Notes under the pieces: model-generated
What the model saw: only the letters and a program-made list of their open reading frames with translations
Told to the model about the DNA's origin: nothing
The model's database searches: none
DNA from: Planctomycetota bacterium
GTDB taxonomy: Bacteria > Planctomycetota > MHYJ01 > JACQXL01
Assembly: GCA_040753835.1 (NCBI GenBank)
Contig: JBFMDM010000002.1
Span: 1 to 57,724, forward strand
Direction: 5' to 3'
DNA length: 57,724 nucleotides
Made by a program: the position numbers and the translations under genes
Part shown: piece after piece, positions 1-57,724 of the stretch
Position numbering within the stretch: position 1 is the stretch's first letter
Layout: every line of letters starts with the position of its first letter

Positions 1-271
1 TAAACCTGTAACGATTGCTTACTTGCTCACTGGCTGATAGGGATTCGCCGAAAGCGGAATAGTCATAAGTGTTAACCACAGATTGCGCAGATGACACGAG
101 ATTGCGCACGCTTCCTAAGCCGTCAACCATAAAGTAATACGTATTGGAATTGGTGATGACCAGAAGGTTCTGGTCTAAGAACGGCGTTACATACGAGGCA
201 ATCAGGTTATTGGAGCCGTCATAGTCCGTAACCACGGTCGGGCCGTCATAGGCGCAACATCTATTTTTCAT
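1..271 (-). CDS. RHS repeat-associated core domain protein, 5-prime part only (continues past the window start)
   Basis: Minus-strand ORF absent from the supplied track because it leaves the window. ATG at 271-269 follows an in-frame TGA. Translation: MKNRCCAYDGPTVVTDYDGSNNLIASYV...YYFMVDGLGSVRNLVSSAQSVVNTYDYSAFGESLSASEQVSNRYRF. It matches the conserved N-terminal halves of the ORFs at 54212 and 55837. Nucleotides 1-49 are the exact reverse complement of 55993-56041. Confidence 0.7.
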   Translation of the reverse strand, partial: MKNRCCAYDGPTVVTDYDGSNNLIASYVTPFLDQNLLVITNSNTYYFMVDGLGSVRNLVSSAQSVVNTYDYSAFGESLSASEQVSNRYRF

Positions 272-1691
272 TCGGTTTGGTTTCTGGTGGAGTTTTCTCT
301 TTCAATTCTTCTATATATTGCTGGACTAATTCAGTTCTAATCGATTTTGGCTCTAATTCTAAATAATGTGTAAAATCCTTTATTGCCTCTTGCTTCTTAC
401 CTAATTTCTTATAAATTAACCCCCTAAAATAATATGCTTCGGAATATTTGGGATTTAATTGAATTGTCAATGTTAATTCTTTTATAGCATTGTCGTTGTC
501 GCTCTTATAAAACAATAATTTGGCGCGTCTAAGATGACATCTATCAGATGACGGAAATAATTTTATAGCTCGGTCAATATCTTTAATTGCGTTATCATAT
601 TCATTTATTTTTTCATAGATAACCGCTCTGCGATAATAAATTCTTGCCAATGAAGGATTCAACTCTATTGCTTTACTGTATACTGAAAGAGCAGATTTCA
701 GTTCTTCCCTTGCATCATAAGTATATCCTGTTGAGTTTATCAAATATCCCTTTAGTTCATACGAACCATAATAATTCGGGGACATTCGTATTACCTCATT
801 CAAATGGAATAACGCCCTATTATATGCTCCATCTGTACCAACCCCAGCCAAAAAAGAAGCGATTTCAAAGTGGGTATGCGCAGGGTTTGAAGAGACCTTA
901 ATTGCTTTTCTCCAATCACTATCAGATTTACTATCATCATAGTTATCGTAATACACCATCCCCCTATTCATGAGAAAGATTCCTATAACATCTTTCTTTG
1001 AAAGATTCTTAAGATATCCAGCAAAGTTTATGTCCTCTTTTGTTAACCCGATAAAAAACATTTGATTATCAGGGTTATTCATACCCGGCGCTAAATAATA
1101 ATCATAAGCCGACGTTCCTAATTCGGCGCCATTTTTATCGGTTTCTATGTCTCTTATATATTTACCATTATCATACCTAATAAATATATGTTCGGGAGAG
1201 GACACTCCATATACAGGCAGGTTTAATCTTTCTGCAAGGGCAAGATAAAGAGATGATAAACCCAAGCAATTTCCCGACTTATTATCCAACACCTTATTTA
1301 ATAATGCTTTTTCAGCATAATTCTCCCTCGGCTTCCAGTAAATAGTCGGGGATGCCTTAAACCCTTTAACGTCAAAAAGGTAGCTATTAATCGTTCGGAT
1401 AACATCAGACGGTTCTTTCTGGGCGCTAATCTGGTCTTCTATCTCCCTTGCCATGTTATCCAAGATATCAAGGTATTTTTTCACATCTATAGATGGATAA
1501 TACTCCTTCGCCAGGATTAAGAGCACGCATCCTAAATCGATATTTTTATCCGCAGAACTTATAACATCCTCGATTATTTCTCCCTCATTTCTATTTATCC
1601 ATTTGTTATAATTTTGCGACTCTTGTTCACAAATACCACCGACACCCGACATAATTACTAAAATCAGGAATAGAATATAAGTAATTTTCAT
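261..1691 (-). CDS. secreted transglutaminase-like / TPR repeat protein
   Basis: 476-aa ORF with a hydrophobic N-terminus (MKITYILFLILVIMSGVGG). SGNCLGLSSLYLALAERLNLPVYGVSSPEHIFIRY resembles the Cys/His core of transglutaminase-like cysteine-protease folds. The C-terminal third has 34-residue TPR-like units (ARIYYRRAVIYEKINEYDNAIKDIDRAIKLFP; AYYFRGLIYKKLGKKQEAIKDFTHYLELEP). The stop overlaps the start of the RHS-core ORF by 11 nt. Confidence 0.75.
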   Translation of the reverse strand: MKITYILFLILVIMSGVGGICEQESQNYNKWINRNEGEIIEDVISSADKNIDLGCVLLILAKEYYPSIDVKKYLDILDNMAREIEDQISAQKEPSDVIRTINSYLFDVKGFKASPTIYWKPRENYAEKALLNKVLDNKSGNCLGLSSLYLALAERLNLPVYGVSSPEHIFIRYDNGKYIRDIETDKNGAELGTSAYDYYLAPGMNNPDNQMFFIGLTKEDINFAGYLKNLSKKDVIGIFLMNRGMVYYDNYDDSKSDSDWRKAIKVSSNPAHTHFEIASFLAGVGTDGAYNRALFHLNEVIRMSPNYYGSYELKGYLINSTGYTYDAREELKSALSVYSKAIELNPSLARIYYRRAVIYEKINEYDNAIKDIDRAIKLFPSSDRCHLRRAKLLFYKSDNDNAIKELTLTIQLNPKYSEAYYFRGLIYKKLGKKQEAIKDFTHYLELEPKSIRTELVQQYIEELKEKTPPETKPNEK

Positions 1692-1946
1692 GATATATTT
1701 ATGAATAAATTTTGTATCCAGCTATAGTACACTACCTTAATCCGGTGACACAAACCAATTTATTAATTCGTATGCGTCCCCAGATTACCTTTTGATTACC
1801 TTTTTACCTTTTTACCTTTACCTTGGACATATTAGTATTCGCATCCTGGATTGTCAAGAGATTACTTTCAGCCGGGTCATAACCGCAAGAGGTGTTGTTG
1901 GCTACTTAATTAGTACGTGTCCCCAGATTAGTGATTAGGATATTTG

Positions 1947-2012
1947 CCCGCCAAAGGCGGGTCCGCCTCCCGCCATTAGGGCGAGGCTCGCCTTCGGGCG
2001 GCTGGCGGAAAA
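1947..2012. repeat. GC-rich nested palindromic element (intergenic copy of the double-hairpin family)
   Basis: CCCGCC-aaa-GGCGGG followed by TCCGCC-tc[ccgccattagggcgaggctcgccttcgggcgg]ct-GGCGGAAAA. The outer arms match the 33-nt element found inside ileS and the M42 peptidase. The inner part matches 5253-5289 and 50933-50957. Confidence 0.7.
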
Positions 2013-2047
2013 TTCCATACAATAAAATATGGGTTTTTACGTTTGTA

Positions 2048-3103
2048 TCAGTTTATCCGGTAGCGGTTTATCCCGGAATCGGCCAGGACCGGCACATTGC
2101 GCAGAACTGTTTTATCAGATAGTATGTTTGTCGTTACATCCTTAACGCCATCCGGCAGGTCTGCATAGCGGGCCGTGATGCCTGCGGCAAGTTTAATGTC
2201 CTCATCGCGGAATCTGCCCCGTAATAGCGCCGTGGGTCCGACATAGTCCGCGGTTTCCATCAGGACGTCTCCTTCGCGGCCATCCGCCGTTTCGTAGCCG
2301 GAGCTCTGGAATGGCGAAGGACGGCACAGGTTGGCAATGGTCTGGTTTTCCTTTTCATTGCGTCCCACTATGAGTTTGAGTTTGTCGTTTATCCTGAAAT
2401 GCCGGCCTACCTGCAATAACAGGGTGTCGTTCAGCCCAAAGTCCGGAGTATATTTCAGGAGGTCCTTCATCCGCACCGCAAATCCGGGGTCGGTGAGTAA
2501 ACATCCGCCGGCCGGACAGGGATAGTCCTTAATCTCAAAGATATTGGCAAGGGACATCTGCTCTTTGCGCGAGCGGCCTGAGATGGCCAGCAATTTGGCC
2601 CGGTCCACCCACTTGTTATTTTCCGGCACGGTCGGCTCCAGCAGCCGGGCCGAGAGCGGCCGCAGGATGAGGCCTTGCAATCCGGTCTCTTTCTCAATAA
2701 GTTTCAGGGCGTTCAGATGCTGGGACATCGGCCGCTGGCTCAGGACCTCGCCGGTAATAATAAAAGACGCGCCGGACCGGTTCATCACCTCGCGGGTTGA
2801 ACGAACCGTATTTATCCGGCAGTCAATGCAGGGGTTAACGTTGCTGCCGTAGCCGTACCGGGGCTTGCGCACCGCTTCCAGCATCAGGTTGGTGTTGTTG
2901 ATGTTTCTTATCGGAATATGAAATTTTTCGGCTACGCTTTTGGCCGTGGAGCCGCAGACGCTGTCTTTGCCGTCGCACCGGCAGAAGACCGTGGTGAAGT
3001 GCAGAGCCTCTATCTCAAGAGGTACCAGGGCGGATTCCTGCACCACCTTGATGGCCAGGGTTGAGTCCAGCCCGCCGGATAACAATGCCAATGCTTTCAC
3101 CAT
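2048..3103 (-). CDS. PP-loop (adenine nucleotide alpha-hydrolase) family ATPase, ThiI/MnmA-like tRNA sulfurtransferase-type
   Basis: 351-aa ORF. N-terminal SGGLDS PP-loop motif (ALALLSGGLDSTLAIKVV), Cys-rich segments (CRCDG, NPCIDCR) and PCPAGGCLLTD. The exact substrate cannot be assigned. Confidence 0.6.
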   Translation of the reverse strand: MVKALALLSGGLDSTLAIKVVQESALVPLEIEALHFTTVFCRCDGKDSVCGSTAKSVAEKFHIPIRNINNTNLMLEAVRKPRYGYGSNVNPCIDCRINTVRSTREVMNRSGASFIITGEVLSQRPMSQHLNALKLIEKETGLQGLILRPLSARLLEPTVPENNKWVDRAKLLAISGRSRKEQMSLANIFEIKDYPCPAGGCLLTDPGFAVRMKDLLKYTPDFGLNDTLLLQVGRHFRINDKLKLIVGRNEKENQTIANLCRPSPFQSSGYETADGREGDVLMETADYVGPTALLRGRFRDEDIKLAAGITARYADLPDGVKDVTTNILSDKTVLRNVPVLADSGINRYRIN

Positions 3104-3248
3104 ACAACAGCAACCACAGATTTCACCGATTTTGCGTGCGCTTCAGCCACAGGCTGAATGCTCCGCCTCACGCTCCGCTTAGTACACAGATTCGTTGACT
3201 TTAGAAAAAAGACATTATAGAATAATACAATAAAAAATACAAAATACA

Positions 3249-3986
3249 ATGTTATCTGCATCCAAATTAAAAGAATCAATAGAGAATATCAAGTCCCGGG
3301 TTAAGTCAGCCGCTCAGCGCGCGGGCCGGAACCCGGATGATATCACTATCGTAGCCGTAACCAAGACGGTCGGGGCGGAAACCCTGAAGGTTCTGTCGGA
3401 ATTGGGCTGGAAGGACATCGGCGAGAACCGGGTGCAGGACACGCTGGATAAGGCCAAGTCATTGGGCACAGAGACCGGGTTTGCCTGGCATATGATAGGC
3501 CACCTGCAGACCAATAAGGCCAAAAAGGCGGTCGGCTTGTTTGACTGGATTCACTCACTGGATTCCCTGCATCTTGCCGAGGAACTCCAGAAAGAGGCGG
3601 TAAAGGCAAACAAGACCCTGCGGGTCCTGATTGAGGTGAACGTGAGCACAGAGGCGAGCAAGGGCGGTATCAGGCCTGAGGAGTTGACGGACTTTTATCG
3701 CAAGGTAAAAGCCGCCCTGCGCCCTGGCGGGACTTCAGAACGGCGGGCTGGGCTGGTCATCAGCGGGTTAATGACTATGGCGCCGCTGAGCGGCGACCCC
3801 GAAGCGTCCCGACCCTGGTTTAGAAAATTAAGGGAATTAAGGGATAAATTAAAGAGCGATTTTATTGACGCAGGCGGCTCTGAGGAACTAAAATATCTCT
3901 CAATGGGGATGAGCCAGGATTTTGAGGTGGCGGCGGAAGAAGGCGCCAATATCCTCAGAATCGGCACGGCCATATTCAAAGAATAA
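3249..3986 (+). CDS. yggS: YggS-family pyridoxal-phosphate-binding protein
   Basis: 245 aa. Family hallmarks: VAVTKTV, IGENRVQD, HMIGHLQTNKAKKAV, LSMGMSQDFEVAAEEGANILRIGTAIF. Confidence 0.8.
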   Translation: MLSASKLKESIENIKSRVKSAAQRAGRNPDDITIVAVTKTVGAETLKVLSELGWKDIGENRVQDTLDKAKSLGTETGFAWHMIGHLQTNKAKKAVGLFDWIHSLDSLHLAEELQKEAVKANKTLRVLIEVNVSTEASKGGIRPEELTDFYRKVKAALRPGGTSERRAGLVISGLMTMAPLSGDPEASRPWFRKLRELRDKLKSDFIDAGGSEELKYLSMGMSQDFEVAAEEGANILRIGTAIFKE

Positions 3987-4058
3987 AGATGACAGAAAAA
4001 AGATGAAAGGATTCTAACTCTCATCTTTTGTCTTTCATCTGTCCTCTTTTACTTTACT

Positions 4059-7040
4059 ATGCCTAAACTGCTTGTAGAAAAAGGGCCGAATAAAGACCTG
4101 GAAATCACGGTCGGCAAGACCGTATTTGCCGGCCGGGATACCTCGGCGCATATTATGCTCACCGAGCCGATGGTCTCGCGCCTGCATTTCAAGATAGAGC
4201 GCCGCAAGGACGGTTATTTCCTGGTTGACCTGGATTCCCTGAACGGCACCTTTGTCAACCGGGCCCGGGTCAGGGAGCGGCTCTTAAAACCCGGGGATAT
4301 GATTCAGGTGGGCGACACCATATTCTCGTTCGTCTCGGACGACCCGGCGACCCAAGCCAAGTCGCTGGTCGGCAAAATCGTGGGCGGGTATTCCATCATA
4401 GAAAGAATCGGCCGGGGCGGGATGGGCACGGTCTACAAGGCGCTTCAGATTTCGCTCAACCGCACGGTGGCGCTTAAAATCCTTTCCGAGGATATGCTCA
4501 AGGACAAGACCTTTATTGATATGTTCCTGCGCGAGGCGCGCTCGGCCGGCCAACTGAACCACAACAACATCGTCCAGGTCTATGACGTCGGCCGGACCCC
4601 GGATGATATCTATTACTTCTCAATGGAGTTTATGCCCGGCGGCAGCATCCAGGAACTGCTGATAAAGAAACAACGGCTGCCGGCATTCCAGGCAACCAGG
4701 ATGATGTTGGATGCGGCAATGGGCCTGTCCTATGCGGAAAAGAAAGGCATTGTCCACCGCGACATCAAGCCGGATAACCTGATGATAAGCGAGGAGGAAA
4801 TCGTAAAAATCGGCGATTTGGGTCTGGCCAAGAGCGTCTCGGCCTCGCAACAGGAACAACAGTCCAATACCCTGATGGGCACGCCGCACTACCTGGCGCC
4901 GGAACAGGCCCTGGGCAAGTCGGTTGACCACCGGTGCGATATCTATTCGCTGGGCGCCAGTTTCTACCGCATCGTTTCGGGCGTAACGCCATACAGCGCC
5001 TCGTCCGTAAAGGATATTATCACCAAGAAATTAAAGGAAGACCCCAGGCCTCTTAAGGAGGTCCTGCCTTCGGTTCCGGATTCGGTGGTCGGGGTTATCA
5101 GCCGGATGATGAGGCGTAATGTTGAGGAACGTTACCAGAACGCCGGCGAACTTGTTAAGGAACTGCAGCAGTTGAAAGATGAATTGGACCCATCCAAGCC
5201 GCTCACCTCGCCAGGCGGAGCCGGCGGGGGCAAACCGACCGCCGCCGCCTTTGGCGAGCCTCGCCCTGCGGGGCGGGAAGGCGGATTTCTGGAGCCCGCA
5301 GGGCCGGTATTACCTGAAGCGGAAAAGGCATTGCGCAAATCGCCTTTTGTCCGGTTCGGCATCCCAGCCATCCTGCTGGTAATGACCATAGGCGTGGTGT
5401 TCCTGCTTTTCAGTTATTATTATTCAGATATAAACAAGACGCTTCCGGATAACGGAAACACCACAAACGGGCCGATTCACCCGCCTCCGGTGACCGGAAG
5501 CGAATACGAGGAGAAACTGGCCCGTGAATACCTGAGCCGGGCGCGCGCCTTTGAGGCCGGGCTTTCTTCGGACAGCGCCAGGGAGGCGGTGCACGACGGC
5601 ATAAAGTTGTTTGAGCGCGTCATCAACGAATGCGCCGGCGCCAAGGACGCCGTAAAAGACGCGCTGGAAGGGATTAACCGCCTTAACAAACTCCTTAAGA
5701 CCCTGGATGAACGGGACAAGCAGCGGCAGGCGGAAAAGGACACCCTGGCCCTTCTTGGCCAACTGGAGGACCGGATTAACGCCAATCTCAAGGCGCTCCT
5801 TGATGCGGCGGATTCTGCGGTCAGGGGAACCCAAATGGCCGAGAATTTCCTGAACACCTCGCTGGCTGAATTGGACGATTTCCTCCGGACCAATCCGCGT
5901 TTCGCCTCGGTTACCGAACGGGCTGAAGGGAAAAAGACATCCCTGACCAAGTGGTTCAAGTCCTGCCAGGCCGCGGGCGAGAAATATCGGACGCTTACCG
6001 AGCAGGCGGAAATCGCCGTCAAGAACGAAAGATTCGCCCAGGCGCTTAAATCCGTCAACGACTTCATTAACAACCCGGCTTACCAGAACACCATCTATTA
6101 TAATATTGCCAGGAATTACCACGCCCTGGTGGAATCGCGAGCCGATAAATCGTTCTCAGACCTGATGCTTCGGGTGGAAGACCTCAAGGATAAGGGCCAG
6201 TTAACCGAGGCCCAGAAGTTGCTGGCCGGAACGCAGGGTTTGTACGGCATAGAAAAAATAGAGGCCCGGATAAAGGAATATCTGGACTGGTTCAAGGGCC
6301 AGGGGGACAAGATTTACGAACAACTGCTGCGGAAAGAAGCCGCGGATTTTCCTCAATACCTGATGTCGCTTTCCTGGTTCCTGCAAAGCGGCCGGTTTGA
6401 CGACTGGGCCGCAAAGGAAGGCCAGATGAAAACCGCCTTCCAAACCAGGGAATACAAGGAAAAGGCCGGGCAGTATCTTTCCCTGATAAAGATGGAAAAG
6501 GGCATTATTGACCGCTTTATTGACCGGTTCAACACGCGGCGGATTGACCGGCCCGTGCTCCAGGGTCGGGAAATCGCATCTATAGACACCGGAAACGGGC
6601 TAATTTATTTTGTCTCCAAGGAAACCCCGCCCCTGAGATTCCAAGAAATATCCATCCGGGACTGGGAACTCTGCCTGACCGGCGGCTGGGATTTTGACGC
6701 CCGGGATTGTTTTGATTTCGCCATGCTCTGCATCTGCCGGGGCGGCAATATCCCCAAAGCCGAGGAGTTCTTCAGCAAATCCCTGACCAAGAAACCCAAC
6801 CGGGAACTCCAGGAACTGCTCAAGACATACCGGCCCAAGGAGAAACTTGAGGAGTTGAAGAAGAACCGCGAGGATGAAGCCGGGATGTTCAGCCAGATAG
6901 CCGATAAATTATACAACGAAAAACAGCCCGGGGCGCTGGACGCCTTCCAACTCCTGCGCTACCGATACGTCAACACCCTGGTCTATACCAACAACAAGAC
7001 GTCCATAGACACCAAGATTAAATTATTGGGAGGAAAATAA
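4059..7040 (+). CDS. FHA-domain Ser/Thr protein kinase with one TM helix and a large extracytoplasmic helical domain
   Basis: 993 aa. FHA-like N-terminus (GRDTSAHIMLTEPMVSRLHFKIERRKDGYFLVDLDSLNGTFVN). Hanks kinase motifs: GRGGMGTVYKA, VALKIL, HRDIKPDNLMI, DLGLA, GTPHYLAPE. TM segment FGIPAILLVMTIGVVFLLFSYYY, then about 540 aa of helical or coiled-coil-like sequence. Confidence 0.85.
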   Translation: MPKLLVEKGPNKDLEITVGKTVFAGRDTSAHIMLTEPMVSRLHFKIERRKDGYFLVDLDSLNGTFVNRARVRERLLKPGDMIQVGDTIFSFVSDDPATQAKSLVGKIVGGYSIIERIGRGGMGTVYKALQISLNRTVALKILSEDMLKDKTFIDMFLREARSAGQLNHNNIVQVYDVGRTPDDIYYFSMEFMPGGSIQELLIKKQRLPAFQATRMMLDAAMGLSYAEKKGIVHRDIKPDNLMISEEEIVKIGDLGLAKSVSASQQEQQSNTLMGTPHYLAPEQALGKSVDHRCDIYSLGASFYRIVSGVTPYSASSVKDIITKKLKEDPRPLKEVLPSVPDSVVGVISRMMRRNVEERYQNAGELVKELQQLKDELDPSKPLTSPGGAGGGKPTAAAFGEPRPAGREGGFLEPAGPVLPEAEKALRKSPFVRFGIPAILLVMTIGVVFLLFSYYYSDINKTLPDNGNTTNGPIHPPPVTGSEYEEKLAREYLSRARAFEAGLSSDSAREAVHDGIKLFERVINECAGAKDAVKDALEGINRLNKLLKTLDERDKQRQAEKDTLALLGQLEDRINANLKALLDAADSAVRGTQMAENFLNTSLAELDDFLRTNPRFASVTERAEGKKTSLTKWFKSCQAAGEKYRTLTEQAEIAVKNERFAQALKSVNDFINNPAYQNTIYYNIARNYHALVESRADKSFSDLMLRVEDLKDKGQLTEAQKLLAGTQGLYGIEKIEARIKEYLDWFKGQGDKIYEQLLRKEAADFPQYLMSLSWFLQSGRFDDWAAKEGQMKTAFQTREYKEKAGQYLSLIKMEKGIIDRFIDRFNTRRIDRPVLQGREIASIDTGNGLIYFVSKETPPLRFQEISIRDWELCLTGGWDFDARDCFDFAMLCICRGGNIPKAEEFFSKSLTKKPNRELQELLKTYRPKEKLEELKKNREDEAGMFSQIADKLYNEKQPGALDAFQLLRYRYVNTLVYTNNKTSIDTKIKLLGGK

Positions 7041-7049
7041 ACAAATCTG

Positions 7050-7880
7050 ATGACAGAGAATAACATCAAAGAGCAGGTCAACTCAGCCGCCGGATTCATC
7101 CGCTCCAAAATACAGGACTTTACGCCCCGAATCGGCATCATTCTGGGCACGGGTCTGGGCAACTTCGCCGATGAGATTACCGACAAAATCATTGTGCCCT
7201 ACCAGGAGATTCCCGGATTCCCGGTTTCGACCGTAATGACCCACAAGGGCGAACTGGTCTTCGGCTCGCTTGGCGGCAGACCGGTTATGGCAATGGCCGG
7301 CCGGTTCCACTATTACGAGGGCTACAATTTACATCAGACCACCTTTCCGGTGCGGGTGATGAAGGCGCTGGGCGTGGAAATCCTGATTGTCTCGGCGGCC
7401 GTGGGAAGCGTCAATGCCGACTGCCCCTGCGGAATGGTGGTCCTGGTCAAGGACCACATAAATCTCCTGGGCGCCAACCCGCTTATCGGCCCGAATGACG
7501 ATTCGCTCGGGCCCAGGTTTCCGGATATGTATAACGCCTACGACAAGGTTCTCCTGGAGATTGCCTCTTCTGTGGCCGAGGAGAATAACATCAAAACCTA
7601 CCGGGCGGTCTATGCCGCGATGACCGGGCCGTCTCTGGAGACGCCGGCCGAATATCGGATGATTCGCATACTCGGCGCCGATGTGGTCGGGATGTCAACC
7701 GTTCCCGAGGTGATTGTGGCCGCGCATTCGGGCCTGCGCACCCTGGCATTGGCGGTCGTCACCGACCTGGCTACGCCCGAGGCCATCAAGCCCGTGGACA
7801 TAGACGAAATAATCCACATTGCAAACGGCGCCGAGCCCTCCTTGAGCGCCATTATCAGGGGCGTGGTCAGGCAACTTTAG
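7050..7880 (+). CDS. punA: purine nucleoside phosphorylase (trimeric PNP/PunA type)
   Basis: 276 aa. Motifs: GIILGTGLG, MAGRFHYYEGY, GPRFPDM, VGMSTVPEVIVA. Confidence 0.8.
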   Translation: MTENNIKEQVNSAAGFIRSKIQDFTPRIGIILGTGLGNFADEITDKIIVPYQEIPGFPVSTVMTHKGELVFGSLGGRPVMAMAGRFHYYEGYNLHQTTFPVRVMKALGVEILIVSAAVGSVNADCPCGMVVLVKDHINLLGANPLIGPNDDSLGPRFPDMYNAYDKVLLEIASSVAEENNIKTYRAVYAAMTGPSLETPAEYRMIRILGADVVGMSTVPEVIVAAHSGLRTLALAVVTDLATPEAIKPVDIDEIIHIANGAEPSLSAIIRGVVRQL

Positions 7881-8009
7881 AACGCAAATCTGTATTTATC
7901 TGCGGAATCTGTGTGAACTTGTAGTGAACGTAGCGAATCTATCTGTGGCTATAATTCTTGACCCTTCTACCGGCGTTTGCTATAGATTATTGCCTTAAAG
8001 GAGAATTGT

Positions 8010-10907
8010 ATGCCAAATGAAAAAACCCGTCTGACCGAGTCATCCGGACAGGCCGACTACCAGAAGACGTTGAACCTGCCTGAGACGGATTTCTCAATGA
8101 AGGCGGACCTGACCAAGAAGGAGCCGATAATCCGCGGTCAGTGGGAGAAACTTGACCTCTACCACGAAATCCTGAAGAAGAATCATAGCAAGCCCAAATA
8201 TATTTTACACGACGGGCCACCTTACGCCAACGGCAACGTCCATATCGGCACGGCCCTGAACAAAATCCTCAAGGACATCGTGGTCAAGTTCAAGACAATG
8301 CAGGGTTTTTACTCGCCTTATATCCCGGGCTGGGACTGCCACGGACTGCCCATTGAACATAAGGTCACCAACGAACTCGGGCCCAAGGCCAAAACCGCTT
8401 CCAAGACCGAAATCAGGCAGGCCTGCGAGAAATACGCCCGTAACTATATTGATATCCAGCGCAAACAGTTCCAAGCCCTGGGCGTATTCGGCGACTGGTA
8501 TAATCCGTACCTGACCCTGAATCCCTCTTACGAGGCCGGCATCATTGAGGTCTTCCGTGACCTGGTTAAGAATGGTTATATCTACCGCAAACTCCGGCCC
8601 ATCCACTGGTGTATGCACTGCGAGACCGTGTTGGCCGAGGCCGAGCTGGAATACTCGGACGAGACCGGCCCGTCTATCTATGTCAAATTCCCGCTCACCG
8701 ACGCGCAACAAGAAGAGCTGGCTAAACGAGTTAAAACTCCGCATTCCACACTCCGCACTCCGCACTCGTTTTTTATCTGGACCACCACGCCCTGGACGCT
8801 TCCGGCCAATGTGGCCGTGGCCCTGAACCCGGCATTTGAATACGCTCTGGTCCAGACCGACACAGATATCCTGATTATGGCCTCAGGCCTGGTGGAAAAA
8901 GTCATGGCGCTAATCGGAATAACCGATTACAAGATTCTGGCCAAGGTCAAGGGCTCTGCCCTGGCAGGCCTGCATTATAATCATCCCTTTGTTTCCGCCG
9001 AAGGCGGATCCGCCTCTGGCGGAAAACCACGCATCTGCCAGGTCATCCTGGCCGATTATGTCAGTTTAGAGGACGGCACAGGCATCGTGCACATCGCGCC
9101 CGGGCACGGCGTTGAGGACTACGAAAGCGGACTGAAATACAACCTACCGGTCATCAGCCCGGTGGATAAATCCGGCCGGTTCACGCCGGAGGCCGGCGTA
9201 TTCCCGGGCGAGCGCGTATTCGACGCGGACCCGAAAATCTGCCAGATGCTCGCCGAGCAGAAACTGCTCCTTAAGAAGGTGGACGTGGTCCACTCGTATC
9301 CGCACTGCTGGCGCTGTAAAAAGCCGCTCATTTTCCGGGCCACCGAGCAGTGGTTCATCTCCGTGGACAACCACTCGGCCCGGCAGAAAGCAATAGAGGA
9401 AGTAAAGAAAACGCGCTGGGTGCCCGAATGGGGCAAGAGCCGGACCGCGGCAATGCTTGAATCCCGGCCCGACTGGTGCGTCTCGCGCCAGCGTAACTGG
9501 GGCGTGCCCATCCCCATCTTCTACTGCGCCAAGTGCAACCAGTCGCTCCTGGACGTCAAGGCCATAGACCACGTGCGCGAGATATTTTCTAAAGAAGGCG
9601 CCAATGCCTGGTTCATCAGGCCCACCGCCGAACTGGTTCCCGCGGGCACCAAATGCAAATGCGGCTCAACCGAATTTTCTAAGGAGAACGACATATTTGA
9701 CGTCTGGTTTGAATCCGGCTCGTCATTCCGCTCGGTTGTCATAGAAAACAAGGACCTGCACTTCCCGGCGGACTTATATCTGGAGGGCTCGGACCAGCCG
9801 GCGAGGTGGTTCCAGTTGTCGCTCCTGCCCTCGGTAATGACGCGCGGGGTCGCGCCATTTAAGAACGTCCTGATTCACGGATTCGTCAAGCGTCCCGAAG
9901 GCGAGAAACTCTCCAAGTCCAAGGGCGCGATGACCTCGGACGAGATGGTCAGCAAGGTCGGCGCTGACATCATCCGGCTCTGGATTTCATCCATCAACTT
10001 CACCGAGGACATCCCGATTTCCCTGGAAATCCTGCAGGAAAAGGCCGACCCGTATCGCAAGATTCGCAATACCTTCAGGTATATGCTGGGTAATCTTTAT
10101 GATTTCAACCCGGCCGAGGACGCGGTCAAACACGACAAGATGCCGGAGATAGACCGCTGGGCCCTGAATAAAGTCCAACGTTTGGTGCGCGACCTGACCC
10201 GGTATTACGAGGATTTTGAGTTCTACAAGGTATTCCGCGACTTCTACGAATTCTGCGTGGTGGAAATGAGTTCGTTCTATTTTGACATCCTCAAGGACCG
10301 GCTTTATACGTTCGGCCGGAACTCGCCCGAACGCCGGTCCGCCCAGACCGCCTTGAATGAAATACTCCATACGATGGTAAAACTTATTGCGCCCGTTCTC
10401 TCCTATACAGCCGAGGAAATCTGGGATAATATCATTTTCGCCAATTCCAAATTCGGCAATCGGCAACCCGCGTTCGTGCGCAGCGTCCACCTGCTGGACT
10501 GGCCCAAGGTGGATGAGGCCTGGATTGACAACCGCCTTGAGGAGAACTGGAAGAAGATATTCCTGATTCGCTCCGAGGTAACCAGAGAGATAGAAAACCT
10601 GCGCAAGGAAGGCCAGATCGGCTCGTCTATTGAAGCCGACGCCGTACTCTATACCGAAGGGGCAGACCTGCTGGAATTCCTGAAGATATACGAAAAAGAC
10701 CTTGCCACCATCCTAAAGGTCTCGTCTGTCAGGGTGGTCAGGAAACCGGCCCGGAAACCCGCGGAGCAAATGCAAATGGGCGTGGAGATAACCAAATCGC
10801 CGCACCAGAAATGCGCCCGGTGCTGGAATTATATGGTGGATGTTGGCAGGGACAAGAACCATCCGACCCTCTGCGGACGTTGCGTTACCATCGTCAGCGC
10901 GATGTAA
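8010..10907 (+). CDS. ileS: isoleucine--tRNA ligase
   Basis: 965 aa. HIGH-type motif (PPYANGNVHIGTALN), KMSKS-type motif (KLSKSKG), and a C-terminal Cys4 zinc module (CARCWNY...CGRC). Carries two in-frame repeat insertions (see findings). Confidence 0.95.
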   Translation: MPNEKTRLTESSGQADYQKTLNLPETDFSMKADLTKKEPIIRGQWEKLDLYHEILKKNHSKPKYILHDGPPYANGNVHIGTALNKILKDIVVKFKTMQGFYSPYIPGWDCHGLPIEHKVTNELGPKAKTASKTEIRQACEKYARNYIDIQRKQFQALGVFGDWYNPYLTLNPSYEAGIIEVFRDLVKNGYIYRKLRPIHWCMHCETVLAEAELEYSDETGPSIYVKFPLTDAQQEELAKRVKTPHSTLRTPHSFFIWTTTPWTLPANVAVALNPAFEYALVQTDTDILIMASGLVEKVMALIGITDYKILAKVKGSALAGLHYNHPFVSAEGGSASGGKPRICQVILADYVSLEDGTGIVHIAPGHGVEDYESGLKYNLPVISPVDKSGRFTPEAGVFPGERVFDADPKICQMLAEQKLLLKKVDVVHSYPHCWRCKKPLIFRATEQWFISVDNHSARQKAIEEVKKTRWVPEWGKSRTAAMLESRPDWCVSRQRNWGVPIPIFYCAKCNQSLLDVKAIDHVREIFSKEGANAWFIRPTAELVPAGTKCKCGSTEFSKENDIFDVWFESGSSFRSVVIENKDLHFPADLYLEGSDQPARWFQLSLLPSVMTRGVAPFKNVLIHGFVKRPEGEKLSKSKGAMTSDEMVSKVGADIIRLWISSINFTEDIPISLEILQEKADPYRKIRNTFRYMLGNLYDFNPAEDAVKHDKMPEIDRWALNKVQRLVRDLTRYYEDFEFYKVFRDFYEFCVVEMSSFYFDILKDRLYTFGRNSPERRSAQTALNEILHTMVKLIAPVLSYTAEEIWDNIIFANSKFGNRQPAFVRSVHLLDWPKVDEAWIDNRLEENWKKIFLIRSEVTREIENLRKEGQIGSSIEADAVLYTEGADLLEFLKIYEKDLATILKVSSVRVVRKPARKPAEQMQMGVEITKSPHQKCARCWNYMVDVGRDKNHPTLCGRCVTIVSAM

Positions 10908-10992
10908 ACCACAGATTCCACAGATTTCGCCGATTAAGGGAACGCAAGCATAATTTTCCCGACTATCGTCGGGAGCGTCAAAGGAGAATATT

Positions 10993-11286
10993 ATGCCAGA
11001 AGAAAACACGGTTCCGCAAGCGCTCCAAGGCACGGGCGACGACGGCTTGGTTATTGCCTCGCTGGTCCTGGGCATTATCGGACTGATTGCCTGGTGTCTG
11101 CCTATCTTTGGCCTGCCGGTCACGATTACCGGGCTGGTGCTCGGGATAAAAGGCCTCAATTCTTCCAAGCGTGGGATGGCAATTGCCGGCATCGTTATGA
11201 GTTCGCTTGGGCTGTTATTCTCGCTGGCCAATGCGGCCTGGGGCGCCTATCTGGGCGCGACCGGCCAGCATCCGCTCTTCCGGTAG
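10993..11286 (+). CDS. small DUF4190-like membrane protein
   Basis: 97 aa with two hydrophobic helices and the GxxxG-rich pattern LVLGIIGLIAWCLPIFGLPVTITGLVLGIKGL...GMAIAGIVMSSLG. Confidence 0.6.
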   Translation: MPEENTVPQALQGTGDDGLVIASLVLGIIGLIAWCLPIFGLPVTITGLVLGIKGLNSSKRGMAIAGIVMSSLGLLFSLANAAWGAYLGATGQHPLFR

Positions 11287-11517
11287 AAGATGTCCATCGT
11301 TCCGAAAATCTAGAATGGCGAGGGATATCCAAGCACCGTTCTTAAGCATAAACACTCGCATATAACTAATGCCTTTGCTATCCATCCGGACACACCAAGT
11401 GAATTGTAGTTTACATACTTTAAGTAGTGAAATAATTATTATGTGCCTGGTAAAAATAAATTGCTTGACTTCCCATCCGCCCTTGTTTACCATACTTTGT
11501 AATCATAAGGAAACGCT

Positions 11518-12678
11518 ATGCTGAAGCGCCTACAGGAAGAGATGACTGAATTAAACCGCGAAGGGTTGTTGCGCAAGCCGCGGGTGATTTCCGATATTGA
11601 CGGCGTGCGGGTGAAAATAGAAGGTCGGTGGTACGTTTCGTTCTGCTCCAACGACTACCTGGGCTTGGCCCAGCATCCGGCCCTGAAGCAAGCGATGATT
11701 AAGGCAACTAAAGAGTTCGGGGCCGGGGCCGGCGCGGCACGGCTATTGTCCGGCACAACCACCCTGCACCATCAATTAGAGCGGGAGATTGCCCGGTTCA
11801 AGCAAGCGGATGACGCCCTGCTGTTCACCTCTGGCTATGCGGCCAATTTAGGCGTGATTACCACGTTGGTCAAGAAAGATGATATTATCTTCTGCGATGA
11901 ACTCAACCACGCCTCGCTGGTGGACGCCGCGCGGCTTACTAAAACGCAGTTGCATATCTATCGCCATTGTGACGCCGCTCACCTGGAATCGCTCCTGCGA
12001 AAATCCAAAATCCAAAGTCCAAAATCCAAAATCTATATTATTACGGATGCGATTTTCAGCATGGATGGTGACGGGGCGCCATTAAAGGAAATTGTCCGGC
12101 TGGCCGGGAAATACAAAGCATATACGATTGTGGACGAGGCGCACGGCACAGGCGTATTCGCCAAGAACGGCCGCGGCTGGTGCGAGGCGCAAGGGCTGGG
12201 GAAGAAAGTAAACGTCATCATCGGCACGGCCAGTAAGGCCCTAGGCTCGCTGGGCGGATTCGTTTCGGGTAAGCAGGTATTGATAGATTATATCCGAAAC
12301 AAGTCCCGGCCTTTTATATTCACAACCGCCCTGCCTGCGGGCACGTGCGCCGCGACTATTGCGGCGTTAAAGGTTCTCGGGTCAGAGCCGGGCTTGCGTA
12401 AACGGCTTTGGGATAATACGGATTATATGAAACGCCGGCTGGAGCAAATGGGATACGGCCTTAGAAACTCGGTCTCGCCCATTATTCCGATATTAATCGG
12501 GGACACTAAAAAGACCGTGGCAATCTCTGAGGCGCTCTGGAAAAAGGGGCTGTACGTTCCGGCCATCCGGCCGCCCACCGTGCCTGAAGGCCAGAGCCGC
12601 CTGCGCATCACGGTCACGGCAATGCATACCGGGAAACAGATGGATGGGCTTCTGGAAGAATTGCGTAAGCAACTATAG
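11518..12678 (+). CDS. bioF: 8-amino-7-oxononanoate synthase-like PLP-dependent acyltransferase (BioF/Kbl family)
   Basis: 386 aa. Motifs: SNDYLGL, DELNHASLVD, FSMDGD, VDEAHGTGV, GTASKALGSLGG (PLP lysine). BioF versus Kbl cannot be settled by eye. Confidence 0.8.
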   Translation: MLKRLQEEMTELNREGLLRKPRVISDIDGVRVKIEGRWYVSFCSNDYLGLAQHPALKQAMIKATKEFGAGAGAARLLSGTTTLHHQLEREIARFKQADDALLFTSGYAANLGVITTLVKKDDIIFCDELNHASLVDAARLTKTQLHIYRHCDAAHLESLLRKSKIQSPKSKIYIITDAIFSMDGDGAPLKEIVRLAGKYKAYTIVDEAHGTGVFAKNGRGWCEAQGLGKKVNVIIGTASKALGSLGGFVSGKQVLIDYIRNKSRPFIFTTALPAGTCAATIAALKVLGSEPGLRKRLWDNTDYMKRRLEQMGYGLRNSVSPIIPILIGDTKKTVAISEALWKKGLYVPAIRPPTVPEGQSRLRITVTAMHTGKQMDGLLEELRKQL

Positions 12679-12747
12679 CCGACCGGATAAGAAAAGGGCG
12701 CCCCGCCCTGATTGGAGCGAGACGCCCCGTATAAATCGAAACCGTGT

Positions 12748-13713
12748 TTATTTCACCGCATTGAATCCGACGACCTCCAGGACGCATTTGCCCGCCATTT
12801 CCTTGCGGACTTCGCCGCCCGGAACCTCATCGCTGGTCCATTCCTTAACCACAGTTCCCGCGCCTTTCATCGTATAGGCCTTTTCCAGGTAGGTGCAATT
12901 GACCTTTTTGCCTGCGACCTCTAGGGTTGTTTTGGCGCCCTGGTCCTTAGGAACGAGCACCGGTTGCAGAGATACCTCCTGGGTGGTTTTCTTTTCCCAC
13001 TTCTCTCCCTCCAGTTGGGAAATCTCTATGGTGGCCTTTTCCTTGGTTACGTCCACCACGGTGTATTTCTGCTGGAGTTCCTTTTGATCCTCGGGGTTGA
13101 GAATTTTGTATTGTACCCAGGAACCCTTGCCGAAATTGGCCCAGGGGTTTTTAAGTTCGGTCACCTCTGCCAGCGCCGGCGCCTTGCTTTCCAGTCCGAA
13201 GTCAACCGCCTGCCAGACAACCTTGCCGCCCATCTCCCGTTGACACAGGCCGCCCGGAATATCATCGCACATCCAGGCCTTCATTATAGTGGAGACATCG
13301 TTCATCTTGTAGGTCATGTCTGCTACTTTGCAAGTGACTTCCTTGCCGCCGACCTTCATTTTTTCGGTGGTGCTGGGCTTGTCGCCCGGTTTGGCCAGAG
13401 GGAAAAGAGAGACCTTTTCCATCCCGACTTTCTCCCACTTGTCGCCCGCCTTTACAGCCGTGACAATCACCGCCTCGCCCCGCGCTATCTGATGGATGGA
13501 TTGCCTGAATTCGCTGGCGTTACCGTCCATCGGGCTGACAACCTTGTATTGGACCCAAGCGCCCTCGTTAAATCCGGCCCAGGGCGCCTTTACCTGGTTC
13601 GCTCCCGGAGCCAGTGATATTTCACCCGGCATCTTCGGAGCCGACGAGCAACCGACAACCAGCATCAGAATTAATATGCTGACTATAAGGATGCTGTTCT
13701 TCATTATTCTCAC
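12748..13713 (-). CDS. lipoprotein of unknown function with internal duplication
   Basis: 321 aa. Signal peptide plus lipobox (LMLVVGCSS). Two homologous halves of about 150 aa (PWAGFNEGAWVQYKVVSP... and PWANFGKGSWVQYKILNP...), each ending in a W.SD/CDDIPGG motif. Confidence 0.7.
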   Translation of the reverse strand: MRIMKNSILIVSILILMLVVGCSSAPKMPGEISLAPGANQVKAPWAGFNEGAWVQYKVVSPMDGNASEFRQSIHQIARGEAVIVTAVKAGDKWEKVGMEKVSLFPLAKPGDKPSTTEKMKVGGKEVTCKVADMTYKMNDVSTIMKAWMCDDIPGGLCQREMGGKVVWQAVDFGLESKAPALAEVTELKNPWANFGKGSWVQYKILNPEDQKELQQKYTVVDVTKEKATIEISQLEGEKWEKKTTQEVSLQPVLVPKDQGAKTTLEVAGKKVNCTYLEKAYTMKGAGTVVKEWTSDEVPGGEVRKEMAGKCVLEVVGFNAVK

Positions 13714-13856
13714 CCCCTTTCTAACAAAATGATATTATGGTTTAATTTGACGTTTTATCAAGTATTTATGGAAAAATTATTGACCCGGCGCATAATGTTT
13801 GTTTACATTATGCCTGATTTATCAAAGCGCAATATTTAGCAAAGCGAGGTGCTTAT

Positions 13857-14354
13857 ATGCCGAAGATTAAAACCAACAAGCGCAAGGAATTACGGTTTGC
13901 CATCCAGGACGGCAAGGCGCAGATGGAAAGCGCGGGCGGAATTTTCGCCTTTTTAACCGGCGCTCCTTCGGCCTTACCTATCGTCAATCTGAGCACTACG
14001 GGCCTGCGGCTGTTGTCCAAGAAAAAGATGGCGGTGGGCGACAATCTATCGCTTAATATAATGATACCGCTGTTGGGCGCCAAGCCGATGAAACTGGCGG
14101 GCCAGGTGGCCTGGGTCAAGACCTTTGCCATATTTGATGAGTATATGGTCGGGGTCAGGTTTACGGATATCAGGGGCGATGTAAAAAAGCGCCTACAGAA
14201 CCTGGCCGATTTTCTGGGCACGCGCATTAAGCCGGACCGCAAGATTGTAGTCAGGGAAATCAAAAAGCGCGCCAAGTCCTGCGTGGTCTGCCAGTTTGCG
14301 GACAAGCACAGTTCGCCGGCCCTGAAGATAACGCCCGGCCTGTCCGGGCTATAA
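13857..14354 (+). CDS. PilZ-domain-like protein
   Basis: 165 aa. N-terminal basic KRKELRF followed by NLSTTGLRL and GQVAWVK...VGVRFTDI, the pattern of c-di-GMP-binding PilZ barrels. Confidence 0.55.
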   Translation: MPKIKTNKRKELRFAIQDGKAQMESAGGIFAFLTGAPSALPIVNLSTTGLRLLSKKKMAVGDNLSLNIMIPLLGAKPMKLAGQVAWVKTFAIFDEYMVGVRFTDIRGDVKKRLQNLADFLGTRIKPDRKIVVREIKKRAKSCVVCQFADKHSSPALKITPGLSGL

Positions 14355-14361
14355 TCGAAAC

Positions 14362-14958
14362 TTATCGGGCCGTGCAATATTCAAGCAGGTCGATTCCCAG
14401 ATTTCCAAACAGCCGGTGCAATTCCATCATCGGCAAGCCGAGGACGTTGTAAAACGAGCCCCGGACATTATCAAAGATGAACGAGCCGGGGCCTTCTATG
14501 GAAAACCCGCCGGCCTTGTCAAACGGTCCGGCCACCATTAGGAATTTCCCTGCCATTTTAGGGGTTATCTTTTTCACCCTCACCTTTGAGACAGTCGTTG
14601 CGCACGCGGATTTTTGGGTCAGGGCATCAATCACGCAAAGCCCTGTGTAGACGCGGATGGTTTTGCCCGAGAACTCCCTGAACAGGCGTTTTGCCTCGGC
14701 GCGATTGCGGGGCTTTCCGATGAGGTTCCGGCCGGACAGCACTACCGTATCGGCGCCGATGACGAAGCCGCGCTTAAACCGGCGCGCCACCACCCCGGCC
14801 TTGATACGGGCGTTGAACAAGACGTTATGCGCCGGGCCTTTGCCGGCGTTCATTATCTCCTCTGCATTGCTGGGCGCGACCTTGTGGGCGATGCCGCATT
14901 CCGAGAGTATCTGCGAGCGCCGGGGCGATGCCGAGGCCAGTATAATCAAGGGTTTCAT
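14362..14958 (-). CDS. maf: Maf-family nucleoside triphosphate pyrophosphatase
   Basis: 198 aa. Motifs: LILASASPRRSQIL, GADTVV, GKP. Confidence 0.85.
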   Translation of the reverse strand: MKPLIILASASPRRSQILSECGIAHKVAPSNAEEIMNAGKGPAHNVLFNARIKAGVVARRFKRGFVIGADTVVLSGRNLIGKPRNRAEAKRLFREFSGKTIRVYTGLCVIDALTQKSACATTVSKVRVKKITPKMAGKFLMVAGPFDKAGGFSIEGPGSFIFDNVRGSFYNVLGLPMMELHRLFGNLGIDLLEYCTAR

Positions 14959-15072
14959 AGCCGGCTTTTTACTTAGTTATTATGCGCCAGTATATCATCG
15001 TTTTTATGCAGGGCAAGAAAAGTTTGTTATTCCTTCACTCTTCAGGAGGTTTATGCCATAATAAACGCGCTT

Positions 15073-16107
15073 ATGAATTTTCGCAACCGTATTGTCCTGA
15101 GTGTTTTCCTGCTGTTCTTTATCCTGGTTTTCGGCACGGCCGGATACTGGATTATCGGGCGGTCGCAGGGAAGCGAGCCGTCCGGGCAACTGTTCCTGGA
15201 TTCGGTATATATGACCGTGATTACCGCGGCCACGGTCGGCTACGGCGAGATAATGGACCTGTCGCATAACCCAGCCGGGCGAATATTCACCATTATATTC
15301 ATTATCCTTTCGTTGGGCGTAATTGCGGCCGTAACTTCCATTCTGGCCGCATCCATATTAGAAATAGAATTAAGCGGATTTTTAAGGAGGCGAAAGATGG
15401 ATAAAGAAGTCGGCAAGCTCAACAATCATTACATTATCTGCGGCGCTGGAGAAACCGGAATCCATATCATCCGGGAACTGGCTAAAACGATGAAGCCGTT
15501 TGTGGTGGTGGAGCGCAGCCAGGAACGGCTGGACAAACTCGCGGCAACCATACCGAATATGATTTACCTGACGGGCGATGCGACCGATGACGAGGTGTTA
15601 TTGGCCGCCGGGGTGGAGCGGGCCCAGGGGGTCTTTGCGGTCCTGCCCTCGGACAAGGATAATCTCTACATTACGGTAATGACCAGGCAGTATAACAAGA
15701 ATGCCCGGATTGTAGCCCTGGGCATAGAGGATAAAGCGGTGAACAAACTCAAGACGGCCGGAGCGGACAGCGTGATTTCCACCTCGGTCATCGGAGGACT
15801 CAGGATCGCCTCGGAGATGATACGCCCCTCGGCTGTTAAGTTTCTGGATACAATGCTAAGGCAGACCTCGGGCACTTATCGGATAGAAGAAATGGCTATT
15901 AATGCCGGCTCGCCCGTCATAAACAAGCGGGTGGCTGACATTCCTCTTAAGGACCGCTTCGGGCTTTTGGTGCTGGCCATCATTTCTGATGGCGATAACA
16001 TGCTTTACAACCCGCCGGCTGATGCTGTTATAAAAGAGAATTCCATCGTTGTGGTAATGGGCGAGGTCCAGAACATCCAAAAGGCCGGGGAATATATTAC
16101 ACGGTGA
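15073..16107 (+). CDS. potassium channel with RCK (TrkA-N/TrkA-C) domains
   Basis: 344 aa. Two TM helices flank the selectivity filter TVGYGE. Rossmann motif IICGAGETGIHIIREL, then a C-terminal TrkA-C-like segment. Confidence 0.85.
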   Translation: MNFRNRIVLSVFLLFFILVFGTAGYWIIGRSQGSEPSGQLFLDSVYMTVITAATVGYGEIMDLSHNPAGRIFTIIFIILSLGVIAAVTSILAASILEIELSGFLRRRKMDKEVGKLNNHYIICGAGETGIHIIRELAKTMKPFVVVERSQERLDKLAATIPNMIYLTGDATDDEVLLAAGVERAQGVFAVLPSDKDNLYITVMTRQYNKNARIVALGIEDKAVNKLKTAGADSVISTSVIGGLRIASEMIRPSAVKFLDTMLRQTSGTYRIEEMAINAGSPVINKRVADIPLKDRFGLLVLAIISDGDNMLYNPPADAVIKENSIVVVMGEVQNIQKAGEYITR

Positions 16108-16113
16108 TTTTAC

Positions 16114-16143
16114 TTGCCCCGCGCCTGCTTTGTAATATATAAT
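16114..16143 (+). promoter_or_regulatory. candidate sigma70-type promoter upstream of dnaA
   Basis: TTGCCC (16114-16119), 18-nt spacer, TATAAT (16138-16143), about 100 nt upstream of the dnaA ATG. Confidence 0.3.
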
Positions 16144-16240
16144 GCTTTCAGCCATAAGGCGCCGACAACCCGACTGATTATTATTTTATGCGGGCTTTCT
16201 ACAAGGCAGGTACGGGGCTTGCCGGATTAAGAGGCGATAA

Positions 16241-17629
16241 ATGCCGTTTAATAACGAATTAAAACAGCGTGTCCTGGAAAAACTCAAGCCCTCTATGGAT
16301 AATATCTGGCTGAAGGAGCTTAATTTCATAGAGGAGCCGGAAGGCACGCTGAAGGTGCCGCTACCCAACGTTTTCTACGTGGATTATTACAGGAAGAATT
16401 TCCTTTCCCTTATAGAGCAGACCGTATCGGAGGTGGCCGGCCGCGGTTACAATATAACCCTTATTGCCCCGCCCGAGCAGGGACGGCTGTTCACGGATAT
16501 TCTTGTGACCAAAGATATGGGGCGCCGCCCGGCTAAGGATGGCAGAGAGCCGCCCGTTACTCCATCCGCCAATAAACCGGCCGGCAAGAACGATTTTACC
16601 CTGAATGAAAATTACACCTTTGACAGATTTGTGGTGGGCCTGTGCAACCGGATGGCGCATGCGGCGGCCCAAGCCGTGGCAACCAATCCCGGCAAGGCCT
16701 ATAATCCTTTGTTCATCCACGGCGGCGTGGGACTGGGCAAGACGCATCTCCTGCAGGCCGTCTGCCATCAGGTCCTCGCCCAGCGTCCTGACTGTTCCAT
16801 TTACTACCGTTCCGGCGAGGGATTTGTCAACGACTATATCATGGCCGTAAAGAACAACGCCTTTGAGAAATTCCGCCAGTCCTGCCGCTCCAAGGATATG
16901 ATGATAATAGACGACATCCATTTTCTCGGCGCCGGGGAAAAAGCGGCCAGCCAGGAGGAATTCTTTCATACCTTTAATGCCCTGCATAACAACCAGAAGC
17001 AGATTATTCTTTCCAGCGATTCGCCGCCCAAGGAGATACCGCTTCTGCAGGACCGGCTGGTTTCCCGTTTTAACTGGGGAATGGTGGCCCGCTTGGAGAC
17101 GCCCGACTTTGAGACGAGGGCGGCAATCCTAAGGAAGAAAGCCGAGGGTTATAAAATAGAACTGCCTGAGGACGTGGTGAATTTCATCGCCGAGGTTATT
17201 AACACGAATATCCGCGACCTGGAGGGCGCCCTAATCCGGGTCATCGGCCTGTCCCGCAGTTCCGGCCAAAACCCCACGGTTGCCCTGGCAACCGAGGCAT
17301 TAAAGGATGTTGTGGGCGCATCTTCGCGCCGAATAAAGGTGGCAAACATTATTGATATTATTGCCGGCTATTTTAACCTCTCGGCCGCGGACCTGCAGTC
17401 CAAGACGCGTCTGAAGTCCGTATCCCTGGCCCGGCAAATCGGGTTTTACCTGACCCGCCAGTTAAAACCGGACATGTCCCTTGAAGAAATCGGCGCGGCT
17501 TTCGGGGGACGGGAGCATTCCACGGTCCTGCTGGCCATAGAAAAAATCCGCAAACGCCTCCAAAAGGACGCCCAGTTCAGGGAAACCGTTAATCTCCTTA
17601 CCTCTGAAGTCAGGAAGAAATCGGTTTAG
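16241..17629 (+). CDS. dnaA: chromosomal replication initiator protein DnaA
   Basis: 462 aa. AAA+ Walker A (GGVGLGKTHLLQAV), DDIHFL box, and a C-terminal DNA-binding signature (SLEEIGAAFGGREHSTVLLAIEKI). Confidence 0.95.
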   Translation: MPFNNELKQRVLEKLKPSMDNIWLKELNFIEEPEGTLKVPLPNVFYVDYYRKNFLSLIEQTVSEVAGRGYNITLIAPPEQGRLFTDILVTKDMGRRPAKDGREPPVTPSANKPAGKNDFTLNENYTFDRFVVGLCNRMAHAAAQAVATNPGKAYNPLFIHGGVGLGKTHLLQAVCHQVLAQRPDCSIYYRSGEGFVNDYIMAVKNNAFEKFRQSCRSKDMMIIDDIHFLGAGEKAASQEEFFHTFNALHNNQKQIILSSDSPPKEIPLLQDRLVSRFNWGMVARLETPDFETRAAILRKKAEGYKIELPEDVVNFIAEVINTNIRDLEGALIRVIGLSRSSGQNPTVALATEALKDVVGASSRRIKVANIIDIIAGYFNLSAADLQSKTRLKSVSLARQIGFYLTRQLKPDMSLEEIGAAFGGREHSTVLLAIEKIRKRLQKDAQFRETVNLLTSEVRKKSV

Positions 17630-17922
17630 TTTTTGTTGCTTTTGCGTATAAAAGACGTTATTATAAAAGGCGGCGCGGCATAATAACCGGTCTGTTTTGC
17701 CGGTATTTATAAAACGCTATTAGAAAGATGAAATTTATCAACCGGTTATAACCCGTGTTTTACCGGTTATCTACAATCTGCTTGGGCGTGTTTATTGCCC
17801 ATCTCTTTGGTAATCTATGGGTTATATTTAGGTTTATTGGATATCTACAAACAGGCGTGTACATAATAATAAGAAGAAGAAAAATATATTAGTTTACTAT
17901 AAAATATTAGGAGGAGTGTATA
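17630..17922. other. putative oriC segment (dnaA-dnaN spacer with DnaA-box-like sites and AT-rich unwinding region)
   Basis: TTATCTACA at 17767-17775 (8/9 to TTATCCACA), ATATCTACA at 17841-17849 and TTATCAACC at 17735-17743. CCGGT(T)AT repeats three times. An AT-rich run at 17865-17905 lies just before dnaN. Confidence 0.5.
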
Positions 17923-19035
17923 ATGAAGGTTATATGCAATAAAGACCAGTTATTAAAGGCGTTTCAAGTTGTCAGCCCGGTTGTTCCTGCCAAGAGTTCA
18001 ATGCCGGTGTTGCAGAATGTCAAATTAAGCGCAGATGACAAAGCGCTTTTTATTTCCGCCACTGATTTGGAGGTGGGTATCCAATATCCGCTCTCGGCTG
18101 AAATAAAGGAAAAGGGAACGATAATTATCCCCAGCGGCCGGCTGGGCGGCATTTTGCGCGAGACAACAGACGAGCAGATAACCATAGAGGGCGTTGGCGG
18201 AGCGGCCAATATCAAGACCAAAACCAGTAAGTATAAAATAATGTGTATGGATTCAGCGGAATACCCGGATTTTCCGGCATTTAATGAAAAGAAAGCCATA
18301 AGCATAAGCGCTTCGGGATTGAAAGAAATGGTTTGCAAGACCACCTTCGCGGTCTCGCAGGAAATAACCCGTTATGCCCTGACCGGACTTTTGATGGAAA
18401 TACGCAAGAAAGAACTCCGGATGGTGGCAAGCGACGGCAAGCGGCTGGCCTATATTAAACGGCGTTCCGAACAAGAGGTTGCATCAGATATCAAGGTGAT
18501 AGTTTCTCCCAAGGCGTTGAACCTTCTGGAGCGGATAATAGAAGACGAGGAGCAGGTAATAAAAATAGAAACGGACGAGACGCAATTCAAGGCAATGATT
18601 CCCCAGAAAGACCAGAAAGGCATTATCCTGTTCTCCCGCCTGATAGAAGGGGCCTTCCCGGATTACGAAAGCGTTATTCCGCCGGACAGCGACAAGAAGA
18701 TAGAAATGCCAGCCGGGGAATTGCTGTCGGCAATGAAACGGGTTTCACTGGTAACCACGGACAAATTCAAGGCCACCCAGATATCCATGGAAAAAGACAA
18801 AATGACGCTCCTGACCAGGACCCAGGATGTTGGCGAGGCAACTGTAGAACTGCCCATAAAATATTCCAGCGAGGCGTTCAGGATAACCTTTAACCCGGAA
18901 TTCTTTATAGATATGCTCCGGATTGTCGGAGACGAGAACATAACCCTGGGGCTAAAGGACAAGACGTCCCCGGCCGTAATAAAGCAGGGCAAGGATTATG
19001 TTTATATCGTAATGCCCCTGACAATCGAGATGTAA
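17923..19035 (+). CDS. dnaN: DNA polymerase III beta sliding clamp
   Basis: 370 aa, typical length, positioned after dnaA. N-terminus MKVICNKDQLLKAFQVVSPVVP and C-terminal ...YIVMPL are sliding-clamp-like. Confidence 0.9.
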   Translation: MKVICNKDQLLKAFQVVSPVVPAKSSMPVLQNVKLSADDKALFISATDLEVGIQYPLSAEIKEKGTIIIPSGRLGGILRETTDEQITIEGVGGAANIKTKTSKYKIMCMDSAEYPDFPAFNEKKAISISASGLKEMVCKTTFAVSQEITRYALTGLLMEIRKKELRMVASDGKRLAYIKRRSEQEVASDIKVIVSPKALNLLERIIEDEEQVIKIETDETQFKAMIPQKDQKGIILFSRLIEGAFPDYESVIPPDSDKKIEMPAGELLSAMKRVSLVTTDKFKATQISMEKDKMTLLTRTQDVGEATVELPIKYSSEAFRITFNPEFFIDMLRIVGDENITLGLKDKTSPAVIKQGKDYVYIVMPLTIEM

Positions 19036-19045
19036 TGCTTGTTAT

Positions 19046-19972
19046 ATGGCAGACGAAATCTCAGCCCGTACGAGCAAGGCGGCTATCTGGAGTTTAATCT
19101 GCGGAATATTGTCGTTCCTGTGCCTGCCCGCGCTTCCGGCCATTATTCTTGGCATTGTTGCCCTGGTGGCCATCAGCAACAGCAACGGGAAACTAAAAGG
19201 GACCGGCTTGGCTATTGCCGGGATGATTGCGGCGGTTGTTATCCCGGTAGTTATGATACCCGTTTTGGCTATTATCGCGGCTATTGTTATTCCCAATGTT
19301 GTTCGCCCGCAGGCTGAACCGGCGCCGTTCTTTAACGACAGTTGTTGGACCGAGCCCCGGGATAGCGGCCCATCAAGCGAACTCCGCAGAGACCGCGTCA
19401 GCGAACAAATACCTGCCAACGAAGCCGCGGCTATCGCGTCCTTGCGGGTGCTGACCGTTTCCGAGTCAGTTTGGTATCAGCAGGACCCGGACGGCAACGG
19501 AATAAAGGACTACTGGACTTATGATGTCTCGTGCCTTCACCGGATGTTTCGGGCCGACAAAACAACCAAGGTCGCGTTTATTTCCCTGGACCTGGCCCGG
19601 GCGGACAGCAGTCCTGCCGAAACAGGCGATTTCGGAGAGAGGCCGCTTATAGAGGATTGGCTTACGGTGGCATTGGCGCCCAAAAACGGTTATTATTTCC
19701 AGGCAATGGAACTGGATGAAAACGGCGAGCCGTATAATCAGGTTGAGGCGGGCGAAACCGGCATAAAAGCGACCAACAAGATTAAATTCGGATTTGTGGC
19801 CTATCCGGCCGAGTATGGCAAGGCCGGCCGCAGGACTTTTATCGTAAACGAGCAGGGCACGGTATACGCCATAGACGTTAATCCGGATATTTACGGAATT
19901 GCCCTGCAGTGGCCGGCGGGCGACGACCCCAACGACCCGTATCAAAAGAGCAAGTGGTCGGCGGCGGAATAA
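19046..19972 (+). CDS. membrane protein with DUF4190-like N-terminus and DUF2950-like C-terminal domain
   Basis: 308 aa. N-terminal helices (AAIWSLICGILSFLCLPALPAIILGIVALVAISNSNGKLKGTGLAIAGMIAA). The C-terminus FGFVAYPAEYGKAGRRTFIVNEQGTVYAIDV recalls the AYPA.YG..G..TF.V...G.VY motif of DUF2950 (from memory). Confidence 0.6.
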   Translation: MADEISARTSKAAIWSLICGILSFLCLPALPAIILGIVALVAISNSNGKLKGTGLAIAGMIAAVVIPVVMIPVLAIIAAIVIPNVVRPQAEPAPFFNDSCWTEPRDSGPSSELRRDRVSEQIPANEAAAIASLRVLTVSESVWYQQDPDGNGIKDYWTYDVSCLHRMFRADKTTKVAFISLDLARADSSPAETGDFGERPLIEDWLTVALAPKNGYYFQAMELDENGEPYNQVEAGETGIKATNKIKFGFVAYPAEYGKAGRRTFIVNEQGTVYAIDVNPDIYGIALQWPAGDDPNDPYQKSKWSAAE

Positions 19973-20003
19973 CAAGTCCGCAGGCAGTCCCGCTAAGAGG
20001 GAA

Positions 20004-22969
<2,966 letters not shown>

Positions 22970-23028
22970 GCCATTCTCCCCTGCCGGAAGCAGGGGATAA
23001 ACTGCGCCCGAAAGGCGGAGGATGATAA

Positions 23029-23538
23029 ATGCAACAGACCGCGCACAAGAAACACCTGGCAAGCGCCACCTTGTCTCTTAACGTCGCTGTGATTATCACC
23101 TCTGATACCCGCAACGAGAAGACCGACAAGACCGGCAATGTTATTGCCGGCATCCTGCAGAACGCCGGGCATAAGTGTGTCCTGCGGAAGATAGTAAAGA
23201 ACAATCTTGCGCTCATCCGCGCCGAGGTAAAAAAGGCGCTGAAGGCCGCGGATATCGTTATTACCAGCGGCGGCACCGGCATCGGCAAGAAGGACGTCAC
23301 CCTGGATGCGGTCAGCGCCCTGATAGCCCGGAAACTGGAGGGGTTCGGCGAACTCTTCCGGCTCCTGAGTTTCGGCGAAATCGGCTCCACGGCCATAATG
23401 AGCCGCGCCCTGCTGGGCGTTACCAGGGACGGCAAAATCATCTGCACCCTGCCCGGCTCGCCCAATGCGGTTGCCCTGGCCCTTAATAAGTTATTGCTTC
23501 CCGAACTGGCCCATATCTGCTGGGAATTGAATAGATAG
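23029..23538 (+). CDS. moaB: MoaB/Mog-family molybdenum cofactor biosynthesis protein
   Basis: 169 aa. Motifs: VAVIITSDTR, ITSGGTGIGKKDVT, LPGSPNAV. Confidence 0.75.
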   Translation: MQQTAHKKHLASATLSLNVAVIITSDTRNEKTDKTGNVIAGILQNAGHKCVLRKIVKNNLALIRAEVKKALKAADIVITSGGTGIGKKDVTLDAVSALIARKLEGFGELFRLLSFGEIGSTAIMSRALLGVTRDGKIICTLPGSPNAVALALNKLLLPELAHICWELNR

Positions 23539-23549
23539 CGAGGGGTTGC

Positions 23550-24659
23550 GTGAATAAAGAAACCGTAGAGATGCTCAAACGTCTAACCGACGCCAACGGC
23601 GTGCCTGGTTACGAATCAGAAGTGGCGGAGGTAATCCGGAGGGAGTTGACCGGCCTTGTTTCATTCTCCTACGACAAACTGGGTAGCATCGTCTGCGAGA
23701 AAAAGGGCTCAAGCCCTTCGCCCAAAATAATGCTCCCCGGCCACATGGACGAGGTCGGCTTTATGGTCACCCGCATTACCGAAGACGGATTCATCAAGTT
23801 CACGATGTTAGGCGGCTGGTTACCGCAGTATATGCTGGCGCAGAGAGTGGTCGTCAAAACCAGCAAGGGCGACATCCCGGGCATCATCGGCGCCAAGCCC
23901 ATCCACATTATGACCGAAGAGGAGCGCAAGAAGGTGCCGGACAAGAAAGACCTATTTATTGACATCGGCGCCAGGGACGAAAAGGATGCGGCCAGAATCG
24001 GCGTCCGGCCCGGCGACCCGATTATCCCGGTCGCGCCTTTTACCCAAATGGCCAATCCTGATTATCTCCTGGCCAAGGCCTGGGACGACCGGCTTGGCTG
24101 CGCCCTGTTCATTGACGTAATCAAGAACCTCTCCGCCAAAGGCGGATCAGCCTCCGGTGGAAAGGGCAGAAAACATCCCAATACGGTCTACGGCGTGGGC
24201 ACGGTCCAGGAAGAGGTGGGCACGCGCGGCGCGCACACCTCGGTGCGCAAAATTAATCCGGACGTGGCCCTGGTCTGCGAGGTCGGCATTGCCCAGGACG
24301 TGCCGGGCGGCGAGAAGAATGCCGGCGTATTGGGCAAGGGGCCGCAGATTACCATCTACGACCGCGGGATGATACCCAATCTGGCCCTGCGCGACTTCAT
24401 TATGGACACGGCCGAAAAACACAAGATACCATACCAGATACAATCAATGGAAGGCGGGATGACAGACGGCGGCCCGATTCACCTCAGCGCCGAGGGCGTG
24501 CCCTGTATTTATTTAGGCGTCCCGACCCGGTATATCCACTGCCATTCGGGCATCATCCACAAGCAGGACTATGACAATACCGTGCGCTTGATTACCGAGG
24601 TGGTCTTAAAACTGGACGCCAAGACCGTGAATGGCTTTACCCCGCGCATAAAAGATTAG
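23550..24659 (+). CDS. M42-family aminopeptidase (FrvX/YpdE-like)
   Basis: 369 aa, GTG start. Motifs: LPGHMDEVGFMV, AWDDRLGC, TVQEEVGTRGA, HCHSG. Contains an in-frame copy of the GC-rich double hairpin. Confidence 0.8.
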   Translation: MNKETVEMLKRLTDANGVPGYESEVAEVIRRELTGLVSFSYDKLGSIVCEKKGSSPSPKIMLPGHMDEVGFMVTRITEDGFIKFTMLGGWLPQYMLAQRVVVKTSKGDIPGIIGAKPIHIMTEEERKKVPDKKDLFIDIGARDEKDAARIGVRPGDPIIPVAPFTQMANPDYLLAKAWDDRLGCALFIDVIKNLSAKGGSASGGKGRKHPNTVYGVGTVQEEVGTRGAHTSVRKINPDVALVCEVGIAQDVPGGEKNAGVLGKGPQITIYDRGMIPNLALRDFIMDTAEKHKIPYQIQSMEGGMTDGGPIHLSAEGVPCIYLGVPTRYIHCHSGIIHKQDYDNTVRLITEVVLKLDAKTVNGFTPRIKD

Positions 24660-24820
24660 GTTATACCGGGACTCCGTCAATGGTTATCCGTTTAACTGTT
24701 TACCCGCCGCAGGAGGGCCTTTGGCATAGCCCCTGGAAGGCGTCCCCGGATTACGCGGCATTGCCAAGACGTTTGTTGACTGGGCCAAGAAGGAAAAACT
24801 GAGTTCCTTGAGGTAAAAAT

Positions 24821-25660
24821 ATGAAAAATGAGTTAACGCCAGTGACCAAAATAGCCGTCTTCCGCGGCGCGGAAATCCGTAAGACCACCCACAAAAACGA
24901 ATGGTGGTTTGTCGTGGAGGATGTGGTCTTTGCCCTGACGGACTCAGTCAACCCTAAGGACTATATCAATAAGATGCGTGTAAGAGACGAAGAATTAAAC
25001 AAAGGGTATGGATAAATTGTCCATACCCTTCCGGTTAAGACAATGGGCGGAGTTCAGCGGATGAACTGCGCCAATACCGAAGGGATATTCCGTATCATCC
25101 AGTCCATCCCCTCGCCCAAGGCCGAGCCCTTCAAGCGCTGGCTGGCCCGGGTCGGTTACGAACGGGTCAAAGAAATAGAAGACCCGGAACTGGCCACCAA
25201 ACGGACGAGGGCATTATATAAGGCCAAGGGCTATTCGGACGACTGGATAGAAAAACGAATGCGCGGGATTGCCATCAGGGAAGAACTGACCGACCAGTGG
25301 AAAAAGCACGGGGTTGAGGAAGACCGGGAATACGAGATTCTGACCGCGGAAATCTCCAAGGACACTTTCGGTCTTACCCCCAGCCAGTACAAGAAACTAA
25401 AGAACCTCAAACGTGAGAATCTGCGCGACCATATGAACGACCTGGAACTCATCTTCTCTATGTTAGATGAGGCCTCCACCAGCCAAATCACCAAGGTGGA
25501 GCATCCCAAGGACTTTAGCGAAAATAAGGCCGTCTCCCGCCGGGGCGGCAATGTGGCCGGTATCGCCCGTAAGAAACTGGAGCAGGAAACCGGTCGCAAG
25601 GTGGTCAACAAGCAAAACTATTTAGCCCAGCCGCAGAATAAATACTTAAAGAATAAATAA
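24821..25660 (+). pseudogene. BRO-N / prophage-antirepressor-like gene interrupted by one in-frame TAA
   Basis: Track ORFs 24821-25015 and 25043-25660 are in the same frame (25043-24821 = 222). Read through the TAA at 25013-25015, the product is continuous: ...EELNKGYG*IVHTLPVKTMGGVQRMNCANTEGIFRIIQSIPSPKAEPFKRWLARVGYERV.... The N-terminal FRGAEIR...EWWFVVEDV is BRO-N-like. Confidence 0.7.
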
Positions 25661-25711
25661 AGACAGACCAGCAGGCGGGTCGGGCTACCCTGATTCATAA
25701 TCTTCAATCCC

Positions 25712-25757
25712 GCATCTCATATCTCGTATCTGTATCTCGAATCCCATATCTCGCATT
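25712..25757. repeat. heptanucleotide tandem array (NNATCTC x about 6.5)
   Basis: gcatctc atatctc gtatct gtatctc gaatccc atatctc gcat. Intergenic. Confidence 0.8.
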
Positions 25758-26043
25758 TTTCTGGCAAAGGCAAAGGGGATTTGGTAGGATACAGATAAAT
25801 AATTCGGCCCTGTGCCAAAGGCGCTGGTCGCGCGCACCGCCAGGCGCACAGCGGGTACATGCTGTCCCCCGAATTACGAGTGATATATATATTTATTAGC
25901 GGATGAATTGAATATGGCGTCCCCCGAACTTTCCAAGGGTATCCTGGACAAAACCAAATCCGTAACCACAGATAAACGCAGATAAACACTGATTTCCCAA
26001 GCACTTATAACCCTTAACTGTGCACTTTTGACTTAAATTTTGG

Positions 26044-26101
26044 TCCCGCAGTTCTGCGGGATCTAAAAGCCAGTAACGACCAAAGGTCTAACTGGCTCTA
26101 A
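26044..26101. repeat. TAAC-hairpin element, copy A
   Basis: TCCCGCAG-ttc-CTGCGGGA followed by AAGCCAG-TAAC-GACC-aaa-GGTC-TAA-CTGGCTCT. Confidence 0.8.
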
Positions 26102-26103
26102 GA

Positions 26104-26418
26104 GGGGATAGGGTGGGGTCTATGGGGGGTGGGGGTGGGGTCTGGTATGCCTGACCGACCAAACGGGTGGTGGTTTAAGGCAAATCTGATGGACATAACC
26201 GCCCAGACCAGTAGACCTGTCTGATAGGACTGGCGGGCCTCTCCGACCAGATGGACAGGGGATGGCGACCTTACCGGAAGGGGCTGGCGCCGAGACCGGG
26301 GGACTTACCCGACCACACGGGTGGGTCTGTCCGACCATACGAGTGGGAGCTTACGCCGAGATTAGGAGGGATGACCGACCATATCGGTAGGTGGTGCGGC
26401 CGATACCCGGAGGAATTT
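26104..26418 (+). repeat. G-rich degenerate array of about 22-bp iteron-like repeats
   Basis: Eight contiguous units start at 26243, 26265, 26288, 26308, 26331, 26354, 26375 and 26397 (consensus CCGACCAnAnnGGnnGGG + 4-6 nt). Outliers sit at 26155 and 26199. GGGTGGGGTCT occurs twice (26111, 26133) within long G-runs. The 20-24-bp period is not a multiple of 3. Confidence 0.75.
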
Positions 26419-26475
26419 GCTATTATACAAGCAAATAGTCCCGACACAAAATTTTGCAGATTTTTAGTATTTTTC

Positions 26476-26504
26476 TTGACAATATCATCACATTTATATA
26501 GCAT
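26476..26504 (+). promoter_or_regulatory. candidate promoter for the 26549 gene
   Basis: TTGACA (26476-26481), 17-nt spacer, TAGCAT (26499-26504). Preceded by a T-rich UP-like tract and located 45 nt upstream of the ATG in a very AT-rich stretch. Confidence 0.4.
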
Positions 26505-26548
26505 AATATTAACAGATATAACTAAATAGATATATTAAGGAGTAAAAG

Positions 26549-27067
26549 ATGCAAGAACAAAAGGAATACCTTACGTCAGAAGAAGTTATGAGTTTGCTAA
26601 ATATTGCTCGTCCAACACTCTATTTGTGGGTAAAATTAGGTAAGCTGACTCCAATAAAAATGGAAGGTAAATTGCTTAGATTTAGTAGGCTTGAAATTGA
26701 GCGACTTCTACCACCGAATAAAACAGGTGTTTATGCTTGGGTTTCCACAAGTAACGATAAGGCAAAAGCGATTGCTGAAATACAAAACCATTTAAATGGC
26801 CAACCAGAATATAAGTTCATTTATTTAGATGAATCACGACCCGACCGTTTTAAGGCACGTATATTAATAAAAGATACCAAATCGGGGAAGTGGATAGATC
26901 CTGGTACGGCCCCGGGAGGAATGACACTAAGGGGGGTAACCGACTTACACAAAAAAGGTGGATATATTTTTCTGGGAACACAGGAGCCATGGCAAATAGA
27001 AAGCATCAGAATAGAAAATGACGGGTGCTCAAATTATATAGCTATTTGGGTCGATAAAGTGAAATAA
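26549..27067 (+). CDS. excisionase/MerR-type HTH DNA-binding protein with an uncharacterised C-terminal domain
   Basis: 172 aa. N-terminal YLTSEEVMSLLNIARPTLYLWVKLGKLTPIKMEGKLLRFSRLEIERLL is the Xis-family helix-turn-helix pattern. The remaining 110 aa are unassigned. Confidence 0.6.
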   Translation: MQEQKEYLTSEEVMSLLNIARPTLYLWVKLGKLTPIKMEGKLLRFSRLEIERLLPPNKTGVYAWVSTSNDKAKAIAEIQNHLNGQPEYKFIYLDESRPDRFKARILIKDTKSGKWIDPGTAPGGMTLRGVTDLHKKGGYIFLGTQEPWQIESIRIENDGCSNYIAIWVDKVK

Positions 27068-27077
27068 TTCTCTGGTT

Positions 27078-28745
27078 ATGAAACAATATCAACAATATAT
27101 TAACTACGGACAAAAGGCGGAAAAAAGGGGAGACGATAAATTAGCGATAAAAGAGTATACCAAAGCTATTAAATTAGACCCCTATAACAGAGTCGCATAT
27201 ATTTATCGAGCACTTCTTTATTCCGCTGGTGATAAACTCAAGAAAGCCGAAGATGATTATACTAAATTAATAGATTTAGAATCTGATAAAGTAAATGCGT
27301 ACGCACAAAGAGCAAATTTTTATCATACATGGATGCGGGATTATAAAAAGGCAGAAATAGATTATACCAGGGCAATAAAAATTACTCCGGGTTCAAGCGC
27401 ACCCTATGTAGAACGAGGGTATTTCTATCTTTCTATCAAGAAGTATGATTTAGCATTAGAGGATTTTGTAACATTTTTTACCAGTACAGATATAAAAGTC
27501 GCTGGTATTTATTATTGTCGTGATTGGTTAGGATTTGACATCTGGATGCCTCCCTATGAGGAAAAGGCAGTATGGCTTAAAAAACTGCTGAAACGCCTTT
27601 CTGGTAAAAGAATAGACAGCCAGAAATTCGTTACATTTTTTTATTATATAACTAAAGCATTAGCATCGTATGAAAGGGAAAATTGGACTGAATCATTAAA
27701 GTTATTGCGTCAGGCAAAACAAGTAGGACAATATTTTAAGGAATTAAAAAGTCTTATTTCCATGTTGAGTGATTTGTCGGAAATTATTTTATTAGATAAG
27801 CGCTTAAAAGAAGCATTGTTTTTGCCGCCTTCGTCCCAGATATTAATAAAACAAATCTCCCCACTTTATAGCAGGTTTAAAAATATTGCAAGGAGAATGT
27901 CCACGCTAAAAAATACTGATGCTGTGGTTCTAATATGGGGATTTGATTTGAATAATTTGATTAACGTTAAGCGAAATATTTGTGCTGTGATTTTGGGGAA
28001 ACTAAATAAACTATGTGAAAAAGAACTATTTTCCTTATTATCGCATGGATCTGCTACATTCAATTTTTCTCGACAACGAGAATGTCTGCTTGAATATATT
28101 TTAGATGAAAGCGAAAAAGAGTGCCGGATGTGGAATTTAAGCAAAGCGTTAGATGGTATTAAGGCGGTAAGACGATTCATTAAATCTTCAGATTTAAGTA
28201 CGCTTAAAAATGTAATGGGGTTAGATGGCGTTCTTACCCTGCAAGCAATTTCTCAAATAAGCGATAAAATTTCTGAAAGAGTAATTAAAAATCTCAAAAA
28301 GGGAAATTTGTGTAGCCAGACAATTGAACAGCCCCAGAAAATATTACTGCCTAAAAATAAAGATTTTCCTGTGCCTCCTGGTACCCAGTGGTCGGATTTA
28401 TTCTTGGCAGAAATAAACGGCGAAATGATAAGAGCCAGGATAGACAATGTCGTCCGACGCTATAATTTTATAGAGTTCGGTTGTAAAGACGGACGCACCT
28501 CTAAACTTACACCTGATAAACAATGGCGAACATTGATTGACTTAATAAAACATAATGGCGAAATATCATACAAAACTCCATTAGGTAAACCGCCTACAAA
28601 AATGACCATTTCCAGAGTTGCTAAGATACTCAAAACTATCTTCCCTATTTCAGGCAGTCCATTTTACCCCTATAAGGACTTCAAATCCTATAAAGCGAAA
28701 TTTAATATAGAAGATATTTCGGTAGTTAACCCCGACCTTACATAG
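27078..28745 (+). CDS. TPR-repeat protein, C-terminal two-thirds unknown
   Basis: 555 aa, AT-rich codons. The N-terminal 130 aa carry 3-4 TPR-like units (AIKEYTKAIKLDPYNRVAYIYRALLY..., AEIDYTRAIKITPGSSAPYVERGYFY...). Confidence 0.6.
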   Translation: MKQYQQYINYGQKAEKRGDDKLAIKEYTKAIKLDPYNRVAYIYRALLYSAGDKLKKAEDDYTKLIDLESDKVNAYAQRANFYHTWMRDYKKAEIDYTRAIKITPGSSAPYVERGYFYLSIKKYDLALEDFVTFFTSTDIKVAGIYYCRDWLGFDIWMPPYEEKAVWLKKLLKRLSGKRIDSQKFVTFFYYITKALASYERENWTESLKLLRQAKQVGQYFKELKSLISMLSDLSEIILLDKRLKEALFLPPSSQILIKQISPLYSRFKNIARRMSTLKNTDAVVLIWGFDLNNLINVKRNICAVILGKLNKLCEKELFSLLSHGSATFNFSRQRECLLEYILDESEKECRMWNLSKALDGIKAVRRFIKSSDLSTLKNVMGLDGVLTLQAISQISDKISERVIKNLKKGNLCSQTIEQPQKILLPKNKDFPVPPGTQWSDLFLAEINGEMIRARIDNVVRRYNFIEFGCKDGRTSKLTPDKQWRTLIDLIKHNGEISYKTPLGKPPTKMTISRVAKILKTIFPISGSPFYPYKDFKSYKAKFNIEDISVVNPDLT

Positions 28746-28914
28746 TAACAAATCTGGTGCCTAAAATCAGAAATTCTTAAAAATTACCTCTTCTTCTATT
28801 CTGTTCTAACCGTCTGATTCTCAGGCTGTTATAGCATTTCTTCCCGGGAATTTGCGTCTCAAATCAATTATTACTAGTAACTTGTTACAATCTTATTAGT
28901 AGAAGGACGCAAAT

Positions 28915-29009
28915 GAGAGTCAGCCCTTCTAACCCGCTATTCGGCGGGTCTAAAACATTGTAACATCCCGATTTCAATAACACTCATCGGGATTAACTGT
29001 CTCTCAAGA
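28915..29009. repeat. compound TAAC-hairpin element (copy G) forming the leader of the 29021 gene
   Basis: Outer stem GAGAGTCAG / CTGTCTCTC encloses TAAC-CCGC-tattcg-GCGG-gtc-TAA and TAAC-ATCCCGAT-13 nt-ATCGGGAT-TAA. It is followed by AAGAAAGGAtaatctATG. Confidence 0.7.
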
Positions 29010-29020
29010 AAGGATAATCT

Positions 29021-29608
29021 ATGCATAAACCAAATAAATGCCGGTATTGTTCGGTCAAGGAGTTGCAGAAGGAGAAAAATAAGCACGAGAAAAAGGCGTT
29101 TGAGAACGTCTTTCCTGACATCTTGCCTGCCTTGAAAGGTCTTGCTTGTAAATACTGTAATGATTTATTGCCTGTTTACGACCCTTTCAGCGAAGTAGTA
29201 TACGCCGCCTATCAGGCATTGAAAATGGGATACCATCAAAAGAAAGATATTATCCGTATCGCAGCAAATCACCTCATCCGTTTGGCAAGAAAAGAATCTA
29301 ATCATAGAGAATTTCTAATAGAACATTCTGAGGAAATCGCCGAGAAGTTCCATCATCCGTATTCTTATCCGCCTGACTATCGCCTGCAGGATAAATATCA
29401 GTGGAATTATCAGGGGATTCAGATGCTGGATGAAGCGGTGCAGGATAAGGTCTTGAGTCAGATAGAAGTTGAGGTGCTGGCTGAATATGTCTGCTACGAG
29501 CGGACTTTTAAGTGGATTGCCAAGGGACAGAACCTTACAATACAAAAAGTTGCTCAACTTTATGAAACCGCTTTAGAAAAACTAAAAAGGAGTATATCCG
29601 ATGAATGA
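29021..29608 (+). CDS. small sigma-70-family-like protein (region 2/region 4-like) with N-terminal Cys pairs
   Basis: 195 aa. CRYC...CKYC at the N-terminus. The C-terminal LSQIEVEVLAEYVCYERTFKWIAKGQNLTIQKVAQLYETALEKLKR resembles a sigma region-4 HTH. A YvrJ-like gene follows, an arrangement known for YvrI-type sigma factors in Firmicutes. Confidence 0.5.
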   Translation: MHKPNKCRYCSVKELQKEKNKHEKKAFENVFPDILPALKGLACKYCNDLLPVYDPFSEVVYAAYQALKMGYHQKKDIIRIAANHLIRLARKESNHREFLIEHSEEIAEKFHHPYSYPPDYRLQDKYQWNYQGIQMLDEAVQDKVLSQIEVEVLAEYVCYERTFKWIAKGQNLTIQKVAQLYETALEKLKRSISDE

Positions 29609-29741
29609 AATTATTACCGTAATTGAACGATTGGGCTTCCCGATTTTCCTGTCTCTGTATCTGGTCGTCAGGCAGGACGGCCTTTTAAGGGCGATTCTGT
29701 CCGAACTACGTAAGATGAACGGATACAAAAAAGGAAGATAA
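29601..29741 (+). CDS. YvrJ-like small membrane protein
   Basis: 46-aa ORF not in the track. AAGGAG lies 8 nt upstream, and the ATG overlaps the upstream stop (ATGAATGA). MNEIITVIERLGFPIFLSLYLVVRQDGLLRAILSELRKM matches my recollection of the YvrJ family (..GFPI.V..YLL.R.E..L). Confidence 0.5.
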   Translation: MNEIITVIERLGFPIFLSLYLVVRQDGLLRAILSELRKMNGYKKGR

Positions 29742-29745
29742 ACCT

Positions 29746-29871
29746 ATGTTCAAACTAATGTCAGGTTTCTGGAAACGGGTCATTAAGACGATAATTGAAA
29801 TCGTCTTGGATCTGATTCAGAAGAAAAGGCAACAGTAATCCCTAACGGGATAAGAGCCAGTAACAACTAAA
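29746..29871 (+). CDS. hypothetical 41-aa peptide
   Basis: ATG preceded by AAGGAAG. MFKLMSGFWKRVIKTIIEIVLDLIQEEKATVIPNGIRASNN. The 3-prime end runs into repeat copy B, so the extent is uncertain. Confidence 0.25.
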
Positions 29872-29888
29872 GTTTAACTGGCTCTAAA
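29839..29888. repeat. TAAC-hairpin element, copy B
   Basis: ATCCC-taac-GGGAT followed by AAGAGCCAG-TAAC-AAC-taaa-GTT-TAA-CTGGCTCT. Confidence 0.8.
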
Positions 29889-30101
29889 CACACCCCTGCC
29901 ACTCTTGATAGAGGGGACTTTGGGTGAAAATTACCAGTCCGGTTGGGGCTATCTCAGGTATCAGTGGTCCCCGCCTCTATCTTTTTGATGGGTGCGGGGC
30001 TTGAATAGCCACGGCAAGATACGATAGCCCCGCCGGCTGTTTACAGCCACAGATTATACAGATTCTTTGTGTCCTTTGTGGCGAGAAGAAAGGAAACGAA
30101 A

Positions 30102-30893
30102 ATGATACACACTAAGATACTGGTTCCGGTTGCGCCGTTCGTGCCGCCGGACCCGGATATGTCCACCAAACGGGTGGAAACACTCAAAAACGATGCGGAG
30201 ATTATCAATAACCGCCGCAAGGTCCGGCTTCCCAATGCCGATACCTTTGCCCAGATATATTCTCCGGCATCGGATAAGTTCAAGCAACGGGTGAACTTCC
30301 CGACCTCAACCCAGGGCGACCGCAACGCGGCCGACATCTTCGCGCTCCAGCGCTCCAAGATGACCCGCGCTTACAATAAGTACAACGACGGCTTAGACCA
30401 CGCCTTTGAAGAGGTTGACGGCGTCTATGCCAAGCGGTTCAAGGATAAGGTTGACGCCTCGCAAAGCAACTGGGATGAGGAAGCGGCCAGGGGAACCCTG
30501 AGATTCACCGGCTCGCGTGCCAGAGGCAGACAGGTCGCCTCAATTATGGGCTACTGGCTGACCGCAGACCAGCAGGCAACACAGCGGCTTCCCGAAGGCA
30601 CGGTCGTCTTTTCCGGCAATCCCTACGACATTGCCTGGGATGACTTGAAGGCGACCTTAAGAACCTCTATCACCCAGATTCTGGTCCAGACCGGGATGAT
30701 TTTGGTGGAATCGGGGTTTGACCCGAATATGTTCACCAGGCATAACGGCCGGATCAAGAATATGCTTGAGAAACTCTCAGACCCCTTAAAGGCGTCCGAC
30801 TGGGTGGCCAGCCGCCTGACGGATAAGTCCTACTGCGTCTGGTTCGTGGAGGACGGACAACTGAAACTGGAAACCCAAATCTACACGGCGTAA
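30102..30893 (+). CDS. hypothetical protein
   Basis: 263 aa from the ATG at 30102, preceded by GAAAGGAAACGAAA (the track start at 30069 lacks an RBS). No motif recognised. Confidence 0.6.
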   Translation: MIHTKILVPVAPFVPPDPDMSTKRVETLKNDAEIINNRRKVRLPNADTFAQIYSPASDKFKQRVNFPTSTQGDRNAADIFALQRSKMTRAYNKYNDGLDHAFEEVDGVYAKRFKDKVDASQSNWDEEAARGTLRFTGSRARGRQVASIMGYWLTADQQATQRLPEGTVVFSGNPYDIAWDDLKATLRTSITQILVQTGMILVESGFDPNMFTRHNGRIKNMLEKLSDPLKASDWVASRLTDKSYCVWFVEDGQLKLETQIYTA

Positions 30894-30994
30894 GCCACAG
30901 ATTACACAGATTGTATTCTGTAAAATTACCACGAGGACACAGAGAACGCAAAAGTCCTTTTGGGCTTTGTGCGCTTTGTGTCCTTTGTGGTGAA

Positions 30995-31128
30995 ACCCGC
31001 CAGAGGCGGGTCTAACTGGCTGTCCCTGCCCCTACGGGATAACTCACTGTAACATCCTGTCGGATTAACAGTGAGTAAACGGGACTCCTGCGGTCGTAAC
31101 GACCAATGGTTTAACAACCAGTAAGAAA
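30995..31128. repeat. compound hairpin cluster (copy F) forming the leader of the 31141 gene
   Basis: ACCCGCC-aga-GGCGGGT, CTAACTGGCT..., CTCACTG-TAAC-ATCC-tgtc-GGAT-TAA-CAGTGAG, GGTCG-TAA-CGACC, ...AACCAGTAAG. It is followed by AAGAAAGGAttaatttatATG. Confidence 0.7.
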
Positions 31129-31140
31129 GGATTAATTTAT

Positions 31141-32094
31141 ATGGCAAGAATACTTTATGACCGGATTAACGAGATAAAGAACAAGCACTTAAGCCCGCAA
31201 TCAGTCACGGGAGATAAGATAGCCAGCGATGCTATTGAAGAGAAACATATTAAGGACGGCGTGGTGACCAGACGTAAGATAGCCGATGGCGTGGTTGGTA
31301 CTAATGAACTGGTGGACGGTTCGGTTACCACGGCCAAGATAGCCAGCAAGGCGGTAACTACCGACAAACTGCAATCAGCCAGTGTAACTAATGAAAAGAT
31401 TGCGGATGGCGCAATTACCTCAGGCAAGATTGTGGCCGGGGCAATCACCACGGAAAAAATTGCCAACGGCGCGATCACCCGGGAAAAGGTGGCCGACCAG
31501 AGCGTGAGGAGCGAGGATTTGGTGGACGGCGCAGTGACCAGTGCGAAACTGGCGAGTAACTCGGTAACCGCGGCAAAGATTGCGGCCAATGCAGTCGGCT
31601 CATCCGAGATTGCGGCCAGTGCGGTTAATACCAGCGAACTGACAAACGGGGCAGTTACTACGGAAAAGATTGCCAACGGCGCGGTAACGCAGGAGAAATT
31701 GGCCGCCGGAATAGCCGCGGGCGAACGGCACATCATCGGCACCACACAGGGCGAACAGTCATTAGAAGGGCTTTATTTGCCCGGACAGTCGTTCCCGATT
31801 CCTTACACCGCGGTTGACCTGTCCCAATGGATTCCGGCCGGGGCTAAGTGGGCCATTGTCCAGCTCGGGATGTTTACCGAGTCAATGAGTCCAAACGTGG
31901 TGGCCGAGATGCGCGTGCGCCGGGATGAGATTCAGCGCGAGGCAATCTGCATCTCCAACGGCTCAACGGGCAAGACCGTCTGGAACGCCGGCCTCGTGCC
32001 ACTGACAAGTGGACGAACGGTGGAATATCAGTTGACGATGACCGGCAGTATAACGGTTACTATCTTTATTACAATTGTGGGATATGTAATGTAG
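31141..32094 (+). CDS. tail-fibre-like protein with 16 tandem 11-residue repeats and a globular C-terminal domain
   Basis: 317 aa. Residues about 18-193 follow an 11-aa period (VTTAKIASKAV TTDKLQSASVT NEKIADGAITS GKIVAGAITTE KIANGAITREK ...). The last 120 aa or so are non-repetitive. Confidence 0.7.
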   Translation: MARILYDRINEIKNKHLSPQSVTGDKIASDAIEEKHIKDGVVTRRKIADGVVGTNELVDGSVTTAKIASKAVTTDKLQSASVTNEKIADGAITSGKIVAGAITTEKIANGAITREKVADQSVRSEDLVDGAVTSAKLASNSVTAAKIAANAVGSSEIAASAVNTSELTNGAVTTEKIANGAVTQEKLAAGIAAGERHIIGTTQGEQSLEGLYLPGQSFPIPYTAVDLSQWIPAGAKWAIVQLGMFTESMSPNVVAEMRVRRDEIQREAICISNGSTGKTVWNAGLVPLTSGRTVEYQLTMTGSITVTIFITIVGYVM

Positions 32095-32134
32095 ATACAA
32101 GATGCAAGATACTGGATACGTGATGCGCGATATG
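32093..32134. repeat. heptanucleotide tandem array (NGATRYN x 6)
   Basis: agataca agatgca agatact ggatacg tgatgcg cgatatg. The reverse complement resembles the array at 25712-25757. Confidence 0.8.
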
Positions 32135-32137
32135 CGT

Positions 32138-32180
32138 GGGGCGTTAAGACATTATGTCTTAACGCTCCTTTCTTTATTTT
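32138..32180 (+). terminator. rho-independent terminator after the fibre-like gene
   Basis: Perfect 10-bp stem GCGTTAAGAC (32141-32150) / GTCTTAACGC (32156-32165), loop ATTAT, followed by TCCTTTCTTTATTTT. Confidence 0.7.
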
Positions 32181-32230
32181 AACTCTTCTTCCCAGGCGAT
32201 TCCGTTTGCACCTCAAAGGTTGATTCGGGT

Positions 32231-32471
32231 AATTACTTGAGTGGTCGGGGAGTTTTTTTGCACCCTCGTTAGGACCCTGTCATTCCTGCCCCTGCTTTCG
32301 CAGTGGTAAACTTGTCCCCGCGTAGGCGGGGAGCAGGAATCCAGCCGTTTCCGGGTCTACTGGATTTCCGTTTTCACGGGAATGACAAATGGGCGGGAAT
32401 ACACTTTTGCTTATAATCGCCATTTTAACCAATAAAATCAAGGGTTATATTCCCCGACCCCTCAATTACTT
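32231..32471. mobile_element. MITE-like element with terminal inverted repeats
   Basis: TTGAGTGGTCGGGGA (32237-32251) and its near-perfect complement TCCCCGACCCCTCAA (32451-32465), 14/15. The interior carries GTCATTCC...GGAATGAC-type palindromes. There is no ORF. Confidence 0.4.
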
Positions 32472-33353
32472 AAACTCGTAAGAAATGGTAATTTTACCCT
32501 TGCCGGTTGCCTGACCCATAACGTTTCCCTTGGTGCAGGGCTGGTTGCCGTCAAGCATAATATCGCCGGTCAACTCAACCTTGGTGAACCGGCCTTTCTT
32601 GATGGCAAATATGGCAGTGCCTTTGAGCGCCGCTTCAATATTCATTCCGTTGTCCTCGCCTTTTAAAGTTCCGTCCAGTTCAATAATAGCCGAGTCCGAC
32701 TTGACCTCCTTCAAGCGGCATTTAAGGGAACCGGAAGAAAACCGGGCATTAATGCCGACCTCGGTGCAGCCGTGCGACATCGTCCGTTTCTTATGGTTGC
32801 TGAAGTTGAATATACGCACTACGGAATCCGAAGTCGCCTCCCATTCCGACTTGACCTGGATTTCTTCAGCCGGAAGAATCAAGGCAAAGCGGTGCTCGTC
32901 TATGGAGATAAGCGATTTGATAGAATCAGTAATCTGATTAGCCGGCGCCTGGCCCAGGGCTGTGATGGTACCGTCTGATTCAATAACCACCTTTTTGGCA
33001 TCCAGCGGTTCCGGTTTGGGGGTCTGGGATGATTTGCTGACAAAGTATTTGGACGAGCGGTAATTGCGTTCCAGGCGCGTAATCTGCCCCTCCGACATCT
33101 TCAGTATTTTCTGTTCTATTTCCTGTTGGAGTTTGGAATACAAGGGCATTGCCGGATGCCTGGGCATAGAAGGAACCTCCACGTTGGCGTTTGCCTCCAG
33201 TTTATAGATAATGAGTTCCTTATCGCCCTCTTTCATAATGTATTTCAGGGTGTATGACTTGGACTGGTCTGCGGATTCCAGGTAAGTCAGGGAAAGAGCG
33301 GTAATTAATGCAACGGTTGACAGCATCAGGCCGAATAATATCTTTCTATTCAT
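32466..33353 (-). CDS. secreted protein of unknown function
   Basis: 295 aa. N-terminal signal-like helix MNRKILFGLMLSTVALITALSL. No recognised motif. The start overlaps the lspA stop by 8 nt. Confidence 0.65.
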   Translation of the reverse strand: MNRKILFGLMLSTVALITALSLTYLESADQSKSYTLKYIMKEGDKELIIYKLEANANVEVPSMPRHPAMPLYSKLQQEIEQKILKMSEGQITRLERNYRSSKYFVSKSSQTPKPEPLDAKKVVIESDGTITALGQAPANQITDSIKSLISIDEHRFALILPAEEIQVKSEWEATSDSVVRIFNFSNHKKRTMSHGCTEVGINARFSSGSLKCRLKEVKSDSAIIELDGTLKGEDNGMNIEAALKGTAIFAIKKGRFTKVELTGDIMLDGNQPCTKGNVMGQATGKGKITISYEFK

Positions 33354-33906
33354 TTTTGGCTTCTCCTGACGGCGGGCATTGTTCTGTTGCAGGCGGACAG
33401 GCGGTTGCCTGAATCGCCTGTTTCGGCTTAATGAAAAGAGAAACGATAATCAGTCCCGCCCCGATAGTGATATATGTATCAGCCAGATTAAAAACAGGCC
33501 AGTTAATTACGTAAAAATCAATGAAGTCGCGCACGGCCTTATAGGCAATCCGGTCGTACAGATTACCCAGCGCACCGGCCAGAATCAGTCCGAAGGCGAT
33601 GGTCAGCAGAAGATACAGCCGGGCCGGCTGTTTTCCGGAAGCATCATCCTGCGCCTTCTCGCCGCCGAAGAGATGGATATATTTAAACATTAAGACAATA
33701 AGCGGAACCGCCAGGGCCGGGATGACCAGAAACAGGATTGAACCCTGCTGGAACAGGCCCCAGATAATGCCTTTGTTCAGGACGGGCTTGAATTGCAGGA
33801 CGCCCGGGATGATTTCTTTTGTGGTAATGGTGGAAGTGAGTTCCTTGGTAATCAAGTCACCGATGGTTCCGACTATGGCGATGAGGAAGAAAATAAACCA
33901 TCTCAT
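33346..33906 (-). CDS. lspA: lipoprotein signal peptidase II
   Basis: Motifs NKGIIWGLF and VRDFIDF...WPVFNLADTYITIG. I prefer the start at Met18 of the track ORF (33906), because the 33957 start would overlap the upstream gene by 47 nt. Confidence 0.85.
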   Translation of the reverse strand: MRWFIFFLIAIVGTIGDLITKELTSTITTKEIIPGVLQFKPVLNKGIIWGLFQQGSILFLVIPALAVPLIVLMFKYIHLFGGEKAQDDASGKQPARLYLLLTIAFGLILAGALGNLYDRIAYKAVRDFIDFYVINWPVFNLADTYITIGAGLIIVSLFIKPKQAIQATACPPATEQCPPSGEAKNE

Positions 33907-33910
33907 GAAA

Positions 33911-34300
33911 TCAGCGTTTCTCCATGGATTCCTGGCATTTAACGCAGAGACGGGCATAGGGAATAACCTTTAGCCGGTTTTCGGCTATCGGGTTGGAGCA
34001 CTCCTCGCAGATGCCATATGTCTTGTTTTCTATCCGTTCCAGTGCTTCGTCTATCTCTTTCAATTCAATATCCTCGCCTTCCAGGAGTCCCAGCGAGAAA
34101 TCCTGCTCAAACGTGTCGCTGCCGGTGTCAGCCAGATGAATGGGCAGGTTGGAAAGGTCGCCGCTGGCATCGCGTCCGGATTTCTTCAGCGAGCTGTTTT
34201 CCAGGTGGTCCATTCCTTCGCGCAGCATCCCCTTGATTTTCATAAGCCGCTGCTCGAATTCCTTCAGCTTGGCCTTGTTGAACGGTGTTTTTGCTTCCAT
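33911..34300 (-). CDS. DksA/TraR-family C4 zinc-finger protein
   Basis: C-terminal CEECSNPIAENRLKVIPYARLCVKCQ. The ATG at 34300 has AAAAGGA 9 nt upstream. The alternative start at 34387 (track) would overlap rpmC by 26 nt. Confidence 0.8.
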   Translation of the reverse strand: MEAKTPFNKAKLKEFEQRLMKIKGMLREGMDHLENSSLKKSGRDASGDLSNLPIHLADTGSDTFEQDFSLGLLEGEDIELKEIDEALERIENKTYGICEECSNPIAENRLKVIPYARLCVKCQESMEKR

Positions 34301-34361
34301 AGGCGCATCCTTTTGACTCGCTTGGACCGTAATGCGCGGTTTATGCTCTTTGGCCGGCCGC

Positions 34362-34577
34362 CTAACGGTTTTTTTCTTTCTTTTCATTGGCCTGTTTCTC
34401 TTTTATAATGGTATTTAAACGGGCAATGTTTTTCCGCAGGTTTCGTATCTCGGTATGGTTCTGGACCACGTCTGTAACCTGGCGGCAACGAATCCGGAAA
34501 TATTCCTTCTTGGTATTCTCCAGTTCCGTCGTAAGTTCGGCTAGGTCCTTTTGTTTCATCTCTTTTACTTTGAGCAT
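34362..34577 (-). CDS. rpmC: 50S ribosomal protein L29
   Basis: MLKVKEMKQKDLAELTTELENTKKEYFRIRCRQ... is L29-like. The start is set at Met17 of the track ORF, since the first 16 codons lie inside hairpin copy C. Confidence 0.85.
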   Translation of the reverse strand: MLKVKEMKQKDLAELTTELENTKKEYFRIRCRQVTDVVQNHTEIRNLRKNIARLNTIIKEKQANEKKEKNR

Positions 34578-34610
34578 AGATAAATATTCTATTCCCTCGT
34601 CTATCGGGAT

Positions 34611-34648
34611 AAGAGCCGGTAACATCCCTGCGGGATTAACCGGCTCTA
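34611..34648. repeat. TAAC-hairpin element, copy C (rplP-rpmC spacer)
   Basis: AAGAGCCGG-TAAC-ATCCC-tgc-GGGAT-TAA-CCGGCTCTA. The last 3 nt are the complement of the rplP TAG stop. Confidence 0.8.
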
Positions 34649-35056
34649 ATGTATACGTTTCACCAGTTTTGTATTGAACGGCATCTTATGGGCCACGCTG
34701 TTAAAGACCTTGCGGGCGATGTCCTCGGTTACGCCGTCTATCTCAAACAGGACAGTGCCTTTTTTCACCTCGGCTGCATAATATTCCGGCTCGCCCTTGC
34801 CGGTGCCCATCCTGGTTTCAGCCGGCTTGGCTGTAATCGGTTTGTGCGGGAATACCCTGAGCCAGAATTTTCCGGTCGGCGGCATCTGATGCGTAATCGC
34901 CACCCGGCCGGCTTCTATCTGCTGGGCTGAAAGCCAGCCGCGCTCCAGGCACATCAATCCGTATTCGCCAAAAGCGACATAATTTCCCCTTTGGGCGTCG
35001 CCTTTCATCTTGCCTCTTTGCCACTTACGGTATTTTATCCTTTTGGGCATTAACAT
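34646..35056 (-). CDS. rplP: 50S ribosomal protein L16
   Basis: MLMPKRIKYRKWQRGKMKG..., 136 aa. Confidence 0.95.
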   Translation of the reverse strand: MLMPKRIKYRKWQRGKMKGDAQRGNYVAFGEYGLMCLERGWLSAQQIEAGRVAITHQMPPTGKFWLRVFPHKPITAKPAETRMGTGKGEPEYYAAEVKKGTVLFEIDGVTEDIARKVFNSVAHKMPFNTKLVKRIH

Positions 35057-35068
35057 AATAATGTCCTC

Positions 35069-35845
35069 TTATGCAGTCGGTTTTTGCACTGGTTCGGCGC
35101 TTGGAGCCGGCGCCGGAGCGGCAACCTGTTGGACCGCCGGCTTTTCCTCGCGCCTTGGGGCCATCCTGGGCGCGGCCGGAGCCGCGACCGCTGGACGAAG
35201 CGCTGTTTTTTTGGTCCGGTCAATCTCGCCTTTATAAATCCAGACCTTGACACCGACCGTTCCCTTGCCTAACGTGGCGGTGGAACGGGCGTAATCAATG
35301 TCCGCCTTAAGGGTATGCAAAGGTATTTTCCCCTTGCTCAATGACTCGGCCCGGGCGATTTCCACGCCTCCGATGCGGCCGGAAATTCTTATCTTCATTC
35401 CCAAAGCGCCGGCTTCCAGCACCGTCTCAATGGCCTTGTGCATCACCCGGCGGTGATGGGCCTGCTTCTCCAGTTGCTGGGCAATGGAATCGGCCACCAA
35501 CTGGGCGCTTAATTCCGGTTTCAATACTTCAACCACCTTCAGGTCCACAACCCGCCCACCGCAGAGTTTTACCAGGTCTTCGGTGAGTTTATCCGCCTTA
35601 ACCCCGCGCCGGCCGATGATGAACGACGGCTTGGCGCAATACACTATCACGATGGTCTTCTCGGTATTGCGCTCAATCTCTATTTTCTGGAGCCCGGCAA
35701 AATTATATTCCTTCTTGATAAACTTGCGGATTTTTTCGTCTTCTACGGCAAACTTGCCGTAGTTTTTCTTGTCGGCATACCAGCGGGAAATCCAGTCCTT
35801 GTTTATGCCGATTCTTAATGCAACAGGTGATACTTTTTGTCCCAT
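35069..35845 (-). CDS. rpsC: 30S ribosomal protein S3 (with Ala/Pro-rich C-terminal tail)
   Basis: MGQKVSPVALRIGINKDW..., 258 aa. About 45 aa of A/P-rich extension. Confidence 0.95.
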   Translation of the reverse strand: MGQKVSPVALRIGINKDWISRWYADKKNYGKFAVEDEKIRKFIKKEYNFAGLQKIEIERNTEKTIVIVYCAKPSFIIGRRGVKADKLTEDLVKLCGGRVVDLKVVEVLKPELSAQLVADSIAQQLEKQAHHRRVMHKAIETVLEAGALGMKIRISGRIGGVEIARAESLSKGKIPLHTLKADIDYARSTATLGKGTVGVKVWIYKGEIDRTKKTALRPAVAAPAAPRMAPRREEKPAVQQVAAPAPAPSAEPVQKPTA

Positions 35846-35847
35846 AA

Positions 35848-36312
35848 TTATTTAGGTTTATTTTCCTTTTCCTTCTTACCCGCTTTTGTTTCCGGCTGGG
35901 CGGGTTTGCTCTCTGTTGTCTTTGGGGGCTTTGCCGTTGTAGCAGGCGGGGTGGTAACCGCTGCCTTGAGCGGTTGTTCAACGGTTTTTAGCACCAATGT
36001 AACATGCGAGGTACGTTTCTTAACCTGGCTGGCCCGGCCCATTGAAGCCGAGCGCCAGCGCTTAAATGCCGGGCCGTCGCCGACTTTTATCTCGCTGACT
36101 ACCAGTGCCTCCGGCGCCAGGTTGGCATCCCGGGTTGTGGCATTGGCCACTGCCGAGTTAACCAGTTTACTCAGGAAATAAGACACCCTTTTGGATGTAT
36201 ATCTCAGTATCCGCTGCGCCTCAGGCACGGGCTTGTTGCGTATCATATCAGCCACATAGCGCATCTTGCGCGGCGTGCTTCTGGCATATCTCAAAATCGT
36301 TTTGTATTCCAT
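35848..36312 (-). CDS. rplV: 50S ribosomal protein L22 (extended C-terminus)
   Basis: RYARSTPRKMRYVADMIRNKPV..., 154 aa. Lys/Pro/Thr-rich tail. Confidence 0.9.
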   Translation of the reverse strand: MEYKTILRYARSTPRKMRYVADMIRNKPVPEAQRILRYTSKRVSYFLSKLVNSAVANATTRDANLAPEALVVSEIKVGDGPAFKRWRSASMGRASQVKKRTSHVTLVLKTVEQPLKAAVTTPPATTAKPPKTTESKPAQPETKAGKKEKENKPK

Positions 36313-36328
36313 ATAGCGTTAAATAATA

Positions 36329-36610
36329 TTATTCCTCTGTTTCTGCCTTTTTGATGCCCGGATGCCCGCGGAAAAGCCGGGTCGGCGCAAATTCGCCTAA
36401 TTTGTGTCCCACCATATCTTCGGTTACGAAGACCTTGATAAACTTATTGCCGTTATGGACCATAAAAGTATGGGAGACGAATTCCGGCACGACCGTGGAA
36501 CGTCTGGACCAGGTTTTTATCGGGTCGTGGCCCCGGTTTTCTTTCTGCCTGATGACCTTGGCCATCAGTTTCTCATCCACGAACGGTCCTTTTTTGACTG
36601 AGCGGCTCAT
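36329..36610 (-). CDS. rpsS: 30S ribosomal protein S19
   Basis: [15 protein letters not shown]...[24 protein letters not shown]. Confidence 0.95.
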
Positions 36611-36637
36611 ATCGTTAAATAATACCTTTCATTATTG

Positions 36638-37465
36638 CTATGGACGGCGGCGCCTGATAATAAAGGCGCTGCTCGGGCTTCGGCGCTTGCGGGTCTTGCC
36701 GCCCTTGGCCAGTTTTCCCCAGGGTGAGCACGGATGGCGTCCGCCGCCGGACCGGCCCTCGCCGCCGCCCATCGGATGCGAGACCGGATTCTGGGCCGTG
36801 CCCCTGACCGTGGGTTTTATCCCCAGCCAACGTTTGCGTCCGGCCTTGCCCAGCCAGACCGTGGAATATTCCGGGTTGCTTACCTGCCCGATGGTGGCGC
36901 GGCACTCCACGTGCACCTTGCGGATTTCACCGCTGGGCAGTTGGAGATGCGCATACTCGCCTTCCCGGGCCATCAGTTTGGCAAACGAGCCGGCCGAGCG
37001 CACCATCTGGCCGCCCCGGCCTTTGTATAATTCCACATTATGGATAAATAACCCCAACGGGATATTTTTGATGGGCATCGTGTTGCCGTTTTTGGGCTCC
37101 ACCTTTTCGCCGGACATTAGGACCTCGCCGGCTTGGATATCCTTGGGCGCGATTATATAACGTTTTTCGCCGTCTGAATAGCAGAGCAGGGCAATAAAGG
37201 CCGTCCGGTTCGGGTCGTATTCTATGGACAGCACCCGGGCCGGGATATTGTCCTTGTCGCGCTTGAAGTCAATGATGCGATACTGGCGCCTGTTGCCTCC
37301 GCCGATATGGCGGCAGGTGACCTCGCCCTGATTATTGCGTCCGCCGGTTTTCCTGAGGGCGGAAAGCAGACGTTTTTCCGGCTCTTTCCTGGTCAGGATG
37401 GAATAATCCACCGCTGTGGCCGACCTGCGGCCCGGGCTGGTTGGTTTGTATTCTTTTAGCGCCAT
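36638..37465 (-). CDS. rplB: 50S ribosomal protein L2
   Basis: 275 aa. Contains [29 protein letters not shown]. Confidence 0.95.
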
Positions 37466-37471
37466 ATAAAT

Positions 37472-37750
37472 TTATATTTCTATCCTGTAACCCTCTTTCA
37501 GGGTTACCATTGCCTTTTTCCAGTCGTTCCTCTGCCCCGGGCGGAATTTATATCTCTTGACCTTACCCTTGACGTTGATGGTCCGCACGCTGGCCACCTT
37601 GACCGGGAAGATGCTCTCAACAGAATGTTTTATCGTATCTTTGGTCGCTTCTTTGTCAACCATAAAAGAATAGACCATCTTCTGTTTGGCAAACTCGGTC
37701 TTTTCGGTCAGCAAGGGTTTCTTAATAACGTCGTAAGGGGACTCTTTCAT
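37472..37750 (-). CDS. rplW: 50S ribosomal protein L23
   Basis: 92 aa. YDVIKKPLLTEK...; positioned between rplD and rplB. Confidence 0.9.
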   Translation of the reverse strand: MKESPYDVIKKPLLTEKTEFAKQKMVYSFMVDKEATKDTIKHSVESIFPVKVASVRTINVKGKVKRYKFRPGQRNDWKKAMVTLKEGYRIEI

Positions 37751-37752
37751 AA

Positions 37753-38397
37753 TTATTTTCTTAGTGAAATCAGATGCTCCAGGGCGTCCTTGGTCAGCAT
37801 CAGCCGTTGGTATTTCAATACTTCATAGGCATTCAGATCCGTAACGGGCATCAACTTGACGCCCGGTATATTGCGCGCAGACAGATGCAGAGAACGTTGG
37901 GGTTCCTTTACACCCATCAGGCATTTATTCTTGGGCGTTTCCTTAGCCGGGTTTATGCCCAGTTTCCTGATGATGGCTGAAAATTCCTTGGTTCTGGGCG
38001 TTTCAATACTAAGCGAATTGATAATGGATGTTTCGTTGCCTTTGAATTTGGAGAGGAGGGCTGAATCCAGGGCCTTTGCTTTCAACTGGTGGGGGATTTG
38101 GTAGTAGAAACTTCTCGGCTTGGGGCCGAAGACCACGCCGCCGTGTTTCCAGAGCGGCGAGCGGATGGTGCCGACCCGGGCCCGGCCCGTATGCTTCTGC
38201 TTCCAGGGTTTTTTGGTGCTGCCTTCCACCTCGCCGCGGGTCTTGGTTGAGGCCGTACCCTGGCGCTGGTTGGACCGGTACATCACCACCACTTCCTGGA
38301 GGAGTTTCTTGTTGACCGTCCCGCCAAAGAGCGTCTCGTCAACCGAAACCTTGCCTACTTCCTTGCCTTCGTTGTCAAATACCTTAAGTTCTAACAT
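37753..38397 (-). CDS. rplD: 50S ribosomal protein L4
   Basis: 214 aa. Contains KPWKQKHTGRARVGTIRSPLWKHGGVVFGPKPR. Confidence 0.95.
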   Translation of the reverse strand: MLELKVFDNEGKEVGKVSVDETLFGGTVNKKLLQEVVVMYRSNQRQGTASTKTRGEVEGSTKKPWKQKHTGRARVGTIRSPLWKHGGVVFGPKPRSFYYQIPHQLKAKALDSALLSKFKGNETSIINSLSIETPRTKEFSAIIRKLGINPAKETPKNKCLMGVKEPQRSLHLSARNIPGVKLMPVTDLNAYEVLKYQRLMLTKDALEHLISLRK

Positions 38398-38400
38398 CGG

Positions 38401-39126
38401 CTATTTCTTCTCGGCCTTTTTGGGCTCTATCTTTTTCTTGGCCTTGCCCGAAACGACCGGCGCTTTCTTGACCAAACTGGTTTTATAAATCGTCACGAAC
38501 CCGTTCTTGTACCCGGGCACTGCGCCCTGGACAAAGAGCAGGTTGCGGTTCTTGTCAACCTTGATAACCTCCAGGTTTTCTACCGTGATATTATCGCATC
38601 CGTAATGGCCCGGCATATGGCGGTTGGGCCGGATATGAGTAAGGCGCGAATCGCCCGAAAGCCCGCCCGGCTGGCGCATGTTCATAGAACCGTGGCTTTC
38701 CGGTCCGCGCTTTTTGTTCCACCTCCGGACCATTCCGACAAATCCCCGGCCCCGGGTTGTGCCGGTTACGCTGACCTTATAAACGCCCTCAAAGATATCC
38801 ACCTTAATCTCATCGCCCGGCTTGAATGACTCGGCTTCCTTCTCGCCGGCCGAGCCGTCGGCCAGGCGGAATTCCCGGATAAAGCGGGGCGGGGTCTCAA
38901 TCTTGGAATGCTTCAGGTGCCCGAGGATGGCCTTGACAGTGTTCTGCTTCTTTTTGGCGTCAAAGCCGACCTGGACCGCATTATAGCCGTCCGTCTTGGC
39001 GGTTTTGACCTGCAATACCGGGCAGGGACCGGCCTTGAGCACGGTCACCGGCACCACATTGCCGTCTTCCTTGAAGACCTGGGTCATCCCCAGTTTCCTG
39101 GCCAATAATCCGGGCATTGCTTGCAT
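38401..39126 (-). CDS. rplC: 50S ribosomal protein L3
   Basis: 241 aa. GLLARKLGMTQVF...; Lys-rich tail. A start three codons downstream (39117) is also possible. Confidence 0.93.
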   Translation of the reverse strand: MQAMPGLLARKLGMTQVFKEDGNVVPVTVLKAGPCPVLQVKTAKTDGYNAVQVGFDAKKKQNTVKAILGHLKHSKIETPPRFIREFRLADGSAGEKEAESFKPGDEIKVDIFEGVYKVSVTGTTRGRGFVGMVRRWNKKRGPESHGSMNMRQPGGLSGDSRLTHIRPNRHMPGHYGCDNITVENLEVIKVDKNRNLLFVQGAVPGYKNGFVTIYKTSLVKKAPVVSGKAKKKIEPKKAEKK

Positions 39127-39161
39127 TGTAGCACACAGTAGGCGTTTACCGCCCGCTCCTT

Positions 39162-39216
39162 AGAACCTGTTAGACCTTTGGTCTTACAGGTTCTTAAATC
39201 CCGCCTTCGGCGGGAT
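39162..39216 (-). repeat. TAAC-type hairpin element (rpsJ-rplC spacer), consensus orientation on the minus strand
   Basis: The minus strand reads ATCCCGCC-gaag-GGCGGGAT-tta-AGAACCTG-TAA-GACC-aaa-GGTC-TAA-CAGGTTCT. The architecture matches copies A-E, with compensatory changes in the outer stem. Confidence 0.75.
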
Positions 39217-39222
39217 TACCTT

Positions 39223-39525
39223 TTATATTAATTTTATCTGGATATCAACGCCGCTGGGTACGTTAAGGTTCTTAAGCGCCTCGGTGGTCTGGGCAGTCGG
39301 GTCTACCAGTTCAATCAGTCGCTTATGGGTCCGGATTTCAAACTGTTCCCGGGCCTTCTTGTCCACATGGGGTGAACGTAGAACCGTATAACGTTCAATA
39401 TCGGTCGGCAGGGGGATGGGTCCGGATATCTTGGTTCCGCCCTTCTTGACCGTATTGACAATCTCGCCTACGGTCTGGTCCAGGACCGTATGGTCATACG
39501 AGCGCAGTTTTATTCGCACTAACAT
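39223..39525 (-). CDS. rpsJ: 30S ribosomal protein S10
   Basis: 100 aa. [37 protein letters not shown]. Confidence 0.95.
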
Positions 39526-39572
39526 AGTTCCCTGTCTTTCTTTCCGTTCTTCAGGAACGAAAAGGGTTTTTT

Positions 39573-39601
39573 CTTATACCCAAAATCGTATTAACTGTCA
39601 A
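39573..39601 (-). promoter_or_regulatory. candidate S10-operon promoter
   Basis: Minus strand: TTGACA (39601-39596), 17-nt spacer, TATAAG (39578-39573), about 50 nt upstream of the rpsJ ATG. Confidence 0.55.
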
Positions 39602-39677
39602 TATAATTTGATATTTTTCAATAAAATATCTGTTTTATCTATGAACCAGTTAAATTCGCTCGGGATAGATTATTTAC

Positions 39678-39705
39678 TTGATTTTTGCCCGGAGATTGTT
39701 ATAAT
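39678..39705 (+). promoter_or_regulatory. candidate promoter for the 39753 gene (extended -10)
   Basis: TTGATT (39678-39683), 16-nt spacer ending in TGT, TATAAT (39700-39705). Confidence 0.5.
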
Positions 39706-39752
39706 AAGCATTAAGCATATAACATAATCTTAGTTTAATAAGGAGGTGGATT

Positions 39753-40694
39753 ATGAAGAGCGTGATATTGCTTCTTGCCGCCCTATCCGTGGCGTCCATT
39801 TTGGGCGGATGCATCATTTATACGCCGCCTGACCCGGACGGCCCGGATTTTTACAGCCCGGCCATACGATATAACCCACCGCCGGCCCTGGTGGAAATCG
39901 TCCACTCGGATATTGAATGGCTGGTCTGGGAATACTACGACTGGGACTATGACATTGTCTACGACCTGCGCTACCGGTATAAATATACCCCGGACGAGGT
40001 GGCGCTGATACTCTTTCTGGCGTATCACGGACGGGTAGAGCCCATCCGCATCGTCCAGTGGCGCCAGGCCAATACCCCCTGGATGACCATAACCACCTAT
40101 CACCTGCGGCTCCAGCCGGATATCTTCTTCGTGCCGGTCTCAACGGCCTACCAATTCGGGCCGCCCTACGGCCACGCCTACGGCCGTTACTGGAAAAACC
40201 CCAAGGCCGTGGTCCTAAGCGACGACGAGATGATTAACCTGGTCTATCTCAAGACCACCTGCCAGGCCTACAACGTCTCGCCGGTTGAGGTCATCAAACT
40301 GCGCGAGCAGGGCCGGGACTTTAACCAGATTGTTTGGGTGCATCGGAGCGAGGGTAGACACATCAAAACCACCCGGGGCCGGGAAATCCAGGAACCGCCG
40401 GCAAAGATAAAGATGCAGCCGGTTGTTTATGATAAGGATAAGGACAAGGGAAAGATTATATCCGGAGCCATGGACAGGATGGAAAGAGCCCAGGAAGGCG
40501 AGCCGGAAAAGGGCAAACCCGGACTGCGTCCGGGCGTAAACGATGGCATCGGTTCCGGGAACAAAGAGGACAATCCCGTGGATAGTTCCGCTGAAAGGGA
40601 CAAACCAAAGACAGATAAAGATAAGCCATCCAAGGACAAGGGTAAAGATAAACCGTCTAAAGACAAAGGTGGCAAGGGTAAAAAGGATAAATAA
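39753..40694 (+). CDS. lipoprotein of unknown function with Lys/Asp-rich repetitive tail
   Basis: 313 aa. Lipobox-like LGGC. The C-terminus is DKPKTDKDKPSKDKGKDKPSKDKGGKGKKDK. Confidence 0.65.
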   Translation: MKSVILLLAALSVASILGGCIIYTPPDPDGPDFYSPAIRYNPPPALVEIVHSDIEWLVWEYYDWDYDIVYDLRYRYKYTPDEVALILFLAYHGRVEPIRIVQWRQANTPWMTITTYHLRLQPDIFFVPVSTAYQFGPPYGHAYGRYWKNPKAVVLSDDEMINLVYLKTTCQAYNVSPVEVIKLREQGRDFNQIVWVHRSEGRHIKTTRGREIQEPPAKIKMQPVVYDKDKDKGKIISGAMDRMERAQEGEPEKGKPGLRPGVNDGIGSGNKEDNPVDSSAERDKPKTDKDKPSKDKGKDKPSKDKGGKGKKDK

Positions 40695-40740
40695 GATAGG
40701 TTTAATTATTCGTCATTAATCATTGGATATTAGGCATTCG

Positions 40741-41697
40741 CTACTGTTTTTTCCTGGCAAAGGCCTTCTTGGCCGCCTTGATGATGTCTTCGCTGGTGAG
40801 GCGGTATTCCTTCATTAGTTCATCCGGCTCGCCGGACTGGCCGAAGCGGTCCTTGATGGCCACCATCTCCAGGGGCGCGGGGCAATTGGCCGCCAGGATA
40901 TCGGCCACTGCGCTGCCCAGGCCGCCGGTTGCCAGGTGTTCCTCTGCCGTGACGATGGCGCCGGTCTTTTTGGCGTAGGAGATAATCCGCTCCTCGTCCA
41001 GGGGTTTGATACTGTAGGCATTGATGACCGTTGCTTTGATGCCTTCCTTGATGAGCGTCTCGGCCGCATTCAGGGCCGGAGCGACCATCACTCCGCAGGC
41101 GATGATAGTTGCATCCGCGCCTTCCTTGAGGACATTGAATTTGCCGATGACGAATGAGTCGGTGAGTTGGGTGATGATGGGAATCTTGAGCCGGGCCAGG
41201 CGTACGTAGACCGGACCTTTGTATTCAGAGGCGGCAAAGAGCGCCTTGGGCGTTTCCACGGCATCACACGGAACCAGCACCGTCATTCCCGGAATCATCC
41301 GCATTAGCGCGATGTCCTCAATGCCCTGGTGCGAGGCACCGTCCGGACCGACCGAGATGCCTCCGTGCGTGGCTATAATCTTCACATTGAGATTGCCATA
41401 GGCAATGGTGTTGCGAATCTGCTCCCAAGCCCGGCCTGAGGCGAAGATGGCGAATGTCGTGGCAAAGGGAATCTTGCCTGCCGCGGCCAGCCCGGCCGCG
41501 GTGTTCATCATATTGGCCTCGGCGATTCCCATATTGAAGAATCGCTCTGGGAACACCTTGCCGAAATCCTCGGCCTTGGTTGAGCCGGCCAGGTCGGCTG
41601 AGAGGACCACGATGTCCTTATTGGCTCTGCCCAGTTCCACCAGGGCATTGCCGCAGGCCTCACGGGTGCATTTTAATTCTGGCATAATAACCACCAA
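40741..41697 (-). CDS. transketolase, C-terminal (pyrimidine-binding) subunit
   Basis: 318 aa. Motifs: FNMGIAEANMMNTAAGLA, THGGISVGPDGASHQ. Confidence 0.9.
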   Translation of the reverse strand: MVVIMPELKCTREACGNALVELGRANKDIVVLSADLAGSTKAEDFGKVFPERFFNMGIAEANMMNTAAGLAAAGKIPFATTFAIFASGRAWEQIRNTIAYGNLNVKIIATHGGISVGPDGASHQGIEDIALMRMIPGMTVLVPCDAVETPKALFAASEYKGPVYVRLARLKIPIITQLTDSFVIGKFNVLKEGADATIIACGVMVAPALNAAETLIKEGIKATVINAYSIKPLDEERIISYAKKTGAIVTAEEHLATGGLGSAVADILAANCPAPLEMVAIKDRFGQSGEPDELMKEYRLTSEDIIKAAKKAFARKKQ

Positions 41698-41699
41698 GT

Positions 41700-41766
41700 G
41701 TCATTCCCGCGAAAGCGGGAATCCATTAATTTAAGGTCGTAGATTCCGCATCAAGTGCGGAATGAC
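41700..41766. repeat. pair of GTCATTCC-type palindromes in the transketolase subunit spacer
   Basis: GTCATTCCCGC-gaaa-GCGGGAAT (41700-41722) and ATTCCGCA-tcaag-TGCGGAATGAC (41743-41766). Related GTCATTCC/GGAATGAC arms occur at 32279-32390. Confidence 0.7.
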
Positions 41767-41770
41767 AATT

Positions 41771-42595
41771 TTATTGCAATTCCCTTAATGCCGCCTCCAC
41801 CTGCTGCGGATTGGGCGCCTTGCCGTGCCACTCGTGCCTGTTCTCCATAAACGAAACCCCCTTGCCTTTGACGGTCTTGCAGACAATCATCGTGGGCTTG
41901 CCCTTGATTGTCTCGGCCTTGTCCAGCGCCGCGATTATCTCTTCTATATTATGGCCGTCCACGGTGATGACGTTCCAGCCGAAGGCGGCCCACTTGTCAG
42001 CCAGAGGCAGGGGAGACATCACCTTTTCTATTGGGCCGTCAATCTGCAGCCCGTTAAAATCAAGCAGGGCGCAGAGGTTGTCAAGTTTATAGTGCGCCGC
42101 GGACATCGCCGCCTCCCAGACCTGGCCTTCCTGACATTCGCCGTCGCCCAGGAGCGCATAGACCCGCCAGGGTTTATTGTCAAGTTTGCCGGCCATAGCA
42201 ATGCCGTTGGAGATGGAGAGTCCTTGACCTAATGAACCGCTGGACATCTCCACGCCAGGCGTGCGTTTCATATCCGGATGGCCTTGGAGGGTAGAGCCCA
42301 TCTTGCGCAGGGAATCAAGTTCCTTAACCTGGAAGAATCCGACCTCGGCCAGGGCGGCATACCAGACCGGCGCGGCGTGGCCCTTGGACATCAGGAATCG
42401 GTCCCGGTCCGGCCATTTGGGCTCTTTGTGATTGATGCGCAGTTTATGGAAATAAAGCGCCACGAGGATTTCCACGGCTGAGAGCGAGCCGCCCGGATGG
42501 CCTGAGCCGGCCTTGCCTATCATCCGGATGATGTGCTGGCGGATGACTTTGGCTCTGGATTGGAGCGATGCTATTTTGTCGGATGAGAGAGCCAT
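41771..42595 (-). CDS. transketolase, N-terminal (TPP-binding) subunit
   Basis: 274 aa. Motifs: GSGHPGGSLSAVEIL, SKGHAAP, LGDGECQEGQVWEA. Confidence 0.9.
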   Translation of the reverse strand: MALSSDKIASLQSRAKVIRQHIIRMIGKAGSGHPGGSLSAVEILVALYFHKLRINHKEPKWPDRDRFLMSKGHAAPVWYAALAEVGFFQVKELDSLRKMGSTLQGHPDMKRTPGVEMSSGSLGQGLSISNGIAMAGKLDNKPWRVYALLGDGECQEGQVWEAAMSAAHYKLDNLCALLDFNGLQIDGPIEKVMSPLPLADKWAAFGWNVITVDGHNIEEIIAALDKAETIKGKPTMIVCKTVKGKGVSFMENRHEWHGKAPNPQQVEAALRELQ

Positions 42596-42601
42596 AAAAG
42601 G

Positions 42602-42859
42602 TTAAAACCCTTTATCTAATAATTTTAGTTTCGTTTCCCGCGGCCATCCTTGGATTTCCATCTCCCGTTTCCGGGCCGAGGATTTATCAGGATATTTTTC
42701 CCGATAGACCAATCTAACCGGTACTCGCGTCCGGGTATATTTGGCGCCCTCGCCTGAATTATGTTCTTTAATCCTTTCCGGGATATCGTTGGTTATGCCT
42801 GTATAAAGCGAATCATCCCTGCAACGGAGGATATAGACGAACCAGGGACGATTGTTCAT
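42602..42859 (-). CDS. GIY-YIG nuclease-family protein
   Basis: WFVYILRCRDDSLYTGITNDIPERIKEHN...R..E...K. The start is set at Met17 of the track ORF (MNNRPW...), because the first 16 codons lie in repeat copy D. Confidence 0.8.
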   Translation of the reverse strand: MNNRPWFVYILRCRDDSLYTGITNDIPERIKEHNSGEGAKYTRTRVPVRLVYREKYPDKSSARKREMEIQGWPRETKLKLLDKGF

Positions 42860-42868
42860 TGTTATAGG

Positions 42869-42926
42869 AGTCCCGCCTTCGGCGGGATTAAGAGCCAGTA
42901 ACGACATTTGGTCTAACTGGCTCTAA
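42869..42926. repeat. TAAC-hairpin element, copy D (abuts the tRNA-Phe 3-prime end)
   Basis: GTCCCGCC-ttcg-GGCGGGAT-t-AAGAGCCAG-TAAC-GAC-attt-GGTC-TAA-CTGGCTCTAA. Confidence 0.8.
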
Positions 42927-42927
42927 G

Positions 42928-42999
42928 TGGGCAGGGCCGGGGTCGAACCGGCGACACGTGGATTTTCAGTCCACTGCTCTACCACTGAGCTACCTACCC
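42928..42999 (-). tRNA. tRNA-Phe (GAA)
   Basis: Minus strand: GGGTAGG TA GCTC AGTGGTA GAGC A GTGGA CTGAAAA TCCAC GTGTC GCCGG TTCGACC CCGGC CCTGCCC A. This gives a full cloverleaf with anticodon loop CU-GAA-AA. CCA is not encoded. Confidence 0.9.
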
Positions 43000-43028
43000 A
43001 GTTCAGGATATTAGGAAATCAGGGACAA

Positions 43029-43775
43029 TTAATTATTCAACTTCCTCAGTGCGCCCAGGGCGGTCTTGATGCATTTGAGTTCCGCCTGTTTCTTGAGCGC
43101 CTCGTTTATTATACTGTATTTCACCCGGTTAATAAAGACCGTGCAGATACTGCCGGCCCGGTAGTTCTTTAAACTGGCCAGGGTCAACAGGGTGCTGGTC
43201 TCCATTTCAAAGTTGAGAATCCCAATCTTGCCGAAGTACCTGGCGATATCCGGAGTCAGGACCGGGAAGCCGCCTACCGAACGGCCCTGGGCTGCATAGA
43301 ATCCCGGTGCCGTGGCGGTTAGGCCCGTGTGATATTTATGCTTCATCTCGTCCGCGGTCTCTTCCAGGGCCCGGATGACCTGATGGTGCGCCACAGCCGG
43401 ATAACCCTCGGGCACGAAGAAGAGCGAGGTGTTCTCCAGGCGCAGGGCCGCCGAAGAAATAATCAAATCACCCACAGCAGTATGCCTCTGCAATCCGCCG
43501 CAGGAGCCAACCCTTAATATAGTCAGGTCCCTGGCAATCTGCGAGAGTTCTATCAGGGCAATCTCGGTATTGGCCGGGCCAATGCCCGTAGCCATCACCG
43601 AGACCGGCAGTCCTTTATAAGAGCCGGTATAGGTCATGAACTCGCGGTTGTGCCGCTTGAGTTTAATCCTGTTAAAGAGTTTAGATGTCTTCTCAGCCCT
43701 GGAATAGTCGCCGCAGAGCAGGACGTTAGGCGCCACCTCGCCCCGGCTCAGCGCGATATGGTATTGCCGCGCCAT
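43029..43775 (-). CDS. udp: uridine-phosphorylase-like nucleoside phosphorylase (PNP_UDP_1 family)
   Basis: 248 aa. YHIALSRGEVAPNVLLCGDYSRAEK, ATGIGPANTEIALIEL, LRVGSCGG, FEMETSTLLTLA. Collinear with my recollection of E. coli Udp. Confidence 0.7.
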   Translation of the reverse strand: MARQYHIALSRGEVAPNVLLCGDYSRAEKTSKLFNRIKLKRHNREFMTYTGSYKGLPVSVMATGIGPANTEIALIELSQIARDLTILRVGSCGGLQRHTAVGDLIISSAALRLENTSLFFVPEGYPAVAHHQVIRALEETADEMKHKYHTGLTATAPGFYAAQGRSVGGFPVLTPDIARYFGKIGILNFEMETSTLLTLASLKNYRAGSICTVFINRVKYSIINEALKKQAELKCIKTALGALRKLNN

Positions 43776-43915
43776 AAAATTATCACCTCTCTATAATCAA
43801 CTTTTATTGGGAAAAGGAAAAGCATTAAAGATATTATCAACCGGTTAGTCAACCAAAAATATATATTTTGTGGGAAATATAATTCGGGCAGGCAATAACT
43901 ACCAGACCTTTAAGA

Positions 43916-44824
43916 TTATTTGATTCTGATAAAATCGTTCCGGTCCATGTTGAGTTTGGCGAAGAGCGGCGAGATTTTCCTTATGAACCTCCGGCTGTCC
44001 GAATGATAGCCGCTGGTGGGCTTAAGCGACTGGATATGCGACCGGAAAAAGCGGTTGAGTTTGAACATAGACAGTTCACGGTGATACTTGGAAAAGATTG
44101 AAGCCAGGGCAATGACGAATTCTGACGCATCGCCGTCCCTGATAAAACTGATTGCCGCATCGGGTAGCGGCCCATCTTCTATTATATACGACGAACGATT
44201 GAATCCCTGCTCCACCGGGCGGACTGTTCTATGCGGGAAAAGCCGCTGAAGGTGCGGCAGATAATAATTCCGGCCGCCCTGCTTGCCGGCACGGATGATA
44301 ACCTTGTTATTGTACTTATATTTATCAACGCAGTGTTTAATCAGGTTAGCCGAGACCTCCCAGAGGAAATCGGCTTTGTTTCCGAGTCGCCTGATACCAT
44401 GATTAAAGTCCGCCGGCTCAATAATATCAACCTTGGCTTCGCAGAATCTGATGGAACGATGATTAAGTTCTGATTGGAGTATTCGGGAGAACTTATTTAT
44501 TTCATTGTTATCAGCCGATAGCGGAAGGGATAGTTCATCGTGAACGCAATAACCGGGTTCAATCATACGTCTGAATACCAAGGCGGTCTTCTCCAGTTCG
44601 CGCAGACCTCTGGCCGGATTATAGAGCGCCTTGCTGTCACAGACCGTCACCTTGGCGCTTGAGCGGTTGTTGGCAACGATATGGGAAAGCGTTTTCCAGA
44701 GGCAGGCAACCTGTTGGTTTGCGAGCAGGTTATCCGGCAGTTCCAGGACGGCTGCGCTGACCACGAGCGGGCCTAACTGCGGGCCGTAACCGGCTTCGTC
44801 AATCCCGACCAGATGAAATGGCAT
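43916..44824 (-). CDS. divergent type-2 RNase H (RNase HII)-like protein with a large insertion
   Basis: 302 aa. GIDEAGYGPQLGPLVVSAAV (DEAG motif), VCDSKAL (DSK motif), RDGDASEFVIALASIFSKYHRE (compare KAD....VAAASI.AK..RD) and TSGYHSDSRRF (compare GSGYPSD). About 100 extra residues lie between the DSK and D motifs. Confidence 0.55.
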   Translation of the reverse strand: MPFHLVGIDEAGYGPQLGPLVVSAAVLELPDNLLANQQVACLWKTLSHIVANNRSSAKVTVCDSKALYNPARGLRELEKTALVFRRMIEPGYCVHDELSLPLSADNNEINKFSRILQSELNHRSIRFCEAKVDIIEPADFNHGIRRLGNKADFLWEVSANLIKHCVDKYKYNNKVIIRAGKQGGRNYYLPHLQRLFPHRTVRPVEQGFNRSSYIIEDGPLPDAAISFIRDGDASEFVIALASIFSKYHRELSMFKLNRFFRSHIQSLKPTSGYHSDSRRFIRKISPLFAKLNMDRNDFIRIK

Positions 44825-44827
44825 AGG

Positions 44828-45148
44828 TTAGCGTGACAGGTAAACGACAATTATAATGAGGTATAACGCCAGGACAAAGGCATTCAGCCCCAGTCCAATC
44901 AAGGGCAGGGTTTTCTTGCGTCCCGGCTGGGCAATACCCTTGAAACCGCCAGCCAGGCCGAAGATGATGATTGCCAGATTAAAACAGGCCAAGACAGCCA
45001 GCAGGACCTTGTGCGGATATTCCAACTGGTTATCAACCCGGAAGAAGAGCCAGAGTGTGGTGTTAAGCAGGAAGATACAAATGGCCAGAGAGCCAAGGAC
45101 AGTGGATGTGATTCCGTGCCCGCTATGTTGCACCATCGGCTGTTTCAT
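44828..45148 (-). CDS. small integral membrane protein
   Basis: 106 aa with three or four hydrophobic helices. The stop sits 3 nt upstream of the next gene's start codon, and the start overlaps the upstream stop. Confidence 0.6.
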   Translation of the reverse strand: MKQPMVQHSGHGITSTVLGSLAICIFLLNTTLWLFFRVDNQLEYPHKVLLAVLACFNLAIIIFGLAGGFKGIAQPGRKKTLPLIGLGLNAFVLALYLIIIVVYLSR

Positions 45149-46026
45149 TAAAATTTAATCCTGCCCAAAAGGTTTAAACTGAAGTTAAAGAACGAACGGG
45201 TCTGGTTGTCCGGCTGGGTTGCTTTGGTCACTACCCAATCCTCGGTTGCGATTAATCCGAGAGCGAACGAATCGGAAAAGCGCCGTTGCAGGCCCATAGA
45301 ATAGGAAACAATCAGCCCGAGGTCTTCCGGCTCCATATTGGAATAATCCTGCGCCCCGCCCATAATACTCAGATGGATGAATGATTTCTTGGTGAGTTGT
45401 CCGCTCAGGCCGAAGCCGGCCAGGTAGGTATCCACCCGGCCTTTTCCGGTCTGGCCTTCAACCTCGTGGATGGAGTTGCGGTATTCAAAGATAAAGGGCG
45501 AACTGGTTATATCGCGGATGGGCGAGTCGGATGTCCCGATAAAAGGATAGGTGTGATATCGCCCGAAGGTATCCTGGCGATAATGAACCCTCAGGCGCAC
45601 TCCGACCACGTCGTTGACATTGAGGTCGTTGTCAAAATAGGTGTATTGCGGTCCGATTTCCAGCATCAGTTTATTCCACCATGGCCGGCGGACAAAGTCG
45701 CGCTGGTAACCGCTGATAAGAATGTCCATTTCTATCCTGAGGTCCTTGAGGTTCTTTTCCATCTGGTTGGCCTTGTCCGTGAGTTCCTTGACCTGTTCCA
45801 GTTTATTGTCCTTAAGGGCCTGCATAATCTGGTCCTTGACGGCCTGGATTTCCGCCTGGGCGGCCTGGACCTTGCGGTCAAGCGAATAAATCTGGGAACG
45901 CAGAACCGAACCGGGCGTGGTCAGGTCCTGCGCCTCATCAGGGCCGAATGGGTTATCGGCGGTCTCGCCGTTAACCGGCAGCACAAATGCGGCCAGAAAC
46001 AGCAGGGCCGGAATTAATCTATTCAT
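45148..46026 (-). CDS. secreted coiled-coil / beta-barrel-like outer-membrane protein
   Basis: 292 aa. Signal peptide (ALLFLAAFVLPVNGE), a coiled-coil segment, alternating hydrophobic beta-strand pattern and a C-terminal Phe. The start overlaps the permease stop by 8 nt. Confidence 0.6.
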   Translation of the reverse strand: MNRLIPALLFLAAFVLPVNGETADNPFGPDEAQDLTTPGSVLRSQIYSLDRKVQAAQAEIQAVKDQIMQALKDNKLEQVKELTDKANQMEKNLKDLRIEMDILISGYQRDFVRRPWWNKLMLEIGPQYTYFDNDLNVNDVVGVRLRVHYRQDTFGRYHTYPFIGTSDSPIRDITSSPFIFEYRNSIHEVEGQTGKGRVDTYLAGFGLSGQLTKKSFIHLSIMGGAQDYSNMEPEDLGLIVSYSMGLQRRFSDSFALGLIATEDWVVTKATQPDNQTRSFFNFSLNLLGRIKF

Positions 46027-47256
46027 AACGCAATGCCTCTATCGGGTTCAGCCGCGATGCCTTCCAGGCCGGCCAGAACCCGAAGAAGATTCCCACGCCG
46101 GCCGAAAATACCACCGCAATAATCACCGAGACCGGCGAAACCGATACCGGCCAGTTGGTGAAGCCGGCGGTAATCCGGGCCGCCAGCGCGCCCAGGATTA
46201 TCCCGAAGATGCCTCCGATGGACGAGAGTATGGCCGATTCCACTAGGAACTGGAGCAGGATATCCCTGGCCCGGGCGCCGATGGCCATCCTTACCCCGAT
46301 TTCCCTGGTCCGTTCGGTGACCGAGACGAGCATAATGTTCATTATGCCGATTCCGCCCACAATTAAGGAAATGGATGCGATTATCGCCAGTAAAATCGTC
46401 ATCAATCTTGAGGTTGAGGTGACCATCTCGGTCAGTTCGGTCATATCGCGGATGTTGAAATCATCCTCTGCGCCTTCCATAATATTGTGCCGCTGGCGCA
46501 GCAGTTCCCTTATCTCGCTTTTGGTTCTGGGTATCATTTCGGTAGAGGTGGAACTGACCAGGATATTGTCCACGGTATTGAACGAAGAGCCCTGGAGAAC
46601 CCGGCTGGCCGTGCTCCAGGGCACCAGAATCACATCATCCTGGTCCTGGCCAAAAGCCGAGGCGCCTTTCTTTTCCAGCATCCCGACCACCTTGAAAGGC
46701 ATATTGGCAATCCTTATCATCTTTCCGACGACATTTTCCCTTTCCTCCTCGCTGAAGAGGTTATCGGCTACGGCCTGTCCCAATATGCAGTTCTTGACCG
46801 CATTGTTTATATCCGACTGGGTAAAGAATTCGCCCTGGGCCATTGACAGTCCCCGAATGGTCGGGTAATCCAGGCCGATGCCCTGGACGCTGGTGCGCCA
46901 GTTCTTTTCCTTGTAGATAATCTGGCCGCGCGGGCCGCCCACCCGAATCATCGGCGATACCGCCAGGGCCGAACTGCATTCCTTGTCAATCGCCTCGCAG
47001 TCCTTGATGGTCAGGGTGGACCGGCTTCCCATTCCGAAGTGCATCCCGCCACTGGTGGCGCTGCCCGGGAATATCATCAGGACATTATTGCCCATATTTT
47101 TCACCTGTTCCTTAATCATAACCGTTGCGCCCTGGCCCACCGCAATCACCGCAATCACCGCGGCAATCCCGATGATGATACCGATGATGGTAAGCGTGGA
47201 ACGGGCCTTGTTGCGCAGCAGCGCCCTCAGGGCAATCCGTTGGGCAATATAAATAT

Positions 47257-47260
<4 letters not shown>
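46019..47260 (-). CDS. ABC transporter permease, MacB/FtsX type
   Basis: 413 aa. N-terminal TM, large periplasmic domain, and a C-terminal FtsX-like 3-TM bundle ([24 protein letters not shown]). Confidence 0.85.
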
Positions 47261-47928
<668 letters not shown>

Positions 47929-47940
47929 AACCAGAATCCC

Positions 47941-48070
47941 TTTAGGATGGCCGTTAACCTCGCAGGTCAGATAAAACCTGACCGAAAGGTTTACGGCTGG
48001 TTATCCCGCTCCAACACACTGTATGTCCCGAACGCTTTCGGGATTTTATGGGTAAAGCGGGATAACTGGT
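47941..48070. repeat. highly structured intergenic spacer inside the efflux operon
   Basis: GCCGT-TAA-CCT...AGG-TTTA-CGGC encloses GGTCAG-ataaaac-CTGACC. Then GTTATCCCGCT...AGCGGGATAAC (11-bp arms) encloses TCCCGAA-cgc-TTTCGGGA. Confidence 0.65.
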
Positions 48071-49399
48071 TTAACGCCGGCGGAATCCGGACCCTGACGG
48101 CATAAACGGGTTGGCGGTCGCCGCCTCCTGCTTGCTTATCGTGCCGGTCACTACTTCCTGGCCTTCCTTGATATCGCCGTTTAATATCTCGGTAAAAGAG
48201 CCGTCCGTAATGCCGGTTCTGACGCTGACCGGCTTAAGTTTTCCGTTATTTAATATCCAGACCTGTTTCCGGGACGGCGTCTCTGTTTTATCCTTCCCGT
48301 TCGGCTTTGCCTCAGGATAAGAGCCAGTAACGACCTGCGGTCTAACTGGCTCTAATGGTTTCCGGCCCGTTCCCGGCTGGTGTGCTGGAGCGCCTGATAC
48401 GGCTTCCCGTTCCCGGCCTTCGGGCGCCTCCGCGGCCTTGTATTTATCAGCATCCTGGGGCACAAAGCGTAGGGCCGCATTGGGCACCCGCAGGACATCT
48501 TCGCGGCGCTCTATCTCAAACGAGAGATTGGCCGTCATCCCGGGCAGGAGTTTTTCCTCCGGATTGTCCGCATAGATAATCACCGTATAGGTCACCACGT
48601 TCTGGACCGTTGTGGGCGATAGCCGGATTTGCGCCACCCGGCCGCTGAACTTCTTTTCCGGATGGGCGTCCACCGTGAAATTGACCATCTGGTCCATCAG
48701 AATCTTGCCGATGTCCGCCTCGGCCACGCTGGCCTGTATCTGGATTTTGTTGAGGTTGTTGGCAATTATGAACAGGGTCGGGGCCGAGAGCGAGGCGGCC
48801 ACGGTCTGGCCCTCGTCCACGTTGCGCGAGACCACAATGCCATCTATCGGCGATTTGATGGTGGTATAGGCCAGGTTTATCTCCGACATCTTCAGGGACG
48901 CCTGGGACTGCTCGATACCGGCCTTGGCCAGTTTCAACTGGGCAATCAGCGAATCAAATGACGCCACCGCCGTGTCCAATTCTGATTGCGATATGAGGTC
49001 TTTCTTAGCCAGTTCCTGGGCCCGCTTGAATTCGTTCTCGGCCTGGGTGAGATTCGCTTCCACCCGCTCGGCATCGGCGATGCTGCGCGCCAGACTGGCC
49101 CGGTCTTGGGCGACCCGCGCCTCGTAGGACGCCGGGTCTATCTGGGCGATGATGTCGCCTTCCTTGACCCGAGAATTGAAATCCACGTATAACTTCTTGA
49201 CAGGCCCGGTTACCTGCGTGCCGACCTGGACCTGGAGCAGGGGCTGGACCACGCCGCTGGAAGTAACGGTCTTGATAACCGTGCCCTTGTCCGCCTTGGC
49301 GGTCTTATAGGATACCGCGCCGTTGGCGCCTCCGCCTAGGGTAAAATACAGGACCGCGGCCGCGGCCAGGACCGCAATCACGACGATAATCTTTTTCAT
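48071..49399 (-). CDS. efflux periplasmic adaptor protein (HlyD/MacA family)
   Basis: 442 aa. N-terminal TM, a coiled-coil hairpin (ARVAQDRASLARSIADAERVEANLTQAENEFKRAQEL...), beta-barrel segments, and a low-complexity linker containing repeat copy E. Confidence 0.88.
   Translation of the reverse strand: MKKIIVVIAVLAAAAVLYFTLGGGANGAVSYKTAKADKGTVIKTVTSSGVVQPLLQVQVGTQVTGPVKKLYVDFNSRVKEGDIIAQIDPASYEARVAQDRASLARSIADAERVEANLTQAENEFKRAQELAKKDLISQSELDTAVASFDSLIAQLKLAKAGIEQSQASLKMSEINLAYTTIKSPIDGIVVSRNVDEGQTVAASLSAPTLFIIANNLNKIQIQASVAEADIGKILMDQMVNFTVDAHPEKKFSGRVAQIRLSPTTVQNVVTYTVIIYADNPEEKLLPGMTANLSFEIERREDVLRVPNAALRFVPQDADKYKAAEAPEGREREAVSGAPAHQPGTGRKPLEPVRPQVVTGSYPEAKPNGKDKTETPSRKQVWILNNGKLKPVSVRTGITDGSFTEILNGDIKEGQEVVTGTISKQEAATANPFMPSGSGFRRR
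48315..48355. repeat. TAAC-hairpin element, copy E, inside the MacA-like coding sequence
   Basis: GGAT-AAGAGCCAG-TAAC-GACC-tgc-GGTC-TAA-CTGGCTCTAA. It is translated on the minus strand as ...LEPVRPQVVTGSYP.... Confidence 0.8.
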
Positions 49400-49402
49400 A
49401 TT

Positions 49403-50797
49403 TTATTTATTCCCTTCCTGCCCGAAACCCAGTGGAGGGCGGGCGACAATCTTTTCCAGCGCCGAGCGGGCAATCAGGTAATCAAACTGCGCCTGGATGA
49501 TGTTTTCCCGCGCCTTGGTCAGCGACACCTGGGCGTCGGTCAGTTCTATGGCCGAGGCCTTGCCGGTCCGGTAACGTTGCTCTATGAAGTCCAGGTTCTC
49601 CTCGGCCTGCTGGAGTATCTTCCGGTTCACCTCCAGTTTCTGCGAGGCGTCCAGCATCTGGGTCCTGGCCCGGGTGATGTCCAGGAACAGCCGCTGCTCA
49701 AGGGAACTTAATGACGCCCTGGTTGACTTGAGATTGGCCGCGGCGCTTCGTATGGTCTCCATTTTCTGACCGCCTTTGAACAGGTCCATAGTCAGCAGGG
49801 CCGTAACCGTCCTGGTCCAGTCCAGCGGAAAATCGCTGCCGCTGAAATTATACGATGCGGACAGGGACAGCGAGGGCCAAAGCGCGGCCACCGCATTGTC
49901 CACCGAAGCGCTGGCCGATTCCACCCTGGATTCCTGGGCCTTTATTTCAGGATTATTGGCCTTGGCTTTCTGGAATAACGTCTCGGTTGCCTCGGTTGTG
50001 GCATCGGCGACTGAAATATCAAACGGTGTTTCCTCCAGTTTGTATTCCGGATTCTCGGCCAACCCCAGGACGTTGTTAAGCGTCTGGCGGTTCACGAACA
50101 GGGCATTGCGGGCGTTAATCAGGCCCAATTGGGCGTTGCCCAGGTTGACCTCGGCCTTGGTGATGTCGTATTTTATCTTCGTGCCGGCCTCAAAGAACGC
50201 CCGGGCCTGCTCAAGGTATTTCTCGTTCTGGCGCACGGTTTCCTCGGCCAGGCGCACGGCTGAAATCTGCCTGAGCACATTGTAATACGCCTCCTTGACC
50301 GAATAGGCGATGCTGTTCCCGGTCTGGGTCAGGTCGTATTCGGCGGCCAGGGCGTCGTAATAATAAGCGCGCACCAGAGAACCGGTCTTGCCGAAATCGT
50401 ACACATACTGGCTGAGAGACAGTCCGGTGGAATTGGAACTGGTGTTGGAGGAATCAGTGGCGCTGCGTGAGGCGCTGGCGCTGGCCGATATCTGGGGGTA
50501 GTAACTGCCTTGCTTGCTTTCCAACTGGGATTTGGCCGAGACCAGCCGTTCCCGGGATTGCGCCGCTGAGGGATTATATTTAATGGCGATGTCTATGGCT
50601 GTCTTTAGCGATAGGGTGGTGTCTTTGGTCAGGCCGGCCTCCGAGGCCTTGACCGTGCGCTCGCCCGGCAACAGGATTGTTGCATCCTGCGCCTTGCGCG
50701 CCTCGGTCACCGCGGAACATCCGGCGACAAACAGCATCAAGCCAGTGATGAAGGCGGGTGTCAGCCGCGGTTTATTTAGATGCCTGTTTGTGTTCAT
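49403..50797 (-). CDS. TolC-family outer-membrane efflux protein
   Basis: 464 aa. Lipobox-like LFVAGCS. Two-fold repeated helical structure with typical TolC-like segments (YYPQISASASASRS..., LDITRARTQMLDA...). Confidence 0.85.
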   Translation of the reverse strand: MNTNRHLNKPRLTPAFITGLMLFVAGCSAVTEARKAQDATILLPGERTVKASEAGLTKDTTLSLKTAIDIAIKYNPSAAQSRERLVSAKSQLESKQGSYYPQISASASASRSATDSSNTSSNSTGLSLSQYVYDFGKTGSLVRAYYYDALAAEYDLTQTGNSIAYSVKEAYYNVLRQISAVRLAEETVRQNEKYLEQARAFFEAGTKIKYDITKAEVNLGNAQLGLINARNALFVNRQTLNNVLGLAENPEYKLEETPFDISVADATTEATETLFQKAKANNPEIKAQESRVESASASVDNAVAALWPSLSLSASYNFSGSDFPLDWTRTVTALLTMDLFKGGQKMETIRSAAANLKSTRASLSSLEQRLFLDITRARTQMLDASQKLEVNRKILQQAEENLDFIEQRYRTGKASAIELTDAQVSLTKARENIIQAQFDYLIARSALEKIVARPPLGFGQEGNK

Positions 50798-50897
50798 CCG
50801 TGATTCCTTAAATAAACGGACTGATGAGTCCGTCTATTTCATATTATATAATACACGCTAACCTGTCAATAGTTTCGGGGATTTTTATTGATATTTT

Positions 50898-51021
50898 ACC
50901 CAGCCCCTGCCCCGAAATAATCGCCGCCCTTCGGGGCGAGCCTCGCTTTCGGCGGGGGACTCCCCGCTCCGCTCTCGCTGGAGCGAGGCGAGCGTTGCAA
51001 CTTCGCACGCAGGGGCTGGGT
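50898..51021. repeat. 124-nt GC-rich multi-hairpin module closed by a 13-bp stem
   Basis: ACCCAGCCCCTGC (50898-50910) pairs with GCAGGGGCTGGGT (51009-51021). Inside are GCCC-ttcg-GGGC, GCGAG-c-CTCGC, GCGGGGGA-c-TCCCCGC and CGCTC-tcgctg-GAGCG. Part is homologous to 1979-2003 and 5253-5289. Confidence 0.7.
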
Positions 51022-51098
51022 TTATTTCTCCCCAAAATAATGACTTTTTACCGCTTACTATATATAATACGGCTGTAAACAACTGACAATAAAAACCG

Positions 51099-52985
51099 AT
51101 GAATAACTTGATTCCCTACGCCAGGGGCGCAAAACCGGTTGACCTCCTGCTCAAGAACTGCCGCATGGTCAATGTCCTCACCGCAGAGATATACAAGACC
51201 TCTGTGGCTATTGCAGAAGGATTCGTGGTCGGATTCGGCACCTATAAATCCGAAAAGGTCATAGACCTTAAGGGCGCGTATCTGGCGCCCGGATTTATAG
51301 AGGGCCATATCCATATAGAAAGCAGTATGCTCTCGCCTGCGGAATTCTCCAATACCGTTCTGCCCCGCGGCACGACTACTGTGGTCTGCGACCCGCACGA
51401 GATTGCCAATGTCCTGGGTCTTAAAGGCATTAAATATTTCCTGGATGCCAACCTGCCAGAACGCCTCGCAATGGGGCAGGCGGGCCGCTACCCCGGGCTG
51501 AGCATCTACACAATGCTGCCTTCCTGTGTTCCGGCAACTGATTTAGAAACCTCAGGCGCCCGGCTCACAGCCCGCGACCTGCTTAAATTAGCCCGCCACC
51601 CGTATGTGCTCGGACTGGCCGAGATGATGAATTTCCCGGGCGTGCTTTACGAGAATAAAGACGTCCTGGCTAAACTAAAAATATTTGATATGACAGCGGA
51701 CGGCTTGCCGTTCCGTAGTCCCACTGGGACGAAGGATGGCCTGCCGTTCCGTAGTCCTACTGGGACGAAGGACGGCTTGCCGTTCCGTAGTCCTACTGGG
51801 ACGAAGGACGGCCTGCCGTTCCGTAGTCCTACTGGGACGAAGGACGGGCATGCGCCGGGATTGAGAGGAAAAGATTTATCCGCCTATATCTCTGCCGGCA
51901 TCCGCTCGGACCACGAGTCGTTCACGGTTGAAGAGGCATTGGAAAAACTCCGGAGCGGGATGCACCTGATGCTCCGCGAGGGCACAGCCGCCCGGAATCT
52001 GGAGACGCTCATCAAGGCGGTCACGCCCGGCAACAGCCGCAGGTGTATGCTGGTCAGCGACGACCGGCATCCGGACGACCTGCTCAAGAACGGGCATCTG
52101 GACGCCGCCTTAAGAAAGGCGGTGCGGCTGGGATTGGACCCGATAACCGCGCTCCAGATGGTTACGATTAATCCGGCAGAATATTTCGGGCTGAAGCGCT
52201 TAGGCGCCATTGCGCCCGGATTTGCTGCCGACCTGGTTGTCCTGCAAGACCTCAGGGACTTTAAGATAAAGATAGTGTTTAAGAAGGGAACGAGCATAAG
52301 GCATAGAGCAAAGAGTTTAGGTGGTCATTCTAATAACGCTCTACGCTTTACGCTCTACGCTTCGCTTCATCTGCCTCTGCTGACAGAGAGTGATTTCCAT
52401 ATCCGTTCATCAGGCCATAGAATGATAAAGGTCATAGAACTTATACCGAACCAAATAGTAACCAAAAAGACGATTCTGCCGGCGCTGATAAAAGACGGCC
52501 GGGCCGTGGCCGACACGAAACGCGACATCCTGAAGATTGCGGTCATAGACAGACACAGCGGCAAGAAGCACATCGGACTTGGATTCGTAAAGGGATTCGG
52601 CTTAAAGAGAGGCGCGATTGCATCCACCGTGGCGCACGACTCGCACAACCTGATTGTGGTCGGGACAAGCGATTGGGATATGCATTTTGCAGCAAAGGTC
52701 ATCCGGTATCTCAGGGGCGGCCAGATTGTGGTTTCATACGGCAGGATTATGGCATCTTTGCCTTTGCCTAATGCCGGGATAATGTCCGACCGGAGCGCGC
52801 AAGAGGTGGCAGAAGCGGTCCGCAAACTAAATCTTGAGGCGCGCAAACTGGGGTGCAGGGTATCCGAACCCTTTATGCCGCTCTCATTCCTGGCCCTGCC
52901 GGTTATCCCGGACTTGAAGATTACGGACAAGGGTCTGGTGGATGTGACTCAATTCCGGGTCGTGGGATTGTTTGAGCGTTCATAG
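51099..52985 (+). CDS. ade: adenine deaminase
   Basis: 628 aa. Motifs: PGFIEGHIHIESSML, VVCDPHEIANV, DGHAPGLRGKDLSAYISAGIRSDHE, LVSDDRHPDDL. Carries in-frame tandem-repeat insertions. Confidence 0.9.
   Translation: MNNLIPYARGAKPVDLLLKNCRMVNVLTAEIYKTSVAIAEGFVVGFGTYKSEKVIDLKGAYLAPGFIEGHIHIESSMLSPAEFSNTVLPRGTTTVVCDPHEIANVLGLKGIKYFLDANLPERLAMGQAGRYPGLSIYTMLPSCVPATDLETSGARLTARDLLKLARHPYVLGLAEMMNFPGVLYENKDVLAKLKIFDMTADGLPFRSPTGTKDGLPFRSPTGTKDGLPFRSPTGTKDGLPFRSPTGTKDGHAPGLRGKDLSAYISAGIRSDHESFTVEEALEKLRSGMHLMLREGTAARNLETLIKAVTPGNSRRCMLVSDDRHPDDLLKNGHLDAALRKAVRLGLDPITALQMVTINPAEYFGLKRLGAIAPGFAADLVVLQDLRDFKIKIVFKKGTSIRHRAKSLGGHSNNALRFTLYASLHLPLLTESDFHIRSSGHRMIKVIELIPNQIVTKKTILPALIKDGRAVADTKRDILKIAVIDRHSGKKHIGLGFVKGFGLKRGAIASTVAHDSHNLIVVGTSDWDMHFAAKVIRYLRGGQIVVSYGRIMASLPLPNAGIMSDRSAQEVAEAVRKLNLEARKLGCRVSEPFMPLSFLALPVIPDLKITDKGLVDVTQFRVVGLFERS
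51699..51842 (+). repeat. 4 x 36-bp perfect-phase tandem repeat inside ade
   Basis: The unit GACGGC(T/C)TGCCGTTCCGTAGTCC(C/T)ACTGGGACGAAG occurs at 51699, 51735, 51771 and 51807. It encodes (DGLPFRSPTGTK)x4, immediately followed by the native DGHAPG. Confidence 0.95.
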
Positions 52986-53129
52986 AAAAGGGGGGCTGGG
53001 AAATCGGGGTAAGCCGACCGCAACATCGGGGGCAAAAACCTTGCCTGAAGAAAAAGGAATTTGTAAAATCAAATCATTAAAGGCGCCCTGTCCCGATAGG
53101 AATCGGGACTGGTCGGCAGCATTCAGCCG

Positions 53130-53441
53130 GTGGCTGCCCTATTCCACGATGTGAATCGGGGAATTGGTCGTGAGTACCGACGGAACGGGTACAGCGCACC
53201 GGGTACAAATGGTAGGATGGGAATTAAGTGGTGGCTTGATGAAAATGCCGAGGAGAGAATCGGAACATATATAGAAAGAATAGTAGAAGCAAAAGATGCC
53301 ATCTCCAGAGGAGAATTGAACCCTGATCGATGGGATGCTGCAAAGGAGGGAGCAAAAGACTCGAAATACGGTAAGCTAACGCCGAAAGAAATTGCCGAGA
53401 TAGAAAAACATTTAGGAGGGGGGGTGGGAAGACGCTCCTAA
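53130..53441 (+). CDS. hypothetical protein (possibly starting at 53217)
   Basis: Open frame only. The internal start gives MGIKWWLDENAEERIGTYIERIVEAKDAISRGELNPDRWDAAKEG.... No motif or convincing RBS; may be a gene remnant. Confidence 0.3.
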   Translation: MAALFHDVNRGIGREYRRNGYSAPGTNGRMGIKWWLDENAEERIGTYIERIVEAKDAISRGELNPDRWDAAKEGAKDSKYGKLTPKEIAEIEKHLGGGVGRRS

Positions 53442-53499
53442 AAAACCTGAACCTAAAGAGGAAGAACATAAATAGCAACAAAAAGGAGAAGGAATTTTT

Positions 53500-54096
53500 A
53501 TGCTCAAGAAACTAATTTTCTGGAAGATAACAACCATTTTTTTGCTTATTAGCACGCTAATTATGGGACTAATTATTGTCTGGCCAGAACCAGATGGATA
53601 TTCGCGAGTTCCCCGTATCATATCTATAGTAAGACTTATGGGGCTCAATCAAGAATCAATTAAGAAGGAAGTGCTAATTGATAAAAATAATAATGGTGTT
53701 GGAGAATATTCAGACAACATTAATTATATGCTTGAAACTAAATACTTAACTAAGGATATTAATAATAGCATTGATTATTCTCATTATAATTATATGGTAA
53801 AAGTAGGTGAAAGTGTTGAGGAAAGAGAAAAATCTTTTGAGATATACGCCATTCCTAAGGTGCCTTATAATTACTGTGATAAATACGGAGATGGAATAGT
53901 TGCTTGTGCTATTGACGAAACTGGGGTTATGAAATTTTCGGTAATGGAAAATGCAGTAAATTGGGACCCACCAATTGGTATAATGAAGAAATGGCAACCC
54001 TTAAGTAGTGACTGCTGGGGAGAACAATTAAAAAAACATTTTAGCATATCATTAACAGAAAAAATATTAAATAAAATATTTCATGGTCATTATTAA
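53500..54096 (+). CDS. membrane-anchored hypothetical protein
   Basis: 198 aa, AT-rich. GGAGAAGGA RBS. N-terminal TM helix WKITTIFLLISTLIMGLIIVW. The C-terminal FEIYAIPKV...GDGIVACAIDETGVM is loosely pseudopilin-like. Confidence 0.6.
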   Translation: MLKKLIFWKITTIFLLISTLIMGLIIVWPEPDGYSRVPRIISIVRLMGLNQESIKKEVLIDKNNNGVGEYSDNINYMLETKYLTKDINNSIDYSHYNYMVKVGESVEEREKSFEIYAIPKVPYNYCDKYGDGIVACAIDETGVMKFSVMENAVNWDPPIGIMKKWQPLSSDCWGEQLKKHFSISLTEKILNKIFHGHY

Positions 54097-54103
54097 AAGG
54101 GGG

Positions 54104-54520
54104 TTCGGGGGACAGCCCCGCTATCCAGCGGGACTCCGCGGCGGCTCCGCATACCGGATTTGAATAAGTAATTATTGCGCTATCGGGTTTTGGAGATTAT
54201 AATCAATTCTGATGATAGCCCTTAAGCCAATTAAGAAACACAATTCACCGACTACTGTCTACAGTCCACTGCCTGCTTCCCACTATATCCAGGACGGCTT
54301 GGGAAGTATCCGCAATCTCGTGTCATCTGCGGAGGCAGTGGTTAACTCGTATGATTATTACGGTTTTGGCGAATCCCTATCAGCCAGTGAGCAAGTGAGC
54401 AATCGTTACAGGTTTACCGGCCGGGAGTGGGACAACGAATCCAGCACCTACCGCTACCGGGCCAGGGAGTATAATCCGGCCAGCGGAAGATTTACGGCCA
54501 GAGACCCGATTGGGTATTTA
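54104..54520 (+). repeat. RHS cassette junction repeat, copy 1
   Basis: About 417 bp nearly identical and collinear (constant offset of 1625 nt) with 55729-56145. It covers 108 nt upstream of the ATG plus the first 100 or so codons. Confidence 0.9.
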
Positions 54521-55267
54521 GGCGGAATAAACATTTACTCATATTGTGGAAGCAACCCGGTTAACTGGATAGACCCCTCGGGCTGGGTGGCCAGATGGCC
54601 GGATGATGTCGGAGGCGAGGCAACAGACCTGTTATATAGAGTAAAAAGAGACCCGTGGGGTCGGCCAATAAATGACGAACCTGCTGGCGCAGATTTGTTG
54701 CATAGAGTAAAAAGAGACCCGTGGGGTCGTCCAATACCTGATTCTGAATCACAGGTGGAATTGATGGGGTTTAAAGAGTCGGTTGATTTCCTCCAGACAG
54801 AATGTGATGTTATTGGATTAATACCAGCAGTGGGAGAACCCTTTGATGCAGCGAGCGGAATAATTTCTGTATTTAAAGGAGATTGGATCGGTGCAGGTTT
54901 GTCTGCTCTTGCGTTAATACCTACCGGTGGCCAGTATTTTGGAGGCCTTAAACTTGTCAGAAAGGGCAAGAAAATTCTTGGAAAAGCAGATGATGTTGCC
55001 GATGCGACAAAAGTGGGCAAAAATGCGCCGCCAACGCCAAAGGCAGATACGCCAACTACAAAAGCACCGAAAATACCCGATGGAAGTAAAGATGTAAATG
55101 ACCTTAAGAGAGTAAGCGACCAAGAATTAAGAGATGCAGGGATTGACGCACATAAAATTAAAACAGGTAAAGGCACTGATCTTTATAAGGATAAAGATGG
55201 TAACCTTTATGAGGTTCCTAAGGGTGGAAGAGTAGGGGAGCCGACAGGTACGTCTCTCCCTAAATGA
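54212..55267 (+). CDS. orphan RHS-core / C-terminal polymorphic-toxin protein 1
   Basis: 351 aa. Residues 1-124 are the end of an RHS core (YRFTGREWDNESSTYRYRAREYNPASGRFTARDPIGYLGGINIYSYCGSNPVNWIDPSG). A unique 228-aa C-terminal region follows, with a PT-TG-like segment (AVGEPFDAASGIISVFKGDWIGAGLSALALIPTGG). Confidence 0.8.
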   Translation: MIALKPIKKHNSPTTVYSPLPASHYIQDGLGSIRNLVSSAEAVVNSYDYYGFGESLSASEQVSNRYRFTGREWDNESSTYRYRAREYNPASGRFTARDPIGYLGGINIYSYCGSNPVNWIDPSGWVARWPDDVGGEATDLLYRVKRDPWGRPINDEPAGADLLHRVKRDPWGRPIPDSESQVELMGFKESVDFLQTECDVIGLIPAVGEPFDAASGIISVFKGDWIGAGLSALALIPTGGQYFGGLKLVRKGKKILGKADDVADATKVGKNAPPTPKADTPTTKAPKIPDGSKDVNDLKRVSDQELRDAGIDAHKIKTGKGTDLYKDKDGNLYEVPKGGRVGEPTGTSLPK

Positions 55268-55282
55268 GAAAGAGATTTAAAT

Positions 55283-55723
55283 ATGGCTGGTAAGTTTTAT
55301 ATTGAGTTTAGCTTTAGAGGTGACGATTTTTCTCCTGAAGAAATAACAACATCTCTCGGTATTACCCCATCAAGGACATGGAAAAAAGGAGACAGGAGAA
55401 CCCCTAAAAATGCGAATACAAAAGTAGTATGCAAAAATAATGGATGGGTTATTAGAACCGAGGAAAAAACGGACGAAAACAATAACATGGAAGAACAAAT
55501 AGAACTTTTACTTGCGAGGTTAACACCACTTGCGTATAAAATAAAAGAAATTTGTTCTAATAATAAAAAAATAGAGGCCATATTTTGCTGTGTTTTATAT
55601 GCTATAGAAGCCAATCCGCAAGTTTATTTTAAATCTATGATAGTTAGGCAAATATCAGATATGGGTGCGTCTATTTGGTTTGATGTATATAATTTCGGGG
55701 ACGACATACCAAACTCAAAATAA
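55283..55723 (+). CDS. candidate immunity protein (DUF4279-like)
   Basis: 146 aa, 15 nt downstream of toxin 1. FYIEFSFRGDDFSPEEITTSLGITPSRTWKKGD resembles my recollection of the DUF4279 N-terminal signature. Confidence 0.55.
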   Translation: MAGKFYIEFSFRGDDFSPEEITTSLGITPSRTWKKGDRRTPKNANTKVVCKNNGWVIRTEEKTDENNNMEEQIELLLARLTPLAYKIKEICSNNKKIEAIFCCVLYAIEANPQVYFKSMIVRQISDMGASIWFDVYNFGDDIPNSK

Positions 55724-55728
55724 CGGAA

Positions 55729-56145
55729 TTCGGGGGACAGCCCCGCTATCCAGCGGGACTCCGCGGCGGCTCCGCATACCGGATTTGAATAAGTAATTAT
55801 TGCGCTATCGGGTTTTGGAGATTATAATCAATTCTGATGATAGCCCTTAAGCCAATTAAGAAACACAATTTACCGACTGCTGTCTATAGTCCACTGCCTG
55901 CTTCCCACTACATCCAGGACGGCTTGGGAAGTATCCGTAATCTCGTGTCATCTGCGCAATCTGTGGTTAACTCGTATGATTATTGCGGTTTTGGCGAATC
56001 CCTATCAGCCAGTGAGCAAGTAAGCAATCGTTACAGGTTTACCGGCCGGGAGTGGGACAACGAATCCAGCACCTACCACTACCGGGCCAGGCAGTATAAT
56101 CCGGCCAGCGGAAGATTTACGGCCAGAGACCCGATTGGGTATTTA
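55729..56145 (+). repeat. RHS cassette junction repeat, copy 2
   Basis: See copy 1. Also contains the segment whose reverse complement is found at 1-120. Confidence 0.9.
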
Positions 56146-56745
56146 GGCGGGTTGAATATATACTCGTATTGTGGGAATAACCCTGTTAATTATGTTGACC
56201 CAACTGGAGAACTGTTTGGATGGCTTAGAAATGCGGTAAATAAAGTTGCAAGTGTCGTTAATAATACACTATCCGCTGTTCGAGATGCAGTTCGGAAATC
56301 TGGTCTTCCAGAACCAGTTAAGAAAGTCGCTGATGCCGGATTAGGCCTTATCCAGAGTAAAGTATCTACCGATGCAAAGGTAACAAATGCTGTAACTGAA
56401 TTTGTGGACGATTATGGTGGCGGAATAGTAAAAAGCATGGTTGATGCGGCTAATGATCCTATGCCAATAATTGGCCCAGGTGAAGTTGCCGTTGAAACAA
56501 CTAGGATCGTACCGTCTTTGGTAAGAAATAATTATCATAATTACGATGCCGCTATAGTAGCCGGGGTGCTGGACCCGCCTAATCCGTATGAAGACCTACA
56601 TAACGCAGTGGTTTGCACGTATTGTGGAAATAAACCAGATACATCTGAAAATAGCCCTCAAACACCAGCGGCACCTAATACAAATCCGCCTAACCAAAGC
56701 GATACACCCAATCCACCAGATAATAATCATAATTCACAAAATTAG
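55837..56745 (+). CDS. orphan RHS-core / C-terminal polymorphic-toxin protein 2
   Basis: 302 aa. Same 124-aa RHS-core end (…NPVNYVDPTG), then an unrelated 178-aa C-terminal region ending in a Pro/Asn-rich tail. Confidence 0.8.
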   Translation: MIALKPIKKHNLPTAVYSPLPASHYIQDGLGSIRNLVSSAQSVVNSYDYCGFGESLSASEQVSNRYRFTGREWDNESSTYHYRARQYNPASGRFTARDPIGYLGGLNIYSYCGNNPVNYVDPTGELFGWLRNAVNKVASVVNNTLSAVRDAVRKSGLPEPVKKVADAGLGLIQSKVSTDAKVTNAVTEFVDDYGGGIVKSMVDAANDPMPIIGPGEVAVETTRIVPSLVRNNYHNYDAAIVAGVLDPPNPYEDLHNAVVCTYCGNKPDTSENSPQTPAAPNTNPPNQSDTPNPPDNNHNSQN

Positions 56746-56815
56746 AATGGCTATGTTGGAGACTCAAGTGCTCCATCATCGGGCTCTAGCGGAGAAAACC
56801 AAAGGAGGTAAATAG

Positions 56816-57592
56816 ATGCAGCGAAAGTATATCGCCTTGATAATTATTGTCTTTACCTTATTGTTTGGTATTGCACTAATGGATGATTTTTTTATTGAAG
56901 ATACACGGAAGGAAGCGGTTAAAATGGCGAGGATTTTATGTAAAGAGCCGGGATCTCAAGAAGCAACAGCGTTCTTTTCGGGAAAAAGGGAAACATTAAT
57001 GTTACCTGCGTTGATGACAATAATAGAAGATAAAAAGGAAGATATTGAAATAAAATCAATGGCAATAACCTTTATTTCTGCGCTTAAAGATAAGAGGGCA
57101 ACCGAATTACTGCTGGAATTACTTAACGATGATAATCAGAATTTAAGAATTATTGTTATTGATGCATTGGGGCACATTAAAGATAGGACCTCAACAAAAA
57201 GATTGTGTGAACTCTGGGTGTTAGAAACCGCCAACGGTAAGGATGATTCAAAAAGTATTCAAATGAGTGTAGCCGTGGCGCTTGGCAGAATCAAAGACAA
57301 AAAGACGACACCTTCTTTCCTGGAAACATACAACTCAAGCAATAAGAGGATAAAAATGCTTTCTGCAGTCGCGTTATATGAAATATCGGGGGACGATATC
57401 TATCTAAACGACATAAAAGCATTCTTGCAAGATGATGATCCCGAATGGCGTATGGGCACAATAGTTATGCTTGGTAGCATGGGCAATAAAAAATCTATCC
57501 CTTTGTTCGAAGACGCGTTAAAGGATAACGATTATAAAGTTAGGCAGACCGCAGAGAGATATATAAATCTAATTAAAGGCGAAGGTCGGTAG
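56816..57592 (+). CDS. HEAT-repeat protein with N-terminal TM helix (candidate immunity protein 2)
   Basis: 258 aa. TM helix YIALIIIVFTLLFGIALM. Repeated units follow: ...A..L..LKDKRA...L..LL.D.N..LR..VIDALG.IKD / VAVALGRIKDKKT / DDDPEWRMGTIVMLGSMGNKKSIPLFEDALKDNDYKVRQTA. Confidence 0.65.
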   Translation: MQRKYIALIIIVFTLLFGIALMDDFFIEDTRKEAVKMARILCKEPGSQEATAFFSGKRETLMLPALMTIIEDKKEDIEIKSMAITFISALKDKRATELLLELLNDDNQNLRIIVIDALGHIKDRTSTKRLCELWVLETANGKDDSKSIQMSVAVALGRIKDKKTTPSFLETYNSSNKRIKMLSAVALYEISGDDIYLNDIKAFLQDDDPEWRMGTIVMLGSMGNKKSIPLFEDALKDNDYKVRQTAERYINLIKGEGR

Positions 57593-57636
57593 AGTCGGTC
57601 CGGTGACACCCACCTCGCCTCAGTGGTGAATTGGAA

Positions 57637-57724
57637 TTCGGGGGACAGCCCCGCTATCCAGCGGGACTCCGCGGCGGCTCCGCATACTGGATTCAAATAA
57701 GTAATTCTTGCTTCACTGGATTAT
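57637..57724 (+). repeat. RHS cassette junction repeat, copy 3 (truncated by window end)
   Basis: TTCGGGGGACAGCCCCGCTATCCAGCGGGACTCCGCGGCGGCTCCGCATA... is identical to the heads of copies 1 and 2, then diverges moderately. This implies a further cassette beyond the window. Confidence 0.85.

Follow-up and report, generated by a model that had tools for sequence, protein, structure and literature searches.

The window, by which the whole 57.7-kb stretch of DNA analysed is meant, carries on its forward strand an open reading frame (ORF) of 628 codons at positions 51099-52985, whose product is, as judged from its sequence and predicted structure, a bona fide adenine deaminase (Ade). Within this gene, ade, four 36-bp units are repeated in tandem directly upstream of a metal-ligand motif. 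The features of the locus are as follows.

51040..51068, + strand: sigma-70-like promoter match ATGACT-17-TATAAT, with the ade start 30 nt downstream (consensus scan 10/12, a pattern match only)
51099..52985, + strand: ade coding sequence, 628 aa, amidohydrolase superfamily with C-terminal Adenine_deam_C (ORF list, TIGR01178, PF01979, PF13382, Foldseek)
51453..51485, + strand: second lineage-specific insert of 11 aa, L119-G129 (LPERLAMGQAG), non-repeated, absent in 115 of 120 aligned sequences
51621..51623, + strand: Glu175 codon of the AEMMN motif at the end of strand 4, invariant in 120 sequences (strand E170-176 in the model)
51690..51698, + strand: remodelled upstream junction, ATG ACA GCG (M198 T199 A200) versus CGG ATT (R I) in the closest relatives, from a codon-level comparison with L001, L002 and L004
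51699..51734, + strand: repeat unit 1, GACGGCTTGCCGTTCCGTAGTCCCACTGGGACGAAG, encoding DGLPFRSPTGTK
51735..51770, + strand: repeat unit 2, starting GATGGCCTG and encoding DGLPFRSPTGTK, with GATGG and not GACGG at its start
51771..51806, + strand: repeat unit 3, GACGGCTTG ... CCT, encoding DGLPFRSPTGTK
51807..51842, + strand: repeat unit 4, identical to the consensus, encoding DGLPFRSPTGTK, of which the final T247-K248 begin strand 5 in the model
51843..51847, + strand: partial fifth copy GACGG, the array end according to Tandem Repeats Finder, which serves both as the native Asp249-Gly250 codons and as the microhomology found at every unit boundary
51849..51851, + strand: His251 codon (CAT) of DGHAPG, the strand-5 metal ligand, invariant in 120 sequences and aligned with GHARGL of 3nqb

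The gene had been called an adenine deaminase in an earlier note made from the DNA letters, and this identification is borne out: the protein scores 630.7 bits against the TIGR01178 equivalog model (cutoff 472.5), the match being split into two stretches by the insert, and Foldseek finds PDB 3nqb_A with an E value of 2e-49 and TM scores of 0.82/0.87. The amidohydrolase barrel (PF01979) and Adenine_deam_C (PF13382) domains are both present, and the start position is consistent with those of the homologues. The E. coli-type model NF007457 gives a score of 476, under its cutoff of 768. The C-terminal domain of YerA matches the ade protein weakly; the YerA/Bh0637 subgroup acts on N6-methyladenine rather than adenine. 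The residues invariant among the 120 sequences, including H70, H72, E175, H251, H272, E273, D321 and D322, are all retained. From 3nqb and E. coli Ade, we take the metal and catalytic roles to lie with the HxH of strand 1, a bridging Glu of strand 4, the His of strand 5, the His-Glu of strand 6 and the Asp of strand 8; Glu175 is presumably the carboxylate that bridges the two metals in the adenine deaminase family. At columns conserved in at least 95% of the sequences, the protein departs at 3 of 144, and its clade mates at 2-7. The 11-aa insert is modelled with pLDDT below 50 at residues 122-129. Ade proteins of relatives also carry private inserts.

An in-frame array of 36-bp units

A direct read of the sequence gives four in-phase, head-to-tail units at 51699-51842. 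Tandem Repeats Finder places the array at 51698-51847 (period 36, 4.2 copies, 94% matches, no indels, score 272), where it is the strongest by far among the 39 rows for the window. Exactly four sites fit the 36-nt consensus: 51699, 51735, 51771 and 51807, with 2, 1, 1 and 0 mismatches, respectively, while 0.00 matches are expected by chance and none of 100 shuffles gave any. Position 51699 is a codon start of the ade frame (51699-51099 = 600), and the array peptide consists of four exact copies of DGLPFRSPTGTK despite the DNA differences among the units. The codons right after it are GAC GGG CAT GCG CCG GGA, that is, DGHAPG; the codon-level read thus confirms the position that the earlier note had assigned to the array, in frame and directly before the DGH metal-ligand motif. 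In the ORF list, no opposite-strand ORF of at least 60 aa overlaps 51699-51842. With at least two head-to-tail copies, far above chance, and a period divisible by three that keeps phase with an intact ORF, the array is a coding tandem repeat, or minisatellite. A phase-variable contingency locus has a unit that is not a multiple of three or a repeat in a promoter; the present array, with its period of 36 and its position inside the ORF, does not fit this description.

The units differ at exactly three sites, unit positions 3, 7 and 24, with the pattern C,T,C / T,C,T / C,T,T / C,C,T across units 1-4, and the 72-bp halves of the array are 97% identical. The near-identity of the units on which the earlier note had remarked is thus real, and the expansion appears young relative to the gene. 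The note had also spoken of two to three synonymous or near-synonymous sites: there are three, all of them transitions and all strictly synonymous, none being near-synonymous. Its statement that every unit starts with GACGG is true of units 1, 3 and 4. The probability of a synonymous-only outcome at three sites is about 0.04 for random transitions and 0.02 for any substitution, which weakly indicates that the array peptide is translated and constrained. The peptide is rich in Pro, Gly, Ser and Thr, with a net charge of +4. The small palindrome GTCC-TACTG-GGAC, described previously for each unit, is indeed present, in unit 1 in the form GTCCC-ACT-GGGAC, and is accompanied by a second unit palindrome, ACGGC-YT-GCCGT; taken by themselves, stems as short as 4-5 bp carry no significance.

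Distribution of the insert and search for its source

The same 48 residues were sought in orthologues and are absent from 119 of 119 aligned homologues, so the proposed expansion stands; the best homologue is 68% identical over the whole query and 76-77% over aligned columns, and nothing closer was found. The spacing from Glu175 to Asp249 is 24-28 aa in 117 of the 119 homologues, 32 and 35 in the other two, and 73 here. Because it ranges over 24-35 residues among the homologues, the loop between Glu175 and DGH seems to tolerate some length variation in nature. A syntenic orthologue (L002/P0003), in which the same divergent MacB-ABC-MFP-OEP operon lies beside ade, has FERI-DGH without the insert. 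The upstream junction has been rebuilt, from FERI in the relatives to FDMTA here: the array itself adds the 48 residues of the earlier count, while the net gain relative to the closest relatives is 49, since MTA stands before the array in place of RI. Furthermore, the residue preceding DGH, in strand 5, is Lys only here, all 119 homologues having Ile, Val or Leu, and the residue two before DGH is mostly P or R in the homologues and T here.

A source for the unit was sought at several levels. Neither the unit consensus (up to 3 mismatches in 36 nt) nor a 19-nt core (up to 3 mismatches) has a second copy on either strand of the window, and k-mer sharing and local alignment, compared with shuffled units, stay at chance level in ade, in the window and in relatives. 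An exact unit 24-mer has no match in JGI metagenome contigs or GTDB genomes, the back-translated 12-aa unit has none in JGI contigs or IMG/VR, and the unit has no counterpart among 1.8 billion protein representatives. A word-indexed search with the 48-aa array returned no match, nor even the window's own protein, a weak result probably caused by composition filtering. An exhaustive phmmer search with the array peptide gave 64 matches, the best of which (P0121) is among the seven examined; these seven are other repeats of 12-residue period (GLENRSRTGSTA, VLPFRSHMGTRY) in unrelated or spurious ORFs and were rejected as homologues, the phmmer E-values being inflated because of the periodicity.

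The adjacent native sequence (DGHAPGLRGKDL or the upstream codons) was likewise rejected as a source, as its similarity to the unit does not extend past GACGG(G/C). Since the unit is without counterpart in the window or the databases, the array is not a duplication of native ade sequence. The earlier idea that it was "seeded by duplication at that point" does not hold, because only the GACGG edge of 5-7 nt is shared, the other ~30 nt match nothing above shuffles, and the upstream junction is remodelled. With no native source for the unit and with this remodelled junction, the first unit has to stem from a different insertion or replacement event, and duplication accounts only for the later amplification. 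The window holds, in addition, another dispersed palindromic element.

Predicted structure, origin and consequence

In an AlphaFold model of the window's Ade (mean pLDDT 85.8), helix 187-195 leads into coil, where pLDDT falls below 50 over residues 202-244, and then comes strand 247-250; the rest is confident. The natural orthologue P0003 was folded as the no-insert comparison: in it, a turn of 3 residues joins helix 179-187 to strand 191-193, with pLDDT of at least 90, compared with a mean of 69 for block 241-250, which includes strand 5, in the window's model. The array is thus predicted to form low-confidence coil within the loop that joins helix alpha4 to strand beta5, the remainder of the fold being unchanged, in a model that gives no measure of stability or activity. 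In (beta/alpha)8 amidohydrolases, the alpha4-to-beta5 loop belongs to the barrel's N-terminal face, the one opposite to the metal centre. Going by barrel topology and the DSSP string, rather than by distances, the array loop would lie on this face, so the array is "next to the catalytic motif", as had been said of it, in the sequence but probably not in space.

We lean towards the reading that the array is a real, lineage-specific, in-frame coding minisatellite in a functional ade, which has grown by slippage and is tolerated. In an ancestor, the Arg-Ile before DGH would have been replaced by a stretch of ~15 residues, MTA-DGLPFRSPTGTK, a replacement that would have left GACGG flanking both sides of a 36-bp stretch. 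Amplification may then have proceeded by slipped-strand mispairing or unequal exchange between the short direct repeats; the unit variants fit an order in which one unit became two, position 7 of a unit was substituted, the 72-bp pair was then duplicated into four units, and two further substitutions followed. The product, (DGLPFRSPTGTK)x4, is predicted to be a disordered excursion of ~50 residues in the alpha4-beta5 loop of the (beta/alpha)8 barrel, and the Thr-Lys ending unit 4 would replace the start of beta5. Because the period is a multiple of three, a change in copy number would alter the loop length and not the reading frame. Most likely, the enzyme still folds and deaminates adenine, perhaps with less stability, and the insert would be a tolerated passenger rather than a regulatory device. 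The intact ligands, the normal conservation and the synonymous-only unit differences argue for tolerance; the Lys at an always hydrophobic position of strand 5 suggests some cost, and folding or metal binding could be compromised.

It is rather unlikely, in our judgement, that the array is real and damaging, in which case Gly-Thr-Lys in place of the hydrophobic start of beta5 and ~50 disordered residues would weaken the barrel or misplace His251, and ade would be crippled or recently inactivated (an incipient pseudogene) or active in inverse relation to copy number. The unique Lys and the unusual Thr before DGH, a loop over twice as long as the longest among the 119 homologues (73 versus at most 35) and the low confidence of strand 5 all point in this direction, and after an event as recent as the near-identical units imply, decay elsewhere in the gene would not yet be seen. 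However, the 628-codon frame is open with every invariant residue in place, the conserved columns have no excess of changes, and the three post-duplication substitutions are all synonymous where roughly two thirds should have altered the peptide in the absence of constraint. The loop also varies naturally, and alpha-to-beta loops of TIM barrels commonly accept insertions. Less probable still is an assembly artefact, that is, a true genome with 0-2 or another number of units from which a short-read assembler made a four-unit path, perhaps by joining variants from different strains. Tandem repeats are known to cause assembly errors, de Bruijn assemblers resolving them only if k is larger than the repeated stretch (PMC6868369), and the contig terminates inside another repeat family (I1/I2), as is typical of short-read assembly. 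On the other hand, assemblers usually collapse repeats and do not expand them (PMC6868369), and the longest exact repeat inside the array is 38 nt, so that all k-mers of at least 39 are unique and an assembly at such k has an unbranched path. The variants mark every unit junction differently; the junction of units 2 and 3 needs a molecule with at least three units and is impossible from 2-unit molecules. The absence of indels and the perfect frame speak against an artefact as well.

Two kinds of origin or role beyond the tolerated minisatellite were also weighed. The unit might have come from a tiny mobile or dispersed repeat of this genome, like the cyanobacterial small dispersed repeats (SDR) or REP/MITE elements, that landed in ade and multiplied there, and we regard this as very improbable. 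It would account for the lack of a unit source within ade, and the two short palindromes, the other dispersed palindromic element of the window and the private inserts in relatives' Ade would suit it, as would the single-stranded DNA of the array, which folds far better than shuffles (z = -4.6); small, possibly mobile 20-bp tandem elements in bacteria are mentioned in a passage of PMC2884548 that cites Elhai et al. 2008. Nevertheless, such a low fold energy is expected of any palindrome-containing tandem array, and whereas SDR, REP and MITE families have multiple dispersed copies, the ~58 kb of genome covered and the public collections searched (JGI, GTDB, IMG/VR) hold none of this unit. There is equally little to be expected of a selected functional module, in which the flexible Ser/Thr-Pro loop would offer a site for phosphorylation or docking, or act as a spacer whose copy number tunes Ade oligomerisation or activity. 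Four identical peptide units despite DNA differences, an R-S-P-T-G motif in every unit and an FHA-domain Ser/Thr kinase encoded in the window would agree with it; against it, the unit is conserved in no other organism or protein searched, its sole matches being the unrelated low-complexity repeats of 12-residue period, three synonymous sites are thin evidence, and the kinase is 45 kb away and of a type common in these phyla. The stronger version, a selected, disordered loop (a Ser/Thr-Pro phospho-acceptor or docking segment, for instance) by which slippage in 36-bp steps would tune how stable adenine deaminase is, how it oligomerises or how it is regulated, seems to us highly unlikely; if true, it would amount to a "protein-length contingency locus" in a core purine-salvage enzyme of a deep PVC/Omnitrophota-like lineage.

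Significance and comparison with known systems

Provided that the array is real and tolerated, nature offers here a clean example of the stretching of an amidohydrolase alpha-to-beta loop from 3 residues in the nearest orthologue to ~51, directly upstream of a metal-ligand strand, and of a minisatellite that arose not in a surface protein but in a housekeeping enzyme of the cytosol. It would be useful to protein engineers who seek permissive insertion sites, and to annotators, who would meet an equivalog HMM match broken into two parts. It opens no new biological question and is at present a curiosity of a single uncultured genome.

Among known systems, the host protein resembles Ade (EC 3.5.4.2; TIGR01178; 3nqb, Agrobacterium tumefaciens Atu4426) in its N-terminal beta domain, (beta/alpha)8 barrel and Adenine_deam_C domain, with the HxH, AEMMN Glu, DGH, SDHE and DD motifs all present, and is unlike it in the 48-residue repeat excursion of the alpha4-beta5 loop, the private 11-residue insert at 119-129 and the Lys before DGH. 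A 36-bp unit with a small internal palindrome is reminiscent of CRISPR arrays; this assignment was rejected, as there are no spacers (the start-to-start distance is 36), the array is inside a translated ORF, and no Rfam CRISPR-DR model matches at threshold. At the Rfam gathering threshold, the whole window gives tRNA-Phe only, with no structured-RNA match at the array. With small dispersed or REP-MITE-like elements, the array shares a short palindromic unit, tandem multiplication and insertion in a gene without a frame break, but it lacks their dispersed copies in the window and in public collections. A parallel is also seen with the coding minisatellites, or in-frame VNTRs, of E. coli, S. aureus and other bacteria, which likewise consist of near-identical, head-to-tail units of a multiple-of-three length (PMC2884548, PMC6868369), and in which short direct-repeat edges allow replication slippage that affects protein length and not frame. 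Such minisatellites are mostly reported in surface or secreted proteins (PMC2884548), whereas this one is hosted by a metabolic enzyme of the cytosol and directly adjoins a metal-ligand strand, and its copy number is that of one contig. In kind, then, the array is most likely an ordinary coding tandem repeat; it is its location that is unusual.

Structure and setting of the array in ade

The ORF at 51099-52985 (+) encodes a 628-aa adenine deaminase (Ade), in which every testable defining feature of the family is present: it scores 630.7 bits on TIGR01178 (cutoff, 472.5), contains the Pfam domains Amidohydro_1 and Adenine_deam_C, and has A. tumefaciens Ade (3nqb) as its top solved relative, with which its AlphaFold model gives TM scores of 0.82/0.87. 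The TIGR01178 match is broken into two stretches by a repeat array. By direct reading, 51699-51842 is made up of four 36-bp units placed head to tail. Tandem Repeats Finder delimits the array as 51698-51847, with period 36, 4.2 copies, 94% matches, and no indels, and gives it a score of 272; the runner-up array in the 57.7-kb window scores 76. In a scan of the window, the consensus unit GACGGCCTGCCGTTCCGTAGTCCTACTGGGACGAAG occurs with up to three mismatches at the four array sites only (0 expected by chance). The units are in phase with the ORF, each encoding the peptide DGLPFRSPTGTK, and the codons directly 3′ of the last unit encode DGHAPG. The earlier note had described this arrangement correctly, except that it let every unit begin with GACGG, while unit 2 begins with GATGG. 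Its small palindrome is found as GTCC(Y)-ACT-(G)GGAC, and the unit contains a second one, ACGGC-YT-GCCGT.

Only three unit positions, 3, 7, and 24, are variable (C, T, C in unit 1; T, C, T in unit 2; C, T, T in unit 3; C, C, T in unit 4), and all three changes are synonymous transitions. The 72-bp halves are 97% identical to each other. The probability of synonymous-only differences is ~0.04 if transitions fall at random and 0.02 if any substitution is allowed, which is weak evidence that the array peptide is translated and constrained. In the most economical history of this variant pattern, one unit would have become two, a substitution at position 7 would have preceded duplication of the pair, and two further substitutions would have followed.

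A sigma-70-like promoter is predicted from its pattern directly upstream of ade, and a divergent MacB-ABC-MFP-OEP efflux operon is its neighbor, an arrangement common to the orthologous groundwater contig L002. The window also carries the replication-origin gene set:

16241-17629, dnaA
17923-19035, dnaN
20282-22969, gyrB (895 aa, unusually long)

Among GTDB genomes, MAGs of Omnitrophota, Phycisphaerae, and Lentisphaeria come closest in GyrB, at no more than about 50–60% identity, with Omnitrophota and Phycisphaerae ranking on top. From these genes and this low identity, the source is judged to be chromosomal DNA of an uncultured, deeply branching lineage that is PVC/Omnitrophota-like and has no close sequenced relative.

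Relatives of Ade and origin of the unit

The nearest Ade among 5.8 billion proteins shows 68% identity over the whole query and 76–77% over aligned columns, with lengths of 562–583 aa. Between the invariant Glu175 (AEMMN) and Asp249 of the metal-ligand motif DGH, 117 homologues have 24–28 residues, two others have 32 and 35, and the window protein has 73. Whether orthologues share the added 48 residues had been proposed as a check on the earlier reading; no part of the unit occurs in any homologue of the 120-sequence alignment. The nearest relatives have the codons TTT GAA CGG ATT GAC GGG CAT (FERIDGH) before and in the motif, and the window has TTT GAT ATG ACA GCG, the four units, and GAC GGG CAT, so the junction upstream of the array is altered too (RI to MTA). 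Directly before DGH, all 119 homologues have I, V, or L, and the window protein has Lys.

The sequence common to the unit and native ade is limited to the GACGG(G/C) edge. No second copy of the unit that could be a donor was found on either strand of the 57.7-kb window, and its k-mer sharing and local alignment scores were no better than those of shuffled units. Neither JGI metagenome contigs nor GTDB genomes matched an exact 24-mer of the unit, and the fully back-translated unit was not matched in JGI contigs or IMG/VR. A word-indexed protein search with the array was uninformative because even the self hit was missed. An exhaustive search gave 64 matches, and the seven inspected, including the best, carry different 12-residue-period repeats and were rejected as homologues. 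Because no donor was found in any search, the first unit is ascribed to an insertion or replacement event; therefore, the seeding by duplication proposed earlier holds for the later amplification only. The closest unit found is the 12-residue repeat VLPFRSHMGTRY of P0129, a 172-aa database protein, which has LPFRS..GT(K/R) in common with the Ade unit (56% identity). The likeness probably arose by chance in a translated satellite.

The window Ade has a second private insert, the unrepeated 11-residue LPERLAMGQAG (residues 119-129; 51453-51485), which is predicted to be disordered. Of the 120 sequences in the alignment, 115 lack it, and at this loop four distant homologues carry another insert, of 7 residues. 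The closest Ade clade, PVC-like MAGs (P0003, P0007, P0010, and P0011), has many private lineage-specific inserts of 9–30 residues in various loops, such as SIPTFVGITRCNPALAGLTAS (P0007) and LAPLEASSKPPRSSGVAKTLLTG (P0011).

Place in the fold and competing explanations

In the AlphaFold model of the window protein, helix 187-195 (alpha4) leads through a coil into strand 247-250 (beta5), followed at once by His251; pLDDT is <50 at 202-244 and ~69 for the block 241-250, and the model is confident elsewhere (mean 85.8). The model of P0003, the L002 orthologue with no insert, has helix 179-187, a 3-residue turn, and strand 191-193, with pLDDT of at least 90. In (beta/alpha)8 amidohydrolases, metal ligands lie at the C-terminal strand ends and alpha-to-beta loops on the opposite face, so that the array would leave the barrel on the side away from the metal site. 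Its position beside the catalytic motif, as claimed earlier, is thus true in sequence but, by superfamily topology, not in space. A high content of Pro, Gly, Ser, and Thr and a net charge of +1 per unit fit a disordered loop. An FHA-domain Ser/Thr protein kinase (993 aa; 4059-7040) bears only on the speculation that this S-P/T-G-rich loop is a phospho-acceptor.

On balance, the array seems to be a real, tolerated passenger minisatellite. The ORF is intact, all invariant residues are kept, including H70, H72, E175, H251, H272, E273, and D321/D322, and departures at columns conserved at ≥95% number 3/144, compared with 2–7 in clade mates. Two features speak against full function, namely Lys at a strand-5 position that is always hydrophobic in the homologues and a loop with twice the greatest length seen in nature; a real but damaging insert is unlikely. 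An assembly artefact or a miscount of units is still more doubtful: the longest exact repeat within the array is 38 nt, so de Bruijn assembly with k of at least 39 has an unbranched path through it; the unit 2-to-unit 3 junction (a unit end, then a T-type unit start) is impossible from molecules of only two units; and with tandem repeats, assemblers are more prone to collapse than to expansion (PMC6868369). It is very improbable that the unit is a small, dispersed mobile repeat, no second copy having been found in the window, and a selected regulatory module is just as remote. The array as observed is confirmed and its earlier interpretation is partly supported; there is no evidence pointing to a special mechanism, and the array is mildly interesting for its location adjoining the metal-ligand strand of a housekeeping enzyme.

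Other repeats in the window and known systems

A dispersed palindromic element of ~40 nt, TAAGAGCCAGTAACGACC-nnn-GGTCTAACTGGCTCTAAG, has 4–5 copies and by its appearance belongs to a REP-like or terminator-like family. Its copies and the in-frame coding repeats present besides the ade array are as follows:

26064-26106, 31087-31129, 42889-42931, and 48318-48360 (+), palindromic element
39159-39183 (inverted), palindromic element
54624-54741, 66-nt duplication in an Rhs-CT ORF (DLLxRVKRDPWGRPI twice)
40605-40670, 27-nt x 2.5, at the 3′ end of ORF 39753-40694
31407-31705, 30-nt periodic, in ORF 31141-32094 without Pfam match

Orphan Rhs/YD C-terminal toxin cassettes are clustered downstream of ade (54087-57711), with a conserved 92-nt leader at 54087, 55712, and 57620 and an ORF (54212-55267) combining a PxxxxDPxGL-type core end with an Ntox33 tip. 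The first 135 nt are an inverted copy of this repeat family, so the contig ends in that repeat.

As for known systems, the array was rejected as a frame-shifting contingency locus because its period is a multiple of three, and as a CRISPR array, having no spacers and no Rfam CRISPR-DR match. As a VNTR in the strict sense, the term used earlier, it is only putative. It belongs with the coding minisatellites already catalogued in bacterial genomes, for which replication slippage between short repeats is the usual explanation (PMC2884548).
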